A stretch of 64,000 bases of DNA, from contig CBFFRQ010000037.1 in the NCBI GenBank assembly GCA_965644315.1, forward strand, positions 53,649 through 117,648. The letters are read 5' to 3'. Shown here piece by piece: positions 1 to 64,000 of the stretch. Every line of letters begins with the position of its first letter. Position 1 is the stretch's first letter. The stretch comes from Caecitellus pseudoparvulus (lineage: Eukaryota > Protista > Bigyra: Bicosoecida). Made by a program: the position numbers and the translations under genes. Below the pieces are notes generated by a model. The model was not told the origin of the DNA. It saw nothing but the letters and a program-made list of their open reading frames with translations, and did not search any database.

Positions 1-956
1 CCCATACACCCACTGGCACACCTTCGGCCTCAGCCTCGGTACCTGCGCCAAGCACAGCGCCACCATCTCCGACCGTCTCTCCTGCAGCCACACCAAACAT
101 GAACCCCTCTTCTCCGCACAGGAACACGTCATCTGGAGGCGGACAGGTATCTAGGCAGTCTGACTCTGACGCACTGCCAGCTCCAGTGCTAATCACGCTC
201 CTTGTTGCCTTGCCAGTTGTGCTTATGGTGGTGGCTGTGAGCTTGGGCTGGTGTTGCGGCTGCTATCATCCGCGCTGGTTGAGCTGCTGTCGAGGGGACA
301 CGCGCAAGGGCAAGCAGCCGACTGCCCCGCAAGCAGGCTCGGAAGAGGGCGTCCAGATGAACCCCATGCGCTCACTAGCAGTCTCGAGCGGTATCGCAGA
401 CGGCCTCATGTCCCTTGCAACGCTGGCTGAATGTCTGGCGCCAGACGAGTACGACGCGGTGGAGGCGTGGGCTGCAGAGGCTGGTGTGTCCTGGGAGGGC
501 TCCCGCCTTGAATGGAGCAACGCAACAGCGCAGGCGTCTGATTACGCTGTGGTGCGCGGCGTCGCAAGCATGGCCATGGCGGGTCAAGTGGCCGTTCGGG
601 CAGCAGCGGCACGAGCAGCAGGTGCGACAGCCAAAGCTCTGCAAGGAGCTCGCATGCAAGGGCACCTTAAAGAGGCAGCTGCAGCAGGGGTGGGCAGTCA
701 AGCTCGGCTGCTGCATGTTGGCGGCGTGGCCGTGCCGCCAAAACTGGCAGCACTGCTCATCAGACACGCGCGCCGGGCATCAGCTGGCATCCAAGAGCGG
801 CAGGCGCCACACCTGCCAACACACTTGATGAGCGCTGCCAGCCCTTTGGCTGCAGTGGCTCGAATGAAGGGGGCCAAGGCGACGTATGGTGGCCAGCAGC
901 GCAAACGGGCGTTCAGCCGCGTAGCCAGCTCGTCTCGGAGAACGAGGGGGAAGTGA
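1..956 (+). CDS. C-terminal part of a single-pass membrane protein, 5'-truncated by the window edge
   Basis: The frame of ORF 99..956 is open back to base 3 (HTPTGTPSASASVPAPSTAPPSPTVSP, a S/T/P-rich stalk). It is followed by a hydrophobic helix VLITLLVALPVVLMVVAVSLGW and a Cys cluster CCGC..CC. Confidence 0.6.
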   Translation, partial: HTPTGTPSASASVPAPSTAPPSPTVSPAATPNMNPSSPHRNTSSGGGQVSRQSDSDALPAPVLITLLVALPVVLMVVAVSLGWCCGCYHPRWLSCCRGDTRKGKQPTAPQAGSEEGVQMNPMRSLAVSSGIADGLMSLATLAECLAPDEYDAVEAWAAEAGVSWEGSRLEWSNATAQASDYAVVRGVASMAMAGQVAVRAAAARAAGATAKALQGARMQGHLKEAAAAGVGSQARLLHVGGVAVPPKLAALLIRHARRASAGIQERQAPHLPTHLMSAASPLAAVARMKGAKATYGGQQRKRAFSRVASSSRRTRGK

Positions 957-1223
957 ACCTGCACACATGTGCGGGAGAGAGGCAGCTACAAGGGGACATG
1001 CAGTGTACTTTCAATACACCTCGTAGGTGCTCTGGTCGCCAAGTGGCTGCTCCTTGTTTTGCGACGCCCCTGTGTGTTGCAGGGCCCAGGAACTGCCGCG
1101 GGCACAGGCGTTGGCACTACCGTTACGGCGCAGCAGGAAGGGTCTCGGGTGCCGTGCATCTGAGGCGAGGCCCGACGCTGGTCAGGGCACTCCACGAGCA
1201 TCCGTGAGGTCTGGAGTAGTAGC

Positions 1224-4200
1224 ATGCCATCAGCGCTCAAGAAGCGCCGCATGAGTGAACCTGGGGAGGGTCCTGAGCTGGGTGCGTGGTTGCGCTCGAA
1301 TTCCGCACCCACGCCGCTACCACTTGAACGCACTTTTCACTGCTCCCTCGGCCAACCGCGCATTGACAGCCCTATCAGATTGCAAAGTTGAGCTACGAGA
1401 ACACATTGCAGAGTGCCTCGCTGAGGATCGGTCCGAGGCTGCTGCATGGTATGCTGACAAACTTGTGCGTGGAGCGGGTTGGCCAGGTTTATCACACTGG
1501 CACACAACCCTTGCCCCACGCCACCCCGCAGCTCGCATGCGGCGAAGGAAATATCGAGGACACACTGCTTGTAGCGCGGTGTTTCGTGCGGGTGGGGCAG
1601 CGGGACCACGCGGTGGCTGTGCTGGATGGGGGGGGTGGCCTGGCGTCACCCTTCCCTTCCACACTGCAAACAGCACCCCCACCGCACGTGAGGCACCCCC
1701 GCGTCACACTGGCCACACTGCACAGCGTGGCCCTGGCGGCGGACTGTCTGCTGAAGCTGAAGCGGACTGTGGACGCCATTGCGCTGCTGTCTGCGTGGCT
1801 GGGCAGGGAAGGCAGTGCAGCGGAGAAACAACAACCTGCCCTGCAGCAGCTGCTGACACCGCCTGGCAGCGATGTGCCGGCGAGCGGCAAGACGGTGGCG
1901 CAGTGGCTGGCAGAAGGTGGTGTGCCGGGAGTGCACCTGCTGCACCTCCTGCAGTGCCTGCCATCCTCAGTTGGAGCACCGCGCAGGGCACTAGCACGGC
2001 TGTGTTTCTTGCGTTGCCAGGCCCATGCTGCAGTGCAAGCCGACGACATTTCAGAGGACCACGGGCGCAGCATGGCAGGTGTGTGGGGGGCAGTGGCACT
2101 GTGCCTGGACCCTGGGCATGTCGAGGCGGTGGATGCGCTGGCTGATGGGTGGCTGCTGCCTTCACAGCGGGAACAGCAGTTGCAGCTTCTGCTGCACACT
2201 CTGCTGCAGCCCAGCGAGCAGCAACCGCAACGCCTGCAGCCACACCTGGCATGTGCTCACTCAGATGCTCGACTGCATGTGTACGACCTGCACCGCACCC
2301 CTGCAGGCGTCGTACAGCCGTTGCTGCGGGTGTGCCCTGCGCTGGCGCTGTCAGCGGGCGTGTTGGCCGCGCAGGCGGAAGTCGCCTTTCACCAGCATGA
2401 CATGCCAGCCACCCTCGCCCTCACGCGCACGCTGCTGTCCCGGCATCCCCATCACACGGGCGTGCTGCACCTGCACTTTGCTGCGCTGTTGAACTTGGCG
2501 GCAGGCGTGCCTTCTGGCGGCGTCATTGGCATCGGGCCCAGTGCCGCGAACACCGCTGCCGCGCGCCAGGCCACCACGGCCAGCGGGGGACTGCCTGCAG
2601 ACCCCATGGCGGCACTGATGGGTGCAGGCACGTCAAAGTCGCGCTTGACGCAGGCAGCTGCAGTGCGTGCTGAGCTGGGCCGTGCAGCCGCTGCCACCGC
2701 CACTGCCCTGCCGGGCAGTGCACTTGCGCACTTTGGCACTGCCTGCACCCACATGGCCCACGGCGAGTTGGTGCAGGCAGAGGCTGCGCTGCAGGCATGT
2801 GTGAGCAAGGATCCGGCATTTGCTCCAGGGTGGCTGGCGCTTGGCCACGTCGCCAGCGCCTGTGAAGCGGGAGATGGCGCGTTGGCGGCTTACCGCACTG
2901 CACAACGCCTGTTCCCAGGCTGGCACGCTCCGCTGCTGTGCACTGCCATGGAGTTGGCGCGCAGCCACAATGGGGCACTGGCTGATGCCCTGCTGCAGCA
3001 GGCCCGTGCGCTGTGCCCGGCAGACCCCATGCCGTACCACGAGGCAGGCGTGTTGGCGTTCCGGGGCGGTGACTACGCCGGCGCCGTGCAGTGCTTTGAG
3101 TTTGTGAAACACATGACTGAAGCGCTGCCCACGCACCTGTCGCGTGCGTGGATCACGGCGCATGTCAACACTGGGCACGCCTACCGTAAGCTGGGCGTGC
3201 AGCAGCTGTCGTTGGAAGTGTCTCACACGGACGTGACACAGCTCATGGGCGTGCAGCCGGGGCTAACGCACCACCGTGCCTCACAGCGCATCCAGGGCGC
3301 CCGTGCTGCCGCCTGCTTCACGCAGGCGCTGGATGCATACTCCCTGGCCCGGGGGCTGGACGGTGAGGACGCTGACTGCCTGCTTGGGACAGGCCTCACC
3401 TTGCACCTGCTGGGGCGGCACGTCCCTGCAATTTCCGCATACCACGCCTCGCTGGCGTGGGGGCCCCACAACACCTACGCCGCGCAGCTGCTGACGCGGG
3501 CCCTGACAGAGGCTTTCCAAGATGGCCACGTCCTGGCTCTGCCATCCGCCCTTCCCTCTCCTGTGGCTCATGCCACCTCCCCGCCTTCACCTGAGACCGG
3601 CGATGCGGCACAAGTGGTGGATATGACGGTGCTGGACCCAGCTGGCATGGAGGGGGGCGCCCCCCCCACGCCGGCGCTGTTCAGCGACCTGCCTGCCGAG
3701 TTGGGCGTGGGGGAGGGGGGTGTGCTGGCTGCCGCCTTGGCATCCCCCCCTGCTGTCCCACGGGGACGGGGCGGTAGTGGCGGGGGGGATGTGTACGTAG
3801 CTGGCGCCACCGCCACCCCTCGTGGCGCACGCCTGATGACAGCGGCACTCTTCGCGCCCACACCCGCTGCAGTGCAAGCAGAGGGCGGCATCAGCCCCAC
3901 ATCAGTGCACTCCTTTGCCTTGCACACTCGTATGTCAGCATCTCGACTGAGCGCCGGCAGTGTGCCCAGCAGTGGGGGGGGGGCTCGGGGATGGAGGGGG
4001 GCCCCCCGCCGCCACGCTCCCCCCGGAATGCGGTACGGAGCCGACTCCACCCTGTCTGGCGCACAGACTCAGTCAGGGGCTGATCTGACCAGTCTGCAGG
4101 GCAGTCGGGCGGGTGGTGGCGGACTGGCCGTTACGTGGGCAGAATCGGCCATCCACACACCCGGCGCTGGGGGCGCCCCGCCCAGCAGTGCCCTTGGCAC

Positions 4201-4504
4201 GCCCACCGCTCCAGCTGCCACGCCACAGCCTTCTCACGTCCAGGAAGCAGCGACAGCGGAGTCACTGGTGTCTCTGCTGACGTCCCCCATCGCTGGCATG
4301 CGGTCTCCACACGCCACGCCAGTGGGGCGTGTCCGGCCTTCCCTGGGCTTTGGCGCCTCGCGCATCCATGCCAGCGGTGGCAGTGGTGCATTGAACGTGT
4401 CAGGAGTCACTGATTTCTCCCTCACCATGGAGGGTGGTGTTGGTGCTGCCACTCCCGCCACAGGCACCAGCAGCGTTATGCAAGACAGCAGTGACAGTGA
4501 TTGA
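1224..4504 (+). CDS. CDC16: Anaphase-promoting complex subunit 6 (Cdc16/Cut9), TPR protein; exons 1224-1281, 1370-1464, 1532-4504
   Basis: The spliced N-terminus LREHIAECLAEDRSEAAAWYADKL-LACGEGNIEDTLLVARCF fits the Cdc16 N-terminus. TPR region DPAFAPGWLALGH...AYRTAQRLFPGWHAPLL...CPADPMPYHEAGVLAF...NTGHAYRKLG. GT-AG introns 1282-1369 and 1465-1531 restore the frame. Confidence 0.88.
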
Positions 4505-4611
4505 GCCCCCCCGCAAAACGCGTGGGCCGCCAAAATACACACCCACGACCCTCCATGCCCGGGAAACTTCCATGTCCTCCGTCGGTGTGTTGTGCCCGTC
4601 CACCCACCGCC

Positions 4612-7291
4612 ATGGAGGGGCTGCACAGAGCCCCACGCTCGGCGCGCACTGTGCCTGCTGCGGGGTTATCTCCAGCCCACCCGTTGGCTGCCACGCTCAG
4701 CGCAAGCAGCACGGCAGCACCCGCCTCGGCGCACTCCCAGGCGAGCAGTGGGACAGTATCGTCGACTGGGCACGCACATGCACGCCCTGCGCCCAGCCCT
4801 GGCTTCGGCACAGCGGCTGCAGCGCCGGTGCCTGGCATGGCCGCAAGCGACGTGAAAGCTGTGCTGAGCACTATGCAGCGGCTGGAAGCCAAGGTGGACT
4901 CGATGGGGGGCGAGTTGGCCGACCTGCGCAGTGAAAATGCCGCCATGCGCGAAGCCATCATGGGCCTGGCCGTCCTGGAGCCGCTGGCGGCGCGCGTGGA
5001 AGCGCTGACAGGCTTGGTGAAGACGCTTGCAGACGGCGGTTTGCGCAGCCAAGCAGGCGGGGCACAGGCCCTGCCAGCCCTGCCTTCTGGCGCACCAGCC
5101 GAAGCACCGCATGAAGGTCCTGCTCCAGGCACCAGCAAGGGCAAATTGAAGATCTGGGTGGGCTCGTGGAACGTGGGGGCAGAGGTGCGTGCGGAAATTG
5201 CGTGCATGACTCGAGACGCCGCGCCACCACGCCACCCGCCGCCCCGCGCAGGACCCCTTTGCCGAGCTGGGGGAGCTGAACCCCGACGACCCACGCCACA
5301 TGCAGGTCATCACGGAGCAGATGGAGTCCTTTGTCCCTGACGACTGCGACTTGTACGTTCTGGGCCTGCAGGAGGGCGTCAGCGACAGCGTGTACCAGGC
5401 TGTCGCCGCCTACACCGGCTGCTTCCGCCTGCCCCTCATGGCCAAGCTGCACCGGGCGAAGGAGACTGCCGGCTCAGGCGTGCGCTCCCGCCGCATGGGG
5501 CACGCGGTGAACGTGCAGTCTTTCATCGAGGACTTCGAGGGCGGCGCTGACTTGCTGCCCGTCTCTGCGGCAGACCAGCTGGACCGCGTGTGGGGACGGG
5601 GGGACGGTGCCTTCCTGCGGCAGAAGTTCACCGGCATCGCCGTGTTCGTGCACCCCGTCGTGGCGCCGTATGTGCGCCTGCTGGGCGTGTACAAGCACGC
5701 CTTTGGCGCCAGCGAAGGCTCCAAGGGGGGTGCAGCAGTGGCACTGGGCGTGTACGACCAGACACTCGCCTTCGTGAACACGCACATGGCCAGCAAGAAG
5801 ACAGAGCTGCGGCGGACGCAGTTCGCAGAGCTTGTCACGCGCATGGGCGCCAAGCTGGGGGGGCGTGGCATGGAGCTGCTGGAGGAGTTCCACCACGTCG
5901 TGTGGATGGGGGACCTCAACTACCACGTCGTGGACCTGCCCATTGACGACGTCCTGAGCGCGCTGCAGGGCGGACGCACGGCGGAGCTGCTGGCGCACCA
6001 CGACGAGTTGACGGCTGAGAAGGAGGAGGGCAAGATCTTCTGGGGCTTCGTGGAGCCGGTCATGTCCCCCGACTTCCTGCCCACGTACAAGAAGATCCCC
6101 GGGCGAGGGCCCATCGACTACAGCGACCCCTCCTGGCCCGACAAGGTGTACAACAGCAAGTACAAGGAGCCCCTGTACAAGGGCGGGCGGGTGGTGGACC
6201 GCATCCCCTCCTGGACGGACCGCATCCAGTACCACAGCCTGCCCAGCCGCATGGGCACCCTGGCGCCGGAGCTCCTGGACCCCTCCGCACCGGACACCAG
6301 CCCCCACAACTACCACGCCGTGAACGACGGCATGGACATCAGTGACCACAGCCCCGTCTTCGCCACCTTCCAGCTGGACGTCACCATCCAGGACATCGAC
6401 CAGTCCCTCCTGGACTCCGCCGCTGCGGAGATGGGGGAGCACGGCGACAAGGACTGGGCTCACAAGGCGCGCGCCTTTGGCATCAGCGGGCTGCTGGCAG
6501 GTGTCACCCCCGACGTGCACCCGTCCCTGCGCCCGCTCGTCGTCCTGCTGCGTTTCAGCGACGTGCAAGTGGACTTCCGGGGGCAGATGCGCACGCCCCG
6601 CGCCGTGTCCGTGATGTTCCCCCTGCCCTTCGAGGACGGCGACGAGCTGCCGGAACGAGCCAAGGTCGTCCGTGCGGACAAGACCTTCAGCATGGAGGCG
6701 CGGTCAGAGACATCGGACCGCCTGACGGGCACCATCAAGTCCATCGTCAGCCGCGCTGGCCGCCTGCCCCGCCTGCACCTCCTGCTCAAGGTGTCTCTGG
6801 ACGACAACACCAAGGCGCAGGCGGTGGTGTGCCTGGGAGACACCTCGTTCACGGGCCTGGGCACCGCGAAACACACCTTCTTTGCGCCGCTGTCCAGTGC
6901 CGGCTTGCCGCTGGTTGGCAAGCACGGCAAGCCCGTCAACGCCACCTTCACCCTGGAGATGAACGGGCACTACTACACAAACAGCGATTCCACACAGCCT
7001 GTCGGTACCACCACCATGGCTGACGGCAGCAGCGTCGGCGGCGCACCTTCCAGCCCCTCGCGGCAGCCCGTTGACACGCCAGGGCACGAGGCAGGCACAG
7101 CGGCAGCTGCAGCAGGTGCTGGGGACGGCAGCAGCACCCCTCTTCGCCAGCGCATGCGCCCCATGTCCCACTCCATCTCCGGCACGTCAGGAGCCTCCCG
7201 TCTGAAGGCGCTGTCGGATTTGTCCTTTTCCACGCGCCGCATGACAGTGGGGGCTGCGGCAAGCGAGGAGGAAATCGATGTGGATGCGTGA
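4612..7291 (+). CDS. Inositol polyphosphate 5-phosphatase with N-terminal coiled coil; intron 5185-5251
   Basis: Motifs IWVGSWNV, DLYVLGLQE, FVNTHM, VWMGDLNY, PTYK, PSWTDRI, SDHSPVF. The start sits in Kozak-like context CACCGCCATGG. A GTGCGT...CGCAG intron joins ORFs 4501 and 5300 in frame. Confidence 0.92.
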
Positions 7292-7557
7292 CGTGCCGCG
7301 TGTGCAATGCATTGCGAGGTGTGAGCGGCAGGATTTGGCGAGGGCCATTTTCCAGGAGTGGCGCATTGTTGCTCGTTGATGGACGCCATGCCGCCTGTGC
7401 TGTGGTTCACCGCAGCAAAGCGCACGCCGCGCCAAAGCCAGGAGCGATTCACCGTGCGGAAGTCGGGGCAAGAAGCGGGACACGCCCACGGACGAAGGAG
7501 AAAAGAGGACTTGCTCTTGCTAAGCTGAAGCGACGCAAGACTTGGGACAGGTCAGGC

Positions 7558-9822
7558 ATGGCTGACTACCGCGCCTGGCTGGCAGAGGCGGGCTTGACTG
7601 GGCCAGCAAGTATTTCCGCTGTGCCACTCAGTGACTCCGTGCCCACTCAAATAGGCGACGTGGAGCTTGGCAGTGCACAATGTGGCCACGAGGAAAGTTC
7701 ACTGCACTGTGCTTCTGGAGATTCGCTTGCTCTGCGAGCCTTCGCAACGTCTGCCCGCCTCTCCATCCAGCGAAGGGCAGCTGGCAGTGTGGACTCGTCT
7801 GTGCTGTCCAGCACAATGGGCAGCCTTGGCCCCGAGCTGGAAGACGGCATCGCCCACCTCACGAACACGTTTGCATCCTTCAGCATTACGGGCTCTGACC
7901 TGGCCCTCACGGATGCTGAGACACCCTCGGGCCCTGCCTCCTCCCAGCAAGTGCTGAAGCTGGAAGCTGACACTCGGCGTGGACTGGCCCTGCACCATAT
8001 AGGCCGCCTGCTCAGCCCTGGGACCCTCAGCTCCACTCAACAGTCCCTGGCGAGCCCTCCATCGTCCCTGACGAGTTTTAGTTCTGAGGCCCCGTGGGAA
8101 CGCACGCTCTTCCAGCTAGCAGCCCGCGGCCCGAAGGCAAGTCGCCTTGAACTGCCAGCTGGCGGCGATGCGCAACCTAGTGCTAAAAAGGCAGGCCTTC
8201 CATCCTTACCGCAAGCAGGTGCAGCTGGAGGGCCAGGTCTGCAAGCGCAAGGGGGGCACAAGCGAGCTCGCTCAGCGACGCCAGCGCACCTCTCCGCCTC
8301 CATCACCACAAGCCAGAGCGATGAGGAGGCCGTGCAGAACCTTGAGCGACTGCGCCAGCACTTCTCTCGCGTAGTGCGCGAGGCCTCGCCGGAAAGGCAC
8401 CCTCTGCAAGCACTCGTTGCTGAAATGCGCCGCCAAATTCCCGCAGCTGCCAAAAGCGGGATGAACGCAGGGCCGGCTCCCTTTCTCCGCCCAGCACCCG
8501 CCTTTCAACACCACGGGACCCACGTTGATCCCCTTGCACTGACATGCCTAGCAGCGGCGCCTCCTGGCCTGCACATTCTGCAGCATGTGTCAGCGACTGT
8601 GGTGCAAGCGACAGACATGTGGATTCTCCGAGTCATACTGCTGAGGGAACCCGGCAGCGAAGCCACATCCCTCTTCTTCTCAGTTAGCACACTGGCCTCC
8701 GGAGCGGTGCTGGCTGCGTGCACCGCTGCGATCTCTCCCCCTGGGACCAGCAAAGTCCTCGGCATTCTGACCTCGCCCAACGCCGTCCAGCAGGCAGTCG
8801 TCGCGACGGCATCGAACGTATTCATCATTGACCTGACGCAGCTGCAGATCATGCCGCTGCCGGAGAAAGGCCACGCCCATGGCCTGCAGGTGTGGCAGTT
8901 GTGCCTGGACGACAGCATGTCCGGGGAACGCGCCGTGCTGCAGACTCCGTCGGATGAACCGAGAGGGCAGGCAGACGTGTGCTTGCCAGCTCTCTCCCTC
9001 GCAGCCTGCACGGGCCCACCGGGCAGCGCCCAAATGGGCCTGGCAGTGGGGCACGCGGGAGGCGCAGCGACAGTCTTCATTCTCAGTCGGGGAGGAGCGG
9101 GGGACGCGGGGAGTGTCGAAGCGACTGTTCACAGCGTTCAGCCGCCCCCCCAGCCGCCTCGACATGCCCAGTGCTCACCCCATGCCCTGTCACTGCAGTG
9201 GCTGAACGAGGGCCAGGAGCACGAGCCGGTGATTTTGGAGGCCACGCTTCCTTGTGGGTCCACGTACACAGCCCTTGTCGCACCTGGGCGTCGCCCGCTG
9301 CAATCCCACTGGCTGTCCCTGGCCCCAATGCCTGTCATCGGCCTCCCGCCCGTGCCCAGCCAGGTGCTGCCGGCCCAGTCCCCGACCCTTGCACACACCT
9401 CAGGAAGTCTCTTTGGTGCCTCTGTTGAGGACATTCTCCTCAGCAGCAGCGATGGGCTGCTGTCCACCTCCATCCCCGCGCTTGGAAACGCGATGCCCCC
9501 CAAGACACAGGGAGGAGGGGCGAGCCTTGAAGAAGCTGCCGTATCCACCTCAAGCTTCCCGATGCGTGATATCGTACCGGCATCGCACCCAGAGATACAG
9601 GCTGAAGAAAAGCTGCCACGGGCAAGCTTGGCTCCAACACTGCACACGCAGTGGGAGCTACTGGACAGCACCTCAGCCGGTCAGACGCTTCATGGGCCTT
9701 TGCAAGGCAGTGCGCAACACCTCGGCGCTTCGTTCTTCTTGGCTGACAGCCTCTCGTCATCCTCAAGCGCCGACGGTGTGCATGGGAAAGCCGTCGGCAA
9801 GGCGGACACCGCAGCGACGTGA
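7558..9822 (+). CDS. Hypothetical protein with possible beta-strand-rich (WD40-like) central region
   Basis: Long ORF (~750 aa from the first ATG, MADYRAWL). Contains propeller-like fragments (AVVATASNVFIIDL, LAVGHAGGAATVFIL). No family recognised. Confidence 0.55.
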   Translation: MADYRAWLAEAGLTGPASISAVPLSDSVPTQIGDVELGSAQCGHEESSLHCASGDSLALRAFATSARLSIQRRAAGSVDSSVLSSTMGSLGPELEDGIAHLTNTFASFSITGSDLALTDAETPSGPASSQQVLKLEADTRRGLALHHIGRLLSPGTLSSTQQSLASPPSSLTSFSSEAPWERTLFQLAARGPKASRLELPAGGDAQPSAKKAGLPSLPQAGAAGGPGLQAQGGHKRARSATPAHLSASITTSQSDEEAVQNLERLRQHFSRVVREASPERHPLQALVAEMRRQIPAAAKSGMNAGPAPFLRPAPAFQHHGTHVDPLALTCLAAAPPGLHILQHVSATVVQATDMWILRVILLREPGSEATSLFFSVSTLASGAVLAACTAAISPPGTSKVLGILTSPNAVQQAVVATASNVFIIDLTQLQIMPLPEKGHAHGLQVWQLCLDDSMSGERAVLQTPSDEPRGQADVCLPALSLAACTGPPGSAQMGLAVGHAGGAATVFILSRGGAGDAGSVEATVHSVQPPPQPPRHAQCSPHALSLQWLNEGQEHEPVILEATLPCGSTYTALVAPGRRPLQSHWLSLAPMPVIGLPPVPSQVLPAQSPTLAHTSGSLFGASVEDILLSSSDGLLSTSIPALGNAMPPKTQGGGASLEEAAVSTSSFPMRDIVPASHPEIQAEEKLPRASLAPTLHTQWELLDSTSAGQTLHGPLQGSAQHLGASFFLADSLSSSSSADGVHGKAVGKADTAAT

Positions 9823-10100
9823 GATGTGACGCAAATGCAACGCATTTCCACGACGCAAGACTCTGGCCAGCAAAGACCATCCTGCAAGGCGTGGGCATAC
9901 CAGGGGAGGTTGGCAGCCACTCTCGTGCGCTGTCCAAAGTGGGCCCATGCAGCGCTGGATCAGTCACATGAGCCGGCTGTGAACAACAGTTGATGTTCAA
10001 GGCTTGTATTGATGCTGCCTCTGGTTGCGAAAGCATTTGATGGCTCAAGAGGTCCCCGATCTGATCGATCCAGAGGGGCACCCCCCTCCTCCTGCACAAG

Positions 10101-12602
10101 CTACATACGTGAGCCAACGCTCAGGCCGTCCTCATCACACGTGATGCCTTCATCGCTGTCAAACGTGAGGTCAATAATGACACTTCCGCCTCTGCAGCCT
10201 TGGCTGGCATCTTGCCTGGCAGCTTTGCATCCCCCGCGAGCCCGCTCGCGAGCTGGACGCCGACGCTTGGTCCCACGCCCTCGACGGGCACCTGACATCT
10301 GAGAAGTCGAGGGAGGGGTGCAGTCAGTGGATACAGACAATGTCCAAGCGTCGTCCAAAGTGACATTGGGCGTGGCCAGGCCGAGAGCTCTGGCAAGCCG
10401 GCTGTCCGCTCCGAGCTCGAACTCTTGCAGGCACTTGAGGGTGGCGAATGTGAGTGCATCCAGGCCCCAGGCTTGGGCTTGCGTTCGAAGGTGGCCAGCG
10501 TCAGGACGAACTCGGAAGCGTGAGGGGGGGTGACTGCTGGAGCTGGCCGCAGGCTGTGCCTCCACCCTTCCACGGGCCAGCTGGCAGCCAGCGGCGTATG
10601 CGTGCGAAATGAGCCAGGCAGTCTCATTTCCACAGTCTGGGAAGGGAAACTCCGGTACAATGCGCACACTTGAAGGCTTCAGTAAGTCCTTTGCCTGCTG
10701 CGGCCACAGGTCAGCGGGCAACGCCACCCAGAACTGCTGGTAGCGAGCCAGGACGCCCATCGCTTCAGCAACTTTGAGCACACCTTCGAGCTGGGAGTCA
10801 CGACAGTCACACATCACACGTACCATGCACACACTGCGCAACCAGCGCTGTGCAGTTTCATGGCCCCAGCCATCTTTCACAGCTCGCAACACTTTAGCAA
10901 CCTCCAGACCATTTGAGTCTGACGCACTTCGCCCAGCCAATGCTGCCAAAGTGAAGACATGGGGCACTTGGGCCTTAAGAAGATACTGTAATCCTATGGC
11001 CAAGCACTGAACAGGTTGGAGGGGCTCGTGGGATACAGCAGCTGGCGGCTTGGCGGCGGGGGACGAGACCTCCCCCGCACAGTGAGACACCGCCACTGCC
11101 CTCCCTGGTTCCGTGCAAATGGGTTTGTCGAGCAGGAACTCAGTTGGGAACGAGAACTGCGTGGCACCTTTGCTTGTGCACGCCATGGCCCACTGAGTGC
11201 TGATGGTCTGCCCAACGGCGAAGGCGATTAGCTCCGCCCGCGCACTCTCGCTGACACATGAGCCCGGCAGCTGCAGAGCCTGCCAAGGGCCCTCACCTGC
11301 TGTGGTGCAGATTCTCGTGGGACCAGCAAAAACAAGGTCTGATAGACACCTCAAGATGTCGTCCTCCTTTGCTTCGGACAAGCTAGATACGAGCTCGCGA
11401 AAGGCCTGCGGCGCGGCGATTGCCGAGGTCAGAACCCACTCCAGCAAGCAAACGCTCATGAGGTGTGCCTGAAGCTGCGCATGGATAAACTCTTGTCGTG
11501 GAATTTCAAAGTCGGTGCGACGGGGGATGCTTTTGTGCAGGTTGTCCAGCTCTGCGTTCAGGGCTTGCGTTGCTGCCTCGAGAAATGCAGGCTCCAGCTG
11601 CAGTTCGTACAGAACTGCTGGGCGAGTAGAGGTGCCAATTCTCGCAGCGCCAGTCGCATACACGAGCGCACAAAGCGCGTGTACGATCTTGCACCAGTGC
11701 TGCTCGCCCTGAGGGTTGAAGCCCTGCCGCGCGATGGGGGGATGTCGAGGTATGAGGGCCAGGGACTTGCCAGCCACAATTGCTGCCAAGGGCGAGCTGC
11801 CTGTACCGCCCGCCCGCCCCTGGATGAAGGCAGACTCGCCCAGCGCGACAAGCACTGGAGCTGGCGAGTGTTTGCCACGTCTCCCCTGCAGCAAGACAAT
11901 GGCGGCAGCTGTGTCAGTGCTGCCGTTGCGACGGGCGCGAATGAGGCTCAGAGTCTCTGCATCGTGGCTGCCGCGGTCGACACAAAACAGACACGCGCCT
12001 TGCAGGCCGAGCAAGCCCGGACCAGCACGAAGTCCTGCAGGGCAGTCTATTCTTCTTGGGAACCTTGGCAGAGTGAACGTTGGCGCCGTCCACTCGGCGC
12101 ACGTCGCTCCAAGCCCTCGGAGCTGGCTCTGCCGACCACCCTCGGAGATGTCCATCCGAAACCGAGCCAGCAGCACGGACACGTCCCGAGAAGCTGGCGA
12201 CTGAACGCCGCCCACCTGCGGATGTTGCTCAGGTGCCGCCAATGTTGGGCCTGCGCGCAGCACAGTGGAGGCGGTGCTGCAGCTGCGAGGGGAAGCCGTG
12301 CCGTCGTCTGGCCGGGTCATGGGCAACGTGTCGGTAGTGGATGCCGGCGACGCCGGCAGTCCCCCTTGCTGGAATGCCATGAAAGCAGCTCGATGACAGA
12401 GCAGCACTGTCTGCCGGGCCTCCGCCACGAGGCGCAGGGCGAAGGTCTTCCCCGTGCCGCTCTGTCCGACGAGAATGGCCGACGGGGGCGGCATGTTGCG
12501 GAAGACGAGAGTGCCCGCACCTTGCACTGCTAGGAGGGAGTCCTGCAGGGCAGTTGTGGGGGGAACGCCTCGGGCACGACCAGATGCGCGCCCAAAGCTC
12601 AT
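10101..12602 (-). CDS. Divergent P-loop NTPase-like protein with C-terminal NLS and SIM-like motif (start uncertain; frame open to 12932)
   Basis: Walker A AILVGQSGTGKT (12444-12467); basic ARRGRGTKRRRP; VIIDLTFDSDE near the C-terminus. Confidence 0.55.
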   Translation of the reverse strand: MSFGRASGRARGVPPTTALQDSLLAVQGAGTLVFRNMPPPSAILVGQSGTGKTFALRLVAEARQTVLLCHRAAFMAFQQGGLPASPASTTDTLPMTRPDDGTASPRSCSTASTVLRAGPTLAAPEQHPQVGGVQSPASRDVSVLLARFRMDISEGGRQSQLRGLGATCAEWTAPTFTLPRFPRRIDCPAGLRAGPGLLGLQGACLFCVDRGSHDAETLSLIRARRNGSTDTAAAIVLLQGRRGKHSPAPVLVALGESAFIQGRAGGTGSSPLAAIVAGKSLALIPRHPPIARQGFNPQGEQHWCKIVHALCALVYATGAARIGTSTRPAVLYELQLEPAFLEAATQALNAELDNLHKSIPRRTDFEIPRQEFIHAQLQAHLMSVCLLEWVLTSAIAAPQAFRELVSSLSEAKEDDILRCLSDLVFAGPTRICTTAGEGPWQALQLPGSCVSESARAELIAFAVGQTISTQWAMACTSKGATQFSFPTEFLLDKPICTEPGRAVAVSHCAGEVSSPAAKPPAAVSHEPLQPVQCLAIGLQYLLKAQVPHVFTLAALAGRSASDSNGLEVAKVLRAVKDGWGHETAQRWLRSVCMVRVMCDCRDSQLEGVLKVAEAMGVLARYQQFWVALPADLWPQQAKDLLKPSSVRIVPEFPFPDCGNETAWLISHAYAAGCQLARGRVEAQPAASSSSHPPSRFRVRPDAGHLRTQAQAWGLDALTFATLKCLQEFELGADSRLARALGLATPNVTLDDAWTLSVSTDCTPPSTSQMSGARRGRGTKRRRPARERARGGCKAARQDASQGCRGGSVIIDLTFDSDEGITCDEDGLSVGSRM

Positions 12603-13861
12603 GGCCAGAGAGGCCGTGCCGTGCAGTGTGTTGGCTGGCACGGCTTTGGCCAGCAGAGCGCGCAGAACCTTGAAGTCGCCTGCAAGGGCCGCGAGGGGCG
12701 TGCCGTGAGTGAAAGTGGCGGAGTCAGATACAATCGCGAGTAAATTATCTGTCTCGGGACGTACAGCGGGCTGACATTGCGTGCGTCCGAGTAGAGGAGG
12801 GGGAGGCTCGCGAGGTTGCGAGGGGCACTTTGCCGAAGAGACACGACAACGCAGCTGAGAGGTCAGACGAGCGCGAAAGAGCACAGTATGACGAAGTGAC
12901 AGGAAATGAAGAAGGAAATTAAGCGTTTGCACAGCAAGGCGTGTTTGTGAATGTGAGGGAAGTCGGTGAATGCCCCGGTGTCGCGCTGGCGTAGCTTGCG
13001 CAGGTAGAGCTGTGGATGACCCTCCAGCATCCCTACGACGGCATCAAGAGAGTCCAGGGGCCATTTCTTGATGTCCTGGTATTTAAACTTGACAAATCCC
13101 CCGTCTGGGCTTCAATTAGAGCTGAAATAGTCCCGTGGAGCTGAGAAAAGCGCCTCAAAAGAGAGTGGATTTCAATTTCCGCAAGTGTCCACCACGCCAA
13201 GCCCGCATGCCAGCCGAAACCTAGGAGTGATACGCGCTATTGCCGCCATGAGACGTATTTCTTGGGAAAATGTTTGAGCAGATATTTCTACGAAGATTCA
13301 ATACTCCGATGAAGTCGCTCTGCGGCGCCCGTGATGCATGCTTGTAAGTGCTGGTGCGCGTTGCCTTCCATGGATTCCGATGGATTCACGAATACGGTTG
13401 ATCAATGAATCCCGCGTGATGCTTCAAGCACCTTGCGAGACTTTTCTGGAGGATTTGGGTCATAAGCACAGTCACTGGAAGACCACATCTCAGATTCTCA
13501 AGTAGTTTATCAGCGTTTTGACGTAGAGCACACCTCACGTGCACTCGGATGCCACTTCTCGGAGTTTGTTTCTCACATCGTGAGCACAAAATGCCGGTAT
13601 TTTTCATTTCAGAAAAGGAGGGCCGCCGAATCACCCTACCTTCAACACGTAAAGCCACCCTCTCACTGCCGTCTCGATCTGCGGGCTGGTTTTACGTCTC
13701 CGCCTGTGCAGCCCACCACACAAGGCCTCGCGCACCACGCCGAACTGTGCCCTGGCGTGGGAGTTTATTCCACTGCTAGGCAGTTCCGCAGCACCCTAGC
13801 GCAGGTGGGCACAGCTAGCTGTAACCGAACGTCTTTCCGCTTGTTACGGCCTTCATTGCAC

Positions 13862-15034
13862 ATGGAGGCGTACGATGTGAGGCAGGTGTGTGCCGTGTGC
13901 GAGGAGCGATTTCCGCAGCGTCCCGCGCATCTCTTTTGCCCCTCCCCATGTCTGCACAGATCGGCCGGATCGGCGCAGGGGCCCAGGTTATCTTATTTGC
14001 ATTCATTGCTGCTGGTGAGTGGCGGCAGGCGCAGGGGGCGCCCACTGCGTGTCCCTGGCATGCCATGCGCTTCACACCACCGAATTGTCTGGCCTTGCGC
14101 AGTGGAGCTGTCTGCGTTCTCCATCGACGGGGCCGAGTCCAACCCCCACACGTTCAAGTTCGGGTGGATTCTAAACTTTCTCACCCTGTGGAACCTGCTG
14201 AACCAGTCGCTGTACATGACCTTCTCTGCCGTGACGGCGTTCTGCGTTTGGCGGGATCTGGGCGCAACAACGAAACGCTCCGCTGTGCTGGGCGCTGGTG
14301 ACTCCTCCCTGCAGGCCCTGCGTGCGCCATGGGGCGATCAGGACCCCGAGGAGGCTGCTCGGCCTGTCACGGGTTACTGTGCCCAGTGCCTGTCGGCTTC
14401 CGGCAATTCCCAAGCTGACTTTGGCTGGCAGCGTTTCGCTGACAAGCATCTGAGTGACTCCACCAAAACCTTGCTGCAACACCGCGACAGGTGGTTCCAC
14501 CTGGTGCTGGTGTCGGGCACCATCGTCGGGATTGGGTTCTGGTGTGTGTTGTTCCCTCATCCTGCTGTTCGGGGTCGGTACTTCAAGCCCGGCAGCGTGT
14601 TCCTGACAGTTCGCACAGTGCTGGACCACGGCTTCACCACCGCTGCCATTTGGTCAGATGCATTGCTGGTGCGGCACAGGGGCGACGCCCGTGCCCTGTG
14701 GGGGTACCTCCTCACCACCACCTATGGCGTGGCGTACTGCGTGTGGAACGTACTCATTTGTGCGCCCATCAACCACCGCTTTGCATACCCCAGCGTGCAA
14801 GTGGGCATCTCGAAACTGCACCCCGCCATTCAGTTCCTGCTCTACGCCGGAGTGGCAGGCCTATTTCCTGCACTGTACACGGTCTTCCGCATGGCGCTGA
14901 CGCGGTACTGGCGTCGGGGAGGGGGGCACCAAGCCTCGGGAGGGGGGGGTCTTGAGTTCGAGCCGGTGTCATCTGCCCCCCCCTCCACGGCCAGTGCCCC
15001 TCAGCAACCGGCCAAGACACGACTGCTCTTCTGA
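13862..15034 (+). CDS. FAR-17a/AIG1/ADTRP-like multi-pass membrane protein; introns 13886-13959, 14015-14102
   Basis: FLTLWNLLNQSLY resembles the catalytic-Thr motif and LDHGF the catalytic-His region. About six hydrophobic helices; late AYP motif. The two introns give the frame MEAYDVRQ-IGRIGAGAQVILFAFIAA-VELSAF. Confidence 0.7.
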   Translation: MEAYDVRQVCAVCEERFPQRPAHLFCPSPCLHRSAGSAQGPRLSYLHSLLLVSGGRRRGRPLRVPGMPCASHHRIVWPCAVELSAFSIDGAESNPHTFKFGWILNFLTLWNLLNQSLYMTFSAVTAFCVWRDLGATTKRSAVLGAGDSSLQALRAPWGDQDPEEAARPVTGYCAQCLSASGNSQADFGWQRFADKHLSDSTKTLLQHRDRWFHLVLVSGTIVGIGFWCVLFPHPAVRGRYFKPGSVFLTVRTVLDHGFTTAAIWSDALLVRHRGDARALWGYLLTTTYGVAYCVWNVLICAPINHRFAYPSVQVGISKLHPAIQFLLYAGVAGLFPALYTVFRMALTRYWRRGGGHQASGGGGLEFEPVSSAPPSTASAPQQPAKTRLLF

Positions 15035-15137
15035 AGCGAATGCACTGCACAGCGTGTTTGTGAGAAGCTGGTTTGAGCACGCCACCTCGACTTGACCCAA
15101 GGCTCGGCAGGTCGCAGCGTTGGTCGCACGCTCAAGC

Positions 15138-16248
15138 TCACCCAAACCGCCCCTTCCACGACGGCTCCCGCATCTCAGGCACAGCCCCCGCCTTTCCACG
15201 GGGCACAGCAGCTGCCGCATGCCTTGGCCTGTTGGATGCCGCCCCCGTTGGAGGTGGCGAGCGACTGCGGTGCCGCCGCCTCTCCGAGGTGTGCTGCGAT
15301 CGCTGACTAGAGCTCCCATCACGATGCGACCTATAACGGGAGCCTTCGTCGCGATGCGACCGATGACGGGAGCCTTCGTCGCGATGCGATCGATGACGGG
15401 AGCCCTCGTCGCGATGCGATCGATGACGGGAGCCCTCATCACGATGCGATCTATGCTTGTGCTTGTGCTTGTGTTTGCGCTTATGTTTGCGATCTTTGGT
15501 CGCGTCGTCATCCGCTGAGCGAGGCAGCAAGCCCAGAGCCGCCGCCTCCGCAGCCGCCGCGCCGTACACGGGTCCCGAGGCGACGGCATCCCGCAGGGTC
15601 TGGAGACGCTCTTGCTCGGCAACTGCTCCAGCCTGCCAGGGCCGGGTCTGTCCAGGCTGTGCCGGGGCTGTGGCCTGGTCGGGGTGCTGTCCCCCCCCAC
15701 TGCGCCCAGTGTGTACGTTGACGCCGTGGGCCAGGGTGGCGGCACCACGCAGCTTGTCGGCAGTGTAGGTGAGGCCGGGCTGTGCCTCGGGGATGGGGGC
15801 CTGATTGCCGTCTTCGTCCTTCTTCTCGCGGGGCGGGCGGTACTCCCACTTGTGGTCCACGCTCAGCGTGCGGCCCAGGAGAGTGGCGCCGGTGAAATTG
15901 TCCACGGCCAGTACGCCACTACGCCAGTCCTCGTACTTGATGAAGGCGAAGCCCTTGCTCACGCCAGTGGCGTCGTCCCGCACCAAGTGGATGTCTTCTA
16001 TCTCCCCCCACTGCGACATGACCGCTAGGACGTCGCCTTCCGTCAGGCGAGCGCTCAGGCCGCCGACAAACACCCACGGACGCCCCTTGTACTGCATGTG
16101 CCATGAGGCGGAAAAGGGCACGCCTGCGGGACGAAGAACGCGAGATTAGGTTAAACACCGCATATGCATGGATCTTGTGTGCAAAGGCTGCCGCACCATG
16201 GCTCAGTTCCTTCGCGTTGATCTTCCGAATGTGCTCCACACGGTCCAT
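15138..16248 (-). CDS. RBMX2: RES complex RRM protein RBMX2/Ist3/Snu17; intron 16124-16196
   Basis: Spliced MDRVEHIRKINAKELSHG-VPFSASWHMQYK; RRM WVFVGGL...LTEGDVLAVMSQWGEI...SKGFAFIKYEDWRSGVLAVDNF...GRTLSVDH. Confidence 0.93.
15310..15490 (-). repeat. 30-bp coding tandem repeat (about 4.5 units, RHRSHRDEGS) followed by a (HK)n hexamer repeat
   Basis: Repeated cgatgcgatcgatgacgggagcc(c/t)tcgtcg units and (gtgctt)n inside the RBMX2 C-terminus. Confidence 0.9.
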
Positions 16249-16596
16249 TGCGGAAATTGCTTCACAGGCAACGGCACACGTCGTCACAGGGGCTGCCTGA
16301 AGCAAGCCACGCCTACACAGGTGTCTTTGGGTCCATGGTCGGCACTTCCATTCTGCATTTGTGCTCAGGGCAGATTGAAATATGATGTGGCGGACTTTTT
16401 TCGCCTCCCTGTCCAAGTCAGGGTCAGGTTTCGCTACTTGCCGCGAATTAGCGCAATGAGGCAAGAGCACCCAGTGAAGAGGGGCAGCAGAAAACAGCAA
16501 TCATGGGCCCATCCTTCCCATTGAGCTGCATTCTTCCGGCTCTCCTCGGCATAGGCTCAAATCTCACTGCGCCAGAGAACAACTGCGCCGCTGCGT

Positions 16597-18360
16597 TCAC
16601 CGACCCGTCATGTGGCCGCCACATACGCGCAATGTCTGCCCTGTGACTCCTGCTGACTCCGGCAGGGCCAGCGCAGTCACCGCAGCTGCAATGTCGAAAG
16701 GCAGCCCGCCCTGGGACAGGCAGTTGGCGCGGCGGCCCACTTCCGACACCAGCAGGGGCAGCGCAGCAGTCATGTCAGTGTCGATGAAGCCTGGCGCGAC
16801 GGCGTTTGCTGTGGCGCCATACGGTGCCAAGTATGGGGCCAGGGCGGCAGCATACCCCATCAGGCCGGATTTCTGCGCGTGAAGGTGAGTGTGGGCGTGT
16901 GGTGTGCGGTGGGGGCGCTGCGGCGTGAAACGCACCGTGAACGCGTAATTCGTCTGTCCAAAAGCGCCTGCAATGCCGTTGATACTGGACAACGTCACAT
17001 GACGGCCGCCTGGGCGCAGGAGACACCCCGAGTCAAGGTGAGCTGCCCGTGAGTCTGGCGGGGGGGGTGAGGCCCCCCCTCTCGCCACGGCGTGAGCAGC
17101 TGACGCGGCAGCCAGTGTGTCCGGCGTGATTCCCAACGCTGCGTCAACGCTGTGGATGCCAGCTAGGTTCAGCGCCAGCACGTCGTGCACTGCCGCTGGG
17201 CTCATGCGTTTCAGCGTTTTGTCCGCTGTGCGCCCTGCGTTGTGCACGACAACGTCCACTCCGCCGTACAGGTCGCCAAGAGTTGTCGCAAGGGCAGACA
17301 CATCAGCCTGCTGCGTTACGTCTCCCGTCAGCAACAGACCACGCCCCCCCGGCAACACCTCCACGGTTTGGCGCAGCTGCACCTCCTGAGACGGCAGGTC
17401 CATGGCCAGGACATGGGCGCCACTGGCAGCCAGGTGCCAAGCAATTGCCGCGCCGATGCCCCGGGCGGCCCCCGTCACGAGGGCCACCTTCCCAGCCAGG
17501 GACAATGGTGCGTTGCCAGAGCCGCTGTCACTGACTCCACGGCCCCCAGCACCCTGCTGCTGCGTTGCGTCAAAACGCAGGGGTGTGCGCCCGTCCGACG
17601 GCACAGCCGTCTTCGTGCTACCACCAGATGTTCCTCCTGTTGTTCCGTGTTCCGCGCCGTCAGGCAGGGCCAGTGCCGGTGCTGGGTGGAACTGTGGCTG
17701 AGTGGGGTCGGCCGATGTGCCCGCAGGCAACGCGACGTGGCGAGTCAACGACAGCACCTGCCCTGTGACAAACGCTGCCTGGGGCCGCAGGAGGAAGGAA
17801 AGGGGGCCTTGCAAGGGGAGGGGTGTGGAGGGGGGGGTCCCGCCCGGCAGGCGCAGCAAGTTCACTGTGCAGCCACGGGCTCCCACCTCCTTAGCAAGGG
17901 AACGCGTGAAGCCCTGGAGGCCCTCTTGAAACGCAGCAGCGACGGGGCACGGCAGAGTGGAGGAGTCAGTGCCCACGAGCACCACGCGGGCGTTGCGTGG
18001 TGCGTTGAGGACGCTCTGCTGCGTTGCGGTGAACAGCGCCTCAGCTGAGGCCAGGTCCTGCACGCCACTGCAGTCTACCAACAGGCCATGGCAAGCAGAG
18101 ACGTCTTGCGTGATGGTGGCTTGCTGCTGCTCCAGTGCCGAGCGGAGGGGGGTCGAGGGGGGGCTAGCAGCGCTTCCCGGCACCACAAGAGCCACCCGGC
18201 GGCCAGCCAAGAACTGGCCCTGTGCATAGTGGCAACGCGCAAACAGGCCCCGGTCAAGCTGGGACGGGACGGGGTAGCCCACACGTTTCAAGAGGGAGGG
18301 CAGGAGGGCAGAGGTGCCGGCTGCGAGCAGCTTGTCGCTTCGATTGCGTACTACCTCCAT
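16597..18360 (-). CDS. fabG4: High-molecular-weight 3-oxoacyl-ACP/CoA reductase (FabG4-type SDR); in-frame intron 16873-16935
   Basis: N-terminal extra domain (SDKLL...LLKRVGYPVP; ARVVLVG...LQGFTRSLAKEVGARGCTVNL), TGAARGIG, VHNAG.TADKTL, SSINGIAG.FGQTNYAFT|K, NAVAPGFIDTDMT, and C-terminal GQTLRVCG, all typical of FabG4. Confidence 0.85.
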   Translation of the reverse strand: MEVVRNRSDKLLAAGTSALLPSLLKRVGYPVPSQLDRGLFARCHYAQGQFLAGRRVALVVPGSAASPPSTPLRSALEQQQATITQDVSACHGLLVDCSGVQDLASAEALFTATQQSVLNAPRNARVVLVGTDSSTLPCPVAAAFQEGLQGFTRSLAKEVGARGCTVNLLRLPGGTPPSTPLPLQGPLSFLLRPQAAFVTGQVLSLTRHVALPAGTSADPTQPQFHPAPALALPDGAEHGTTGGTSGGSTKTAVPSDGRTPLRFDATQQQGAGGRGVSDSGSGNAPLSLAGKVALVTGAARGIGAAIAWHLAASGAHVLAMDLPSQEVQLRQTVEVLPGGRGLLLTGDVTQQADVSALATTLGDLYGGVDVVVHNAGRTADKTLKRMSPAAVHDVLALNLAGIHSVDAALGITPDTLAAASAAHAVARGGASPPPPDSRAAHLDSGCLLRPGGRHVTLSSINGIAGAFGQTNYAFTVRFTPQRPHRTPHAHTHLHAQKSGLMGYAAALAPYLAPYGATANAVAPGFIDTDMTAALPLLVSEVGRRANCLSQGGLPFDIAAAVTALALPESAGVTGQTLRVCGGHMTGR

Positions 18361-18681
18361 ACCTGCGGAATTTGCGCCGCCGGCAGACAGACAGCTGTTG
18401 CACAGTCCGACAAAGCCCGCTGCAGACAGGGACCGGGGAGGGGCTAGTCAGTGTCAACGCACGAAACGTAGGTCTTGCAGTTGTGGCTGTCTCCGTGCTC
18501 TGTTCAGAGCAGCGGGCCACGGGTGAGTGGGCAGCAGCACTGGCAGGCCGCGCGATCCAGCACTTTCCAACCCCCGGCAGCAATATACGAAACGCACAGC
18601 GCGCCCAGGCCGCGTGGTGTGTGCGTTGTGGACCCGGTCCCACTGCCACCCCGCACCTGGCTCCCTCCCAGCGCTTCAAAC

Positions 18682-21600
18682 ATGGTTCGTGTCTGCGCCA
18701 CCGTTGCTCTGCCCGCACACGCACACTAAGACCCACGCCGCCCCCCCCCTCACAGCCAGGGCAGAAGCGGTCCTTGTCCCCCAAGTCTGGCAGTGGCGAC
18801 GGCGCCGCTTCGCCGTCCGGCAAGCGCCCGCGGGGGGACGCTGGCACAGCTGACGATGGGAGCAGTGCAATTTCCGCTGCCAGCACGGCCGCCGATGTGG
18901 CGCAGCTGGCCCCCGGCGCCAGCCAGCGCGAGTTGGCGCTGCACATTGCACTGGTGGCAGAGGCGGCAAAGGGCAGCGGGCATGGCGAGGCGGGCGGTGG
19001 GCTGGCGAGTCTGGATGTGTTGGGTGGCTTCCTGAGCTGGGTGCAGAGCAAGACGCCAGGCTCGCTGCATCCGTTTTTGTTGGAGGTGGCTTTCGCCTTC
19101 TACGGGTGCCTGGGCACGGACCTGCTGAAGGCAGGGCGCAGCAAGGCTGCATTGTTGTTCGTGAAGCGTTTCGCGAGCTTCTTCGTGCACGCTCACGCTG
19201 TGGAGGTGCGGGAGCTGCGCATCGCTGCTGCGTCGGCAGTCTCGGGTGACAGTGTCACGACAAGTCACCCCAGCTTGGCACTGTGGGCAGGCGGCAGCCA
19301 ACAGTACACCGTGCGCATGCCACGTCTGGCGGTGCGTTTGGTGGAGCAGTTCGTGGAGCAGCCGGGGCAGGGGCCGCTGCGGGAGTGCCTGCAAAGCCGT
19401 GTGGCACTTGCGGAACTTGCGCCTGACACAGCCAAGGCGCTCACGCCAGCAGGGCATGCCTCGTCCAAAACCGTGGCTCCATCACTGCCCCTGACGTTCC
19501 ACTTGGCAGGTGGGGAAATGGGCACGTTCAGTGATGTTGACAACTTGGTGGCTGGGCGGCCGGTGTGGTGGGCGTCGTTTCACGAGGCAGGGCTGCTGCA
19601 CTGGTGCTTGGCGCAGTCGGGTGTGGAGGGCGCCTTCCTCGCCGCCATGCAGCGTGCGCTGGCCAAGCTGCCCCTCACTGCCAGCTGCATCCCCACAGCC
19701 ATGCTCCTGTTCGGCCTGCGTCCCGGGGCGGCTGGTGCTGCGTTGTTGCAGCACCGCAGCGGTGGCCTGAAGCCGTTCATGGCGCTGGTGGCGGGGAGTG
19801 TTCTGCATTCCCTCGTTGTTCCGGGTAGCCAGGTCATGGTGGGCAAGGCCCTGAGCAAAGACTTGCAGCAGGGCAAGACGGCGGCAGATGGCAGCATCAC
19901 CTTCGATCAGCCTGGGCACATCGCCACCACCATGCAAGCACAGGTGACAGGCATGAAGGCGGCTGCCGCAGCAGCAGCGGCAGCAGAGGGAAGGGACGGC
20001 AAGACCGCCACCGAGCGCCTGCACCGCTCCATCGGCACCTCCATCATTCGCTGCATGACGGATGCGGTGCAGGCCGTGCACCGGTGTGTGCAGGAGCGAC
20101 CGGATGACCCCCCCAACGGGGCAGCGGAGCCCCCCCCCCCACCACCCCCCGAAGATGTCCCCCCCGCCGCAGCCGGCGAGGCATGGACCGTTTCGGATGT
20201 AACGCAGGTGGGCGTTCCGGTGGTGCCGCCTGGGATCGCTGCCCCCGTCACGGTGGCCTGGGGGGTGGGGCGGGGGGCGGTGTCTGGCGCCTTTGCAGAC
20301 TCGACGGAGGCTGAGGGACGACCTGAGGTCGCGGCGGCAGTGACTCGCGCGCAAACGGCCGCGGAGGCCCAGCACATGTGGTTGACGGCGTCGGGGCAGG
20401 GGCGCGAGAAGGACTTGCACTTGCACCCGCTGGTCGCAGATGCGACCGGTGCGACTGGTGTCAGTGTGGGGGGGGGTGAGCCTGGGACACCCCCCCCTTC
20501 CCCCGGGTCTGAGGGGGGGGTTAGCGGGGCCCTGCGTCTGCCCCCCCACGCTCCGTCTGTGGCAGACCTGCCGCGTCTGGCGTTGGCGCAGGTCATGAGC
20601 CGAGCAAGTGCTGCGCAATTGCCCGGCGCCGTCAGCGACGACGTGTACGCTCGCATGGCCCTGGGCAGTGGCGCCGCCCCCGATGGCGAGGACGGGTTGC
20701 CGTCCATCGTCGCGTACACGTACGCGTGTGGGGGGGGCGCTGCCCTGGTCAGCTGCATGTCCATCGCGTCAGGTGAGGTGGGCGGGTCGCAGGGTGGGCA
20801 TGTCGCGGTGGTGGGGCGTGCCGATGGCAGCGTGCTGCTGCGGCGGTATGCATCAGCGACGGACCCGGTCATGGGGGACGAAGGCACGACCTCAGATCAT
20901 GCCGCCAAGGTCGCGTCGGCCCGCGGCATCGGACACGCCACCACCGTCACAGCCAGTGCAGTCTGTCCATCTGGCGTGGCCGCCGTGACGGGGGATGCCT
21001 CGGGGCAGTTGCTGCTGTGGAACACGACGTCGGAACACATGGCTGCACTGACTCCGGGGGACGCCGCAGTGGCACCCGGAACACACGTGCCTGACCCGGC
21101 CACACGGCCTGCCGTGGTGTACCAAGGTGTCGGTGGTGTGGGGGGGGGTGTGGGCGCCCCCCCCACCCCCTGGGCACTGGCCTGGAACCCAGCAGTGCAC
21201 TGCCTCTTCGCGAGTGGTGGGCGGCATGGACTGCTGAGGGTGTGGGCGACGCACCGCGTGACGCCCGTGCGGGAACTGCTGGGGCATGTGGGGGACGTCA
21301 CCGCGCTTGCCTGGCTGCCCAACGGCATGTACTTGGTTTCAGGGGGTGACGACGGCACTGTGCGGGTGTGGGATGTGGCGGCAGGGCAGTGTGCCCGCAT
21401 CTGTGTGCCGGGCGTGTCCCCCAGCACGGCGGCGGCGACGGCAGATTCGCCTCCTGCGCTGCAGGCGGTGAGTCCAATTTCCGCACTGGCCCTCTCCCCC
21501 GACGGTCAGTGGATCGCGGCCCTGCACCGCTGCGGCACGCTGCGTCTGTGGCACGTGGACGCCGCCGTGTGTGTGTGTGTCGTGCCGTATGCGCACGTGT

Positions 21601-21896
21601 CCTCCCCCCCCACCTGCGTCTCCTTCAGCACCTGTGGCGCAGTGCTGGTTACAGCAGAGCAGGCCGGCACGCTGCACGTGTGGGATGTGGAGTCACTGCT
21701 GTCAGCATTCGGCCGGGGCGCACAGGCCGGCACCAGGCACAGCCGTCTCAAGGCCATGGCAGGCGGCAGTGTGGTGTCTGGGGACCCCATAGCCCCCCTG
21801 CACACCTTCCGGTGTGGAGCACCCACACCCCACACGCTGGTGTTCACGCCCCGCAACTTGCTGGTGTGTGGCGGCACAGTGACAACGGGGCAGTGA
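18682..21896 (+). CDS. TAF5: TFIID subunit TAF5 (NTD2 plus WD40); probable first coding exon is the ATG only, intron 18685-18755
   Basis: NTD2-like FLSWVQ...LLEVAFAFYGCLGTDLLKAGRSKAALLFVKRF; LPSIVAYTY motif; WD40 ELLGHVGDVTALAWLPNGMYLVSGGDDGTVRVWD. The start is inferred from ATG|GTTCGT...CACAG|CCAGGG. Confidence 0.8.
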
Positions 21897-21917
21897 GGTT
21901 GGTCCTGACACAGTGCA

Positions 21918-23528
21918 TTAGTCATCTGCACGGCGGATCTGCGGCCGCTTGAAATGCACTGTGAAAATCCACGTCTTCAGCACAGTGTTGTGCACTGGTT
22001 GCCCAGAGAAGTCCCCTGGCACAGCAGGCTCCACCCGGTCCGGGAAGCGGTCCCGCACAATGTCCAAGGCCACGACATACCCGCGCTCTGCCAACACATC
22101 CAGCACCATGTTCACAGCCAGCTTGTGCTCCAGGATGGGCGAGTTGGACCGGATGATGGCGGTGCCTGCCAGGGCCTGCCGCTGCAGGATGTGCACGAAA
22201 TCGTGCCGAATGAGGTCCAGGGCCTGCTGGAACATCTCCGTGTGGTCCGTCGCGTACGCGTTCAGACGCGCCACCATGCGTTGCCGGGCGTGCTTGATGA
22301 TCTCGCGTGCAGGCGGGGCGGCTTGCCGCACCATGTCGAAGCAGTCGTTGTTCAACTCCATGCTGCTCTGGTACTTGAACTCCTCCTGAATGCGCGCCGC
22401 CACCTCCTCGGGCGGCCCGTTGGCGTCGATGAAGTGGAACGAGAACACGTCACGCAGCGTGTTCAGCGCTGCGAAAATCTGTTCCTGGAACACCTCGTAC
22501 CGCCGCCGTGCCAGCGCCACGTCGTGGTCCGTCGCGCGTTTCTCCATGTGCTTCCCGATGCCTGTGCTGGACACACGTTCGTTGTGCTTGGCTAGTTTCT
22601 CCCCACGCGCCAGCTGGCGCTTCACGCTCTCCTCTGCATCCACATACAGCACAGCAATGTGGATGTGCGGACGGGGGAAGGCGTTGGCCAGTGTCGGGTG
22701 GTCTTTGTGCCGGTGGCGGATGTGCTTCATGGAGTCGGCCAAGTTCTTGATCATGGCGGCCTGGGTGGCGGTGCGCGGGAAGCCATCGATGACGACGCCC
22801 TCTGCGTATTTCGGGTCCAGCAGCTCCTCCAGCATGGCCTCAATGACATCCTTATCCCCCACCAGCAGCCCCTTGTCCTTCAACTCCGCGAACCGGGGGG
22901 CCTGCAGCAGAGCCGACACCTCCAGCGGCCCCGCGGCGAAATCGCGCTCCTGCATGATGATGCCACCCATAGTGCCCTTACCAGCCCCAGGAGCACCGCA
23001 GAAAAAGATCATTTCCTTCGGGAACACCATGCCGGCCGGGCCACGCTTGCGTTCCATACGATCCCACACGAGACTGAACAGCACCTGCGGGTCCACACTG
23101 TCGCTCGCAGCCGCCAGATCCTCTGAATCCTCTTTGCTCTGCATGCGTGCAGGCGGGCACTGTGTGGCGCGCGCTGCAGTGAGGCTCGGAGAGACCAAGC
23201 CTTGCCACACACCTCTGACGGCACGTCTGTAACGGCCGGCACAGAGCACATGCCGGCGCCTGCAAAGGGGCAATGCGAGGAAACTATGAAACTCCCCATG
23301 CAAGTACGCCAGCTTGGCGCACTGGCGCCTGGCGCAGCGCAACGCACGGGGTGTTGCCCACAAACTTGGCGTGGTGCTGGGCGTTGCACCTAAGGTCAGA
23401 GGCGGGAAGTGCGCCGACTCCACAACGCTGGAACCTGGGATGGCAGCTGCCGCAGCCGCACCCCGAGCGGCACATGTCCAGGCACTGCGCGCGGCTTGCC
23501 CGCCCAGCAAAGCTGTACGGTGCAGCAT
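21918..23528 (-). CDS. Adenylate kinase-family protein with C-terminal extension, probably mitochondrial; introns 23260-23347, 23139-23212
   Basis: FPKEMIFFCGAPGAGKGT P-loop, GVVIDGFPRT..QA, ESVKRQL. The N-terminus is Arg/Ala-rich and presequence-like (MLHRTALL...PRAGMCS). Confidence 0.85.
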   Translation of the reverse strand: MLHRTALLGGQAARSAWTCAARGAAAAAAIPGSSVVESAHFPPLTLGATPSTTPSLWATPRALRCARRQCAKLAYLHGEFHSFLALPLCRRRHVLCAGRYRRAVRGVWQGLVSPSLTAARATQCPPARMQSKEDSEDLAAASDSVDPQVLFSLVWDRMERKRGPAGMVFPKEMIFFCGAPGAGKGTMGGIIMQERDFAAGPLEVSALLQAPRFAELKDKGLLVGDKDVIEAMLEELLDPKYAEGVVIDGFPRTATQAAMIKNLADSMKHIRHRHKDHPTLANAFPRPHIHIAVLYVDAEESVKRQLARGEKLAKHNERVSSTGIGKHMEKRATDHDVALARRRYEVFQEQIFAALNTLRDVFSFHFIDANGPPEEVAARIQEEFKYQSSMELNNDCFDMVRQAAPPAREIIKHARQRMVARLNAYATDHTEMFQQALDLIRHDFVHILQRQALAGTAIIRSNSPILEHKLAVNMVLDVLAERGYVVALDIVRDRFPDRVEPAVPGDFSGQPVHNTVLKTWIFTVHFKRPQIRRADD

Positions 23529-23559
23529 GGGTGAACAGTGCTTCGCGGGCAAGACGCTT

Positions 23560-23570
23560 CAATTTCCGCA
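23560..23570. promoter_or_regulatory. CAATTTCCGCA motif in the divergent promoter between the adenylate kinase and the microprotein (representative copy)
   Basis: The same 10-11-mer recurs about 13 times in the window, mostly near gene 5' ends. Confidence 0.45.
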
Positions 23571-23861
23571 CCTCGCAACCAGGTGGGGTGCGCTCAGCGC
23601 GGTGCTGAACAGGCCACAGCACATGCGCAGGGCTGAAGACGAGAACTAAGGACTGTTGGCTTGGGTTTTTGTCCCAAGGTGACGGTGTCACGCGCACTGG
23701 GCCGCAGAGGCGCAGCCCAACGAGCAGTCCCACACGCTCACTTCCAGCTCAGCGCGCAGCTCTGCATTCCTACCCCTGTAAACTCAATCCAAACTCTGTA
23801 CATTCACTGCGTTCGCGACCTGTTCTTCCTGTTGTCAGCCGCTCGCCACACTCCAGCCACG

Positions 23862-24197
23862 ATGTCTGCTGCCGCTGCCCGCCAGACCCTGCGGAACTTT
23901 GCCGCGTGGGCCAACAAGATCGACGCCAACAAGGCCGCGCACACCCCCATCGTCATCGGCGCCGTGGGTGTGTCCTGCATTGGCTCCTACGCCATCCAGG
24001 CTGCCGTCAGCAAGGACAGTGCGTGAGCCGCGTGACGTGCTGTGCCCCGGCTGGTGGAGCGCGTTTCCGACCCCTCTCTCCGCACACCTTGCCACGCACC
24101 CACACCCATGACGCCCCCGCCACGCGCCGCAGACAGCAGCAAGTTCGCTGTGAAGCAGGAGCTGGCCGCATATGGCGTGGGCACCCTGGAGGGCTGA
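23862..24197 (+). CDS. 73-aa single-TM microprotein; exons 23862-24018, 24133-24197
   Basis: MSAAAARQTLRNFAAWANKIDANKAAHTPIVIGAVGVSCIGSYAIQAAVSKDNSSKFAVKQELAAYGVGTLEG*. The GTGCGT...CGCAG intron keeps the frame, and codons are strongly C/G-ending. Confidence 0.72.
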
Positions 24198-24465
24198 GCG
24201 TGCAGGCTTGCGCGTGCAGATGTGCGGGTGATGACGCTGGTTCGGGGCGGCAGCAGCTGGCAATGCATGTGCAGGCACAGTCACACAGCAGTGGTACACA
24301 CCGCCCTCTTCTTCCACTCGCAACGCGCATTCACATCGGATGCTTTTGCGTGGTCGCGCTGTCGCAGCCTTGGCGACCTTCGCTCAGCTGCGCTGTGAGA
24401 TAAGATGTATTACGGTGTTGGGTGCCACACCCCCTCCACACACACACATTGGAGGGGGGTGTGAC

Positions 24466-27400
24466 TCACGAGTCAGCCTTGCCACCTGCTCGCCCCGCAC
24501 TTGGCGTGCCCTCTGACGCCGGCCGCCCCCCTGGCTGCGTCTTGGGTGCTGGGGCTGTGGCCGACAGCGACGCTGCTCGAAGGGGGTTGGCAGACGTGTC
24601 ACCGCCTTCCAACTGCTCGGAAATGCCGCGAAGGGATGAGCCTCGACCAGAAGAGGAGGTGGTGGAAGCGCCTGTCTTGAGGGAGCTGTAGCTGGACAGC
24701 CGCGTGATGCGTTCCACGGAGCTGGCGCGTTTGCGGAAACGCTGCCCGCGCGGCTGGCCCTTGGACGGTCCGAACTCTATGCGGTGATCAGGAGCTGCCA
24801 TGCCACTGGCCATGGCGAGGGGGTTGCCCACTCCGGGGAAGTCTCGCACGCCCTGCTTGCTGTCTGCCTCGGCAGGCAGCCCCCCCGCTGCGGCAACTTG
24901 AAGTGACATGGGGCGACCAGCACTATCGGCGGCTCCGCCCTTGCCGCCGGATCGGTGGCGTCGCAAGGGCGCCTCTGTCGTCACAGCCCGGATAGAGTGC
25001 ACCGACGCACGACCAGGTCGCACCCGCCGAGCCGTCGCATCTGGCGACCCGCCCTCGTCCAGCGTGGCTTCGTCGCATTCGCGCAGTGGCACTGTGATGG
25101 AGCCACCTGCCGCCATGGGCACCACCTTCAGCTGCAGGTCGCCAGAGTCGACGGTGTCAGGTTTGTGGGGCGTCGTCAGGGTGGCCTTGCGGTTGGGACC
25201 CGTGTTGGTCCAAGTCACAGAGGCAATGCCGCCTCTTGCCGCGTCAGCCTCAGTCAGCGGGTTGCTGCTGACGAAACGCACGTCAGCGGAAGAAAAATCC
25301 CCCGTGCCTGCAACGGCGATGCCACTGCGCCCCTCTGCGATGCCTTTGATGTCCTGCAGGTCCACAGCACCTGCGCTGACGATGGTGCGGGGGGCTGGCT
25401 TGGCGGGGCCCGACAGCACAGGCCGCTGCATGGTGCGTGCGAGCTGGGCGAAGTCACGCGCTCCCAGCCCCAAGTCTGTCCAGTCATCCACCGCCGTGCC
25501 GCGGTGCTGCAGGCGGCACAGCAGGGAAATGGAGCCGTGCTGGGCGCCTTCAAAGTCCGTCAGGGTGAAGGTGCGTGCGTGGCGTGGTGCGTCTGATTCC
25601 GCACCATCCGCCAGGGCGGTGTTGTCCAGCGGAAACTCAGAGGGTTTGAAGCTGAACACGCCGATGATGTGTTCCTGCTGCAGCAGCTGCAGCCCCTTGC
25701 GACCTCGTGTGTCCAGGGCCAGCGTGCCGTGCACTGCATCCCGCGCAGGGTCCACCAGGAGCAGGCGCATCTCCCGAACACGCACCTGGTGTCCGGGCCG
25801 GTATGGGAACACGACCCGCTGCTTGTGCTGGTCCTTGCGCAGGGTGAGGGTGAGGTGGGTGCCGCTCTCCACGTCAGCGTGGTCGATGCCCTGCACTGAT
25901 GCTACGTACATGCTCATGACGTAGCGAGCCTGGCGTTTCGTGAGGTCTTTGTGCACGTCGCCAGCGACCGCCGCGACGTCCTTTGGCAGGCGCATGGGCT
26001 TGCCCTTCTTGGACTTGGGGTCCACTGGCACCTCGCTGCGACCTCCCAACTCTGCGATGCGGTGGTCGCCCAGCTCCCCCAGCGCTGCCAGGGGTGACGT
26101 CACACTCACCGTCGCCCCCTCCCGTTTCGTGCCGGGTGCCTGCTTTGCCGGCTTGCCGCCGCGGAACAGAGGCCCCACGACAGGCTTGGACGCCCAGCGG
26201 GACCGCTGTTCCTCCGCCTCAATGGCAGTGTACGCCTTGCCCTTGGCCAGTGTGCCCAGTGTGGACAGGGACTCCGCGGGCAGGGCAGAGCGCTTCAGCA
26301 GCCCGTAGTGCGCAGCTGCAAGGGCCACATGCTGCACACCAGAGGGGCCGACGGGGGCACGTCCCACTGCCTGCACAGCCTCTGGGGGCGCGGGTTGAGA
26401 GGCTCGGCGACCAGTGGAGCGGGTACGGGGTCGCGGGTGGTCGCTGGGCAGTTCCGTGCCTGGCACGACGATGGAGTCACGGAAACGCCCAGTCGGGCTG
26501 CGTGGCGCATCTCGAACAGGCGCCTCGTGCCGCCCCACCACCGTTGCTGCTGCCTGTTCCGCCGTGTGCACTTGTTCCGCCTTCTTTCGCAGGGCAGCCA
26601 GGCGCTGCATGATGGCGACGCGCCGCACGGCAGCTTCGTGCACAGACACCGACGACGCGTGCTTCTGGGCCTCGAAACGAGCCGGCGTCGCAGGCATGAG
26701 GTGTCGGCGGGAGGGTGCCTGAGGCGCATTCACCCCCGCGACCCATGTGGACGCCTTGCGGGGGGGGGCGGAGGGGGGTGCCGACTTCAGCCCCGACAGA
26801 CTCTGCAGCCGCCGCCGCATCCCATCCTCACTCCACGACCGGCGGCCGAACTCGTCGTCGCCCCACTCCTCCTCCGCGAAGCTGTCACCGCCGCCTTCCC
26901 ACGCCATGCTACGGCGGGCGGTGCGCAGAGCCGCTCGACTCTCGGCGCGTTCCCGAGCCGTTTGCACAGAGCTCTGCACGCCAGGCAACTCCACACCGTC
27001 CTCCTCCTCGTCACTGCCTCCGCCATCTTGCGGCGCAGTGTACCCAGGGCACTTGCGCAGGCAGACACAGGCACAGTGGCAGGGCCGTCCTGTGCGCTGC
27101 AGGCACCGCACACAACCACTGACACCTCGGCGGATGCAGGCCGCAATTTCCGCAGTCACGCTGGTGGACTCGGGGTCCTCGGCTGTGAGACGCACGCTGG
27201 CGGTGCTGACAGGGCGGCCCTTGCTGGGGCTGTTCGACTTTGCGACCGCCTTGCGACGTGCTTCCCGCTCCGCGCGACGGCGGGCTCGGGAAGCTGCCAG
27301 GTAGTACTTGCACCCCAGCCACAGCTCTGCAGCCACCGTGGCGATGCAGATGACGGTGGACACTGCGATGATGGCGAGGACGACGGCCTCCAGCGTGCGC

Positions 27401-30400
27401 CGCTCGATGTCGGCGTCTTGTTGCGAGCTGCCCCCCCCCGCGTCGCCGATGGCGGCGTCCCCCGCCACGCCCACAGCGGCATCGGACTGGATGTCGCAGT
27501 CCACGCTCTTGAACATGATGCCGGCAAGCAGCACGAAGATGGCGCAAACGAGGAAGGTGGACTCCAGCATGTTGTAGTTGAAGAAGTACTTCAACTTGAT
27601 CTTCAACTTGCCCCCCGTCCGCGCCTCAGAGCGCAGCTGCAGCTCCTTCAACTTGTTGCTCTGGCAGCACGGCATGACCCGAGCACAGCACATGCGCGTG
27701 CGCTGCCAAGCCGACAAACTCGGCACACTGTCGCCCTTGCCACCCTGCGCGCCACTGGGCCCCAGTGCCGCAGCCAGGGAGTACCGTCGTTGGATGAAGC
27801 GCCGCTTCGGGTCGCCACTGGCGCCAGCACTGCTGCCAGCACTGGTTGTGGGCGCCGACAGCGCAGCTGCCGCGGCACGCTGTCGCAGGGCTTGGCTGGA
27901 CGGCAGACGCAGTGGTGTGGGCGCGTGCACACCCTGGCACGCCGTGCAGCCGCAGCGGCGGCCGATGGAGGCGCAGCAGCGCCCGGCACACAGCGTGCGG
28001 TGCACCGGGTCGCACAGCTGCTCGCAGCAGCCGAGGGGGCACCACGCACAGGCCCCCGACGTGCCAGCTGCGTCGTCCACCTCGGCACGGGGCTGCGGCG
28101 GCGGCAGCAGGCCCCGAGTGCGCGATTTCAAGCCGGTCCACACACCGCCCTTCCCCGCCGGCGTGCGCTGGGTGGGCGAACCGCTCTGTGCCCCTGCGCG
28201 AGCAGCTGAGCGGGGAAGGGGCGTGTGGGCAGTGGTCGCAGAGGGTGTGCGGGCGCCCCGCCCCAAGCCCCCTGCGCCAGCGATGCGCGCAAAGAGCGAG
28301 TCGCCCCGCGACCTGCCGCCACCCTGGCCGACGCCCCCCGTCGCAGCCTTGCGTTGGGCAGCGATGGCAGCTGCCATCACAGACGGGTCATTGGCCAGCA
28401 TCAAGTGCTCATCATCCGCCAGATCTTCCAACCGCACGCCTCGGCCACGCATGAAGCGCTGGATGCCTTTGGTTGCCTCTTGGGCTCGCTGGGTGTCACG
28501 CGAGGGGTCCCCGTCTGAAGGCGGCACGACGCCCAGCGGGGATGTCACAATGAGTGTCTTGCCGTCGCCGGCAGGACCCAGCTTCAGCGCACCAGTGGAG
28601 GGGGTTGGGGCTGTGGGCTTGCCAGGGGTGTCGTCCTTTGCGGCCGCCTTGGTGTTGTGGCTGCGGTAGGGACTGTACAGCATCTGCAACATGGCAGCGC
28701 CGAACAGCACCATGGTAATGACGGTGGCAGCCATTACCGGTCGGCGCTGCAGGACAAAGGTGAAGGCGACGATGAGGAACTTGCGCCCCAGCACGACCAA
28801 GATCCAGTAGTGGTACTCGGGTTTGAACTTGAAGTACAGGCGCTTGTAGCGTTTTTGCATGTCGTAGTACGGATTCGTGTCGCGGCTGCCTGACAGGTTG
28901 CGGATGCGCAGGGCTTGGTCCAGCTGCATGCGCGCACCGTACATGTAAATGATGGTGGCGAAGAGGGCGGGGATGCCCAGTCCGTACGCGACCAGCCCCA
29001 CCAGAGCCCAGCTGCGCATCTGCAGGTACTCAGGGCTCTCACAGGAGACGGCAGGGTCCACTGTGAGCACGGGGCGGGAGGCCACCTGCTTGCAGGCAAG
29101 TGCTTCAAAGGCCTTGCCGGTGAGGGTGATGTACAGGAACGAGCAGAGGAGGAACCAGGAGCCCACCATCTTGTTGGCGTGTTTGTGCAGGCCCCGCATG
29201 TCCGTGTGGCGACGGCGCACTGCTTTGACGGCGACGACGAAGATGTGGAAGAGGAAGTACACGCTGCCCACCGTCATGGGCACCAGCATGATGAAGTACC
29301 ACTTGGCAATGTACCCGATGGACACGGCACACTCGGGGGAGGCGGTGTCCACGGAGGCGGCAGAGGCGGCTGCCACGCGGAACAGCTGCAGCACTGCCGG
29401 AGGCCACTGCAAGTTCAGCGTGCCGAACACGGAGATGATCTGCAAATAGTCCACTGCAATGCCGAGGGCTGCGACGGAAGGCCCCTTCTGGTACAATTTG
29501 TACAGCAGCAGGCCCGCGAAGACGGCGACGACGATGATGAGGACGAAGTTCAGGATGGGCTGCGGCGGGCATGCGCGGCATTCGTTCGTGAGGAAGTCGC
29601 GCTGAAACTTCCCCGCCACACACAGCGCGCAGGCGTCGGATTCATACCCCACCGCACACGTGTTGTCCCCGATGCAGGCGGTGGGTGGCTCACACCGCGT
29701 GAACTCGTACCGTGCGCCTGAACCAAAGCGCGCCGCGACGGCGTCTGCGACCCGCTGTGCCATGGTCGCATTGGCGTTTGGTGGCACGTGGATCAGCTGC
29801 GTCGGGGGCACCGCTGCGCCCCCCGTGAAGTCTGCGTTCTGCAGGAGCTTGGGCGGAATGGTGATGCTGGCGTCCACTGCTCCCCGCACATCTGCCCCTG
29901 CAGGCAGGGAGAACGCCACGTCAGTGTAGCTGTCATGGCGCCAGAAGCCTGGCGCTGCGACGGGCTCCTCGCCCCGCCCACTGCACAGCGCCGCCACCAC
30001 CGCCTCGTTCAGGCTGCGGCAGTCACTTGTATCGCACTGTGGGCAGGGGCGGCAGGTGTCTACGTCGGGCACGACGCCATAGAACCCTGCCCGGCACTCA
30101 GCCACGAGGCGGGACCGGTTCGCAGGCACGAACGTGGACTGCCCCGCGACGGTGAGGGTGAGGTTCTTGGGCCCCACTGTGAGCCCTGTCACCTCACACT
30201 CCAGGCGCGTGTCCGACACGAGGACGGAGGTGGCGCCAGTGGGCGGCAGGCAAGGCACGCCCCCCACACTGACGGCATCGCTGCCCTGCTGCACGGAGCC
30301 GAAGTTCCGCCCCGTCACACGCAGCCCCGAGTTGGCGGCGTTGATGAGGGCGAGGGAGCCGTTCACGCTGGAGGTGGGCCTGAGCTCCACCTCCTCCCCA

Positions 30401-33400
30401 TCTGGACGACCAGCCGATGCGCCGCCTGATTCCGTCGTGATGATTTCAGTCAAGTGGCCCAGAGCGGGGGGGTCGTACGCGAATGGCACCTCCACTGCGG
30501 AGGCCTGCCCGGCCACAGTCAGGCGCAGCCTGGCCGACGCGCCAATGCCCAGGGGCGTCCGGAACAGGATGGACGTGTGCGTCCACTCCACGATGTGGGA
30601 GCCTCCCACCAGCTCCAAGGCGGGCAGGCTGGCAGTGCGGAAATCCATGACCAGGGTGCTGTCACCGTGCGTCGCCCCGAAGGAAGACCCTCGCAACTGC
30701 ACCACGGCGCCGCCCACAGTGGGCCCATACGTAGGGCTTTCTGGGGCCACCACGAGGCTTGCCCTGGTCACGACAGGCAGGGTGTAGGTGTACTCGGGAG
30801 CGAACGCATTGACGCCTGCCGATGCAACGGTCGGCACTAGCGTCTGCCACTGTGCTGTCTCACCCACCCCGGCGGCGCCGTTCCAAGCCTCCACCCGAAT
30901 GGCGTCTGAAGTCGGCAGGCCCTCTGGAGCACGGCACGTGATGCTTGTGTCGCTCCAGTCCACGATTGGACACTGTCGCGGGCCCACCAGGACACGCAGG
31001 GGTGCACGCCGGGCGGGGTCCACACGGGACCAGGAGGGCTGCCCGGCCACGAAGGCACTGCCTTCGGCCAACAGCCCCGCGTCAGAGCAGTTGCCGCTAA
31101 TGGGGAACACCTGGCGCACGCCCAGGTTCAACCCTGTCAGCCGCAGTAGCGGCGCGTCCACTGGCTCGCCTGCGCCATTCTGGGCCAGGTTGCCCGGCTC
31201 ACGCGCGAACTGGAAGCCCTGCGTGGGGCCCGAACCAGCCGCCAAGGCCAAGTTGCTGGGGTCGGCGTACACCAGACTGCGCGGCTCGCTGACTGCGGAT
31301 ACGTTGCCCCCAGTGCCCCCTGCACTGGAGAGCAGGAGCTGCCGCCTGCCGCCTGGCACTCCAGGCGGCACTTGCACCCGCACCAGGAAGGGCTCCGTGC
31401 CACTGACGTTGGAGGCAGCCCATGACAGCACCACCAACGGCTGTTCTGTGACGGTGCCGGAACACACCCCCCGCTCCCGCAGCCACACACGCCCTTGCAC
31501 GTTGCCGAAATTCCGCCCAGCAATGCTCAGCGTGCCGCCCCCCGCGGGAATGGTGGCAGGCGTAATGGTCGTGATGGAAGGCGCCCCAGTGACCTTGAAG
31601 TAGTCGAACACTTCAGCGCCCAGTGACCGGGTGCGGTTGGCAGCTGACAGCGCGAGAGTGCCACGGACGCCACACATGCGCACGAGCACAGAAGTGGACG
31701 GCCTGTCCCACACTGCCACGATCTCAGCAGCGTCTTGTACACCCCCGTCACTCAGGGACACTTGCAAATATGCAGGGTCGGCGGCCTCACAGTGGCAGGC
31801 ATGTCCATGGGTCGCCAAGTACTGCTGGGCGTTCACGAGGGGGTCGGTGGACAGGGTCGCGGCGACCGACCCATCCCCTGCCAGCACGGGGAAGGTTCGG
31901 TACGACCCCGCCGTCGAGTCGCCCGTGTAGCAGGGGGTGAAGGCTGACTGACCCGGAGACCGCCCAGCGGCCAGTGTGCGCAGAGCCCAGCAGCAGGGCG
32001 ACACGACACTGCTCTCGAGGCGAGCGTACACAGGTCCGTCTTGGGAATTCTCATCAGGCACGGTTTGGGACTGGATGGTGAAGGCGGTGGCCGCGCCGCC
32101 TGCCGCGCCGTAGTCTGCGGCGATGATGGTGTTGGACGCTTGGCCACCCACGACCACTTGCAAGGGCACTGCAGCCCCCTCGCCCGGCGGCAGGCTCAGC
32201 TTCACTTGCGACGGGGAGACATCTGTGACGTCTGTCGCACCCAGCACGCGCGGCAGGGGAGACGGCAGCGCCTGCACCACAAACTGCGCGCCAGCTTGGG
32301 TCACGTTGAACAGCTGGGAGCCGAACACGGACACCGTGCGCCCAGACGCACCGGCAAAGTTGGAGCCGAATGCGTCCACCCGACCGCCAGACACGGTGCT
32401 GAGCACTGGGCGTGCAGCGGGGGGGAGCAGGGCCGGCGGCGCATACGATACGCGCACAGCACTGGACGTCCCGACGCCAGACTGCCCTGCGACGCTGACT
32501 TGCACCGCCAAGCCCACTCCGATGCCTGCTGGGGCGGCACACTCGATTGCGGAGTGTGGGACCACCACAGCACAGTCCGACGCCGGAAAAGCCTGCAGCA
32601 AGGCGGCCGAGCCGTCCAGCGGCCCGACTTGCACTGCGATGTCCACCGAGGCATTGGCAGAGGCGAGGAGACGGGGTGCGGTGCCCAGACTGTCCAGCAA
32701 CGCGCGGCGCGAGTTGGGGGAAGAAAGCGGCCCGAAGTTGCTGCCCTCGATGCGCAGGGTGAAGCCGCCGCCACCACCTGTGGACAGATTCACTGGCGGC
32801 CCGCCAGGCCCCCCTCCGCTGCCGATGAGCAACGTGCGCGTGACATTTGGTGGCGCGTAGTCGGTGATGGGCACTGCACTGGACAGGTCAGCGATGGACA
32901 CTTGCCACTGCAGTCGGTTTCCCACCCCAACACCTGTGATGCAGGAGATCTCAGCATGGCTGCGCGTGACGGAACACGCCAGCGCTGAGAACTCCGTGCC
33001 TTGGGGGCCGTACGACACGGCTGACACCGCGTTGTGGCGCTGCAGACCAAAGTTCGTGCCGGTCAGGCGCACCATCTCGCCGCCCTGCGTCACGGCGTCC
33101 GAGGCGCCTGGACCTTGCACAGTCAATACAGACGGGCTGCCGTATCCCGTCACATCAGCGGACCAGCCAGATGTCTGCGCAATGCGGGGGCAAGGCAGCA
33201 CGGCCGACGACACCCCAACACAGGTGGAGGGCGTGCCTTCTGCGGTCGGCTGCGGCAGGGTTGGGCAGGCTCTGTGGCCTGCCCCACCTGCGCACATCTC
33301 GGGCACACTGGCGTTGACGACGCCGCTGCAGCCGAGGAAAGCATCCCGTGTCTGTGGCCACCGACTCTGGGCACGCAGCGCCGGCACTCGCGCACTGTCG

Positions 33401-36400
33401 TACGCGAATGCGGTGCCCCCTGTCACATACTGCAAGCCGCCTGTCACCACCATCCACCGGTGGCCTTCTCCGAAACCAGGCGACACTTGGCAGTGCACTT
33501 CTGTGTGTTGGACTACGACGGTGCACACTTGCGCTTCGAGAACGACAACACCCTGCGCAGTGTTTGCCGAGCAGGACTGCTGCAGAGCCGCCACGACGCC
33601 ACCCACTTCTGCTACGCGGGTTGGGTCGGTCGTGTACACAGCTGTGAGCCGAAAGGGGACGTCGGGGTGAGCGTCCAGTCCGCTGCCCAAATTGGAACCC
33701 CGGATGGCGACCAGGTCTGAGCCGACAGTGCTCAGTCCATACGGACTGAGCACTGTGACGCTGGAGATGGCGGGGGGATCGGCTTTGTCCAGCACGCGCA
33801 CTTGCAGCGTAAAAGTCACCGTGTGGGCGGATTTGCGAGGGTCCAGGATGAACGCGCCCTGCGACCGCACAAACGGCGTGTCGGAGACCTGCAGCGCAAT
33901 GTCGTACGTCCAATTCCGAGCCGCCATGGCTTCGTAGTCCACAGTGTCATCCCGCAGCAGCAGCAGCGCAGAGCGCTGCACGAGGGCTGGAGCATCAGGG
34001 CTGTCGTCAGTGCAGGGAACGAGCTCGTGCTGCACTTCAAACCACCCCGACAGGGCATTTGTGATGGCAAATGTCAGGTTTTGGCGCAGGTCCTTATCAG
34101 TCGCATTCAGCACTGCGACAAGGGTGCCAGGGGCGGAGTTCTCGGCAAGCGTGATGGGCTCAGGCTGCGGCACCACCTCGGGCACGTCGTTGATGTCATC
34201 CACTACGATCAGGTAGTCTGTGGTGGCAACGACGGTGTCAGAGGCAGGTTTGAACACTTCGATGCCGCAGCTGAACTGGGATGCCTCCAGGAACGCGTGT
34301 GCTGGCACTGACAGCTGGATGACTGGGCGAGAGCCATCTGCTGCTCGCGGCAGCAGCTGCCCAGCAGGCAGAAGCGTGAAGTTCGCGGCGCACTTGGCGA
34401 GGTTGGGCGGGGCGAAGCGTACCCCCAGCACTTCATCGTCTTCATCCAGCACAGCAATGTCGGAGTCGGAGACGAGGGCACCTTGCCCATTTTCAGCCAC
34501 AGTGACGATGCGCGTCAGGGCTGGCTGCAGGGTCGTGGGGTCTTCCGCATCAAGAACACGCAGAGAGCCCACCACAACCGCCGTGTTCCCAGCGTCGTCT
34601 TCCACCTGCACTGCGACTCCGTAACTTGACCGTGCCTCGAAGTTGGGCGCTGCCGAAGTCGGTGCCAGGCCCAGAGCTGACACCATGCCGAGGGTGAGCT
34701 GCTCAAGCTTCACAGCTGGCTCCAGAGACGTCGTGTGCTCTCCAATGGAACGTGCTCCCGCATTGGGCAAGTCTGCAAGTGATGCTGCTTGCTGCAGCAC
34801 CATGGTTGAACCGTAAGGGGTGCTGACGGCTGTGTTGGCCAAGCACGCCGTTGAGATGTTTCCGCCTGGGGAGTTCTGCACCGCCCAGCCGACTGAGGAC
34901 ACGTTATCGCAGGTGACAGCTGAGGCAAGAGTTTGCACAGCCAGAGGACTGGACGTGCCATGGGACGCGAACGCTGTGGCCATGGAGTGCAGCCCTCGAG
35001 GCAGCGACTTGACTTTCAGCGTGCAAGTCTGGTCACGGGCCAGGTCTGGGTCCACACACGCCACAGTGTTCGCTGCAGCAGGCGCGATGACACTGTCATT
35101 GGTCTGCGACTCGGCCAGCTGCCGAGCAAGCGCCGGCGACGGCAGGGCCCACGTGCCAGGCTCCGTGTTCTCGACAATGAAGAACACGGGGAGGGTGCTG
35201 GGCCACGTGGAGTCCAGGGCTGCCCAAGGGTACTCCACAGCAGAAGGCACTGCCACCACCGGTGGCTCGTCAACGTCCACCACGGACACATTCACAAAGG
35301 TAGGTGTGGATGGCAGCACGCCGTCGGTAGCCTCCACAAGCATGGACGCACGTGTGGCAATGGGCGGCAGCGGGCCTGGAGCAGCGCCTCCCGGAAAACC
35401 TGCTGCTGCTCCACTCGTCGACAGGTCGTGGAATGTGCCAAACCCACGTGCCACGAGCAGCTGCTCAAAGCTTAAGCTATCGCTCGCCTCTGGCTGAGTT
35501 GACGTGCCAGAGCCCACACGCACCACGCCTGTGCCCGTCACGAGGGCTAGCCGAGCGGCCACGTCAGTGGGGCTGACTTGCAAGTTGGCAAAGGTCAGCG
35601 GGTCTCCATCAGCATCTGAAGCTGAAACGGTACCGATAAAGGCGGATGCTGGCGAGTTCTCGGCGATGGAGAGCACCTGTCCTTGCGGAATAATGGGAGA
35701 GTCGTTGTCGTTGGACACTGTGACGTTGACGAGAGCGACCGAGGAGTCGGCACCTGCCGATGCCCTGACGTTGAAAGTGAAAACAGGGAACGTCTCAAAA
35801 TCCATGGGGGACACGATCTGCAACTGGCAGGTGCTGCTCTGAACACCTGCCGTGGACGATGTCAGAAGGGCAAAGTGGCTCTGGACGACCGCGAGGGAGG
35901 GAACACTCGCAGAGTCAATTGTGCACGTGATTTCTTCAGCATCTGGGTCATTAACGGACATTGCTGGGGAGAGCAACGAGCCATTTGCAGCCAGCTCCGG
36001 CACTGTGTAGCTAAACGGAGCACCGACGAAGGCAAGGGGCTCGGGCACGTCCACCACTCGCACGCTCACCTGCGCGTCCCAATCAGACCCATCGTCTGTC
36101 ACCCGCAGCGTGAAGTTGTACTCCCCCACGCTCTCTGCATCCAGCATCACCAGAGTCTCCACGTCACATGCCGTCACCCCCCCACCCAAGTCCTGACTTG
36201 TCACCCCCAGCGCAGCCTGCACTGTGGCCAGGTCAGGCGTGGCTGGCGCGACGATGGCGCAGGAGTTCAGGAAGTCGCCGTCAGGGTCGGACACGGTGGG
36301 CTGCCCGACTGCTGCGCCGGGGGCGAGGCCCTCGTCGACGGAGAAGGTGAAGGGGTCGCCGATCCACGTGGGCGGCTCAGGCACGTCCACCACTCGCACG

Positions 36401-38138
36401 CTCACCTGCGCGTCCCAATCAGACCCATCGTCTGTCACCCGCAGCGTGAAGTTGTACTCCCCCACGCCCTCTGCATCCAGCATCACCAGAGTCTCCACGT
36501 CACATGCCGTCACCCCCCCACCCAAGTCCTGACTTGTCACCCCCAGCGCAGCCTGCACTGTGGCCAAGTCAGGCGTGGCTGGCGCGACGATGGCGCAGGA
36601 GTTCAGGAAGTCGCCGTCAGGGTCGGACACGGTGGGCTGCCCGACTGCTGTGCCGGGGGCGAGGCCCTCATCGACGGAGAAGGTGAAGGGGTCGCCGATC
36701 CACGTGGGCGGCTCAGGCACGTCCACCACTCGCACGCTCACCTGCGCGTCCCAATCAGACCCGTCGTCCGTCACCCGCAGCGTGAAGTTGTACTCCCCCA
36801 CGCCCTCGGCATCCAGCATCACCAGAGTCTCCACGTCACATGTCGTCACGCCCCCACCCAAGTCCTGACTTGTCACCCCCAGCGCAGCCTGCACTGTGGC
36901 CAGGTCAGGCGTGGCTGGCGCGACGATAGCGCAGGAGTTCAGGAAGTCGCCGTCAGGGTCGGACACGGTGGGCTGCCCGACTGCTGTGCCGGGGGCGAGG
37001 CCTTCGTCGACGGAGAAGGTGAAGGGGTCGCCGATCCACGTGGGCGGCTCAGGCACGTCCACCACACTGACATTTACCGTGGCAGTTGCCGAGAGGGTGC
37101 CATCTGAGACTTGAACGCCAAAGAGATAGCTCGCGCGGGCCTCAAAATTGAGAGTTGTTTGGCGCGTGAGGGCACAGGAAACGTTTCCTGGAGAGTGCAT
37201 GGTCGCGGCGAGGGTGAAGCGATTGTTCACGACAGTGGGACCAGGGACGTAAGGCCCGACGAATGCACATGTGAGATTGTCGCCATCTGGATCACTTGCG
37301 ACTATGAGCGGTGTCATGGGGGGCCCCGGGGGTGCCTCGCCTTCTGGCGTCGTGTAGAAGAATGAGGACTGGGTCAGTTGCGGTGGCTCGGGGACGTCCG
37401 TCACGTTCACCAAGATGGCAGTGGTGCTGGAGTTGCCGCCATCGTCCACGGCCAGCACAGAGAAGGCGAATGTCGGCGTCGTCTCATAGTCAACAGCTTG
37501 GGCTAGGGTCACATTCGCGCTGTTTCGATCTGGTCCATCAGGTGGCTGATCCAGCGTGACCCACGGCGAGGGTGGCGAGAGGGAGAGGGAGGTGTTGGCA
37601 GCTGCGCCATGGTCAGCCTCTGTGGCAGTGATGACACCAATGATAGATCCCAGGAGCGTGTTCTCAGATACCGCTAAGGACGTCGGCGTCAGCACAGGGG
37701 CACTGCGGGGGCATGATGTGGTGTGCGAGGGTGCCAGCGTTTCGCTGCCGGCGAAGCTGCAGGCGTCAGGCAAACTCACCTCGCACGTGCGACAGCGCTC
37801 AGCACAGCCAACCACACTACGATCCATATTCGTCTGAATGGACCACTGCAGTCGTGGCGTGGGTGCTGGGTACTTGGCTGGGTCAACAGGAATGGAAGCA
37901 CGACTGAGTGTGTGTGCCGACTGTCCCACCGCCTGCCAACCCTTGCACCGGCTGGTGCCTTTCCACGGGGCCGAACAGCACAAGGCACGCATGAAGTATG
38001 ATGGACGTTCAGGCTTGGGTGCTGCACCGCGCTTGTTGCCTCTGCAGCGCTGCCTTGGCTCGGAGAACTGCACGTCGGAAGGCCTGCTGTGCCGAGCAGC
38101 TCAGGTGCAGCCCTGCTCCAGGCACACCCGGGCAGCAT
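24466..38138 (-). CDS. Giant cadherin-repeat/IPT-TIG/Cys-rich/9-TM protein (nonagonal-cadherin-like) with IQ motif and C2-like domain; intron 37703-37779 (start uncertain)
   Basis: About 10 cadherin repeats (VSEN, VDYE, DPDGD, DDINDVP; ~33780-37700), multiple IPT/TIG repeats (GxNFG; ~30100-33780), CRAGFYG/Cys-rich segment, and nine hydrophobic helices (~27310-29555). A signal-like RIWIVVWLAVLSAVARA is spliced to SAPVLTP. Confidence 0.85.
36038..37064 (-). repeat. Three near-identical 336-bp tandem units, each encoding one 112-aa cadherin domain
   Basis: The anchor ggctc(a/g)ggcacgtccaccac recurs at ~36038, 36374, 36710 and 37046. The units differ by only a few substitutions. Confidence 0.95.
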
Positions 38139-38723
38139 GCTGACAAGGGCACCAAGAGCTGGACAAGTTACTTTCGTGTGTGCCCTCAACACCTGTGCAG
38201 TCAGCCCCCCTGCACAGCAGCGCAGCAGAGGGCTTTGGGTTGCGCTGGAAACGTCGCTGCGGCACGGGAGGCGCAGCAGGACACGACGTCCTGGCTTCAC
38301 GCGCACAGCCACATGCAAGTGGAGCACACGCGCTGAGACTGCAAGGCAGTTTGTCAAGCCGTGGTGTTGTGGAAATTAACCCGCGTTTAAACCGTGTGAT
38401 GCAGAGCGCATGTGAAGTGTGGCCTGATGCGTCGTCTTGGAAGTGCCGCCTAGCTGCAGCCAAGCGAGCACTGACATTCTCTGTGTAATTGCCACAACCA
38501 GTTTGCTGATGTTCACGTCCGCGACGCCGACAAGCTTGCTGCCCGCTCATGCCTCAGTGCTCGGCGCGTTGAATCCGGCTCCAACTGCAGCCACGCACTG
38601 GACGACTAGACGCCCCTCCTTTCCGACTCTCAAGGGCAAGGTGAAGCCAGGGAGCCAGCTGGGCCTGCTTCAAGCGCCCATCAACACGCTCAAGGTGCCT
38701 GACACCTGGAGGATCTCACAGGC

Positions 38724-40688
38724 ATGGCGGCAGTCCCAGGTGAGCCAAGGCGAGTTGTGCGGAAATCGCTTCGCCACGCCACGACATTGCCGTCACCCTG
38801 CGCAGCTGAGGCTTGGGCCCGCAGTGACACTCACGCCTTTATTCTCACCGAGGCTGGAAAGCCCGTCTTCACCCTGTGCGTTTGCGCGAGCCCTTTCTCG
38901 TCATCGCGCGTCGCACCAGTGCGCTGGCTCCTGCTCAGGATTCCGGGCAGCGAGGAGCTGCTGGGGAATGTGCTGGTGACGCTGCAGGCAGTGGTGGCGC
39001 AGACCATCCACAGGGGGGACCCCTTGACCAGCATCACTGCAGGGGGTGCGACGTGGGTGTTTCTGACCCTGAACGGCTTGCACATTGTCACGGTGGGTCG
39101 CAGGGGCGAGTGTCGTGAGCAGCTCATGCGTTTCGCCGAGGTCTTGTACGGGCACGTCTTGTTCACGCTGACGGGCGACGTGCTGCGGAGGCTGCAAACA
39201 GACCCTGGCATTGACGTCGGCAGCATGATGCGAGGCACGGCTGGGGAAGCAGCAGCACTGGTGCACTCAGCCCAGCGCAGCAGCTCGTGGATGCTGCGTG
39301 GCCTGCCGATGATGGGCATGCTGGCCAGCACGCGGGCCGCCCTGCACAGCGCGCTGGACACTGTGGACATCCCAGGCACAGTGTACACACTGCTGAGTGT
39401 GGGGGGCGAGATCGCCGCCTTTACACAGCCACCCCACGGCCACGCGCTGGCCCCGCTGGATGCTGGCCTGCTCTTGGCAGCGGTGCAGGCCAACCCGGCA
39501 GCGAGAATGGGAGACAGCTGGGTCCCCGTCTGCCTGCCGTGCCTCTCCAGCGACGGCATCGTGCAAGTTGGCATCGTGCACCTGGCGTCGCTGGAGCGCG
39601 GTGCACGTCGCAGTTGCCCGCCCAGCACACTACCCGTTCGATCCACTGCCGTGTCGCCTGCCCAGCGCCAGGGTGGCGGTGCCACTGCAGCAGGGGCCGC
39701 GTCACTGGTCAAACGCAGTGCCAGCGAGCGCACCACCATGCCAGTGGGTGCCCGCCGGGGGCAGCTGTCTGAGCTGCTGGAGTTGAACCACAGTATGGTG
39801 GCTGAGGCAGCCAGTGCCCTGGCGACAGACGTGGACAAGGATGCTGAGTATGTGAAGGAGTGGATCGATGAGCAGATGAGGGGCGTGGAAGGTGCTCCCC
39901 CTGCCGACAGCACGGGAGGGGGTGACCCACCGCCGCCCCCCCACGATGAGCAGGCCCCCGCTGTGCCTGCCGATGTCGAATCGGGAGCCGTGGCGTCAGG
40001 GGAAGGCGGTGCGACTCGACATCGGGATCATGGTGTGGAACCGTTGCTGTCGAAGCAGCTGGTGGCTGCGTCTCGCGATGACGTGTTCTTCATCTGTGTC
40101 ACGCAAAGCCTGCCTTCCGATGGCTTCGGCGTGCTGCAAAGCGTGCGGCAGAAGCTGGGTAAATCCCTGGAGGGAGGCTCGCTTGCGCTCAAGGCGCTGG
40201 CAGAGCGAGTGCAAGTCGGCGGCATTGACGCAGGGCACGTGGGGTTCCCTGGCCTGCTGCACTTTTCCTACCTGTGGAAACCCATCGGACAGTGCGTCAG
40301 CACTGCTCTGCCGGCAGGACTGACGTCTGACGAAGCCTGTGTCGCGCTGCACAGGCGCTACGCACACTTGGCTGCCAGACTGGAGGCTGACACGCCAACT
40401 CTGCGGCATGTCGTGGACGGCCGCGACGCGTCCGTGCTGCACGCTGGCATCCACACCCAGAACGCCATCTTGCTTGCGACGTGGCAGCGAGGCGTTGCGT
40501 CTTCTGCTCGCCGCCGACGCGGCAGTCGAGGCTGGGCGACGTGGTTCGCAAGCGCGTCGCAGCCGAAGACTGAGCGCGGCGCCGGAGACATTCCACGTCT
40601 CATGGAGGCGCTGGCCAAGAAACTGAAGGGCCGCCACGACCGCATGTTCGTGGACGCCCCGCCACCACCCAAGAACATGCGGCCCTGA
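38724..40688 (+). CDS. MON1: Vacuolar fusion protein Mon1/SAND (Rab7 GEF subunit); probable in-frame intron 38876-38938
   Basis: HAFILTEAGKPVF, ITAGGATWVFL, LYGHVLFTLT, DPGIDV, DSWVPVCLP, GLLHFSY longin-domain motifs. Confidence 0.85.
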   Translation: MAAVPGEPRRVVRKSLRHATTLPSPCAAEAWARSDTHAFILTEAGKPVFTLCVCASPFSSSRVAPVRWLLLRIPGSEELLGNVLVTLQAVVAQTIHRGDPLTSITAGGATWVFLTLNGLHIVTVGRRGECREQLMRFAEVLYGHVLFTLTGDVLRRLQTDPGIDVGSMMRGTAGEAAALVHSAQRSSSWMLRGLPMMGMLASTRAALHSALDTVDIPGTVYTLLSVGGEIAAFTQPPHGHALAPLDAGLLLAAVQANPAARMGDSWVPVCLPCLSSDGIVQVGIVHLASLERGARRSCPPSTLPVRSTAVSPAQRQGGGATAAGAASLVKRSASERTTMPVGARRGQLSELLELNHSMVAEAASALATDVDKDAEYVKEWIDEQMRGVEGAPPADSTGGGDPPPPPHDEQAPAVPADVESGAVASGEGGATRHRDHGVEPLLSKQLVAASRDDVFFICVTQSLPSDGFGVLQSVRQKLGKSLEGGSLALKALAERVQVGGIDAGHVGFPGLLHFSYLWKPIGQCVSTALPAGLTSDEACVALHRRYAHLAARLEADTPTLRHVVDGRDASVLHAGIHTQNAILLATWQRGVASSARRRRGSRGWATWFASASQPKTERGAGDIPRLMEALAKKLKGRHDRMFVDAPPPPKNMRP

Positions 40689-40855
40689 GCAGACAGAACC
40701 AGCGCCGGCAGCTGTGTGCGTGTAGTGCCTGGCGGCGCCGGCGAGTCAGTGACGCTAAACAGTTGCAGCAGATTGCCAAATTCAACCGCCGCGCCACGGA
40801 GTACTGCAGCTGGCATGGTGCCCCACACATACATGGCAGGTGGCACCCGAACACC

Positions 40856-42655
40856 ATGCCCCCCAAGAAGCGGTCGTCTCCCTCGGCTAGGGGGCGCAAG
40901 CGTCCACGCCAGGCGCAATTCGACGAGGAGGCACGTGGTGCTGTGAACAAAGGCAGCGGTGGGCACAGCTCTGCCAGCAGTGGCAGTGATTCCGAGCCAG
41001 AGGCACCTGTGACGAGGAGTCGTCGCCAGCCGGGAGGTGAAGGTGGCGGGCGTCAGCGGAGCGGGGCGGGGTCTCCGAAATGTCCCGTGTGCTCGAGAGA
41101 TTTGAGTCGGCTCACCTCGGCAGCACGCGAGCGGCACGTTGGGCGGTGTGTCCAGGACAGCAACTCGAGCCAGGCAGCAGCGGAGGCTGGCCAAGCGGAA
41201 GAAAATCGTGCAGCATTGGAAGAAGACAGGCGCCTGCGCGGTGTAGCGCGGCTGCACCGAAGTTTGGTGCCTGGACTGGGGCTAGCTCTTGGTGCGGTTT
41301 TTGACGCTGCGCCCGGCGCGACGTTTGATCCCGCCTCACGGCCAGCCCTGCTGGCTGTGGGGGGGACAGTCACTTCACAGAAGGTGGGTGGGATTGTCAT
41401 GCCCACAGGTACCTGTGTTGAGGACGCACGGCTGCAGGTTCTGGCCGCGGCTTACGCGACACGGGAGCCTGGCTGTGTCCCCGCACCGGCCGTCAGTGCT
41501 TCCTCAGCGCCAAGCAGCGAGGCGCTGGCCGACTTCCTCGTGCCGACGGCCATTCCCCACCGGAACTTGGCCAATGTGCGCCGTGGGTGTGCCGTGGAGT
41601 TCGTGTGGCGAGGCGTGCCCATGTGGGGCCAAGTGCTCACTCGGTTGCCTCGCAGTGGTCCACACCTCATGGCACGCCTGACGGTGCAAGCGTACAGCAG
41701 CGGGGTGGAGCTGAGCCTGCTGGCGCGGGACGTGTGGCCCATTGAAGGGGGCAGTCGGGAGTCCCTGGCCAGCGACGTGGCGTGCGAGGGGGACCGCGTC
41801 CCTATTCACTTCCACGGCGACGACGATGGCTCCTTCTCAAAGGCGCCGGCACAAGTCGCCACGCCACCCCCCATGGCGCCCGGCAGTGACATCCCAGAAG
41901 TGGCTGCAGGTGGCATGCTGCCCTCCACTGCCTCCAGCTCTGCAGCTGCAGCCACGGGGGGCGGCCGTGGGTGGGGCGCAGGGGGCCGCAAAGCAACGCC
42001 GCCCGCCACCCCAACTGACACTGCGTCTGCGGCCAGCGGGGCTGAGGACAAGGCGGCACGGGGGCCGGGCAGGCGTGGCAGCAGTGGGGAGAACCTGCAC
42101 GAGGCAGGACATGGCTCCACTGTGCGTGCCCGGCGCAAGTACATCTCGGGGCGCTCGTTGAGGTGGGACATGCGGGTGTACTTTTGCGACCGCCTGGACG
42201 AGGTGTTCGCGACGCTGCCGACGGCGCCCGTGCCAGGGACGGGCGCTCCACACCTTCTGACCAGTGCTGCCGCAACTGAGACCATGCGCAGTTGCATTGA
42301 CATGACCCTGGCCGCTTTCCGCCACAGGAGAGCGGTGCAGCGTGTGCCGGAAGCGGCAGCTCAAGCCATGCTGGTCAGCCACATCCCCCACTGGCAGTAC
42401 TTGCGGGGCATTTGCGCAGTGCCAGTGCGGCGTCCCCCACTGCCTCTCAGTAGCTGGCAGACGAGCCTGCTGCACTGTCCCAGCCTCACCTCACACCACG
42501 TGTGGCTGACGCTGGGTGGCGGTGAGGTGGCCGATGCGGCGCGTCGCATCCACGAGCTAGAAGCGGCGGGCGTGCCGCCCATCTCGAAGAGCGGCTCCGC
42601 AGCACAGAGCCTGGTGCTGGCAGCAGCCACCACTCCCCAGACACTGGCCCGGTGA
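40856..42655 (+). CDS. Nuclear protein with UBZ4-type zinc finger and possible Tudor-like segment
   Basis: NLS MPPKKR...RGRKRPR; CPVC-x15-H-x3-C (KCPVCSRDLSRLTSAARERHVGRC, ~41081-41150); VRRGCAVEFVWRGVPMWGQV. Confidence 0.6.
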   Translation: MPPKKRSSPSARGRKRPRQAQFDEEARGAVNKGSGGHSSASSGSDSEPEAPVTRSRRQPGGEGGGRQRSGAGSPKCPVCSRDLSRLTSAARERHVGRCVQDSNSSQAAAEAGQAEENRAALEEDRRLRGVARLHRSLVPGLGLALGAVFDAAPGATFDPASRPALLAVGGTVTSQKVGGIVMPTGTCVEDARLQVLAAAYATREPGCVPAPAVSASSAPSSEALADFLVPTAIPHRNLANVRRGCAVEFVWRGVPMWGQVLTRLPRSGPHLMARLTVQAYSSGVELSLLARDVWPIEGGSRESLASDVACEGDRVPIHFHGDDDGSFSKAPAQVATPPPMAPGSDIPEVAAGGMLPSTASSSAAAATGGGRGWGAGGRKATPPATPTDTASAASGAEDKAARGPGRRGSSGENLHEAGHGSTVRARRKYISGRSLRWDMRVYFCDRLDEVFATLPTAPVPGTGAPHLLTSAAATETMRSCIDMTLAAFRHRRAVQRVPEAAAQAMLVSHIPHWQYLRGICAVPVRRPPLPLSSWQTSLLHCPSLTSHHVWLTLGGGEVADAARRIHELEAAGVPPISKSGSAAQSLVLAAATTPQTLAR

Positions 42656-42861
42656 TTGCCACGGGCTTGAAACGAGGAACGCGAGCGCCCAAATGCACGC
42701 CCTGTGCAAAGTACAACTACGACGCATCCAGCCTGTGGGAGCTGGCGTTGAAGCACACACTGCATGCACACCGCCCGCTGCAGACTGCGTGTTGCTTCTG
42801 CTGGGACAGCCAGCGCCCTGCGCCGTGCAAGCAGCAGAGTGAGCGTTGTGTCTGAGAAGCC

Positions 42862-45829
42862 ATGCGAGGGGTTGCCCTGTTGCTGGCTGCAGCCGCTGCC
42901 TGCAGCGTACGAGCACAGCTGTCATGGAGCACCGTGCATCATGACGTGCTGAATACGGGGAGGACGTCCCTGGAGAGTCCAGGTGCGTGAGGGTGCCGCA
43001 GGCGCTGCTGCCCTGGCGTGGCCGTGCGGAATTGGAGCCGGCCCGGCCTGCACGCCTCGACGGCCGTTGTCGCACAGGTGATGAGCGCGCGCCCTGCTGG
43101 CATGAAGCCGTGAACAGCACGAATGGGGATGTGTACATGAACAGTGGATCAGTGTCCATCGACAACGAATTCCTCATTCTGGGCACGTGAGTGGCAAGCC
43201 CAAGTGCACTGCACTTGCGCCTCGCTTCGTGCACCTTGCCGCGGACACTGTGCGCCCCCTCAGAGCGGACAACTCGGTGGAAGTCGTGGACGTGGACTCA
43301 TACAGCCGCGTGAAGCTGCGCATGTCCCCACAAGGGACGCTCGGCATTCCGGGTGTCGTGGTGCGTGTCTGGCGCTGCGGCAAGATTCGTGTGGTGCTTG
43401 CAGGCTTGCATTGCCACTGCCCACCCCCCCCCTGCGCTGCACAGGCGCCACCCACGGTGTTTCCGGAGTTTCTCAACAAAACTGCCTCTGGGACGGAGGA
43501 GCTGGTGTACTTCGGCTCAGTATTCGACGGCAATGTGTACGCGCTGGATTTGGAAGAGTGCACAGTGAACATGCCCGCAGCCGGCACAGAGAGCATCGTG
43601 CAGGCTGAGCCACCGTGCCTGCGGTGGAAATCCGACATGGGGGGCGCAGTCATGGCCCCTGTGCGTGCATCCTCCGCCGGCGTGCAACTGCAGGACGACG
43701 GGGAGATCTACCTGTTCGCCAGCACCACTGACCCGTTGACAGATAGCCAGGGCATGGTGCATGGTCTGGATGGGCGAGACGGGACGCCCCGCTGGCCTGA
43801 GCCGTACAACGCCACCATGGTGGTGGGGGATGTCGCAGCGCTGGCGGCGGGGGGCGACCTGCTGGGCGCCAACACGAGTGTCGTCACCACTGGCATCCGA
43901 AACGTCGTGGGCATGGACATCTGCCACAGGGTCATCCTGGTGGCCACTGGCCCCCGCATCGTCATGCTGAGTGCCAAGACCGGTCAGAAGCTTGCCGAGG
44001 TGCCAGGCACCGCGGGCGACCCGTTCAAGACTGCCCCCGTCATTTTCCCCAACTGCTCCAGTGCCTTTGTCGTGGCGGCATCTGGGGAGCTGTGGCGTCT
44101 GCGCATCGACATCATCCCGTTTGCGCCCTTCATCACGATGGAAATGGAGTGGCGCTGCACGTACACACCGACAGATGGTGCTCACTACACCAGCAACTGC
44201 GTGTATTCACACATCGACGCGTCAGGGCCGAAGTGGGTCGCAGCCGCCGACCTGCTGGAGTCTGGCGCTGTCGCGCCGCAGGACGTGCACAGCATTGCCC
44301 ACGTGAACAAACACGGCGAGCAGGGGCTGTGGGTGTACGACCAGGCCGCTGTGGCAGCGTGGAATGAGGGTGTGGTGGGCGACCCGTCCACACTGCTGCC
44401 GCTGGGCACGCCTGCACTGGGCGTCTCAGACAACAACATGTTCTACCCGCTGTTCTCGGAACAGGACCCCCACGGCGGGGCGCTGCTGAAGATCAACACG
44501 CGGGACGGCGGCCTGCACTGGGCGTACATCGGCGCCAACATGGGCACTGCCATTGAGGAGCCTTTTGGCGCCAGTCGATCGTCCCCAGCCGTGGATGGCA
44601 CGGGTGACGTCATCATCGCCAGCGACTCCAACCGGGGCCCCACGCCGACGCTGTTTGCCGTGCGCCACGACGGGCAGACGCAGTGGAGCATGTCTCTGGA
44701 CACGGAGACGAACGACGAAGTGAACAACATCTCCCCCGTCATCGCGCTGTCCCCGGAACACGTGCCGCGTGTGTACATCGCCACCACCACGAACCTGCGC
44801 GTGATTGAGGAGGGCTGTCCCAGTTCCTCCCCCGATCTGGAGTGTTCGGGCAACGGCGCCTGCAACTGCGCCACGCGCACATGCGAGTGCACAGGCGCAG
44901 CCGATGGCACGGGTTGCCACGAAGGTCCCGCGTGCAACGAGCCAGTGTGCGGCGCGACCAACCAGTGCAACATGGGCGTGTGCACGTGTTTCAGCTGCAC
45001 GGCTGGTCCTCGTTGCAAGGGCGTCAAGGACTGCGGCGAGCATGGGACGTGCGACCAGGGCACGAACGAGTGCACTTGCGACAACCAGTGCTGGGTGCAG
45101 GGTCCCGACGGCAAGTGCGACACGCCCTTCCAGTGCCCCGGCACCCACGCCATGTGCGACCCAGTGGATGGCTGTGTCTGTGACCTGTGCTTCGCCGGCT
45201 CGCCGGACTGTTCCACGAACACCACGTGTTCTGGGCACGGTTTCTGCGAAGGCGGCGGGCGGGGTTGCCAGTGCGAGTGGGATTTCTTCCCCACCACCGA
45301 CAAGCGTGGGTGCCAGGCGTGCCCCTTCTGCCTGGTGGGGCCCAACTGCATCATTGACAACGCCTGTGCCGGGCATGGCACCTGCAACAGCGTGGAGGGG
45401 CGGTGTGAGTGCGAAGCGGGGTGGGGCGGCACGTACTGCCAAGACGCCGTCAGTGGCAAGGGCAAGCACTCCCCTGGGAAGGCGCCCAATGGCGGGGGCA
45501 TCGCCGTCGGCATCATCTTCCTCATCCTCGCTCTGGCCGGCATCGCTTTCATTATCTACGCCCGTGTGAAGTTCCCTGGGCGGCCGTACGCTGACGCCTG
45601 CCACCCACGCCTGCGCCCCTGCTGTGCCGCTTGCCCCTCGGCGAGGTCACTGGAGCAGAGGTGTCTGTCCCTGTGCAGGAAGCGCCCCGGAGCGCTGGCG
45701 GGCCAGGCTGGCACCAGCAGCTCCTCGGCGCCTGCGACCAGCTCTGTCGCCGCGGGAGGGGGGGGTGCCGGGTACGGCAGCGTCAAGACGTCCAAGGGCG
45801 CGAACTCAGCGGCATATTCGTCATTGTAG
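42862..45829 (+). CDS. Type I membrane protein: signal peptide, PQQ/BamB-like beta-propeller, EGF-like repeats, TM; introns 42983-43077, 43187-43263, 43361-43444
   Basis: MRGVALLLAAAAACSVRA-QLSWSTVHHDVLNTGRTS; propeller motifs VYFGSVFDGNVYALD, SSPAVDGTGDVII; EGF repeats (CSGNGAC, CECEAGWGGTYC); TM IAVGIIFLILALAGIAFIIY. Confidence 0.82.
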
Positions 45830-46017
45830 ACAAAGACGAGGGGGGGGCAGCGCTGGTGTGCGTGTTTGTGGACTCGCGCCTTGGCTGTGGCGACTGACAG
45901 AGCCCACGCCGTGCAATTTGCTCTGGCGTGCGGCCTTTCAGCTGTGCACCGCTGGCTTGGCCACCAATTGAATGCAGCAGCGCTGTGGGCAGGTGAAAGT
46001 CGCTGTCGTTGAGAGAC

Positions 46018-48099
46018 ATGGCTGCCAGCACGCGTGGGGCGCAGCCAGCGCTGGGTGCGTAGAAGTTTGCTTCAGCTTGTCTCGCGCACCACACACACCT
46101 GCACCCGTTCCCGTTTGCAGTCGTGAAGCTGACGAAAGCTGCGGCAGCAGCAGCAGCAGTGCTGCAGCGGGACCGATCAGGCGTAGATGCGGATACTCGG
46201 GGTCACATTGATGAGGCGGTCTCTGCTGTGCAGCAGCTGTGTGCCGCTGCACGGCACCGCGAGCACCGGCTGACTGCGGAAATTGCGAGCCTTCGCATGC
46301 TCGCAGCGAAACATGAGGCCAGCGCAAAGCAGCACGGGGCGGAGGTGCAGGAGTTGCGACGCCAGAACGCCATTCTCATGACTGCTCTTCGGAACGAGCA
46401 CGCCCACTTGGCTCACGGCAGTCTCTTTGGCTCCCTGGAAGCTGCCGCGAATGGCGCCCTGGCCTTGGCACGCCCCCACCGGAGAAGGCAGGCAGCAGGT
46501 GGCGCTGACTCTGGCGAAGCGGCAGCGCCAAGGGCGCCGAGGAAGGCCAAGGCTTCAGCATCAGGCCAGGGGGAGGGCGGGGTTCCCGCCGCAGATGTGG
46601 CGGGCTTCCCAGTGGACATCGCCAGCATCATCGCCGAGTCGAATCTATCGCCCGTGGTTCAGGCGGCCTGTAGCGAGGGCGGGGGTGGTGAGGCAGGCCG
46701 AATGGCTGCACTGTACAAGCACATCTGCAGGGCGGAAGAGGCGCTGCGCGAGTCTCTGCAGCTGCGCCAAGTGTCTCGCAGCGCCGTGTCCTCGGGCGTG
46801 CGCAGTGCCGTGCGAACAGCCAGTGAGGGTGCGCCCAAACGAGGGCTCCGCGTGCTGACCCTGGACGGGGGCGGTGCCAGGGGCATGATCATGGTGGAAG
46901 CGCTCCGTAAGTTGGAGTTCGAGACGGGGCGCCGTGTGCATGAGATGTTCGACTTGGTGGTGGGCACGAGCAGCGGGGGACTGCTTGGTGCGTTGTTGGC
47001 AGCGAAACGCGCCAGCCTCGCGCAGGCGGCAGACGCGTACGAAGCCATTCGTGTGTCACTGTGTCAAATCGGCCCCGCCTGGCAGAATGTGCGGCGGCTG
47101 GCAGTCGGAACGAGCCACGACACCGAGGTGGCTCGGCGCATGATTGTGGAGCTGTTCGGGGAAGGCCGCATGACTGACTTCCCAGCGACGCCGAAAGTGG
47201 CGGTGCTGGCGACGAACGTGGAACATGCCCCCGCCACAGCCCACGTATTCCGCAGCTACCCCCTGCCTGAGGGCGCCTCCTGCGTCCCAGGGTCCAGCAC
47301 CGCCACCATGGCGCAAGCCATTCGTGCCACCACATGTGCACCGACGTACTACGAGCCGGAGGTGATCGACGGCAAGCACTATGTGGACGGCGGCGTGACT
47401 GCCAACAACCCAACCATGGTGGCGCTGTCTGAAGCACGTGCGCTGTGGCCAGACACGCCCATAGACGTGTTGGTGAGTATAGGCTCAGGTGCACCGAGCC
47501 GAGTGCCGGCACGGCCCGGCAGCCTGCTGGAGTGGATGCAAGTGGTCATGGGCGCTGCTCTGTCCAACCACACACCCCACTGCCTCGCTGGAACACTGCT
47601 TGGGCCGCAAGCGTACCACCGCCTGGATGGGGAGGGGCTTGGGGACTACAACATCACAGAGGGGGACCCCGCCACGCTGCGGCGAATGATTCGGCAAGCG
47701 CAGCAGTGGGTGTGCAGCCACCACGAGCACTTTGCCAGGGTGGCAGACATCCTGCGGCCTGATCGACCGCGGAAAGGGGCGTCGTGTCCCACTGTGTGGC
47801 CCCCAGCGGGGGACTTCCGACACCCAGTCGTTGCGCGTTCCCTGCGCGGCACCGTGCAGGCAGGCGCAAAGACGGATAGTGCAGAGGCACCACCCGGGAT
47901 CCTGTGCAGTCGGCGTCCCGCTGGGAGGGGGCGGAAGCGACCCAGAGCTGGCGGTCTTGACGGGGAGCTGACATCGTCTGTTGGAGAATCGTCTGTGGCG
48001 TCTTGGGTGCAGCATGTTCCTGTTCTGGGTGGCTGGCTTGCCGGCACCCCCCCCGCTGCAGCTGAGAGCACGGCTGGTGATGGGGGTGACTTGCAGTGA
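46018..48099 (+). CDS. Patatin-like phospholipase (iPLA2-gamma/PNPLA8-like) with N-terminal coiled coil; intron 46055-46120
   Basis: LTLDGGGARG, FDLVVGTSSG (GxSxG), AIRATTCAPTYY, DGGVTANNP, LVSIGSG. Confidence 0.9.
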
Positions 48100-48506
48100 T
48101 GCAGTGTGCAGGCATGACTGTGTCTGCGGTTGACTTCTACGCCGCAAGGTTGAGTAACCCGTGTGGAGGCTTCACAGGCTCCGCTGCCAGGGTCTGGAAG
48201 GCACACCTGCCTGCCCACCAGCGCGGCATGCTGGCAGTGCGAGCTACGCGTCTGGATGGCCCGATGTCTGTGAGTGTGGATGCATGAATGCACAGTGTCA
48301 CGAATGCAATTGGATGGGGCCTTCGTCGCTGTCGGCCACAACGGTGCAGTGGTCAGCAACACATCAAACATGTCCTGCCACGAGGAGCCACTTGTGTGTT
48401 GCTATACACAACTCCCTCGTCGCTTTGTCTCGTGACAGCTGCTACCGCTTGAGGGGAAGCCAGGCGGCCAGGGGAGTACCAGCGCCAGGCGCTGAGCAGC
48501 TTCAGC

Positions 48507-49379
48507 ATGGCTGCTGAGAGCAAGGCTCGGCCTGTGACGTCCTTTGCCACGTATGAGGACTACCTGGACTCTCAGATCACAGAGCTGGACATGTACTACC
48601 TGGATGACGAGGAGCTGGCGCGGCAGCTCGTGGAGCTGGGCTACCGGGGAGACGGCGAGCCCAAGAAGCGGGAGGAGTTCGAAGCGCTGAAGAAAGCAGA
48701 GCGAGAGAAGCACCTGCACAAGGACAGCGCGCCGCGGCCACTCGCTAGTTTGGGGAAGGACCTCGCAGACAAGCCCTTCTTGCAGGCACTCGCGAACCGT
48801 GAGGAGCTGGTTCGCAATGGGAAGTTGACGGTGCGTGCGCGTTTCATGACATTTCTCCGTGAAACGCCAGCTGGCTCTGGCCGACGCAACCAAGCACTTG
48901 CCCCGCACCCTCCCTGCTGCAGACCATCATCTTTATCCGAGACTACAACGCCAAGGGGCAGGAGGTGTCTGGCTACATTGACTTTGCTCACAGGTGCGTC
49001 GCGCTGTCGCGGCAGTCTGGGCAGGTGCACTGCGTGCACGCCAACTGCTGATCTCACGCACAAGCACGACACATCCCGCAGGCTGAAGACTGAGAACTTT
49101 GAGCCGTACTTTGAAGGCACGAAGACGCTCATGCCGCGCCCCAGTGACCTGTCCTACTACAACTGGGAGACGCAGACCTCCACCTCCAACTCAAGTCCCA
49201 ACTTCCAAGTCATCGCCGACAGCGAGACTGGCCTGCTGTTCAAGAACAAGCGTGACCGCAAAGTTATCAATGTGGATCCCAAGGCCAGTGCAGGGGACAA
49301 CTCCACCCGTAGCGAGATCCGGACACACGAGTTCGCCCAGGTGGTGCTGTATGACCACATGACGCGGCGCAAGGGCTGA
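48507..49379 (+). CDS. CFAP299: Cilia- and flagella-associated protein 299; introns 48831-48922, 48994-49081
   Basis: [36 protein letters not shown]. Splicing restores [37 protein letters not shown]. Also [14 protein letters not shown]. Confidence 0.93.
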   Translation: [290 protein letters not shown]

Positions 49380-49406
49380 CGCCTGCGTGCCCCGATACTG
49401 TTGACG

Positions 49407-49414
49407 AATGCATT
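49407..49414. terminator. Palindromic AATGCATT: candidate shared 3'-end processing signal for convergent CFAP299 and the PHD-SPOC gene
   Basis: Lies in the 60-nt gap between the two stop codons and reads AATGCA on both strands. The same hexamer follows most other genes in the window. Confidence 0.55.
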
Positions 49415-49439
49415 GCTCGCGCTGACACCTGTCCCTGAC

Positions 49440-52400
49440 TCATCGGCCCCACCGACTGCCGCGGTTGCCGTGCTGCTGCGGCTGTGTGGGGCCGGCCCCC
49501 AACAAGCCACCGCCGCCCGTACCTGCCGGCCTGGGCGCGTATGCGCTTCCTTGCGTGGTTATGGGTGCAGGTGCTGGTGCAGGTGTTGGTGCAGATGTGG
49601 CTGGGAGTGAAGAGAGCATAGCAGCAAGGCCAGCCAGGCGAGAGGGCTTGGCTGCAGCTGGTGCTGGTGCTGGTGCGGGTGCGGGTGCTGGTGGCTGCAT
49701 GCTGAGCAGGCTGGTCTGGGGGGCAGCCGACAGTCCGTACGGGTCGCCGAACGCGGCAGCTGGGGCATGCCCCAAGGTGGGTGCTGGTGCCTGTGTGGCG
49801 AGTGACGCGTAGTGCGGGTCTGGGTCAGTTGAGACGAGGAAGGCGGGCTGTGCAGCGGCAGCTTGCGCTGGTGCGTCTGGGCGATCCAGCAACCCGCCAG
49901 CCGGCGAATCGCGTGACGGCGTGGGATCAGACCGGGAGGTTTTTGGCGGCTTGTCCTCGTCATGGACACGCTCTGCGCGACGCTTGATGCCACGTGCGGC
50001 GGACTTGCTGGGGCGCTTGTGCTGGGGCTTGGGCGGGGCTGTCTTCTTGTGCACGAGGACGGCGGCAGGCGACGCGGGGGGCAGGGAGTACGCGGAAAGC
50101 AGCATGCAGAACAAACCACGTGTGTCCTGCGGCAAGGTTGCGAGGCGAGCGAGGCTGGTGGTGCCGCTGTCCTCACGGGCCAGGGCAGTGATGGGGGGAA
50201 TGACGAACACTTGTGTGCCCTTGTTGATGTCAGCAGAGTCGGCGACGTCGAACACACCTGCGCGACCAGCCGATGCCAGCGCCGTGCACAGCGCGCCCAC
50301 CCCCTGCCCTGCCGTGTCGACTTTGAACACTGCCAGGGCCCGGCTGCCCCGCTGCATGCGAGTGTGGATGTCGAGCAGGTAGCTTCCGAGGGCTTCCAGG
50401 CGCATGCGGCCGACCTGTTTCAGCGCAGGCGGCAGGCCAGTCCGGTGCAGCTCCTGCACGCTCGCGACGTCCACAGTGTAGCCAGGGGCTTCATACTTCT
50501 GCGCCACGTCGCTGAAGAGAGACTGTGCCAGTGTGCGGCCTGCTGGCGTGGGCGTGCCTTCACTCGCGCGCGCAAGTGCGCTTGCCACGACACTGGAGCT
50601 GCGTGCAGAGTGGCGCAGCGCCGTGCCCGTGGCTGTGACGGTCTTGGGCACACCCGGCATCTCCCCCACGATTGCGAGCGAGCAAGTGCTCTTTCCCCCC
50701 GCATTGGCCTGCACGTCTTGCCCGAGAGAGGCCGGTCGCTCTGCCGGGAGGCTGCCGCTGCCCTGCGCAGTGCCAGGTTGTTTCGTGGTGACGGGCGGCA
50801 GCTTGGTGTCTGGGCCGATCCGGGTGCGCTTGATGAGGCTGGAGAGCACGGAAGTCTTGGCAGGGGCGACCCGCTTCTTTGTGGCAGGCGGGGGCTTTGG
50901 TGTTGCCACAGGAGCTGCCTTTGGCTTTGGCTTGTCGTCTTTGTCAGTGGCAGTTTTCCCGGAGGAGTCAGGCGGGGGCACAGGTCGACTTGGCGCAGCG
51001 GAGCCAGCCGCTTGAATCCCTTCTGCTGTGATGCTTGCTCTGGTGGCTTGCACCTCTGCAGATGCCATGTCCAGCGTGGACATGGTGCCCAGCCGCTCAG
51101 GTGGCAGGTCCCCGCTCATGACTCGCTGGCGCAAGGTGGGGTTGCTGGGGTCCTGCAGGTTCAGCGTCATGGCCAGAAGCTGTTCCTTGTACTTGTTCCG
51201 GGCAGAAGACAGCGGGTACTTGGCATGCATGGCGGCTTCTGCGGCGTTGGCCAGCTCGACGGCCTTGCGAAGGTTGGGCAGGGACACGCCAGCGACAGGT
51301 GTGCTGGTCGCATGGGGCAGTACCTCGATGACGGCATCTGACAACTTGGCTCCCGCGACAGCACCAGCCAGCATAGTGCGGGCTTTTGCGCGAATGGCTT
51401 CGTTGGACACCTTCGTCTTGGCCTTGCCGTCGCTGCTGCCGCTTGCATCGGTGGGTGTCGGTTTGGGGGCTTTGCGCGCCACTTTCAACGGCCGCCGGGG
51501 CCGGCTTTGCAGCAGCCGTTGCAGGCGTTGGTGGTGAGAGGGGCCCAGGGAGCGGGAGGGGGCACCGTCCTGTGCCGTGGATGTCGCACTGGGCGTCACA
51601 GGGTCGCCGTACAGACTGTCGTCAGACGAGTCCCCGCCACCGGCCCCACCTCGTTGGCCTCCAGGCTTGGCACCTTGACTCCGTTTGCGGCGCGCCTTGC
51701 CTGGGCGTTCACTTGCCTGGGGCTCTTCGTGGTCGCTGTCCGCTTCGCTGTCCGGCCCAGCGCCCAGACTCCCGTCGGAGCTCGCTTCGGACAGGATGAG
51801 TCCAGCACCCTCCCCCGCCACCACGCCCTCTTGGTCGGCATCGGGCCGCCCACTGGCCAGACAACCAGACAGCCACGCAGACCACTGGCTGCTGACTATG
51901 GTGCGGGAGCACTGGTCAAGGATGCCCTGCGTGACATGCTGCACAGCTGCAGTCACAGCGTGGCGGTACGGAGTGTCTCCAGCCAGCAGGCGCTGGTGAA
52001 TGGAGGAGGAGGCGGGGTTCATGCCGCCCAGCAACTTGCTGCACACACCCTGTGGGTCGACATTGGTGGGCAGGACATCTGTGATGGAGGCTGTCTGTGC
52101 CTTGGTGCGGCTGCGCTTGCCGTGGCTGGCAGAGGTGTCCTGGGGGCTTGCAAGGCCCAGCGCCCGGGCCCGTGACGCCTGTGCTCGCTCCAGCCGCTGT
52201 ACGAGGCGCAGCTGCCGTGTGCGCAGCACAGCAGGGGGCACTGCCCCGTCGCCGGTAGTGTGCTTCGCAGGCGTGCGCAGTGCTCGAGCGGTGCTGGTGC
52301 GGAGTTCCGCGTCACGCAGTTCTGCCGCCCAGGCACACGCCACATGCGCCTGCCCCCACGGCGCCAGGAGTCGAAGTGGAACCCACGCAATGACACCAGG

Positions 52401-55400
52401 CAGGTCGTCAGGTGGACTCCACTCTGCTGCGAACATGGCCGATTGGGGTGAGTCTGAGGGGCCCAGAAGAGATGTGGGGGGGGTACCGTGGCGGAACCAG
52501 GAGCTGACTGGGCCAGCCGTGTCCACAGGCTTACCCCACAGCCGCACAGCCGCCCACAGCTCCTCCATGCTGCGCTGCACGGTGGCTTCCCCTTCGCTGC
52601 CTTCCGTAGGCGATGGGAGTTGCACTGTGCTGTTCAGTGCCGTGTCAGGCGCAGTGCCGTGAGAGTCCAAGGCGGCGACCAACGCTTGCATGGCTGTCGG
52701 CGGCAGCTGTGCCGTCTCGCCCACAACACGCATTGGAACGGACTGGCTACCCGCACTTGATGTGGGAGTGGCTGTGCTTGCCGCATCCACCACGCCAAGG
52801 AGGGAGGCCGGCCACCAAGGCATGGCGCCGACACGCGCCCACACGAGCTGCCCTGACGCCAGCGCTGCTGCGCACAACAAGGCCGCAGATGAGGCGGGCG
52901 GGAGGGGCAGGCCCTGGGGAGCTGACTGTGCGCCAGGCATGCTGCGCAGCATGTCGCTGCCGCCCACTGCGGCGGAGGCCCAGGCCGAGAGCAGGGAGCG
53001 GGTAGGCTGGGGCAGCAGGCGGGGCACTTCCACTTGGCCCTGTGCCGCTGCTGCAGCCCAGCTCTGCACACTTGAGCCCAGTGTAGCCTCGCCGGCGCCG
53101 CCTTGGCGGGCATGGCGCCGTTGTTCCGCAGCACATGTCGCGACAGCCTCTGCCAAGCGTACAGCCCAGTGGCAGGCGGGGCCAGTTTCGCCAACCTGAG
53201 TTTGCAGCTGTTCCAGAGTGCGCTGCACTGCGCCGGCAGTGCCCAAAGTTTGGGGCGCCATGATGTAGAGGCGCTCCGCTTCTTGCAGCGCAGAGGTGTT
53301 CAGGACTGGGAGCAGGCCAGTGCATGTGTGCAAGGCGCGCTGGCGCATGGCGTGGACATACAACGCTGCCTGGTGCAGGAGAGTGGCGGGGGGAGTGACG
53401 AGCTGTGTTGCACGACTGACAGTGCTTGGGTTGCTGCGGCTCCGCACTGTGTCATGGAACGCTACGCAGCAGATTTCCAGGTCGGCACGGCCGCTGGTGT
53501 CTGTCCTGGGCTCAGCCAAGCATGCTGACAGGGCTGCCTGGTGCAGAGGCAGCAGCTCGCCCGCAGCATCACCTGCCTCGGCACCCTGCACTGCCGCCCA
53601 CGTGTCATCCAACAGCACGAGGCGAGCGTGAGCCACACGCAATGCGGCGAGCACCACACTTGGCGGCGTCATGGGGAGCAGACCAGCAGCTTCGATGGCA
53701 GCCTTCAAGTCGCCCAAAGCGATGTTCAACAAGCGAGTGTCAGCGGCAGCCGAGCCGCCCAGATCCTGACCGACCATGGTGCTGATGCTGCGCTGCTCGC
53801 ACTGGGCGGCAGCAGAGAGGGCTGCTGCGCACTTGCCGAGCCAGGGCCCGCCCAACGTCACCAGATGTGCCGCGGACGTCACAGCGTCAACTGCGTCGCC
53901 TGGAATGTGTGTGGAGGCGGCAGGTGGAACAGACACCCCAAACGTGGCTGCCACAGCAGGCAACTGCGTGCCTGGTAGGTCCGCTGAAATGCCTGGGAGG
54001 TCGGATGCACTGGGCAGCTGGGGAAGGGGGCAGATGGAGGCACTGCCCGCGGGCAGCGTTGGACCCGACAGCGGGGTGGCACACGTCAGCGCAGCAAACG
54101 CCCCGATCAAATCCAGCACCGCATCCCCCGGAATGAGGTTAGAGGAGGCCTGTTTGGTGCGTCGAGAAGAAGGAGGGGGCTGTGCGAGTGCCACTGCGTG
54201 CTTCGCCACACAAGTGTGAATGGTGTCGACACAAGCCACGACGTGGTCACAGCGCGCCTGCACCGCCTGCACATGCGCTTCAGTTGCCTTGGCGAGAGGC
54301 GCTGGGCAGGCCTGCAGGGCTTGAAGTAGCACAGCGCCAAGCTGGTGCGCCTCTGCCCACGATGCCAAGGAAGCGGAAGCCCCAAGGCTGCGCACGTGTT
54401 CGGCCCACCTACACGCCAGCACTCTTGCCAGAAGAGCGTCGAAAGCCGGGGAGGTACGCACAGGAAACCAGAAGGGTTCTGTGCCGGGGCAGCGCAGGAG
54501 CGCCAAGCTTTCCTCCGGTGAGGGAGGTGTGCTGCGTGTGGCCAGGCTCGCAATGTCGCATTCACGTGCGTCGGCCGCAGCCACCCAGCGCTCAAACGTC
54601 GCACGGCAGGCAGCTGCAGCTTTAACAGTGGAAAGCTCAGAAAGGTGGGAAGAAGCGAGTTGAATGTCATCAAGGGATGCTGTCGGGAGACCTGGTGCAT
54701 GCAGCTGCTGAAGTAAGAAGACTGCCCGGCCGATGAGCGCCAGCACCGAACTCTCAGCCTTCAGCTCCGAGCACAAGCGCCCCAAGCTGCCGCCGAGTGG
54801 CCCAACGTCGTTCCACCTAACAGCCAGTTCCTCCCAAGCTTGCACGTCGGCATGTGAAAGCAGCGCAGTGCCTGACGGCTTCACGGCTGGGGCGGTGCTG
54901 TCCTGCAGTGCGGGGTGGGGGGCCGCCAGCTGCACGCGGCACACCGAGCACCCTGGCCCAACTTCCAGTTCTGGGCTGCCACTGCCAAGAAAGCCACTCC
55001 TGTGGAGCAAGGCCTGGAGCTCGACGCAGCGCTTGGCAGTGGACAATGCAATGGAGAGTGTGGCCTGTTCCCAGCAGTGGGCGTCGAGCACACCGGCACG
55101 ACGCGCCGCCTCCAAGGTCTGCAGGCGCCCCTCTGCGGCGTCAAGCACAGCGAGCCTACCTGAGCCATCTTCAGGGAAGACGCTGGCACTGATGGCAGGT
55201 GCTCCAGATTGTGGGTTGCCGAAAACCTCCTGCACTGCGCTGTCCACGGCCCCGACGCGCTGCACCCAGGCTTCCAGTGCAGGCCGCAGGTCGAAGTGCA
55301 CTGAGCGATCGCGAACCTTTTCCAACAGCTCCCTGGCACGCAGCAAGGCTGGGATGACAGGCTCTGTCGATGAGCTGGAGACAGTAGCCTGTGGCACATC

Positions 55401-58400
55401 AGGAATCGCTGCTTCGACATCGGCAACGGTGCGGAGGTCACCCAGCACGTCAGCTGCCGCGGTCCTGCACTCGACGGCTTCTGCCATGGAGTGCTGCAGG
55501 CGTTCAACCAGCGCACTGCACAGGCTGGCCACCGGCTCGTCCAACTCTGCCGAGCAGGCTGTCTGAGTGGCCTGGGACAGCCTCGTCACGTCTTCTGGAG
55601 TCGTGGCAGACAGGTCGCGCAACGCTGCAAGTACATTGGCCCCCGCAAGCAACGCCGCCTCGCCGCAATCGACACGGGACCGCAGTGGGAGCCCCAGTGG
55701 GGCAGACTGAAGTTGAGATTGGAGTCGGTGCGCTTCGCCAATGCAGTGGTCAAGTGCTTCTGTGATACTTGCAGCGTCCTGCGTGTCGGCTGCCACAGTG
55801 CTGAGGCGCTGCAGAACGCCTCGCCACGCTGCTGAGGCATCTGCTTGAAGCGCCTCGCTGGCTTCGACAACTCCTCGTACAGCGGCCAGGAGGGATGCCA
55901 GGGTTTGTCCCGGCGGACACGCAGCCTTGTGCAGCTGCTGCAGAGTGCAGGGGGGTCGCGTGTCGGCCACCCATGCCTCGCACGTGGACCGCACGTCCCC
56001 GAGTGCTTGCACCGTGCCCCGTGCTTGTTCCAGCGCCACAGCTCCATGTGTTGAGGCTGCAGCAGCTTGGGCCGAGGCGGCCCACAGCGCTGTGCCGCAG
56101 ATGGGGGGCACGATAGACGCCAGGGCTGATGGCAAAGCGATGCCGGGCGCAGCTTCGACGGCGGCGCCCAAAGCTGCGAGAGCCTGGTGTGGCGTGCAGT
56201 CTGCAGGGTTTGTCCGGAGTGTAGGGGCCCCTTCAGGCGCAATTGGCGCTTGCTTTGCTGCAGCATCCCCATCGCTGGTTTTGAGGATGGTGTCGATCGC
56301 TTGCACTGCTGCGGTGTCCCGTCCCAGCAGCTCACCCAGCACCTGGCGGGCACTTTGCAAGGCGGCGATGAGGCCTGCAGTGAGCTTCTGGGCCTGCACA
56401 ACTTCAGCGTTGTGCTTCAGAACCTTGGGGGCAGCTTGCAGGGCTGCCGTGACGGCGGCGAGGGGGTGTGCTGTGCCTGGGTCTGGAGTCAGGAAGTGCA
56501 GGTGTGACTGAGCCCAACCCCGCACCATGGCGTGCACCTTGTGGACATTTTGTACAGTGCGGAGGGAGGTGGGGGGCGTGCCTGCCAGTGCGTCGGTGGG
56601 CATGGTGTCGGGTGCATCCTTCACGAGGGACTCCAGAGCGGCCAGGGTGGTGGCCACCTCGGCACCCTCACGGCCCTTCGTCACCAGCGCCAGCTGGGTC
56701 AGCCACGCGCCCCATGCGACGCCAATCTGCAAGCGGGCAGCAGTGACGGACGGCACACGAATGGGCAGACACTGCACCAGGGCAGACAGCCACCGCAGCG
56801 CGCCGTGCAGTGCCCCAGCTGCAGAGAGCGCTTTGGACAGGGACACGCCAGGCTTGCTCTGCCCGAGAAGGAGCCCCCCCAGAGTGGCTGTGAGGCCGGC
56901 GACGGCGGCGTCTACGGCCAGGACAACGCCGAGGGGCCACGTGGCATTGGCACGGCAAACACCACTGTGCACCTGTGCATGTGGGCGGCTTGGGGTCGGC
57001 AGCTCAACTCGGGTGACGCTGGGGTGGTGGGTCATGAACCACGCCAGCGCATCTTCCAGCAGAGCCCTGTCTGAGACGCTGTCATCCCACGCCTGGGCGT
57101 GCTCCTGCAGATGACCTGCGAGGGCATGGCGGGCTTGGCCCTCCATAAGCACAGGGCGGTGGGGGGTGCCCAGTCCGGCTGGGTCGTACAGTGTCTCGTA
57201 TTCGCCCTCCAGCACCCACCCCACCCCCCACGTCACCGGCAGCAGGGCCGGGGAACTGCGAGGGGAAGTGGGGGCATCGGCCTGACAGCCCAGTACCTGC
57301 TGTGCCCAGTGCTGCAGGTTTGCCAGCACTGGCGCCTGCTTGGCCACCATCCCCGCCCACTGTTGCAGCGCGGCCGTGTACAGCGGCATGGCGAGTGCGG
57401 GGCAGGAAGAGGTCGCCTCGGGGGGCAGAGCTCCCTCCGTCTCTGCCTCCGCCTCAGACCAAGTGTCGGCGTCGGCGAAGTGGCGTGGAGGCGGGATGAG
57501 CAGTTTGCGGGAGGGGTGGGGTGTGGGCAGGGGGTCGTCAGTGTCACCCCCCTTCACGTCAGCATACGCTGCCAGGGCGGCGGGGGGAGTGTGTGCGCGG
57601 CACCAGGGACAGACGTACTCCTCTGCGTCCCCCGCCACGCCCTCCCCGCAGTCAGCTGAGTACAGCCACTCGCCACACGTGTCACAGCCCAGCATGAGGC
57701 GCTCCGGGGAATACCCCTCCAAGCAGCGAGAATACAGGGTGGTGGGAGCTGCCAGGGCGTGGGCCGCCACGCCACGACCACACGCATCCCGGGCGCTGGG
57801 CAGGTGCTTGCGCAGTGGAGCAAGGCCACTCGCCACCCCACGGGCCAGGGACAGCGGCAGGGCTGGCAGGTGCGGAGATAGCTCACACTGTGAGTCAGGC
57901 TCTGGGTCTGAGGGCGGCTCGGTCCATGCCTCTAAGTACAGGGCGCTGTCGGCAATGGCTGTTGCGTGTACTGCATCCCCTTCTGTCGGCTGCTGCGCCA
58001 ATCCCTGGTGTGATGTCACAGCGCTGAGCCAGGCAGCTCGTTGAGGAAAGGCTGCCTCTGCACCAGCTGGCTGGCTCAAGTACTGCAGGGAGCCGGAGAG
58101 CTCTCCACTGCCCGTGGCAGGCAGCAGGCGGAATGACATTGCCTGCAAGTCCACTGGCGCTGCTCGGCGCCCCCACAGCGCGCAGCAGCCGTGCACCCAC
58201 TGCTGCTCGCCTGCGGAATTCGCATGGCACCGCACCAAAGCCGGTGGGGCCAGCGACTGGGACGGCAGCGCCAGCTCAGCGCCTCGAGGCGGTTCAGTAT
58301 ATTTGCTTGACATCCATGTGATGTCCTGGGAGCCGCTGCAGATGCTGCAGGGCGGCGTGCTCACGCTGGAGCCGGGCAAGGGGGTCTGCGTGTCAGCCAC

Positions 58401-58781
58401 ATGCCTGCACCAGGCACACTTCCACGCAGCGCCCTGCTGCACTGCCGCGTAGCCTGCCCCCACACACCCCGCATGCACAAGTGTGCTGCAACTTCCACAG
58501 CGCAGGGCAGCCGACGCGACGAACCAGGCGCCTGGGTCTGAGATTTGCGCCTTGGCGCCTGGCTCGGGCAAGCTGGTGTCCCCCTCCCCGCCACTGTTGC
58601 TGGGAAGGGTGTGGGGGTACAGCGGCGCCTCGTCGCGGAAGCCAGTGGCGCACACTGTGCATCGCAGGCCTGCTGCGTGGGCTGTCGCCAGCGCCCCCCG
58701 CAGCCATGCGCTGCGGGCAGCGGCACCGCCTTCGCCTGTCAGGTGCGGCGGCGGCCCGGCCTCGGCCGCGGCAGCGTCCAT
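49440..58781 (-). CDS. Large chromatin/transcription-elongation protein: PHD fingers, long helical region, PWWP, TFIIS central domain, SPOC (PHF3/DIDO/Bye1-like)
   Basis: CTVC..CGSC..VHAGC..WKCAWC; MLGCDTCGEW..YVCPWC; LVWARVGAMPWWPA; KYKEQLLAMTLNLQDPSNPTLRQRVMSGDLPPERLGTMSTLDMAS; LKQVGRMR...QVFVIPP. Confidence 0.8.
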   Translation of the reverse strand: MDAAAAEAGPPPHLTGEGGAAARSAWLRGALATAHAAGLRCTVCATGFRDEAPLYPHTLPSNSGGEGDTSLPEPGAKAQISDPGAWFVASAALRCGSCSTLVHAGCVGAGYAAVQQGAAWKCAWCRHVADTQTPLPGSSVSTPPCSICSGSQDITWMSSKYTEPPRGAELALPSQSLAPPALVRCHANSAGEQQWVHGCCALWGRRAAPVDLQAMSFRLLPATGSGELSGSLQYLSQPAGAEAAFPQRAAWLSAVTSHQGLAQQPTEGDAVHATAIADSALYLEAWTEPPSDPEPDSQCELSPHLPALPLSLARGVASGLAPLRKHLPSARDACGRGVAAHALAAPTTLYSRCLEGYSPERLMLGCDTCGEWLYSADCGEGVAGDAEEYVCPWCRAHTPPAALAAYADVKGGDTDDPLPTPHPSRKLLIPPPRHFADADTWSEAEAETEGALPPEATSSCPALAMPLYTAALQQWAGMVAKQAPVLANLQHWAQQVLGCQADAPTSPRSSPALLPVTWGVGWVLEGEYETLYDPAGLGTPHRPVLMEGQARHALAGHLQEHAQAWDDSVSDRALLEDALAWFMTHHPSVTRVELPTPSRPHAQVHSGVCRANATWPLGVVLAVDAAVAGLTATLGGLLLGQSKPGVSLSKALSAAGALHGALRWLSALVQCLPIRVPSVTAARLQIGVAWGAWLTQLALVTKGREGAEVATTLAALESLVKDAPDTMPTDALAGTPPTSLRTVQNVHKVHAMVRGWAQSHLHFLTPDPGTAHPLAAVTAALQAAPKVLKHNAEVVQAQKLTAGLIAALQSARQVLGELLGRDTAAVQAIDTILKTSDGDAAAKQAPIAPEGAPTLRTNPADCTPHQALAALGAAVEAAPGIALPSALASIVPPICGTALWAASAQAAAASTHGAVALEQARGTVQALGDVRSTCEAWVADTRPPCTLQQLHKAACPPGQTLASLLAAVRGVVEASEALQADASAAWRGVLQRLSTVAADTQDAASITEALDHCIGEAHRLQSQLQSAPLGLPLRSRVDCGEAALLAGANVLAALRDLSATTPEDVTRLSQATQTACSAELDEPVASLCSALVERLQHSMAEAVECRTAAADVLGDLRTVADVEAAIPDVPQATVSSSSTEPVIPALLRARELLEKVRDRSVHFDLRPALEAWVQRVGAVDSAVQEVFGNPQSGAPAISASVFPEDGSGRLAVLDAAEGRLQTLEAARRAGVLDAHCWEQATLSIALSTAKRCVELQALLHRSGFLGSGSPELEVGPGCSVCRVQLAAPHPALQDSTAPAVKPSGTALLSHADVQAWEELAVRWNDVGPLGGSLGRLCSELKAESSVLALIGRAVFLLQQLHAPGLPTASLDDIQLASSHLSELSTVKAAAACRATFERWVAAADARECDIASLATRSTPPSPEESLALLRCPGTEPFWFPVRTSPAFDALLARVLACRWAEHVRSLGASASLASWAEAHQLGAVLLQALQACPAPLAKATEAHVQAVQARCDHVVACVDTIHTCVAKHAVALAQPPPSSRRTKQASSNLIPGDAVLDLIGAFAALTCATPLSGPTLPAGSASICPLPQLPSASDLPGISADLPGTQLPAVAATFGVSVPPAASTHIPGDAVDAVTSAAHLVTLGGPWLGKCAAALSAAAQCEQRSISTMVGQDLGGSAAADTRLLNIALGDLKAAIEAAGLLPMTPPSVVLAALRVAHARLVLLDDTWAAVQGAEAGDAAGELLPLHQAALSACLAEPRTDTSGRADLEICCVAFHDTVRSRSNPSTVSRATQLVTPPATLLHQAALYVHAMRQRALHTCTGLLPVLNTSALQEAERLYIMAPQTLGTAGAVQRTLEQLQTQVGETGPACHWAVRLAEAVATCAAEQRRHARQGGAGEATLGSSVQSWAAAAAQGQVEVPRLLPQPTRSLLSAWASAAVGGSDMLRSMPGAQSAPQGLPLPPASSAALLCAAALASGQLVWARVGAMPWWPASLLGVVDAASTATPTSSAGSQSVPMRVVGETAQLPPTAMQALVAALDSHGTAPDTALNSTVQLPSPTEGSEGEATVQRSMEELWAAVRLWGKPVDTAGPVSSWFRHGTPPTSLLGPSDSPQSAMFAAEWSPPDDLPGVIAWVPLRLLAPWGQAHVACAWAAELRDAELRTSTARALRTPAKHTTGDGAVPPAVLRTRQLRLVQRLERAQASRARALGLASPQDTSASHGKRSRTKAQTASITDVLPTNVDPQGVCSKLLGGMNPASSSIHQRLLAGDTPYRHAVTAAVQHVTQGILDQCSRTIVSSQWSAWLSGCLASGRPDADQEGVVAGEGAGLILSEASSDGSLGAGPDSEADSDHEEPQASERPGKARRKRSQGAKPGGQRGGAGGGDSSDDSLYGDPVTPSATSTAQDGAPSRSLGPSHHQRLQRLLQSRPRRPLKVARKAPKPTPTDASGSSDGKAKTKVSNEAIRAKARTMLAGAVAGAKLSDAVIEVLPHATSTPVAGVSLPNLRKAVELANAAEAAMHAKYPLSSARNKYKEQLLAMTLNLQDPSNPTLRQRVMSGDLPPERLGTMSTLDMASAEVQATRASITAEGIQAAGSAAPSRPVPPPDSSGKTATDKDDKPKPKAAPVATPKPPPATKKRVAPAKTSVLSSLIKRTRIGPDTKLPPVTTKQPGTAQGSGSLPAERPASLGQDVQANAGGKSTCSLAIVGEMPGVPKTVTATGTALRHSARSSSVVASALARASEGTPTPAGRTLAQSLFSDVAQKYEAPGYTVDVASVQELHRTGLPPALKQVGRMRLEALGSYLLDIHTRMQRGSRALAVFKVDTAGQGVGALCTALASAGRAGVFDVADSADINKGTQVFVIPPITALAREDSGTTSLARLATLPQDTRGLFCMLLSAYSLPPASPAAVLVHKKTAPPKPQHKRPSKSAARGIKRRAERVHDEDKPPKTSRSDPTPSRDSPAGGLLDRPDAPAQAAAAQPAFLVSTDPDPHYASLATQAPAPTLGHAPAAAFGDPYGLSAAPQTSLLSMQPPAPAPAPAPAPAAAKPSRLAGLAAMLSSLPATSAPTPAPAPAPITTQGSAYAPRPAGTGGGGLLGAGPTQPQQHGNRGSRWGR

Positions 58782-59156
58782 GGGGCCCACCCAGAGAAGA
58801 CAAGAGGGGAGTGGGGGTGAAGAGCGCAATGTGAGAGGTGCGTTTGGTGAAGGGGCCGCGGCACAGGGCGCTCGAGGTTATGTCGAGGAGGGGAGTATGT
58901 GGATGGCTGCGGAATATGGCTCACCAAGACTTGGGATTCTGAGCAGTCTGCAGGCGGGGGGGGAAGGGGGGCGTCAGACTCGATGCCCACAGCGCCAGAG
59001 CTAGGTAGTCCACACATTAAATACCTCGCGGCAAGAGCATCAGGCCCACTCCTTCCCTCGGCGTGCGTCACCTTGCATTGCGGAGCATTGCAGCGCGTGC
59101 ACTTCCTGGCTGGCAGCGCCGCGCTGTGACGGGAAGTGCTCTTCGCTGCGCGCGCC

Positions 59157-60496
59157 ATGGCATCGGCTGGTCAAAAGAAGCAGTTAAAGGATCTGCTGGC
59201 GCTGCCGGGGAATGACCGCTGTGCCGACTGCAGAGCGCAAGGTGCGGTGGTTGCGCCGTGCCAGCTGCTCCAATTTCCGCACGAGGCCAACCCTGCCGCG
59301 CTCCCTGCACAGCCCCTTCATGGGCCAGCATCAACCTGGGCGTCTTCCTGTGCATCGAATGCTCCGGCGTACATCGCCGGATGGGCACCCACATTTCCAA
59401 AGTGCGGTCCGTGACGATGGATGCGTGGCAGCCTGCATGGGTCAGTCACATGGCCCAGGTTGGCAACGTCAACGCCAACGCCCGGCTGGAAGCCAACATG
59501 CCGGCGGACTGCGTCATTGAGCCCACCTGCTCGCCAACTGTTCGCGAGGACTTTGCCCGCCGCAAGTACGAGCGCCAGCTGTGGGCAGATCGCGCCACAC
59601 CCTCCACTGTCGCCCAGGCCAGGCAGCGCCTGTTAGTGGACGAGCCAGCCAACACAGCACAGAAGCTGGCCATTGCTGCGCCAAAAGACGGCGATGCCAC
59701 GCCTCCAGCGGGACGCTCTGTGAACCCCGCCGTGGCGCGGCGCCTGGCTCGCCTGGGCAGGACCCCCGTCACCAGCTCCAGCCCCGAGCCCCCCCAAACC
59801 ACCACGGCACCGAGCTCAGAAGTGGACGACCTGCTGGGCCTGACGCCTGTGCCGTCGCCGCCCGCCACAGGGTTCTCCTTCTCGCACGGCAGCTCCGTGG
59901 CGGGCGGCGGCGGCGACGGAGGTGCTGGGGGGTTTTCCTTCTCACACGCCACGGGGGACGTGCCGTCAAGTGCTGGCCCGGGTACCAGCCTGCCAGCTGC
60001 TGCAGCACGCTCACCAGTGCATGTGGAACCCCCCACTGCGTCAGTCTTGCACGCGACCCGTCGTCGCAGTGCATCAGGTGACCTCTTGTCACTGTCGTTC
60101 GGAGGGGACACGACAAGTCAGACGGCCGCACCAGGTCCGTTCCAGGGTGGGAGGCAAGCGTTTGGATCCAGCGTGGCCCAAGCAAGTGACCAGCGCGGGA
60201 TGTTTGGGGCGTCGACTGGGTCGGAGCAGCAGACCTCGCCTGCCGCTGTGTCGGCTCTGGCGCAGAGCATTCTTGCCAGCGAAGCCTTCGCTGCATGTGT
60301 ACTAGAACCCACAAAAGCCAGCTCAGCTGACCAACGCCGCGCAGCAGCGGCGGCCTTCCTGCGCCGAGTGCAGGAGGAGGTTCTCAGCGCACTGCAGGCG
60401 AGCGAGCCCGAGGCACAGGATGCAGGCGCTGGGCGCACTGCAACTGGAGGCAGTGACAGCGCACCACCCACGCCCTCAGGGTTTGCATTCATGTAG
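59157..60496 (+). CDS. ArfGAP (SMAP/AGD5-like); intron 59242-59312
   Basis: Spliced [67 protein letters not shown]. Confidence 0.92.
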
Positions 60497-60994
60497 ACCG
60501 TTGCGTTGCTGTCGCGGTCCTGTTGTGTGGCGTGCCGGCTCGCTAGCCGATGGCTGTGCGTGGATTGATTGAAGGCAACGCAGCCTCTGGTGCAGGTGAG
60601 AGCCAACCCAGCCTTGGCAAATGCAGTGATGCGATGCTGCTCTAGTAGTAGGTTGGTTGGGAGATCGTCGTGAAGGCCACTTGCTCCGAGTGGACTGTCG
60701 GCCTGCCTCATTCGCTGCGCAGTTGCTGGGGTGAAAAATTTTCCATCTCAGCTGCTTGCCAAGCCTCCCGAGCATCGATTGACACCTCGCTGGATACCAG
60801 CTGTGCTCAATAGCTTCCATCTCGAAGCAAGGCGCCTTACTGATGTCACACATCCGGCAATTCAAGTGTTGCTTGAGGAAGGGGCGGTGCTGCCGCCTGC
60901 TGGCCTTGTCGCCAAACACGCATAAAATCTCAATACCGTTGCATTCACCACAACTTTACCGATGACCCCCGATCTCAACAGCCGATCCCCCATC

Positions 60995-62701
60995 ATGGCT
61001 GCTGCAACGCCACACCACACCCGTGCGAGCACCAGCGCACCCCGGTGCACCTGCGAGAGGGCCACCACCACCACCTCCACCTCCACACACAGAGGCCAGC
61101 CCTATAGTAGACGAATGGGGCGATGTGAAGAGCAACTACGACAAATCTTTCAAGTCCTTTGAAAGTATGAGCCTCAAGGATGACCTCCTGGTGCGTGGAT
61201 GCGTCGCTTTTGGAGCAGCTGCACGATCAGAGTGCAGAGGTCGTTCTATTCCCGCAACTGGTTTCGGCAACGGCACGCGTGCACAACCCAGCCAAGAGCG
61301 TGGCAGCTCGATGAGCGCCGCGTTTGACTGCCCTCACTACACTGTGCTCTCGTGCCTCCTTACACAGCTTGGCGTTATTCGTGCGTGAGGACCGCGTGCA
61401 AAGGGCGACACATGCACACCCTTTCGCGGAGCAAGCTGTGCACGGCGATGATCCCCCCTCTACCTCAGAGTGCGGCTTTGAGAAGCCGACACCCCTCCAG
61501 CAGCGCGCCATCATGCCTTTCATTGAAGGCCGTGACACCATCGCGCAGGTGCGTACTGTGCAAAGGTGTCGGCGGAAGAGAGGCCACAGTGACAGCAGCA
61601 GGATACACACCGCTCACAGCCGCTAAGAGGGCCACGGCTGCCTCTACACCCGCCCGACCTTCCCACACACGTCTCACTGAGTGGCACCCGTGACCCCCAC
61701 CACAGGCCCAGCCCGGCACTGGCAAAACTACTGCCCTTGCCATCAGCGCGCTGCAGCGCATTGACGAGGCCTCGCTTCACGTGCAGGCCGTCATTTTGGT
61801 CCCTGCATATGACGCCATGCGGAAGACTGAAGAATTTATCACCAGCATTGGCTCATATATGCCCATCAGAGTGCGCGCGTGTGTGGGCTTTGGGCTCGTG
61901 GCCGATGACATCGCCGCCCTTCGCTCCGGGGTACAAGTAGTGGTAGGGTCCGCTGCCCGTGTCCTCGACATGATCAACCGCCGTGCCCTGGACGTGTCCC
62001 ACCTGAAGCTGCTCATCCTGGACGATGCCGACCAGATGCTGGACCGCGGCTTCAAGGAGCAGATCTACGAGATCTTCTCTGCTGGCCTGCCCAAGGACAT
62101 GCAGGTGGCCCTGTTCTCCGCCACCATGCCGCCTGAGGCCCTGGAGCTGGCCACCAAGTTCATGCGGGACCAGGCCATCATCCTGGTCAAGCGCCAAGAG
62201 CTGACGCTGGATGGCATCAAGCAGTTCTACATCAAGGTGGACAGCGAGGCGGCCAAGTTCGACACCCTGTGCGGCCTGTTCGAGAGCACGACCGTCACCC
62301 AGAGCATCATCTACTGCAACACTCGCCGGAAAGTGGACCTGCTCGTCACCCGCATGAAGTCCAAGGACTTCACCGTCTCCTGCACGCACGGCGAGATGGA
62401 ACAGCACGACCGGGAGGCAGTGCTGCAGGAGTTCTACTCTGGGGCCTCCCGCGTCCTCATCACCACCGACCTCCTGGCCCGCGGCATTGACGTGCAGCAG
62501 GTGTCCCTGGTCGTCAACTACGACCTGCCCGTTAAGCGGGAGAACTACATTCACCGCATAGGGGGCCCCTCCAAACATGGCGACAAGGGCGTCGCCATCA
62601 ACTTCGTCACCAGCGAGGACGTCACCTTCATGCAGGACATCGAGTCCTTCTACCATACACACATTGAGGAGATGCCTGACTCGGCAATTGATTTCACGTG
62701 A
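60995..62701 (+). CDS. Divergent eIF4A-like DEAD-box protein with degenerate catalytic motifs; exons 60995-61022, 61093-61190, 61368-61380, 61469-61548, 61706-62701
   Basis: [80 protein letters not shown] are all eIF4A hallmarks. All four introns are GT-AG and in frame. Confidence 0.88.
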
Positions 62702-63211
62702 TCAAGTCATCTGGCGCTGGTGCCTCTGCTTCTAGTCCGAACTGCACTGTTCGCTTGGGTCCAGCATGTTGCCCAAGGTATTGTATCCACGACCTTTTAT
62801 TTCAATTCACGGGTCGTTTGTTTCGTGGCGCACATTCACCGCTCATGTCTCAGTATGTTTGGCACGCGAATGCACGCGTTCACTGGCGATTTCCGTCTGC
62901 GATTTCCGCAAGGACCACCGCGGTTTGTCGGGCCAGTGGAATGCGACGTCAAAAATTCTGACAGCAGCAGCACCCTAATCTTGAACACGTATGTGTCTAA
63001 ATTAAGTGAGTGTTTCCTTCGCTTCAATTGTCGCTTCCTGCCGGCGGCCTTGTGATGAATTTCAGGTCTAATGCGCAGAACGGTAAAATACTCTTGCGGC
63101 TGGGCGTCAGCCGGTGGAGCATATTCTGGTAGGTTCGAGCAGTGCCAAGCTTAGCCAGAGTCTAAGGGATCAAAAGGCGCAAGATGCATTCAACTATCCA
63201 GCAATACAAGC

Positions 63212-64000
63212 TTATTTGGCCTTTTGGACCCTCAACAGCAACATTCGCGCCCTCCCTTGCCTGGTACTGGTGCCGCTCCACACGGCATCCTGCGCCGCTC
63301 GCGTGGCGAGTTCTCGCGCCTCACACCTGGCTTGGAGTGGGATGGCTCGTGTGCCAGTGAGGGCAAGTAGCTCACGCAGCACATCCTCGCACTCACCAGC
63401 GCACGCACGCCGGAAGCCGGCATCTGGTCCGCCAGCGTCAGCGGCGTGTACGTCCACGGCCCGCTCCCCGGTGAGTGCCAGGAGATCGCGCACGACTTCC
63501 ACATGGCCGTTGCGGCAGGCCTCACGAAAGCCCATTTCCGGCCCATGGCGGTCTCCCGCGTGCACGTCCACGGTCCGGTGTCCAGTCAAGGCTAGGAGCA
63601 TGCGGACGACAGGGACACAGCCCCCCTGGCAAGCGACACGAAAGGCGTGCTCGTCGCGGACGTGCACGTCGACTTCTCGTGCTCCAGTCAGGGCAAGCAG
63701 CTCAGCCACTACTGGCTCGTGGCCCCCTTGGCATGCCCAGCGGAAGGCGTACTCCTCATTCTCGTGCACGTCCACCGAGCGGTGACCCGACAGGGCCAGG
63801 AGCTCGCGCACGACATCCACATGGCCATGCAGGCAGGCCCACCGCAAGGCGTACTCTCCACGGGCATGCACGTCGATCTCACGGTCGCCGGCCAATGCCA
63901 GGAGTTCACGCACGACGTGCAGGCGGCCACGCTGGCACGCACTTTGAAAGGCCCGCTCCTGCTTGAAGTGAACATCCACAGCCCGGTCACCTGTCAGTTC
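63212..64000 (-). CDS. Ankyrin-repeat protein, 5'-truncated by the window edge
   Basis: Six or more 37-41 aa repeats VDVHxxxExAFRxACxxGHxxVVRELLALTGxR. The frame is open to base 64000 (ELTGDRAVDVHF). Confidence 0.9.
   Translation of the reverse strand, partial: ELTGDRAVDVHFKQERAFQSACQRGRLHVVRELLALAGDREIDVHARGEYALRWACLHGHVDVVRELLALSGHRSVDVHENEEYAFRWACQGGHEPVVAELLALTGAREVDVHVRDEHAFRVACQGGCVPVVRMLLALTGHRTVDVHAGDRHGPEMGFREACRNGHVEVVRDLLALTGERAVDVHAADAGGPDAGFRRACAGECEDVLRELLALTGTRAIPLQARCEARELATRAAQDAVWSGTSTRQGRARMLLLRVQKAK

Follow-up and report, generated by a model that had tools for sequence, protein, structure and literature searches.

An intact, strain-variable eIF4A paralogue with altered catalytic and RNA-binding motifs, a candidate pseudo-helicase in Caecitellus pseudoparvulus

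The window, that is the whole 64,000-nt stretch of Caecitellus pseudoparvulus DNA that was analysed, carries on its + strand (60995-62701) an extra eIF4A1-type gene, hereafter W. To judge from its motifs, W is a clear homologue of an active enzyme that no longer possesses the catalytic residues of that enzyme. It is best read as a selected pseudo-helicase (probability roughly 0.55), a lineage-specific eIF4A duplicate that would probably act via partner binding. The pattern of its substitutions indicates purifying selection on the scaffold, together with release or change at the catalytic and RNA-binding motifs. New here is the absence of the 2,249-nt segment bearing W at the syntenic site of a strain that is about 2% diverged.

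Gene structure

Read exon by exon, W comprises five exons and four introns (Table 1), with a coding sequence of 1,215 nt (404 codons plus stop) and a complete ATG-to-TGA frame; no stops, frameshifts or indels were found across the 404 codons and 1,215 coding bases. All four introns have GT..AG ends, the donors all reading GTGCG(A/T) and the acceptors all ending in CAG. This exon-intron architecture is common to W and three paralogues (L002, L003 and L004). The 28-nt size and GTGCG donor of exon 1 match those of L004, exon 2 measures 98 nt in L002 and L004 too, and the other exons have the same sizes (13, 80 and 996 nt) in W and the paralogues, the 13-nt micro-exon, flanked by CAG and GTGCGTGA, being present in all four paralogues. 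Intron 2 has 177 nt in W versus 150, 160 and 192 nt in the paralogues. With lenient gap costs, intron alignments between copies reached 70%, against 74-79% for shuffled sequence; since they were no better than shuffled, no more was taken from them than that the introns differ in length and resist alignment. Marks of a pseudogene (intron loss, stops, frameshifts, broken splice sites) were sought in W and none was found, the four introns being kept.

Table 1. Coordinates of W, its altered motifs, its conversion tracts and the strain-variable segment (positions in the window).
Feature	Position	Strand	Description
Strain-variable segment	60642..62890		2,249 nt; whole W plus 353 nt upstream and 189 nt downstream
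Exon 1	60995..61022	+	ATG + 25 nt; MAAATPHHT and first base of next codon
Intron 1	61023..61092	+	70 nt, GTGCGA..CAG
Exon 2	61093..61190	+	98 nt; aromatic residue upstream of Q motif kept
Intron 2	61191..61367	+	177 nt
Micro-exon	61368..61380	+	13 nt; LGVI and one base; RGIR or RGIV in paralogues
Intron 3	61381..61468	+	88 nt
Exon 4	61469..61548	+	80 nt; Q-motif region
Intron 4	61549..61705	+	157 nt
Exon 5	61706..62701	+	331 codons + TGA; motifs I to VI, both RecA-like domains
Motif I	61706..61729	+	AQPGTGKT; S to P, Walker A Gly-Lys-Thr kept
Motif Ia	61802..61819	+	PAYDAM for PTRELA; most diverged stretch of W
GG doublet region	61886..61894	+	GFG for GGT; compared with 115 homologues
Motif Ib	61949..61960	+	SAAR for TPGR; compared with 115 homologues
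Tract identical to L003	61967..62025	+	15 concordant polymorphic sites, permutation p = 0.0002
Motif II	62021..62032	+	DDAD; GAG to GAT at 62026, equivalent to human E183D
Tract identical to canonical L002	62151..62242	+	16 concordant polymorphic sites, p = 0.0002
Motif VI	62552..62575	+	HRIGGPSK for HRIGRSGR; equivalent to human R362G and R365K

Family placement

Database searches with W ran on exon references, and the N-terminal 73 residues were compared with the paralogues by translation and by eye. Exon 5 matched the Pfam domains DEAD (PF00270; 1e-27, 97 bits) and Helicase_C (PF00271; 9e-27, 94 bits), as well as human eIF4A1 (1.2e-110) and eIF4A3 (6e-108). The canonical eIF4A of the genome was located (L002; G000:C87:17603-18592), and in the tree W lies inside the eIF4A1-type clade, nested with L002, L003 and L004 (support 100/99), with the eIF4A3-like gene of the genome (L005) outside. 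An assignment of W to eIF4A3 was rejected on this placement. L005 is a near relative within the DEAD-box family (54% identity to W), but it possesses all the catalytic motifs. In the exon junction complex, the ATPase of eIF4A3 is kept inactive by partner proteins.

W is single-copy in the genome assembly (G000). The canonical eIF4A has three fast-evolving paralogues specific to this lineage, namely W and the motif-intact L003 and L004. W shares with L002 the five-exon architecture, the length and the two RecA-like domains, and the two exons 5 are 77% identical in protein, with nucleotide identities of up to 99% within conversion tracts. It differs from L002 in motifs I, Ia, GG, Ib, II and VI, altered at otherwise invariant positions, in its lower codon bias, and in being unseen outside the strain complex and missing at its locus in one close strain.

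Motif changes

The motifs of W were compared with human eIF4A1 and 115 eIF4A homologues. Six are altered at invariant eIF4A positions, and the residues found in W, including those in Ia, GG and Ib, occur at frequencies of 0.00-0.01 among the 115 homologues. Motif I of W fits the AxxGxGKT pattern, the replaced Ser being 98% conserved, and the neighbourhood of motif Ia holds 19 bases private to W in codons 31-45. The Glu of motif II is 100% conserved in the homologues, as is every site changed in motif VI (R287G, G289S and R290K); D107, G287 and K290 of W align with human E183, R362 and R365. Motifs Ia, GG and Ib are RNA-binding elements of the N-terminal domain. The Q motif reads GFEKPTPLQ, with Gln and Phe kept, S/A/I changed to T/P/L and the upstream aromatic residue retained (SFES...), and is preceded by LGVIQC where RGIRAY would be expected. 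Further changes are F11L, Q40K, V44F, D190G, Y192F, I197V, R244Y, F291H and R293D. Motif III (SAT), motif IV, IIYCNT/TRRKVD, QHDR (QxxR) and motif V are intact.

An earlier sequence-only reading had described a full-length frame with four clean introns, changes in motifs I, Ia, GG, Ib, II and VI, and intact SAT, TRRKVD, QxxR and motif V. The exon-by-exon reading and the three paralogues agree with the first of these, and the changed and unchanged motifs were all recovered against human eIF4A1 and the 115 homologues. The same reading had held that the changes gather in the functional motifs while the scaffold is conserved, reflecting selection rather than random decay. In the analyses that follow, the first point is borne out by a test, and the second fits the results.

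Distribution of substitutions and selection

Among the 160 sites conserved in at least 95% of homologues, W changes 26, compared with 1, 11 and 11 in the paralogues. Changes in W affect 14/48 conserved motif sites versus 12/112 non-motif sites (p = 0.009), and in its unconverted (diverged) segments 13/27 versus 5/42 (p = 0.0016). The motif-intact sister paralogues have no such motif excess (3/48 versus 8/112, and 0/48 versus 11/112), and their non-motif conserved sites in the diverged segments changed to a similar extent (4/42 and 7/42).

As YN00 pairwise estimates were mostly saturated or unusable, a small GY94-type branch codon model was written and applied to W, L002, L003 and L004. For codons 1-90 and 271-331, the unconverted segments, omega on the W branch was 0.114 for a background of 0.190, and omega = 1 was rejected (2dlnL = 45.2, p = 2e-11); over the whole exon 5 it was 0.143 (2dlnL = 58.8 versus omega = 1). 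Overall, the W branch had an omega of about 0.11-0.17, far below 1 and indistinguishable from the background (p = 0.18-0.69), a value that averages over a long branch, remains compatible with recent neutral evolution amounting to a few percent divergence, and comes from a model assuming stationary composition, which W violates. Of the 61 codons with changes private to W, 35 alter the amino acid, below the roughly 77% predicted in the absence of selection (p = 5e-4). Selection fits the low omega, the intact frame and the intact splice sites. The stop-free frame was rejected as a proof of selection in itself, being weak evidence: in simulations that placed 85 substitutions at random in the 453 diverged bases, the frame stayed free of stops 13% of the time (P = 0.13).

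Gene conversion and codon bias

Along exon 5 of W, GC3 rises from 0.68 (codons 1-90) to 0.92-0.93 (codons 91-270) and then declines to 0.80 (codons 271-331). The sequence-only reading had noticed C/G-ending codons in the 3' half and more A/T-ending codons in the 5' half, and had ascribed them to a duplicate diverging asymmetrically. The 5'/3' asymmetry is real, but it corresponds to a mosaic of conversion tracts that W shares with the paralogues and not to simple asymmetric divergence. The private T of W in the DDAD codon marks the precise end of the tract identical to L003, and across codons 106-180 the nucleotide identity between W and L002 is 96-99%. On the evidence of these tracts, patches of W have been overwritten repeatedly by gene conversion from the active paralogues. 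The low GC3 of the first, unconverted part of exon 5 (0.68) fits either low expression or escape from GC-biased conversion. With the DDAD codon at a tract edge, the locus offers a compact example of gene conversion opposing functional divergence.

Presence among strains and in RNA data

The segment carrying W is missing at the syntenic site of contig L024, where about 30 nt of other sequence stand instead. By blastn, window positions 55064-60641 match L024 1-5580 (97.8%) and positions 62891-63686 match L024 5611-6407 (94.9%); the L024 strain is about 2% diverged, and the segment junctions were read directly. A capture or insertion of W by a transposon was rejected, as no terminal inverted repeats or target-site duplications were found at 60642 and 62890 and the flanks of the segment are single-copy in G000. 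Being missing at the syntenic site, W is either dispensable in that strain, the source of contig CAJNDU010009645.1, or located elsewhere in its genome, and because a close strain is without W at the locus, it is regarded as an accessory and not an essential gene. This absence weakens the case for an important role. Concerning the ArfGAP neighbour of W, one ENA contig ends 72 nt past ArfGAP, and an NCBI contig spans the site without W.

W, introns included, was also recovered from the marine metagenome X5 and from X7, a run of another organism, in contigs of about 97-98% identity. Both keep the T at 62026 (DDAD) at about single-copy depth, and the differences shown in W-specific coding sequence (61891, 61966 and 62560) are all synonymous on codon reading (3/3). 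Orthologues in relatives were not found, no W-like protein or locus being recovered outside the strain complex by protein and metagenome searches. A word-based protein search with the whole exon 5 returned paralogue-type and canonical eIF4As, and the divergent first 105 residues of exon 5 gave a best match of 69%, again to paralogue-type or canonical eIF4As. The W-specific N-terminal part matched nothing above 45% in JGI metagenome contigs, and exact look-ups of two possible called products of W found none on record.

Of the runs compared, only the polyA metatranscriptome X15 is RNA with certainty; it yielded no match to the W-specific parts and contained a spliced contig of the canonical type, about 90% identical. 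X14, which is only guessed to be RNA, contains 240 nt of W, and the X5 and X7 contigs are of DNA type with introns retained. Splice joints in the read comparison were rejected as signs of W splicing, as they belong to paralogue contigs.

Interpretation and alternatives

In sequence, W retains the DEAD-box fold with its two domains, together with the Q motif, Lys and Thr of the P-loop, SAT and, in the C-terminal domain, motifs IV, QxxR and V. It has lost the catalytic Glu of DEAD, the motif VI arginines and the RNA-binding motifs Ia, GG and Ib of the N-terminal domain. From what is known of these motifs, W may still bind nucleotide without ATP hydrolysis or RNA clamping, in which case it would act through protein contacts. 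The likeliest partners would be MIF4G/MA3 proteins of the eIF4G or PDCD4 type; the genome has MIF4G/MA3 loci at C13:135320-136579, C67:360917-361837, C67:796435-797406 and C53:629752-630249, and a tandem-MA3, PDCD4-like locus at C68:1245022-1245774. W would then resemble the dominant-negative mutants E183Q and R362Q, acting to restrain or modulate eIF4F.

The main alternative, possible though somewhat unlikely, is that W is a dispensable duplicate with little or no function that is in the course of being lost, its catalytic motifs having decayed once expression or need was gone. Its intact look would then stem from youth in that state and from repair by conversion, and the deletion in the related strain would be the expected end point. 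Statistically supported conversion tracts with L002 and L003, presence or absence between strains about 2% apart, a reduced GC3 in the unconverted segments, the finding of no W-specific sequence in certain RNA (X15) and no orthologue found in other species would all suit such a fate, and a frame free of stops is weak evidence to the contrary. Yet the unconverted segments themselves have an omega of 0.11-0.17, and drift lasting long enough for 13/27 motif changes should also have struck the non-motif conserved sites, which changed no more than in the active sisters (5/42 versus 4/42 and 7/42). Moreover, there is not one indel in 1,215 coding bases, while the introns of the copies vary in length everywhere; all eight splice ends (8/8) and the 13-nt micro-exon are kept, and the between-strain differences seen in W-specific coding sequence are synonymous.

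A still active, unusual RNA-dependent ATPase, i.e. a specialised helicase like L003 and L004 that tolerates its altered motifs, HRIGGPSK included, is highly doubtful. In its favour, W has kept the Gly-Lys-Thr of Walker A, the initial Asp of motif II, SAT and motifs IV, QxxR and V, the change from E to D is chemically conservative, and the omega of W is no higher than that of the active paralogues; against this, six motifs are changed at positions invariant in 115 eIF4As, Ia, GG and Ib are all replaced, and the equivalents of E183, R362 and R365 are changed, when R362Q alone makes eIF4A dominant-negative (PMC10362145). Scarcely credible is an assembly or annotation artefact such as a chimera of paralogues. 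Long identical tracts are common to the paralogues, and two metagenome contigs of the canonical locus (L013 and L014) differ in mosaic pattern, possibly through chimerism, but the W-specific segments, introns and 3' flank recur in the independent X5 and X7 at 97-98% identity and single-copy-like depth, and W is single-copy in G000.

The pseudo-helicase reading can be taken further, tentatively and with a low likelihood, to a naturally evolved dominant-negative eIF4A, encoded by a strain-variable accessory gene and occupying eIF4G/PDCD4-type partners or eIF4A-targeting factors, for example viral proteins or eIF4A-directed natural products. Such a protein could serve as a switchable brake on cap-dependent initiation, or as a decoy, and selection would shield its dead motifs from frequent conversion by the active paralogues.

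Relation to known systems

eIF4A is the founding DEAD-box helicase, and its catalytically dead point mutants are standard tools for stopping translation; E183Q, in the DEAD motif, is a laboratory dominant-negative mutant. eIF4A-R362Q is a well-characterised dominant-negative that inhibits translation by blocking eIF4A recycling through eIF4F (PMC10362145). W is naturally substituted at the same two positions (E183D and R362G), and in addition at R365 (R365K), on an eIF4A-like scaffold. Unlike the laboratory mutants, W is also without the RNA-binding motifs of the N-terminal domain, and about 23% of its exon-5 residues differ from the canonical copy.

As a class, pseudohelicases are barely documented. 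Utp25/DEF, a DEAD-box-derived pseudohelicase of the SSU processome, was described by its authors as only the second proposed (PMC9539457). W and Utp25 are alike in their DEAD-box fold and vestigial motifs, Utp25 having a non-catalytic role (PMC9539457). Utp25 is however ancient, universal in eukaryotes, essential and very distant from eIF4A in sequence; W is an eIF4A copy of recent origin that varies among strains and has about 60% identity to animal eIF4A1. No description of natural, genome-encoded dead eIF4A copies was found in the literature. Should W be expressed, it would show that a dominant-negative initiation factor can arise by evolution within a cell's own genome. The genome holds four related copies, one canonical, two divergent with intact motifs and one motif-dead, a set that allows a direct test of which eIF4A functions require ATP hydrolysis.

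A second degenerate eIF4A-like gene lies about 10 kb upstream of the canonical gene (L022:1918-2934, minus strand) and is also found in the contigs L013 and L014 of related strains. Like W, it is eIF4A-derived, belongs to the same genome and has lost motif II, which reads YAVD. It differs in being much older and more degenerate, with about 32% identity to W over residues 3-164 and, on reading of its translation, a C-terminal domain without recognisable helicase motifs. It nevertheless keeps Ia (PTRE), GG and Ib (TPGR), all three of which W has lost.

Gene structure and helicase motifs

W, the eIF4A1-type gene of the window (60995-62701, plus strand), was read exon by exon, with translation, across 60500-63200. 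It comprised five exons and four introns of 70, 177, 88 and 157 nt, with 5' ends GTGCG(A/T) and 3' ends CAG. The exons summed to 404 codons plus TGA, which bore out the full-length frame with four clean introns proposed by the sequence-only reading. Queries for the homology searches were exon 5 (331 residues, beginning at motif I and running to the stop) or other single-exon references, and residues 1-73 are based on translation and comparison with the paralogues. Exon 5 was matched by both the Pfam DEAD and Helicase_C models, and its best solved relative was human eIF4A1 (1.2e-110), with eIF4A3 a close second.

Exons and altered motifs of W, the latter relative to human eIF4A1 and 115 eIF4A homologues
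Feature	Position	Strand	Sequence or remark	Basis
Exon 1	60995-61022	+		sequence read and exon translation
Exon 2	61093-61190	+		sequence read and exon translation
Exon 3	61368-61380	+	13-nt micro-exon	sequence read and exon translation
Exon 4	61469-61548	+		sequence read and exon translation
Exon 5	61706-62701	+	331 residues, motif I to stop	sequence read and exon translation
Motif I		+	AQPGTGKT	human eIF4A1 and 115 homologues
Motif Ia		+	PAYDAM	human eIF4A1 and 115 homologues
GG region		+	GFG	human eIF4A1 and 115 homologues
Motif Ib		+	SAAR	human eIF4A1 and 115 homologues
Motif II	62021-62032	+	DDAD	human eIF4A1 and 115 homologues
Motif VI	62552-62575	+	HRIGGPSK	human eIF4A1 and 115 homologues

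All the claimed changes in motifs I, Ia, GG, Ib, II and VI proved real in this comparison, and the claimed intactness of SAT, QxxR and other motifs was upheld in the alignment (SAT, IIYCNT, QHDR and a further stretch of 11 residues were unaltered). Among the 160 family positions conserved at ≥95%, 26 were changed in W, nearly all to residues that the homologues show at a frequency of 0.00-0.01. W is without the DEAD glutamate, the two motif VI arginines (human E183, R362 and R365 aligned with D107, G287 and K290 of W) and motifs Ia, GG and Ib; it keeps the Q motif, the P-loop Lys and Thr, SAT and the motifs of the C-terminal domain.

Paralogues and phylogeny

In the 30.6-Mb genome (215 contigs), genes of the eIF4A1 type numbered four, alongside a single eIF4A3-type gene. 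The canonical eIF4A sought for comparison was found on contig C87 (L002), with 1/160 conserved sites changed, while the two other paralogues, L003 (C44) and L004 (C30), had 11/160 changed each and kept every catalytic motif. All four eIF4A1-type copies shared the five-exon structure (13, 80 and 996 nt for exons 3, 4 and 5); their introns differed in length from copy to copy and were no more similar than shuffled sequence. In the maximum-likelihood tree, W grouped with L003 and L004, and this group was sister to L002. The four copies lay inside a clade with environmental sequences; among named taxa Cafeteria was closest, with Pythium and Tribonema across the midpoint root. Their position within one clade indicates lineage-specific duplications. 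The tip branch of W (0.29) was longer than those of L003 and L004 (~0.15-0.2), without being extreme.

Motif I of L003 (G000:C44:25283-26254) read APNGSGKT versus AQSGTGKT in the near-identical ENA protein P0003, and therefore varies between strains. Another ENA protein, P0001 (2,373-nt contig), was a 579-residue eIF4A of another organism with its C-terminal half in two copies, which partial duplication in tandem, or else an assembly artefact, could explain. W and L004 both carried Leu at the position of human F163 (window 61964-61966, exon 5 codon 87 of W); F163L, a change that can confer resistance to rocaglates, comes up in the literature on rocaglates and eIF4A.

Gene conversion and codon bias

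Nucleotide identity between W and its paralogues was 50-62% at codons 16-60, rose to 92-99% at codons 106-180 and fell again to 68-80% at codons 271-331. A Sawyer-type permutation test supported a tract shared with L002 (62151-62242, p = 0.0002) and another with L003 (61967-62025, p = 0.0002). The tract identical to L003 stopped exactly at the T private to W in the DDAD codon, and codons 91-180 held only three private bases of W, all non-synonymous (E107D, T149A, R180S). The 5' part of exon 5, which is unconverted, had a GC3 of 0.68, compared to 0.78-0.91 for the paralogues; across the converted middle, GC3 was 0.92-0.93. The codon-bias asymmetry described from the sequence is therefore real, but reflects a patchwork in which converted tracts alternate with unconverted ones, rather than the simple one-sided divergence proposed.

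L013, an ENA metagenome contig carrying the canonical eIF4A locus of a related strain, had a tract 98-100% identical to W at codons 211-255, due either to conversion in the opposite direction or to an assembly chimera; under either origin, W-type DNA was present in that sample. The mosaic patterns of L013 and of L014, a second such contig, differed at this locus, and both carried an L003-like tract at codons 96-114 that was missing from the canonical copy of the source genome. Either the paralogues are still converting one another, or these patterns are chimeras of the assembly.

Selection and interpretation

Selection was assessed with our own GY94-type codon model allowing a separate dN/dS (omega) for the W branch, a value that averages over the whole branch and comes with the caveat that the composition of W has shifted. 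In the unconverted segments (151 codons), omega was 0.114 for W against a background of 0.190, and omega = 1 was rejected (2dlnL 45.2, p = 2e-11); the entire exon 5 gave 0.143 (2dlnL 58.8). The two-ratio model gave no improvement over the one-ratio model, and W as a whole is therefore not relaxed. Manual partitioning of Nei-Gojobori distances gave an omega of ~0.3 for the W branch, and 35/61 W codons with private changes were residue-altering, compared to 77% expected without selection (p = 5e-4). As averages over the whole branch, these omega values fit the proposal of selection over random decay.

The concentration of changes in functional motifs was confirmed, with 14/48 motif versus 12/112 non-motif conserved sites changed (p = 0.009), and 13/27 versus 5/42 in the unconverted segments only (p = 0.0016). 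The corresponding counts were 3/48 and 8/112 in L003 and 0/48 and 11/112 in L004, which indicates that constraint on the W scaffold equals that on the scaffolds of the active sisters. From the sequence comparison, only the ATPase and RNA-binding motifs of W appear to have been released or changed.

According to established knowledge of eIF4A, W would be unable to hydrolyse ATP or clamp RNA, and could retain its protein contacts. The R362Q mutant of eIF4A is a well-characterised dominant-negative that blocks eIF4A recycling through eIF4F (PMC10362145), and the genome encodes MIF4G proteins as well as a tandem-MA3, PDCD4-like protein. Based on the lost motifs, this mutant and these potential partners, we favour W as a putative regulatory or dominant-negative pseudo-helicase, with a probability of about 0.55. 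W may instead be a duplicate that is dispensable and being lost, a distinctly less probable account: had neutral decay lasted until half of the motif sites were rewritten, the non-motif conserved sites should have been struck as well, yet only 5/42 of these were changed in the unconverted segments. The same ranking makes a still-active, odd helicase improbable, and an artefact the least credible explanation of all.

Distribution in related strains

The sequence-only reading had suggested looking for W in relatives, and the outcome was divided. Logan contigs of a marine metagenome (X5) and of a run from another organism (X7) contained W together with its introns and 3' flank, at ~97-98% identity and single-copy-like depth. 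The three differences displayed within W-specific coding sequence (61891, 61966 and 62560) were all third-position and synonymous by codon reading, and both runs kept the T at 62026 at about single-copy depth. Among the listed indels, 61357 was intronic, while 62170 and 62178 fell in exon 5, in one X5 contig differing from W at 11/139 bases. A further run, X14, contained 240 nt of W, its RNA nature being a guess; the polyA metatranscriptome X15 contained just a spliced contig of canonical eIF4A type (~90% identical).

By contrast, W was absent from a syntenic contig (CAJNDU010009645.1, L024), labelled Symbiodinium sp. KB8 at NCBI and reached through the upstream neighbour of W. This neighbour, an intronless-looking ArfGAP gene (59258-60496, plus strand; PF01412, 2e-31) ending ~500 nt before the W ATG, was 97% identical to ENA protein P0127, which clusters with the NCBI 'AGD5' protein CAE7345244.1. 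The contig was collinear with the window up to 60641 (97.8%) and again from 62891 (94.9%), with ~30 nt in place of the 2,249 nt holding all of W and its flanks. No transposon signature was found at the ends of this segment, and its flanks were unique in the genome. The NG86 dS of the W branch was ~0.7 (own arithmetic) versus ~2% divergence between strains, and the unconverted parts of W had diverged from any paralogue far more than the strains from each other. W must therefore have arisen long before the strains separated, and its absence is more likely a deletion or relocation than a sign of recent origin.

The contig belongs to GCA_905221625.1 and is 97.8% identical to the 30.6-Mb genome, whose eIF4A genes group with stramenopile-type sequences; this dinoflagellate assembly therefore seems to hold contigs of a co-cultured protist. 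Its annotated gene at 5933-7683 (minus strand, 470 aa) had no Pfam hit on record. In the window, a low-GC spacer (62702-63250, 0.48-0.53) separated W from the next open frame, with a related-strain similarity of 94.9% compared to 97.8% upstream; the window ends with the contig, 1.3 kb past W.

Pseudohelicases and a second degenerate gene

Pseudohelicases are scarcely documented as a class, Utp25 having been called only the second one proposed (PMC9539457). A full-text word search, which cannot prove absence, found no natural dead eIF4A paralogue in the literature. W offers a clean evolutionary signature in a strain-variable gene.

The genome has another eIF4A-like gene (L022:1918-2934, minus strand; G000:C87:27917-28933), much more degenerate than W and situated ~10 kb upstream of canonical L002. 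Its motifs read SASGSGKS (I), PTRE (Ia), TPGR (Ib) and YAVD (II), and its C-terminal domain was barely recognisable. It was also present in L013 and L014, with 2.9% base differences and 8 synonymous and 10 non-synonymous codons over the C-terminal ~629 nt (209 codons) covered.
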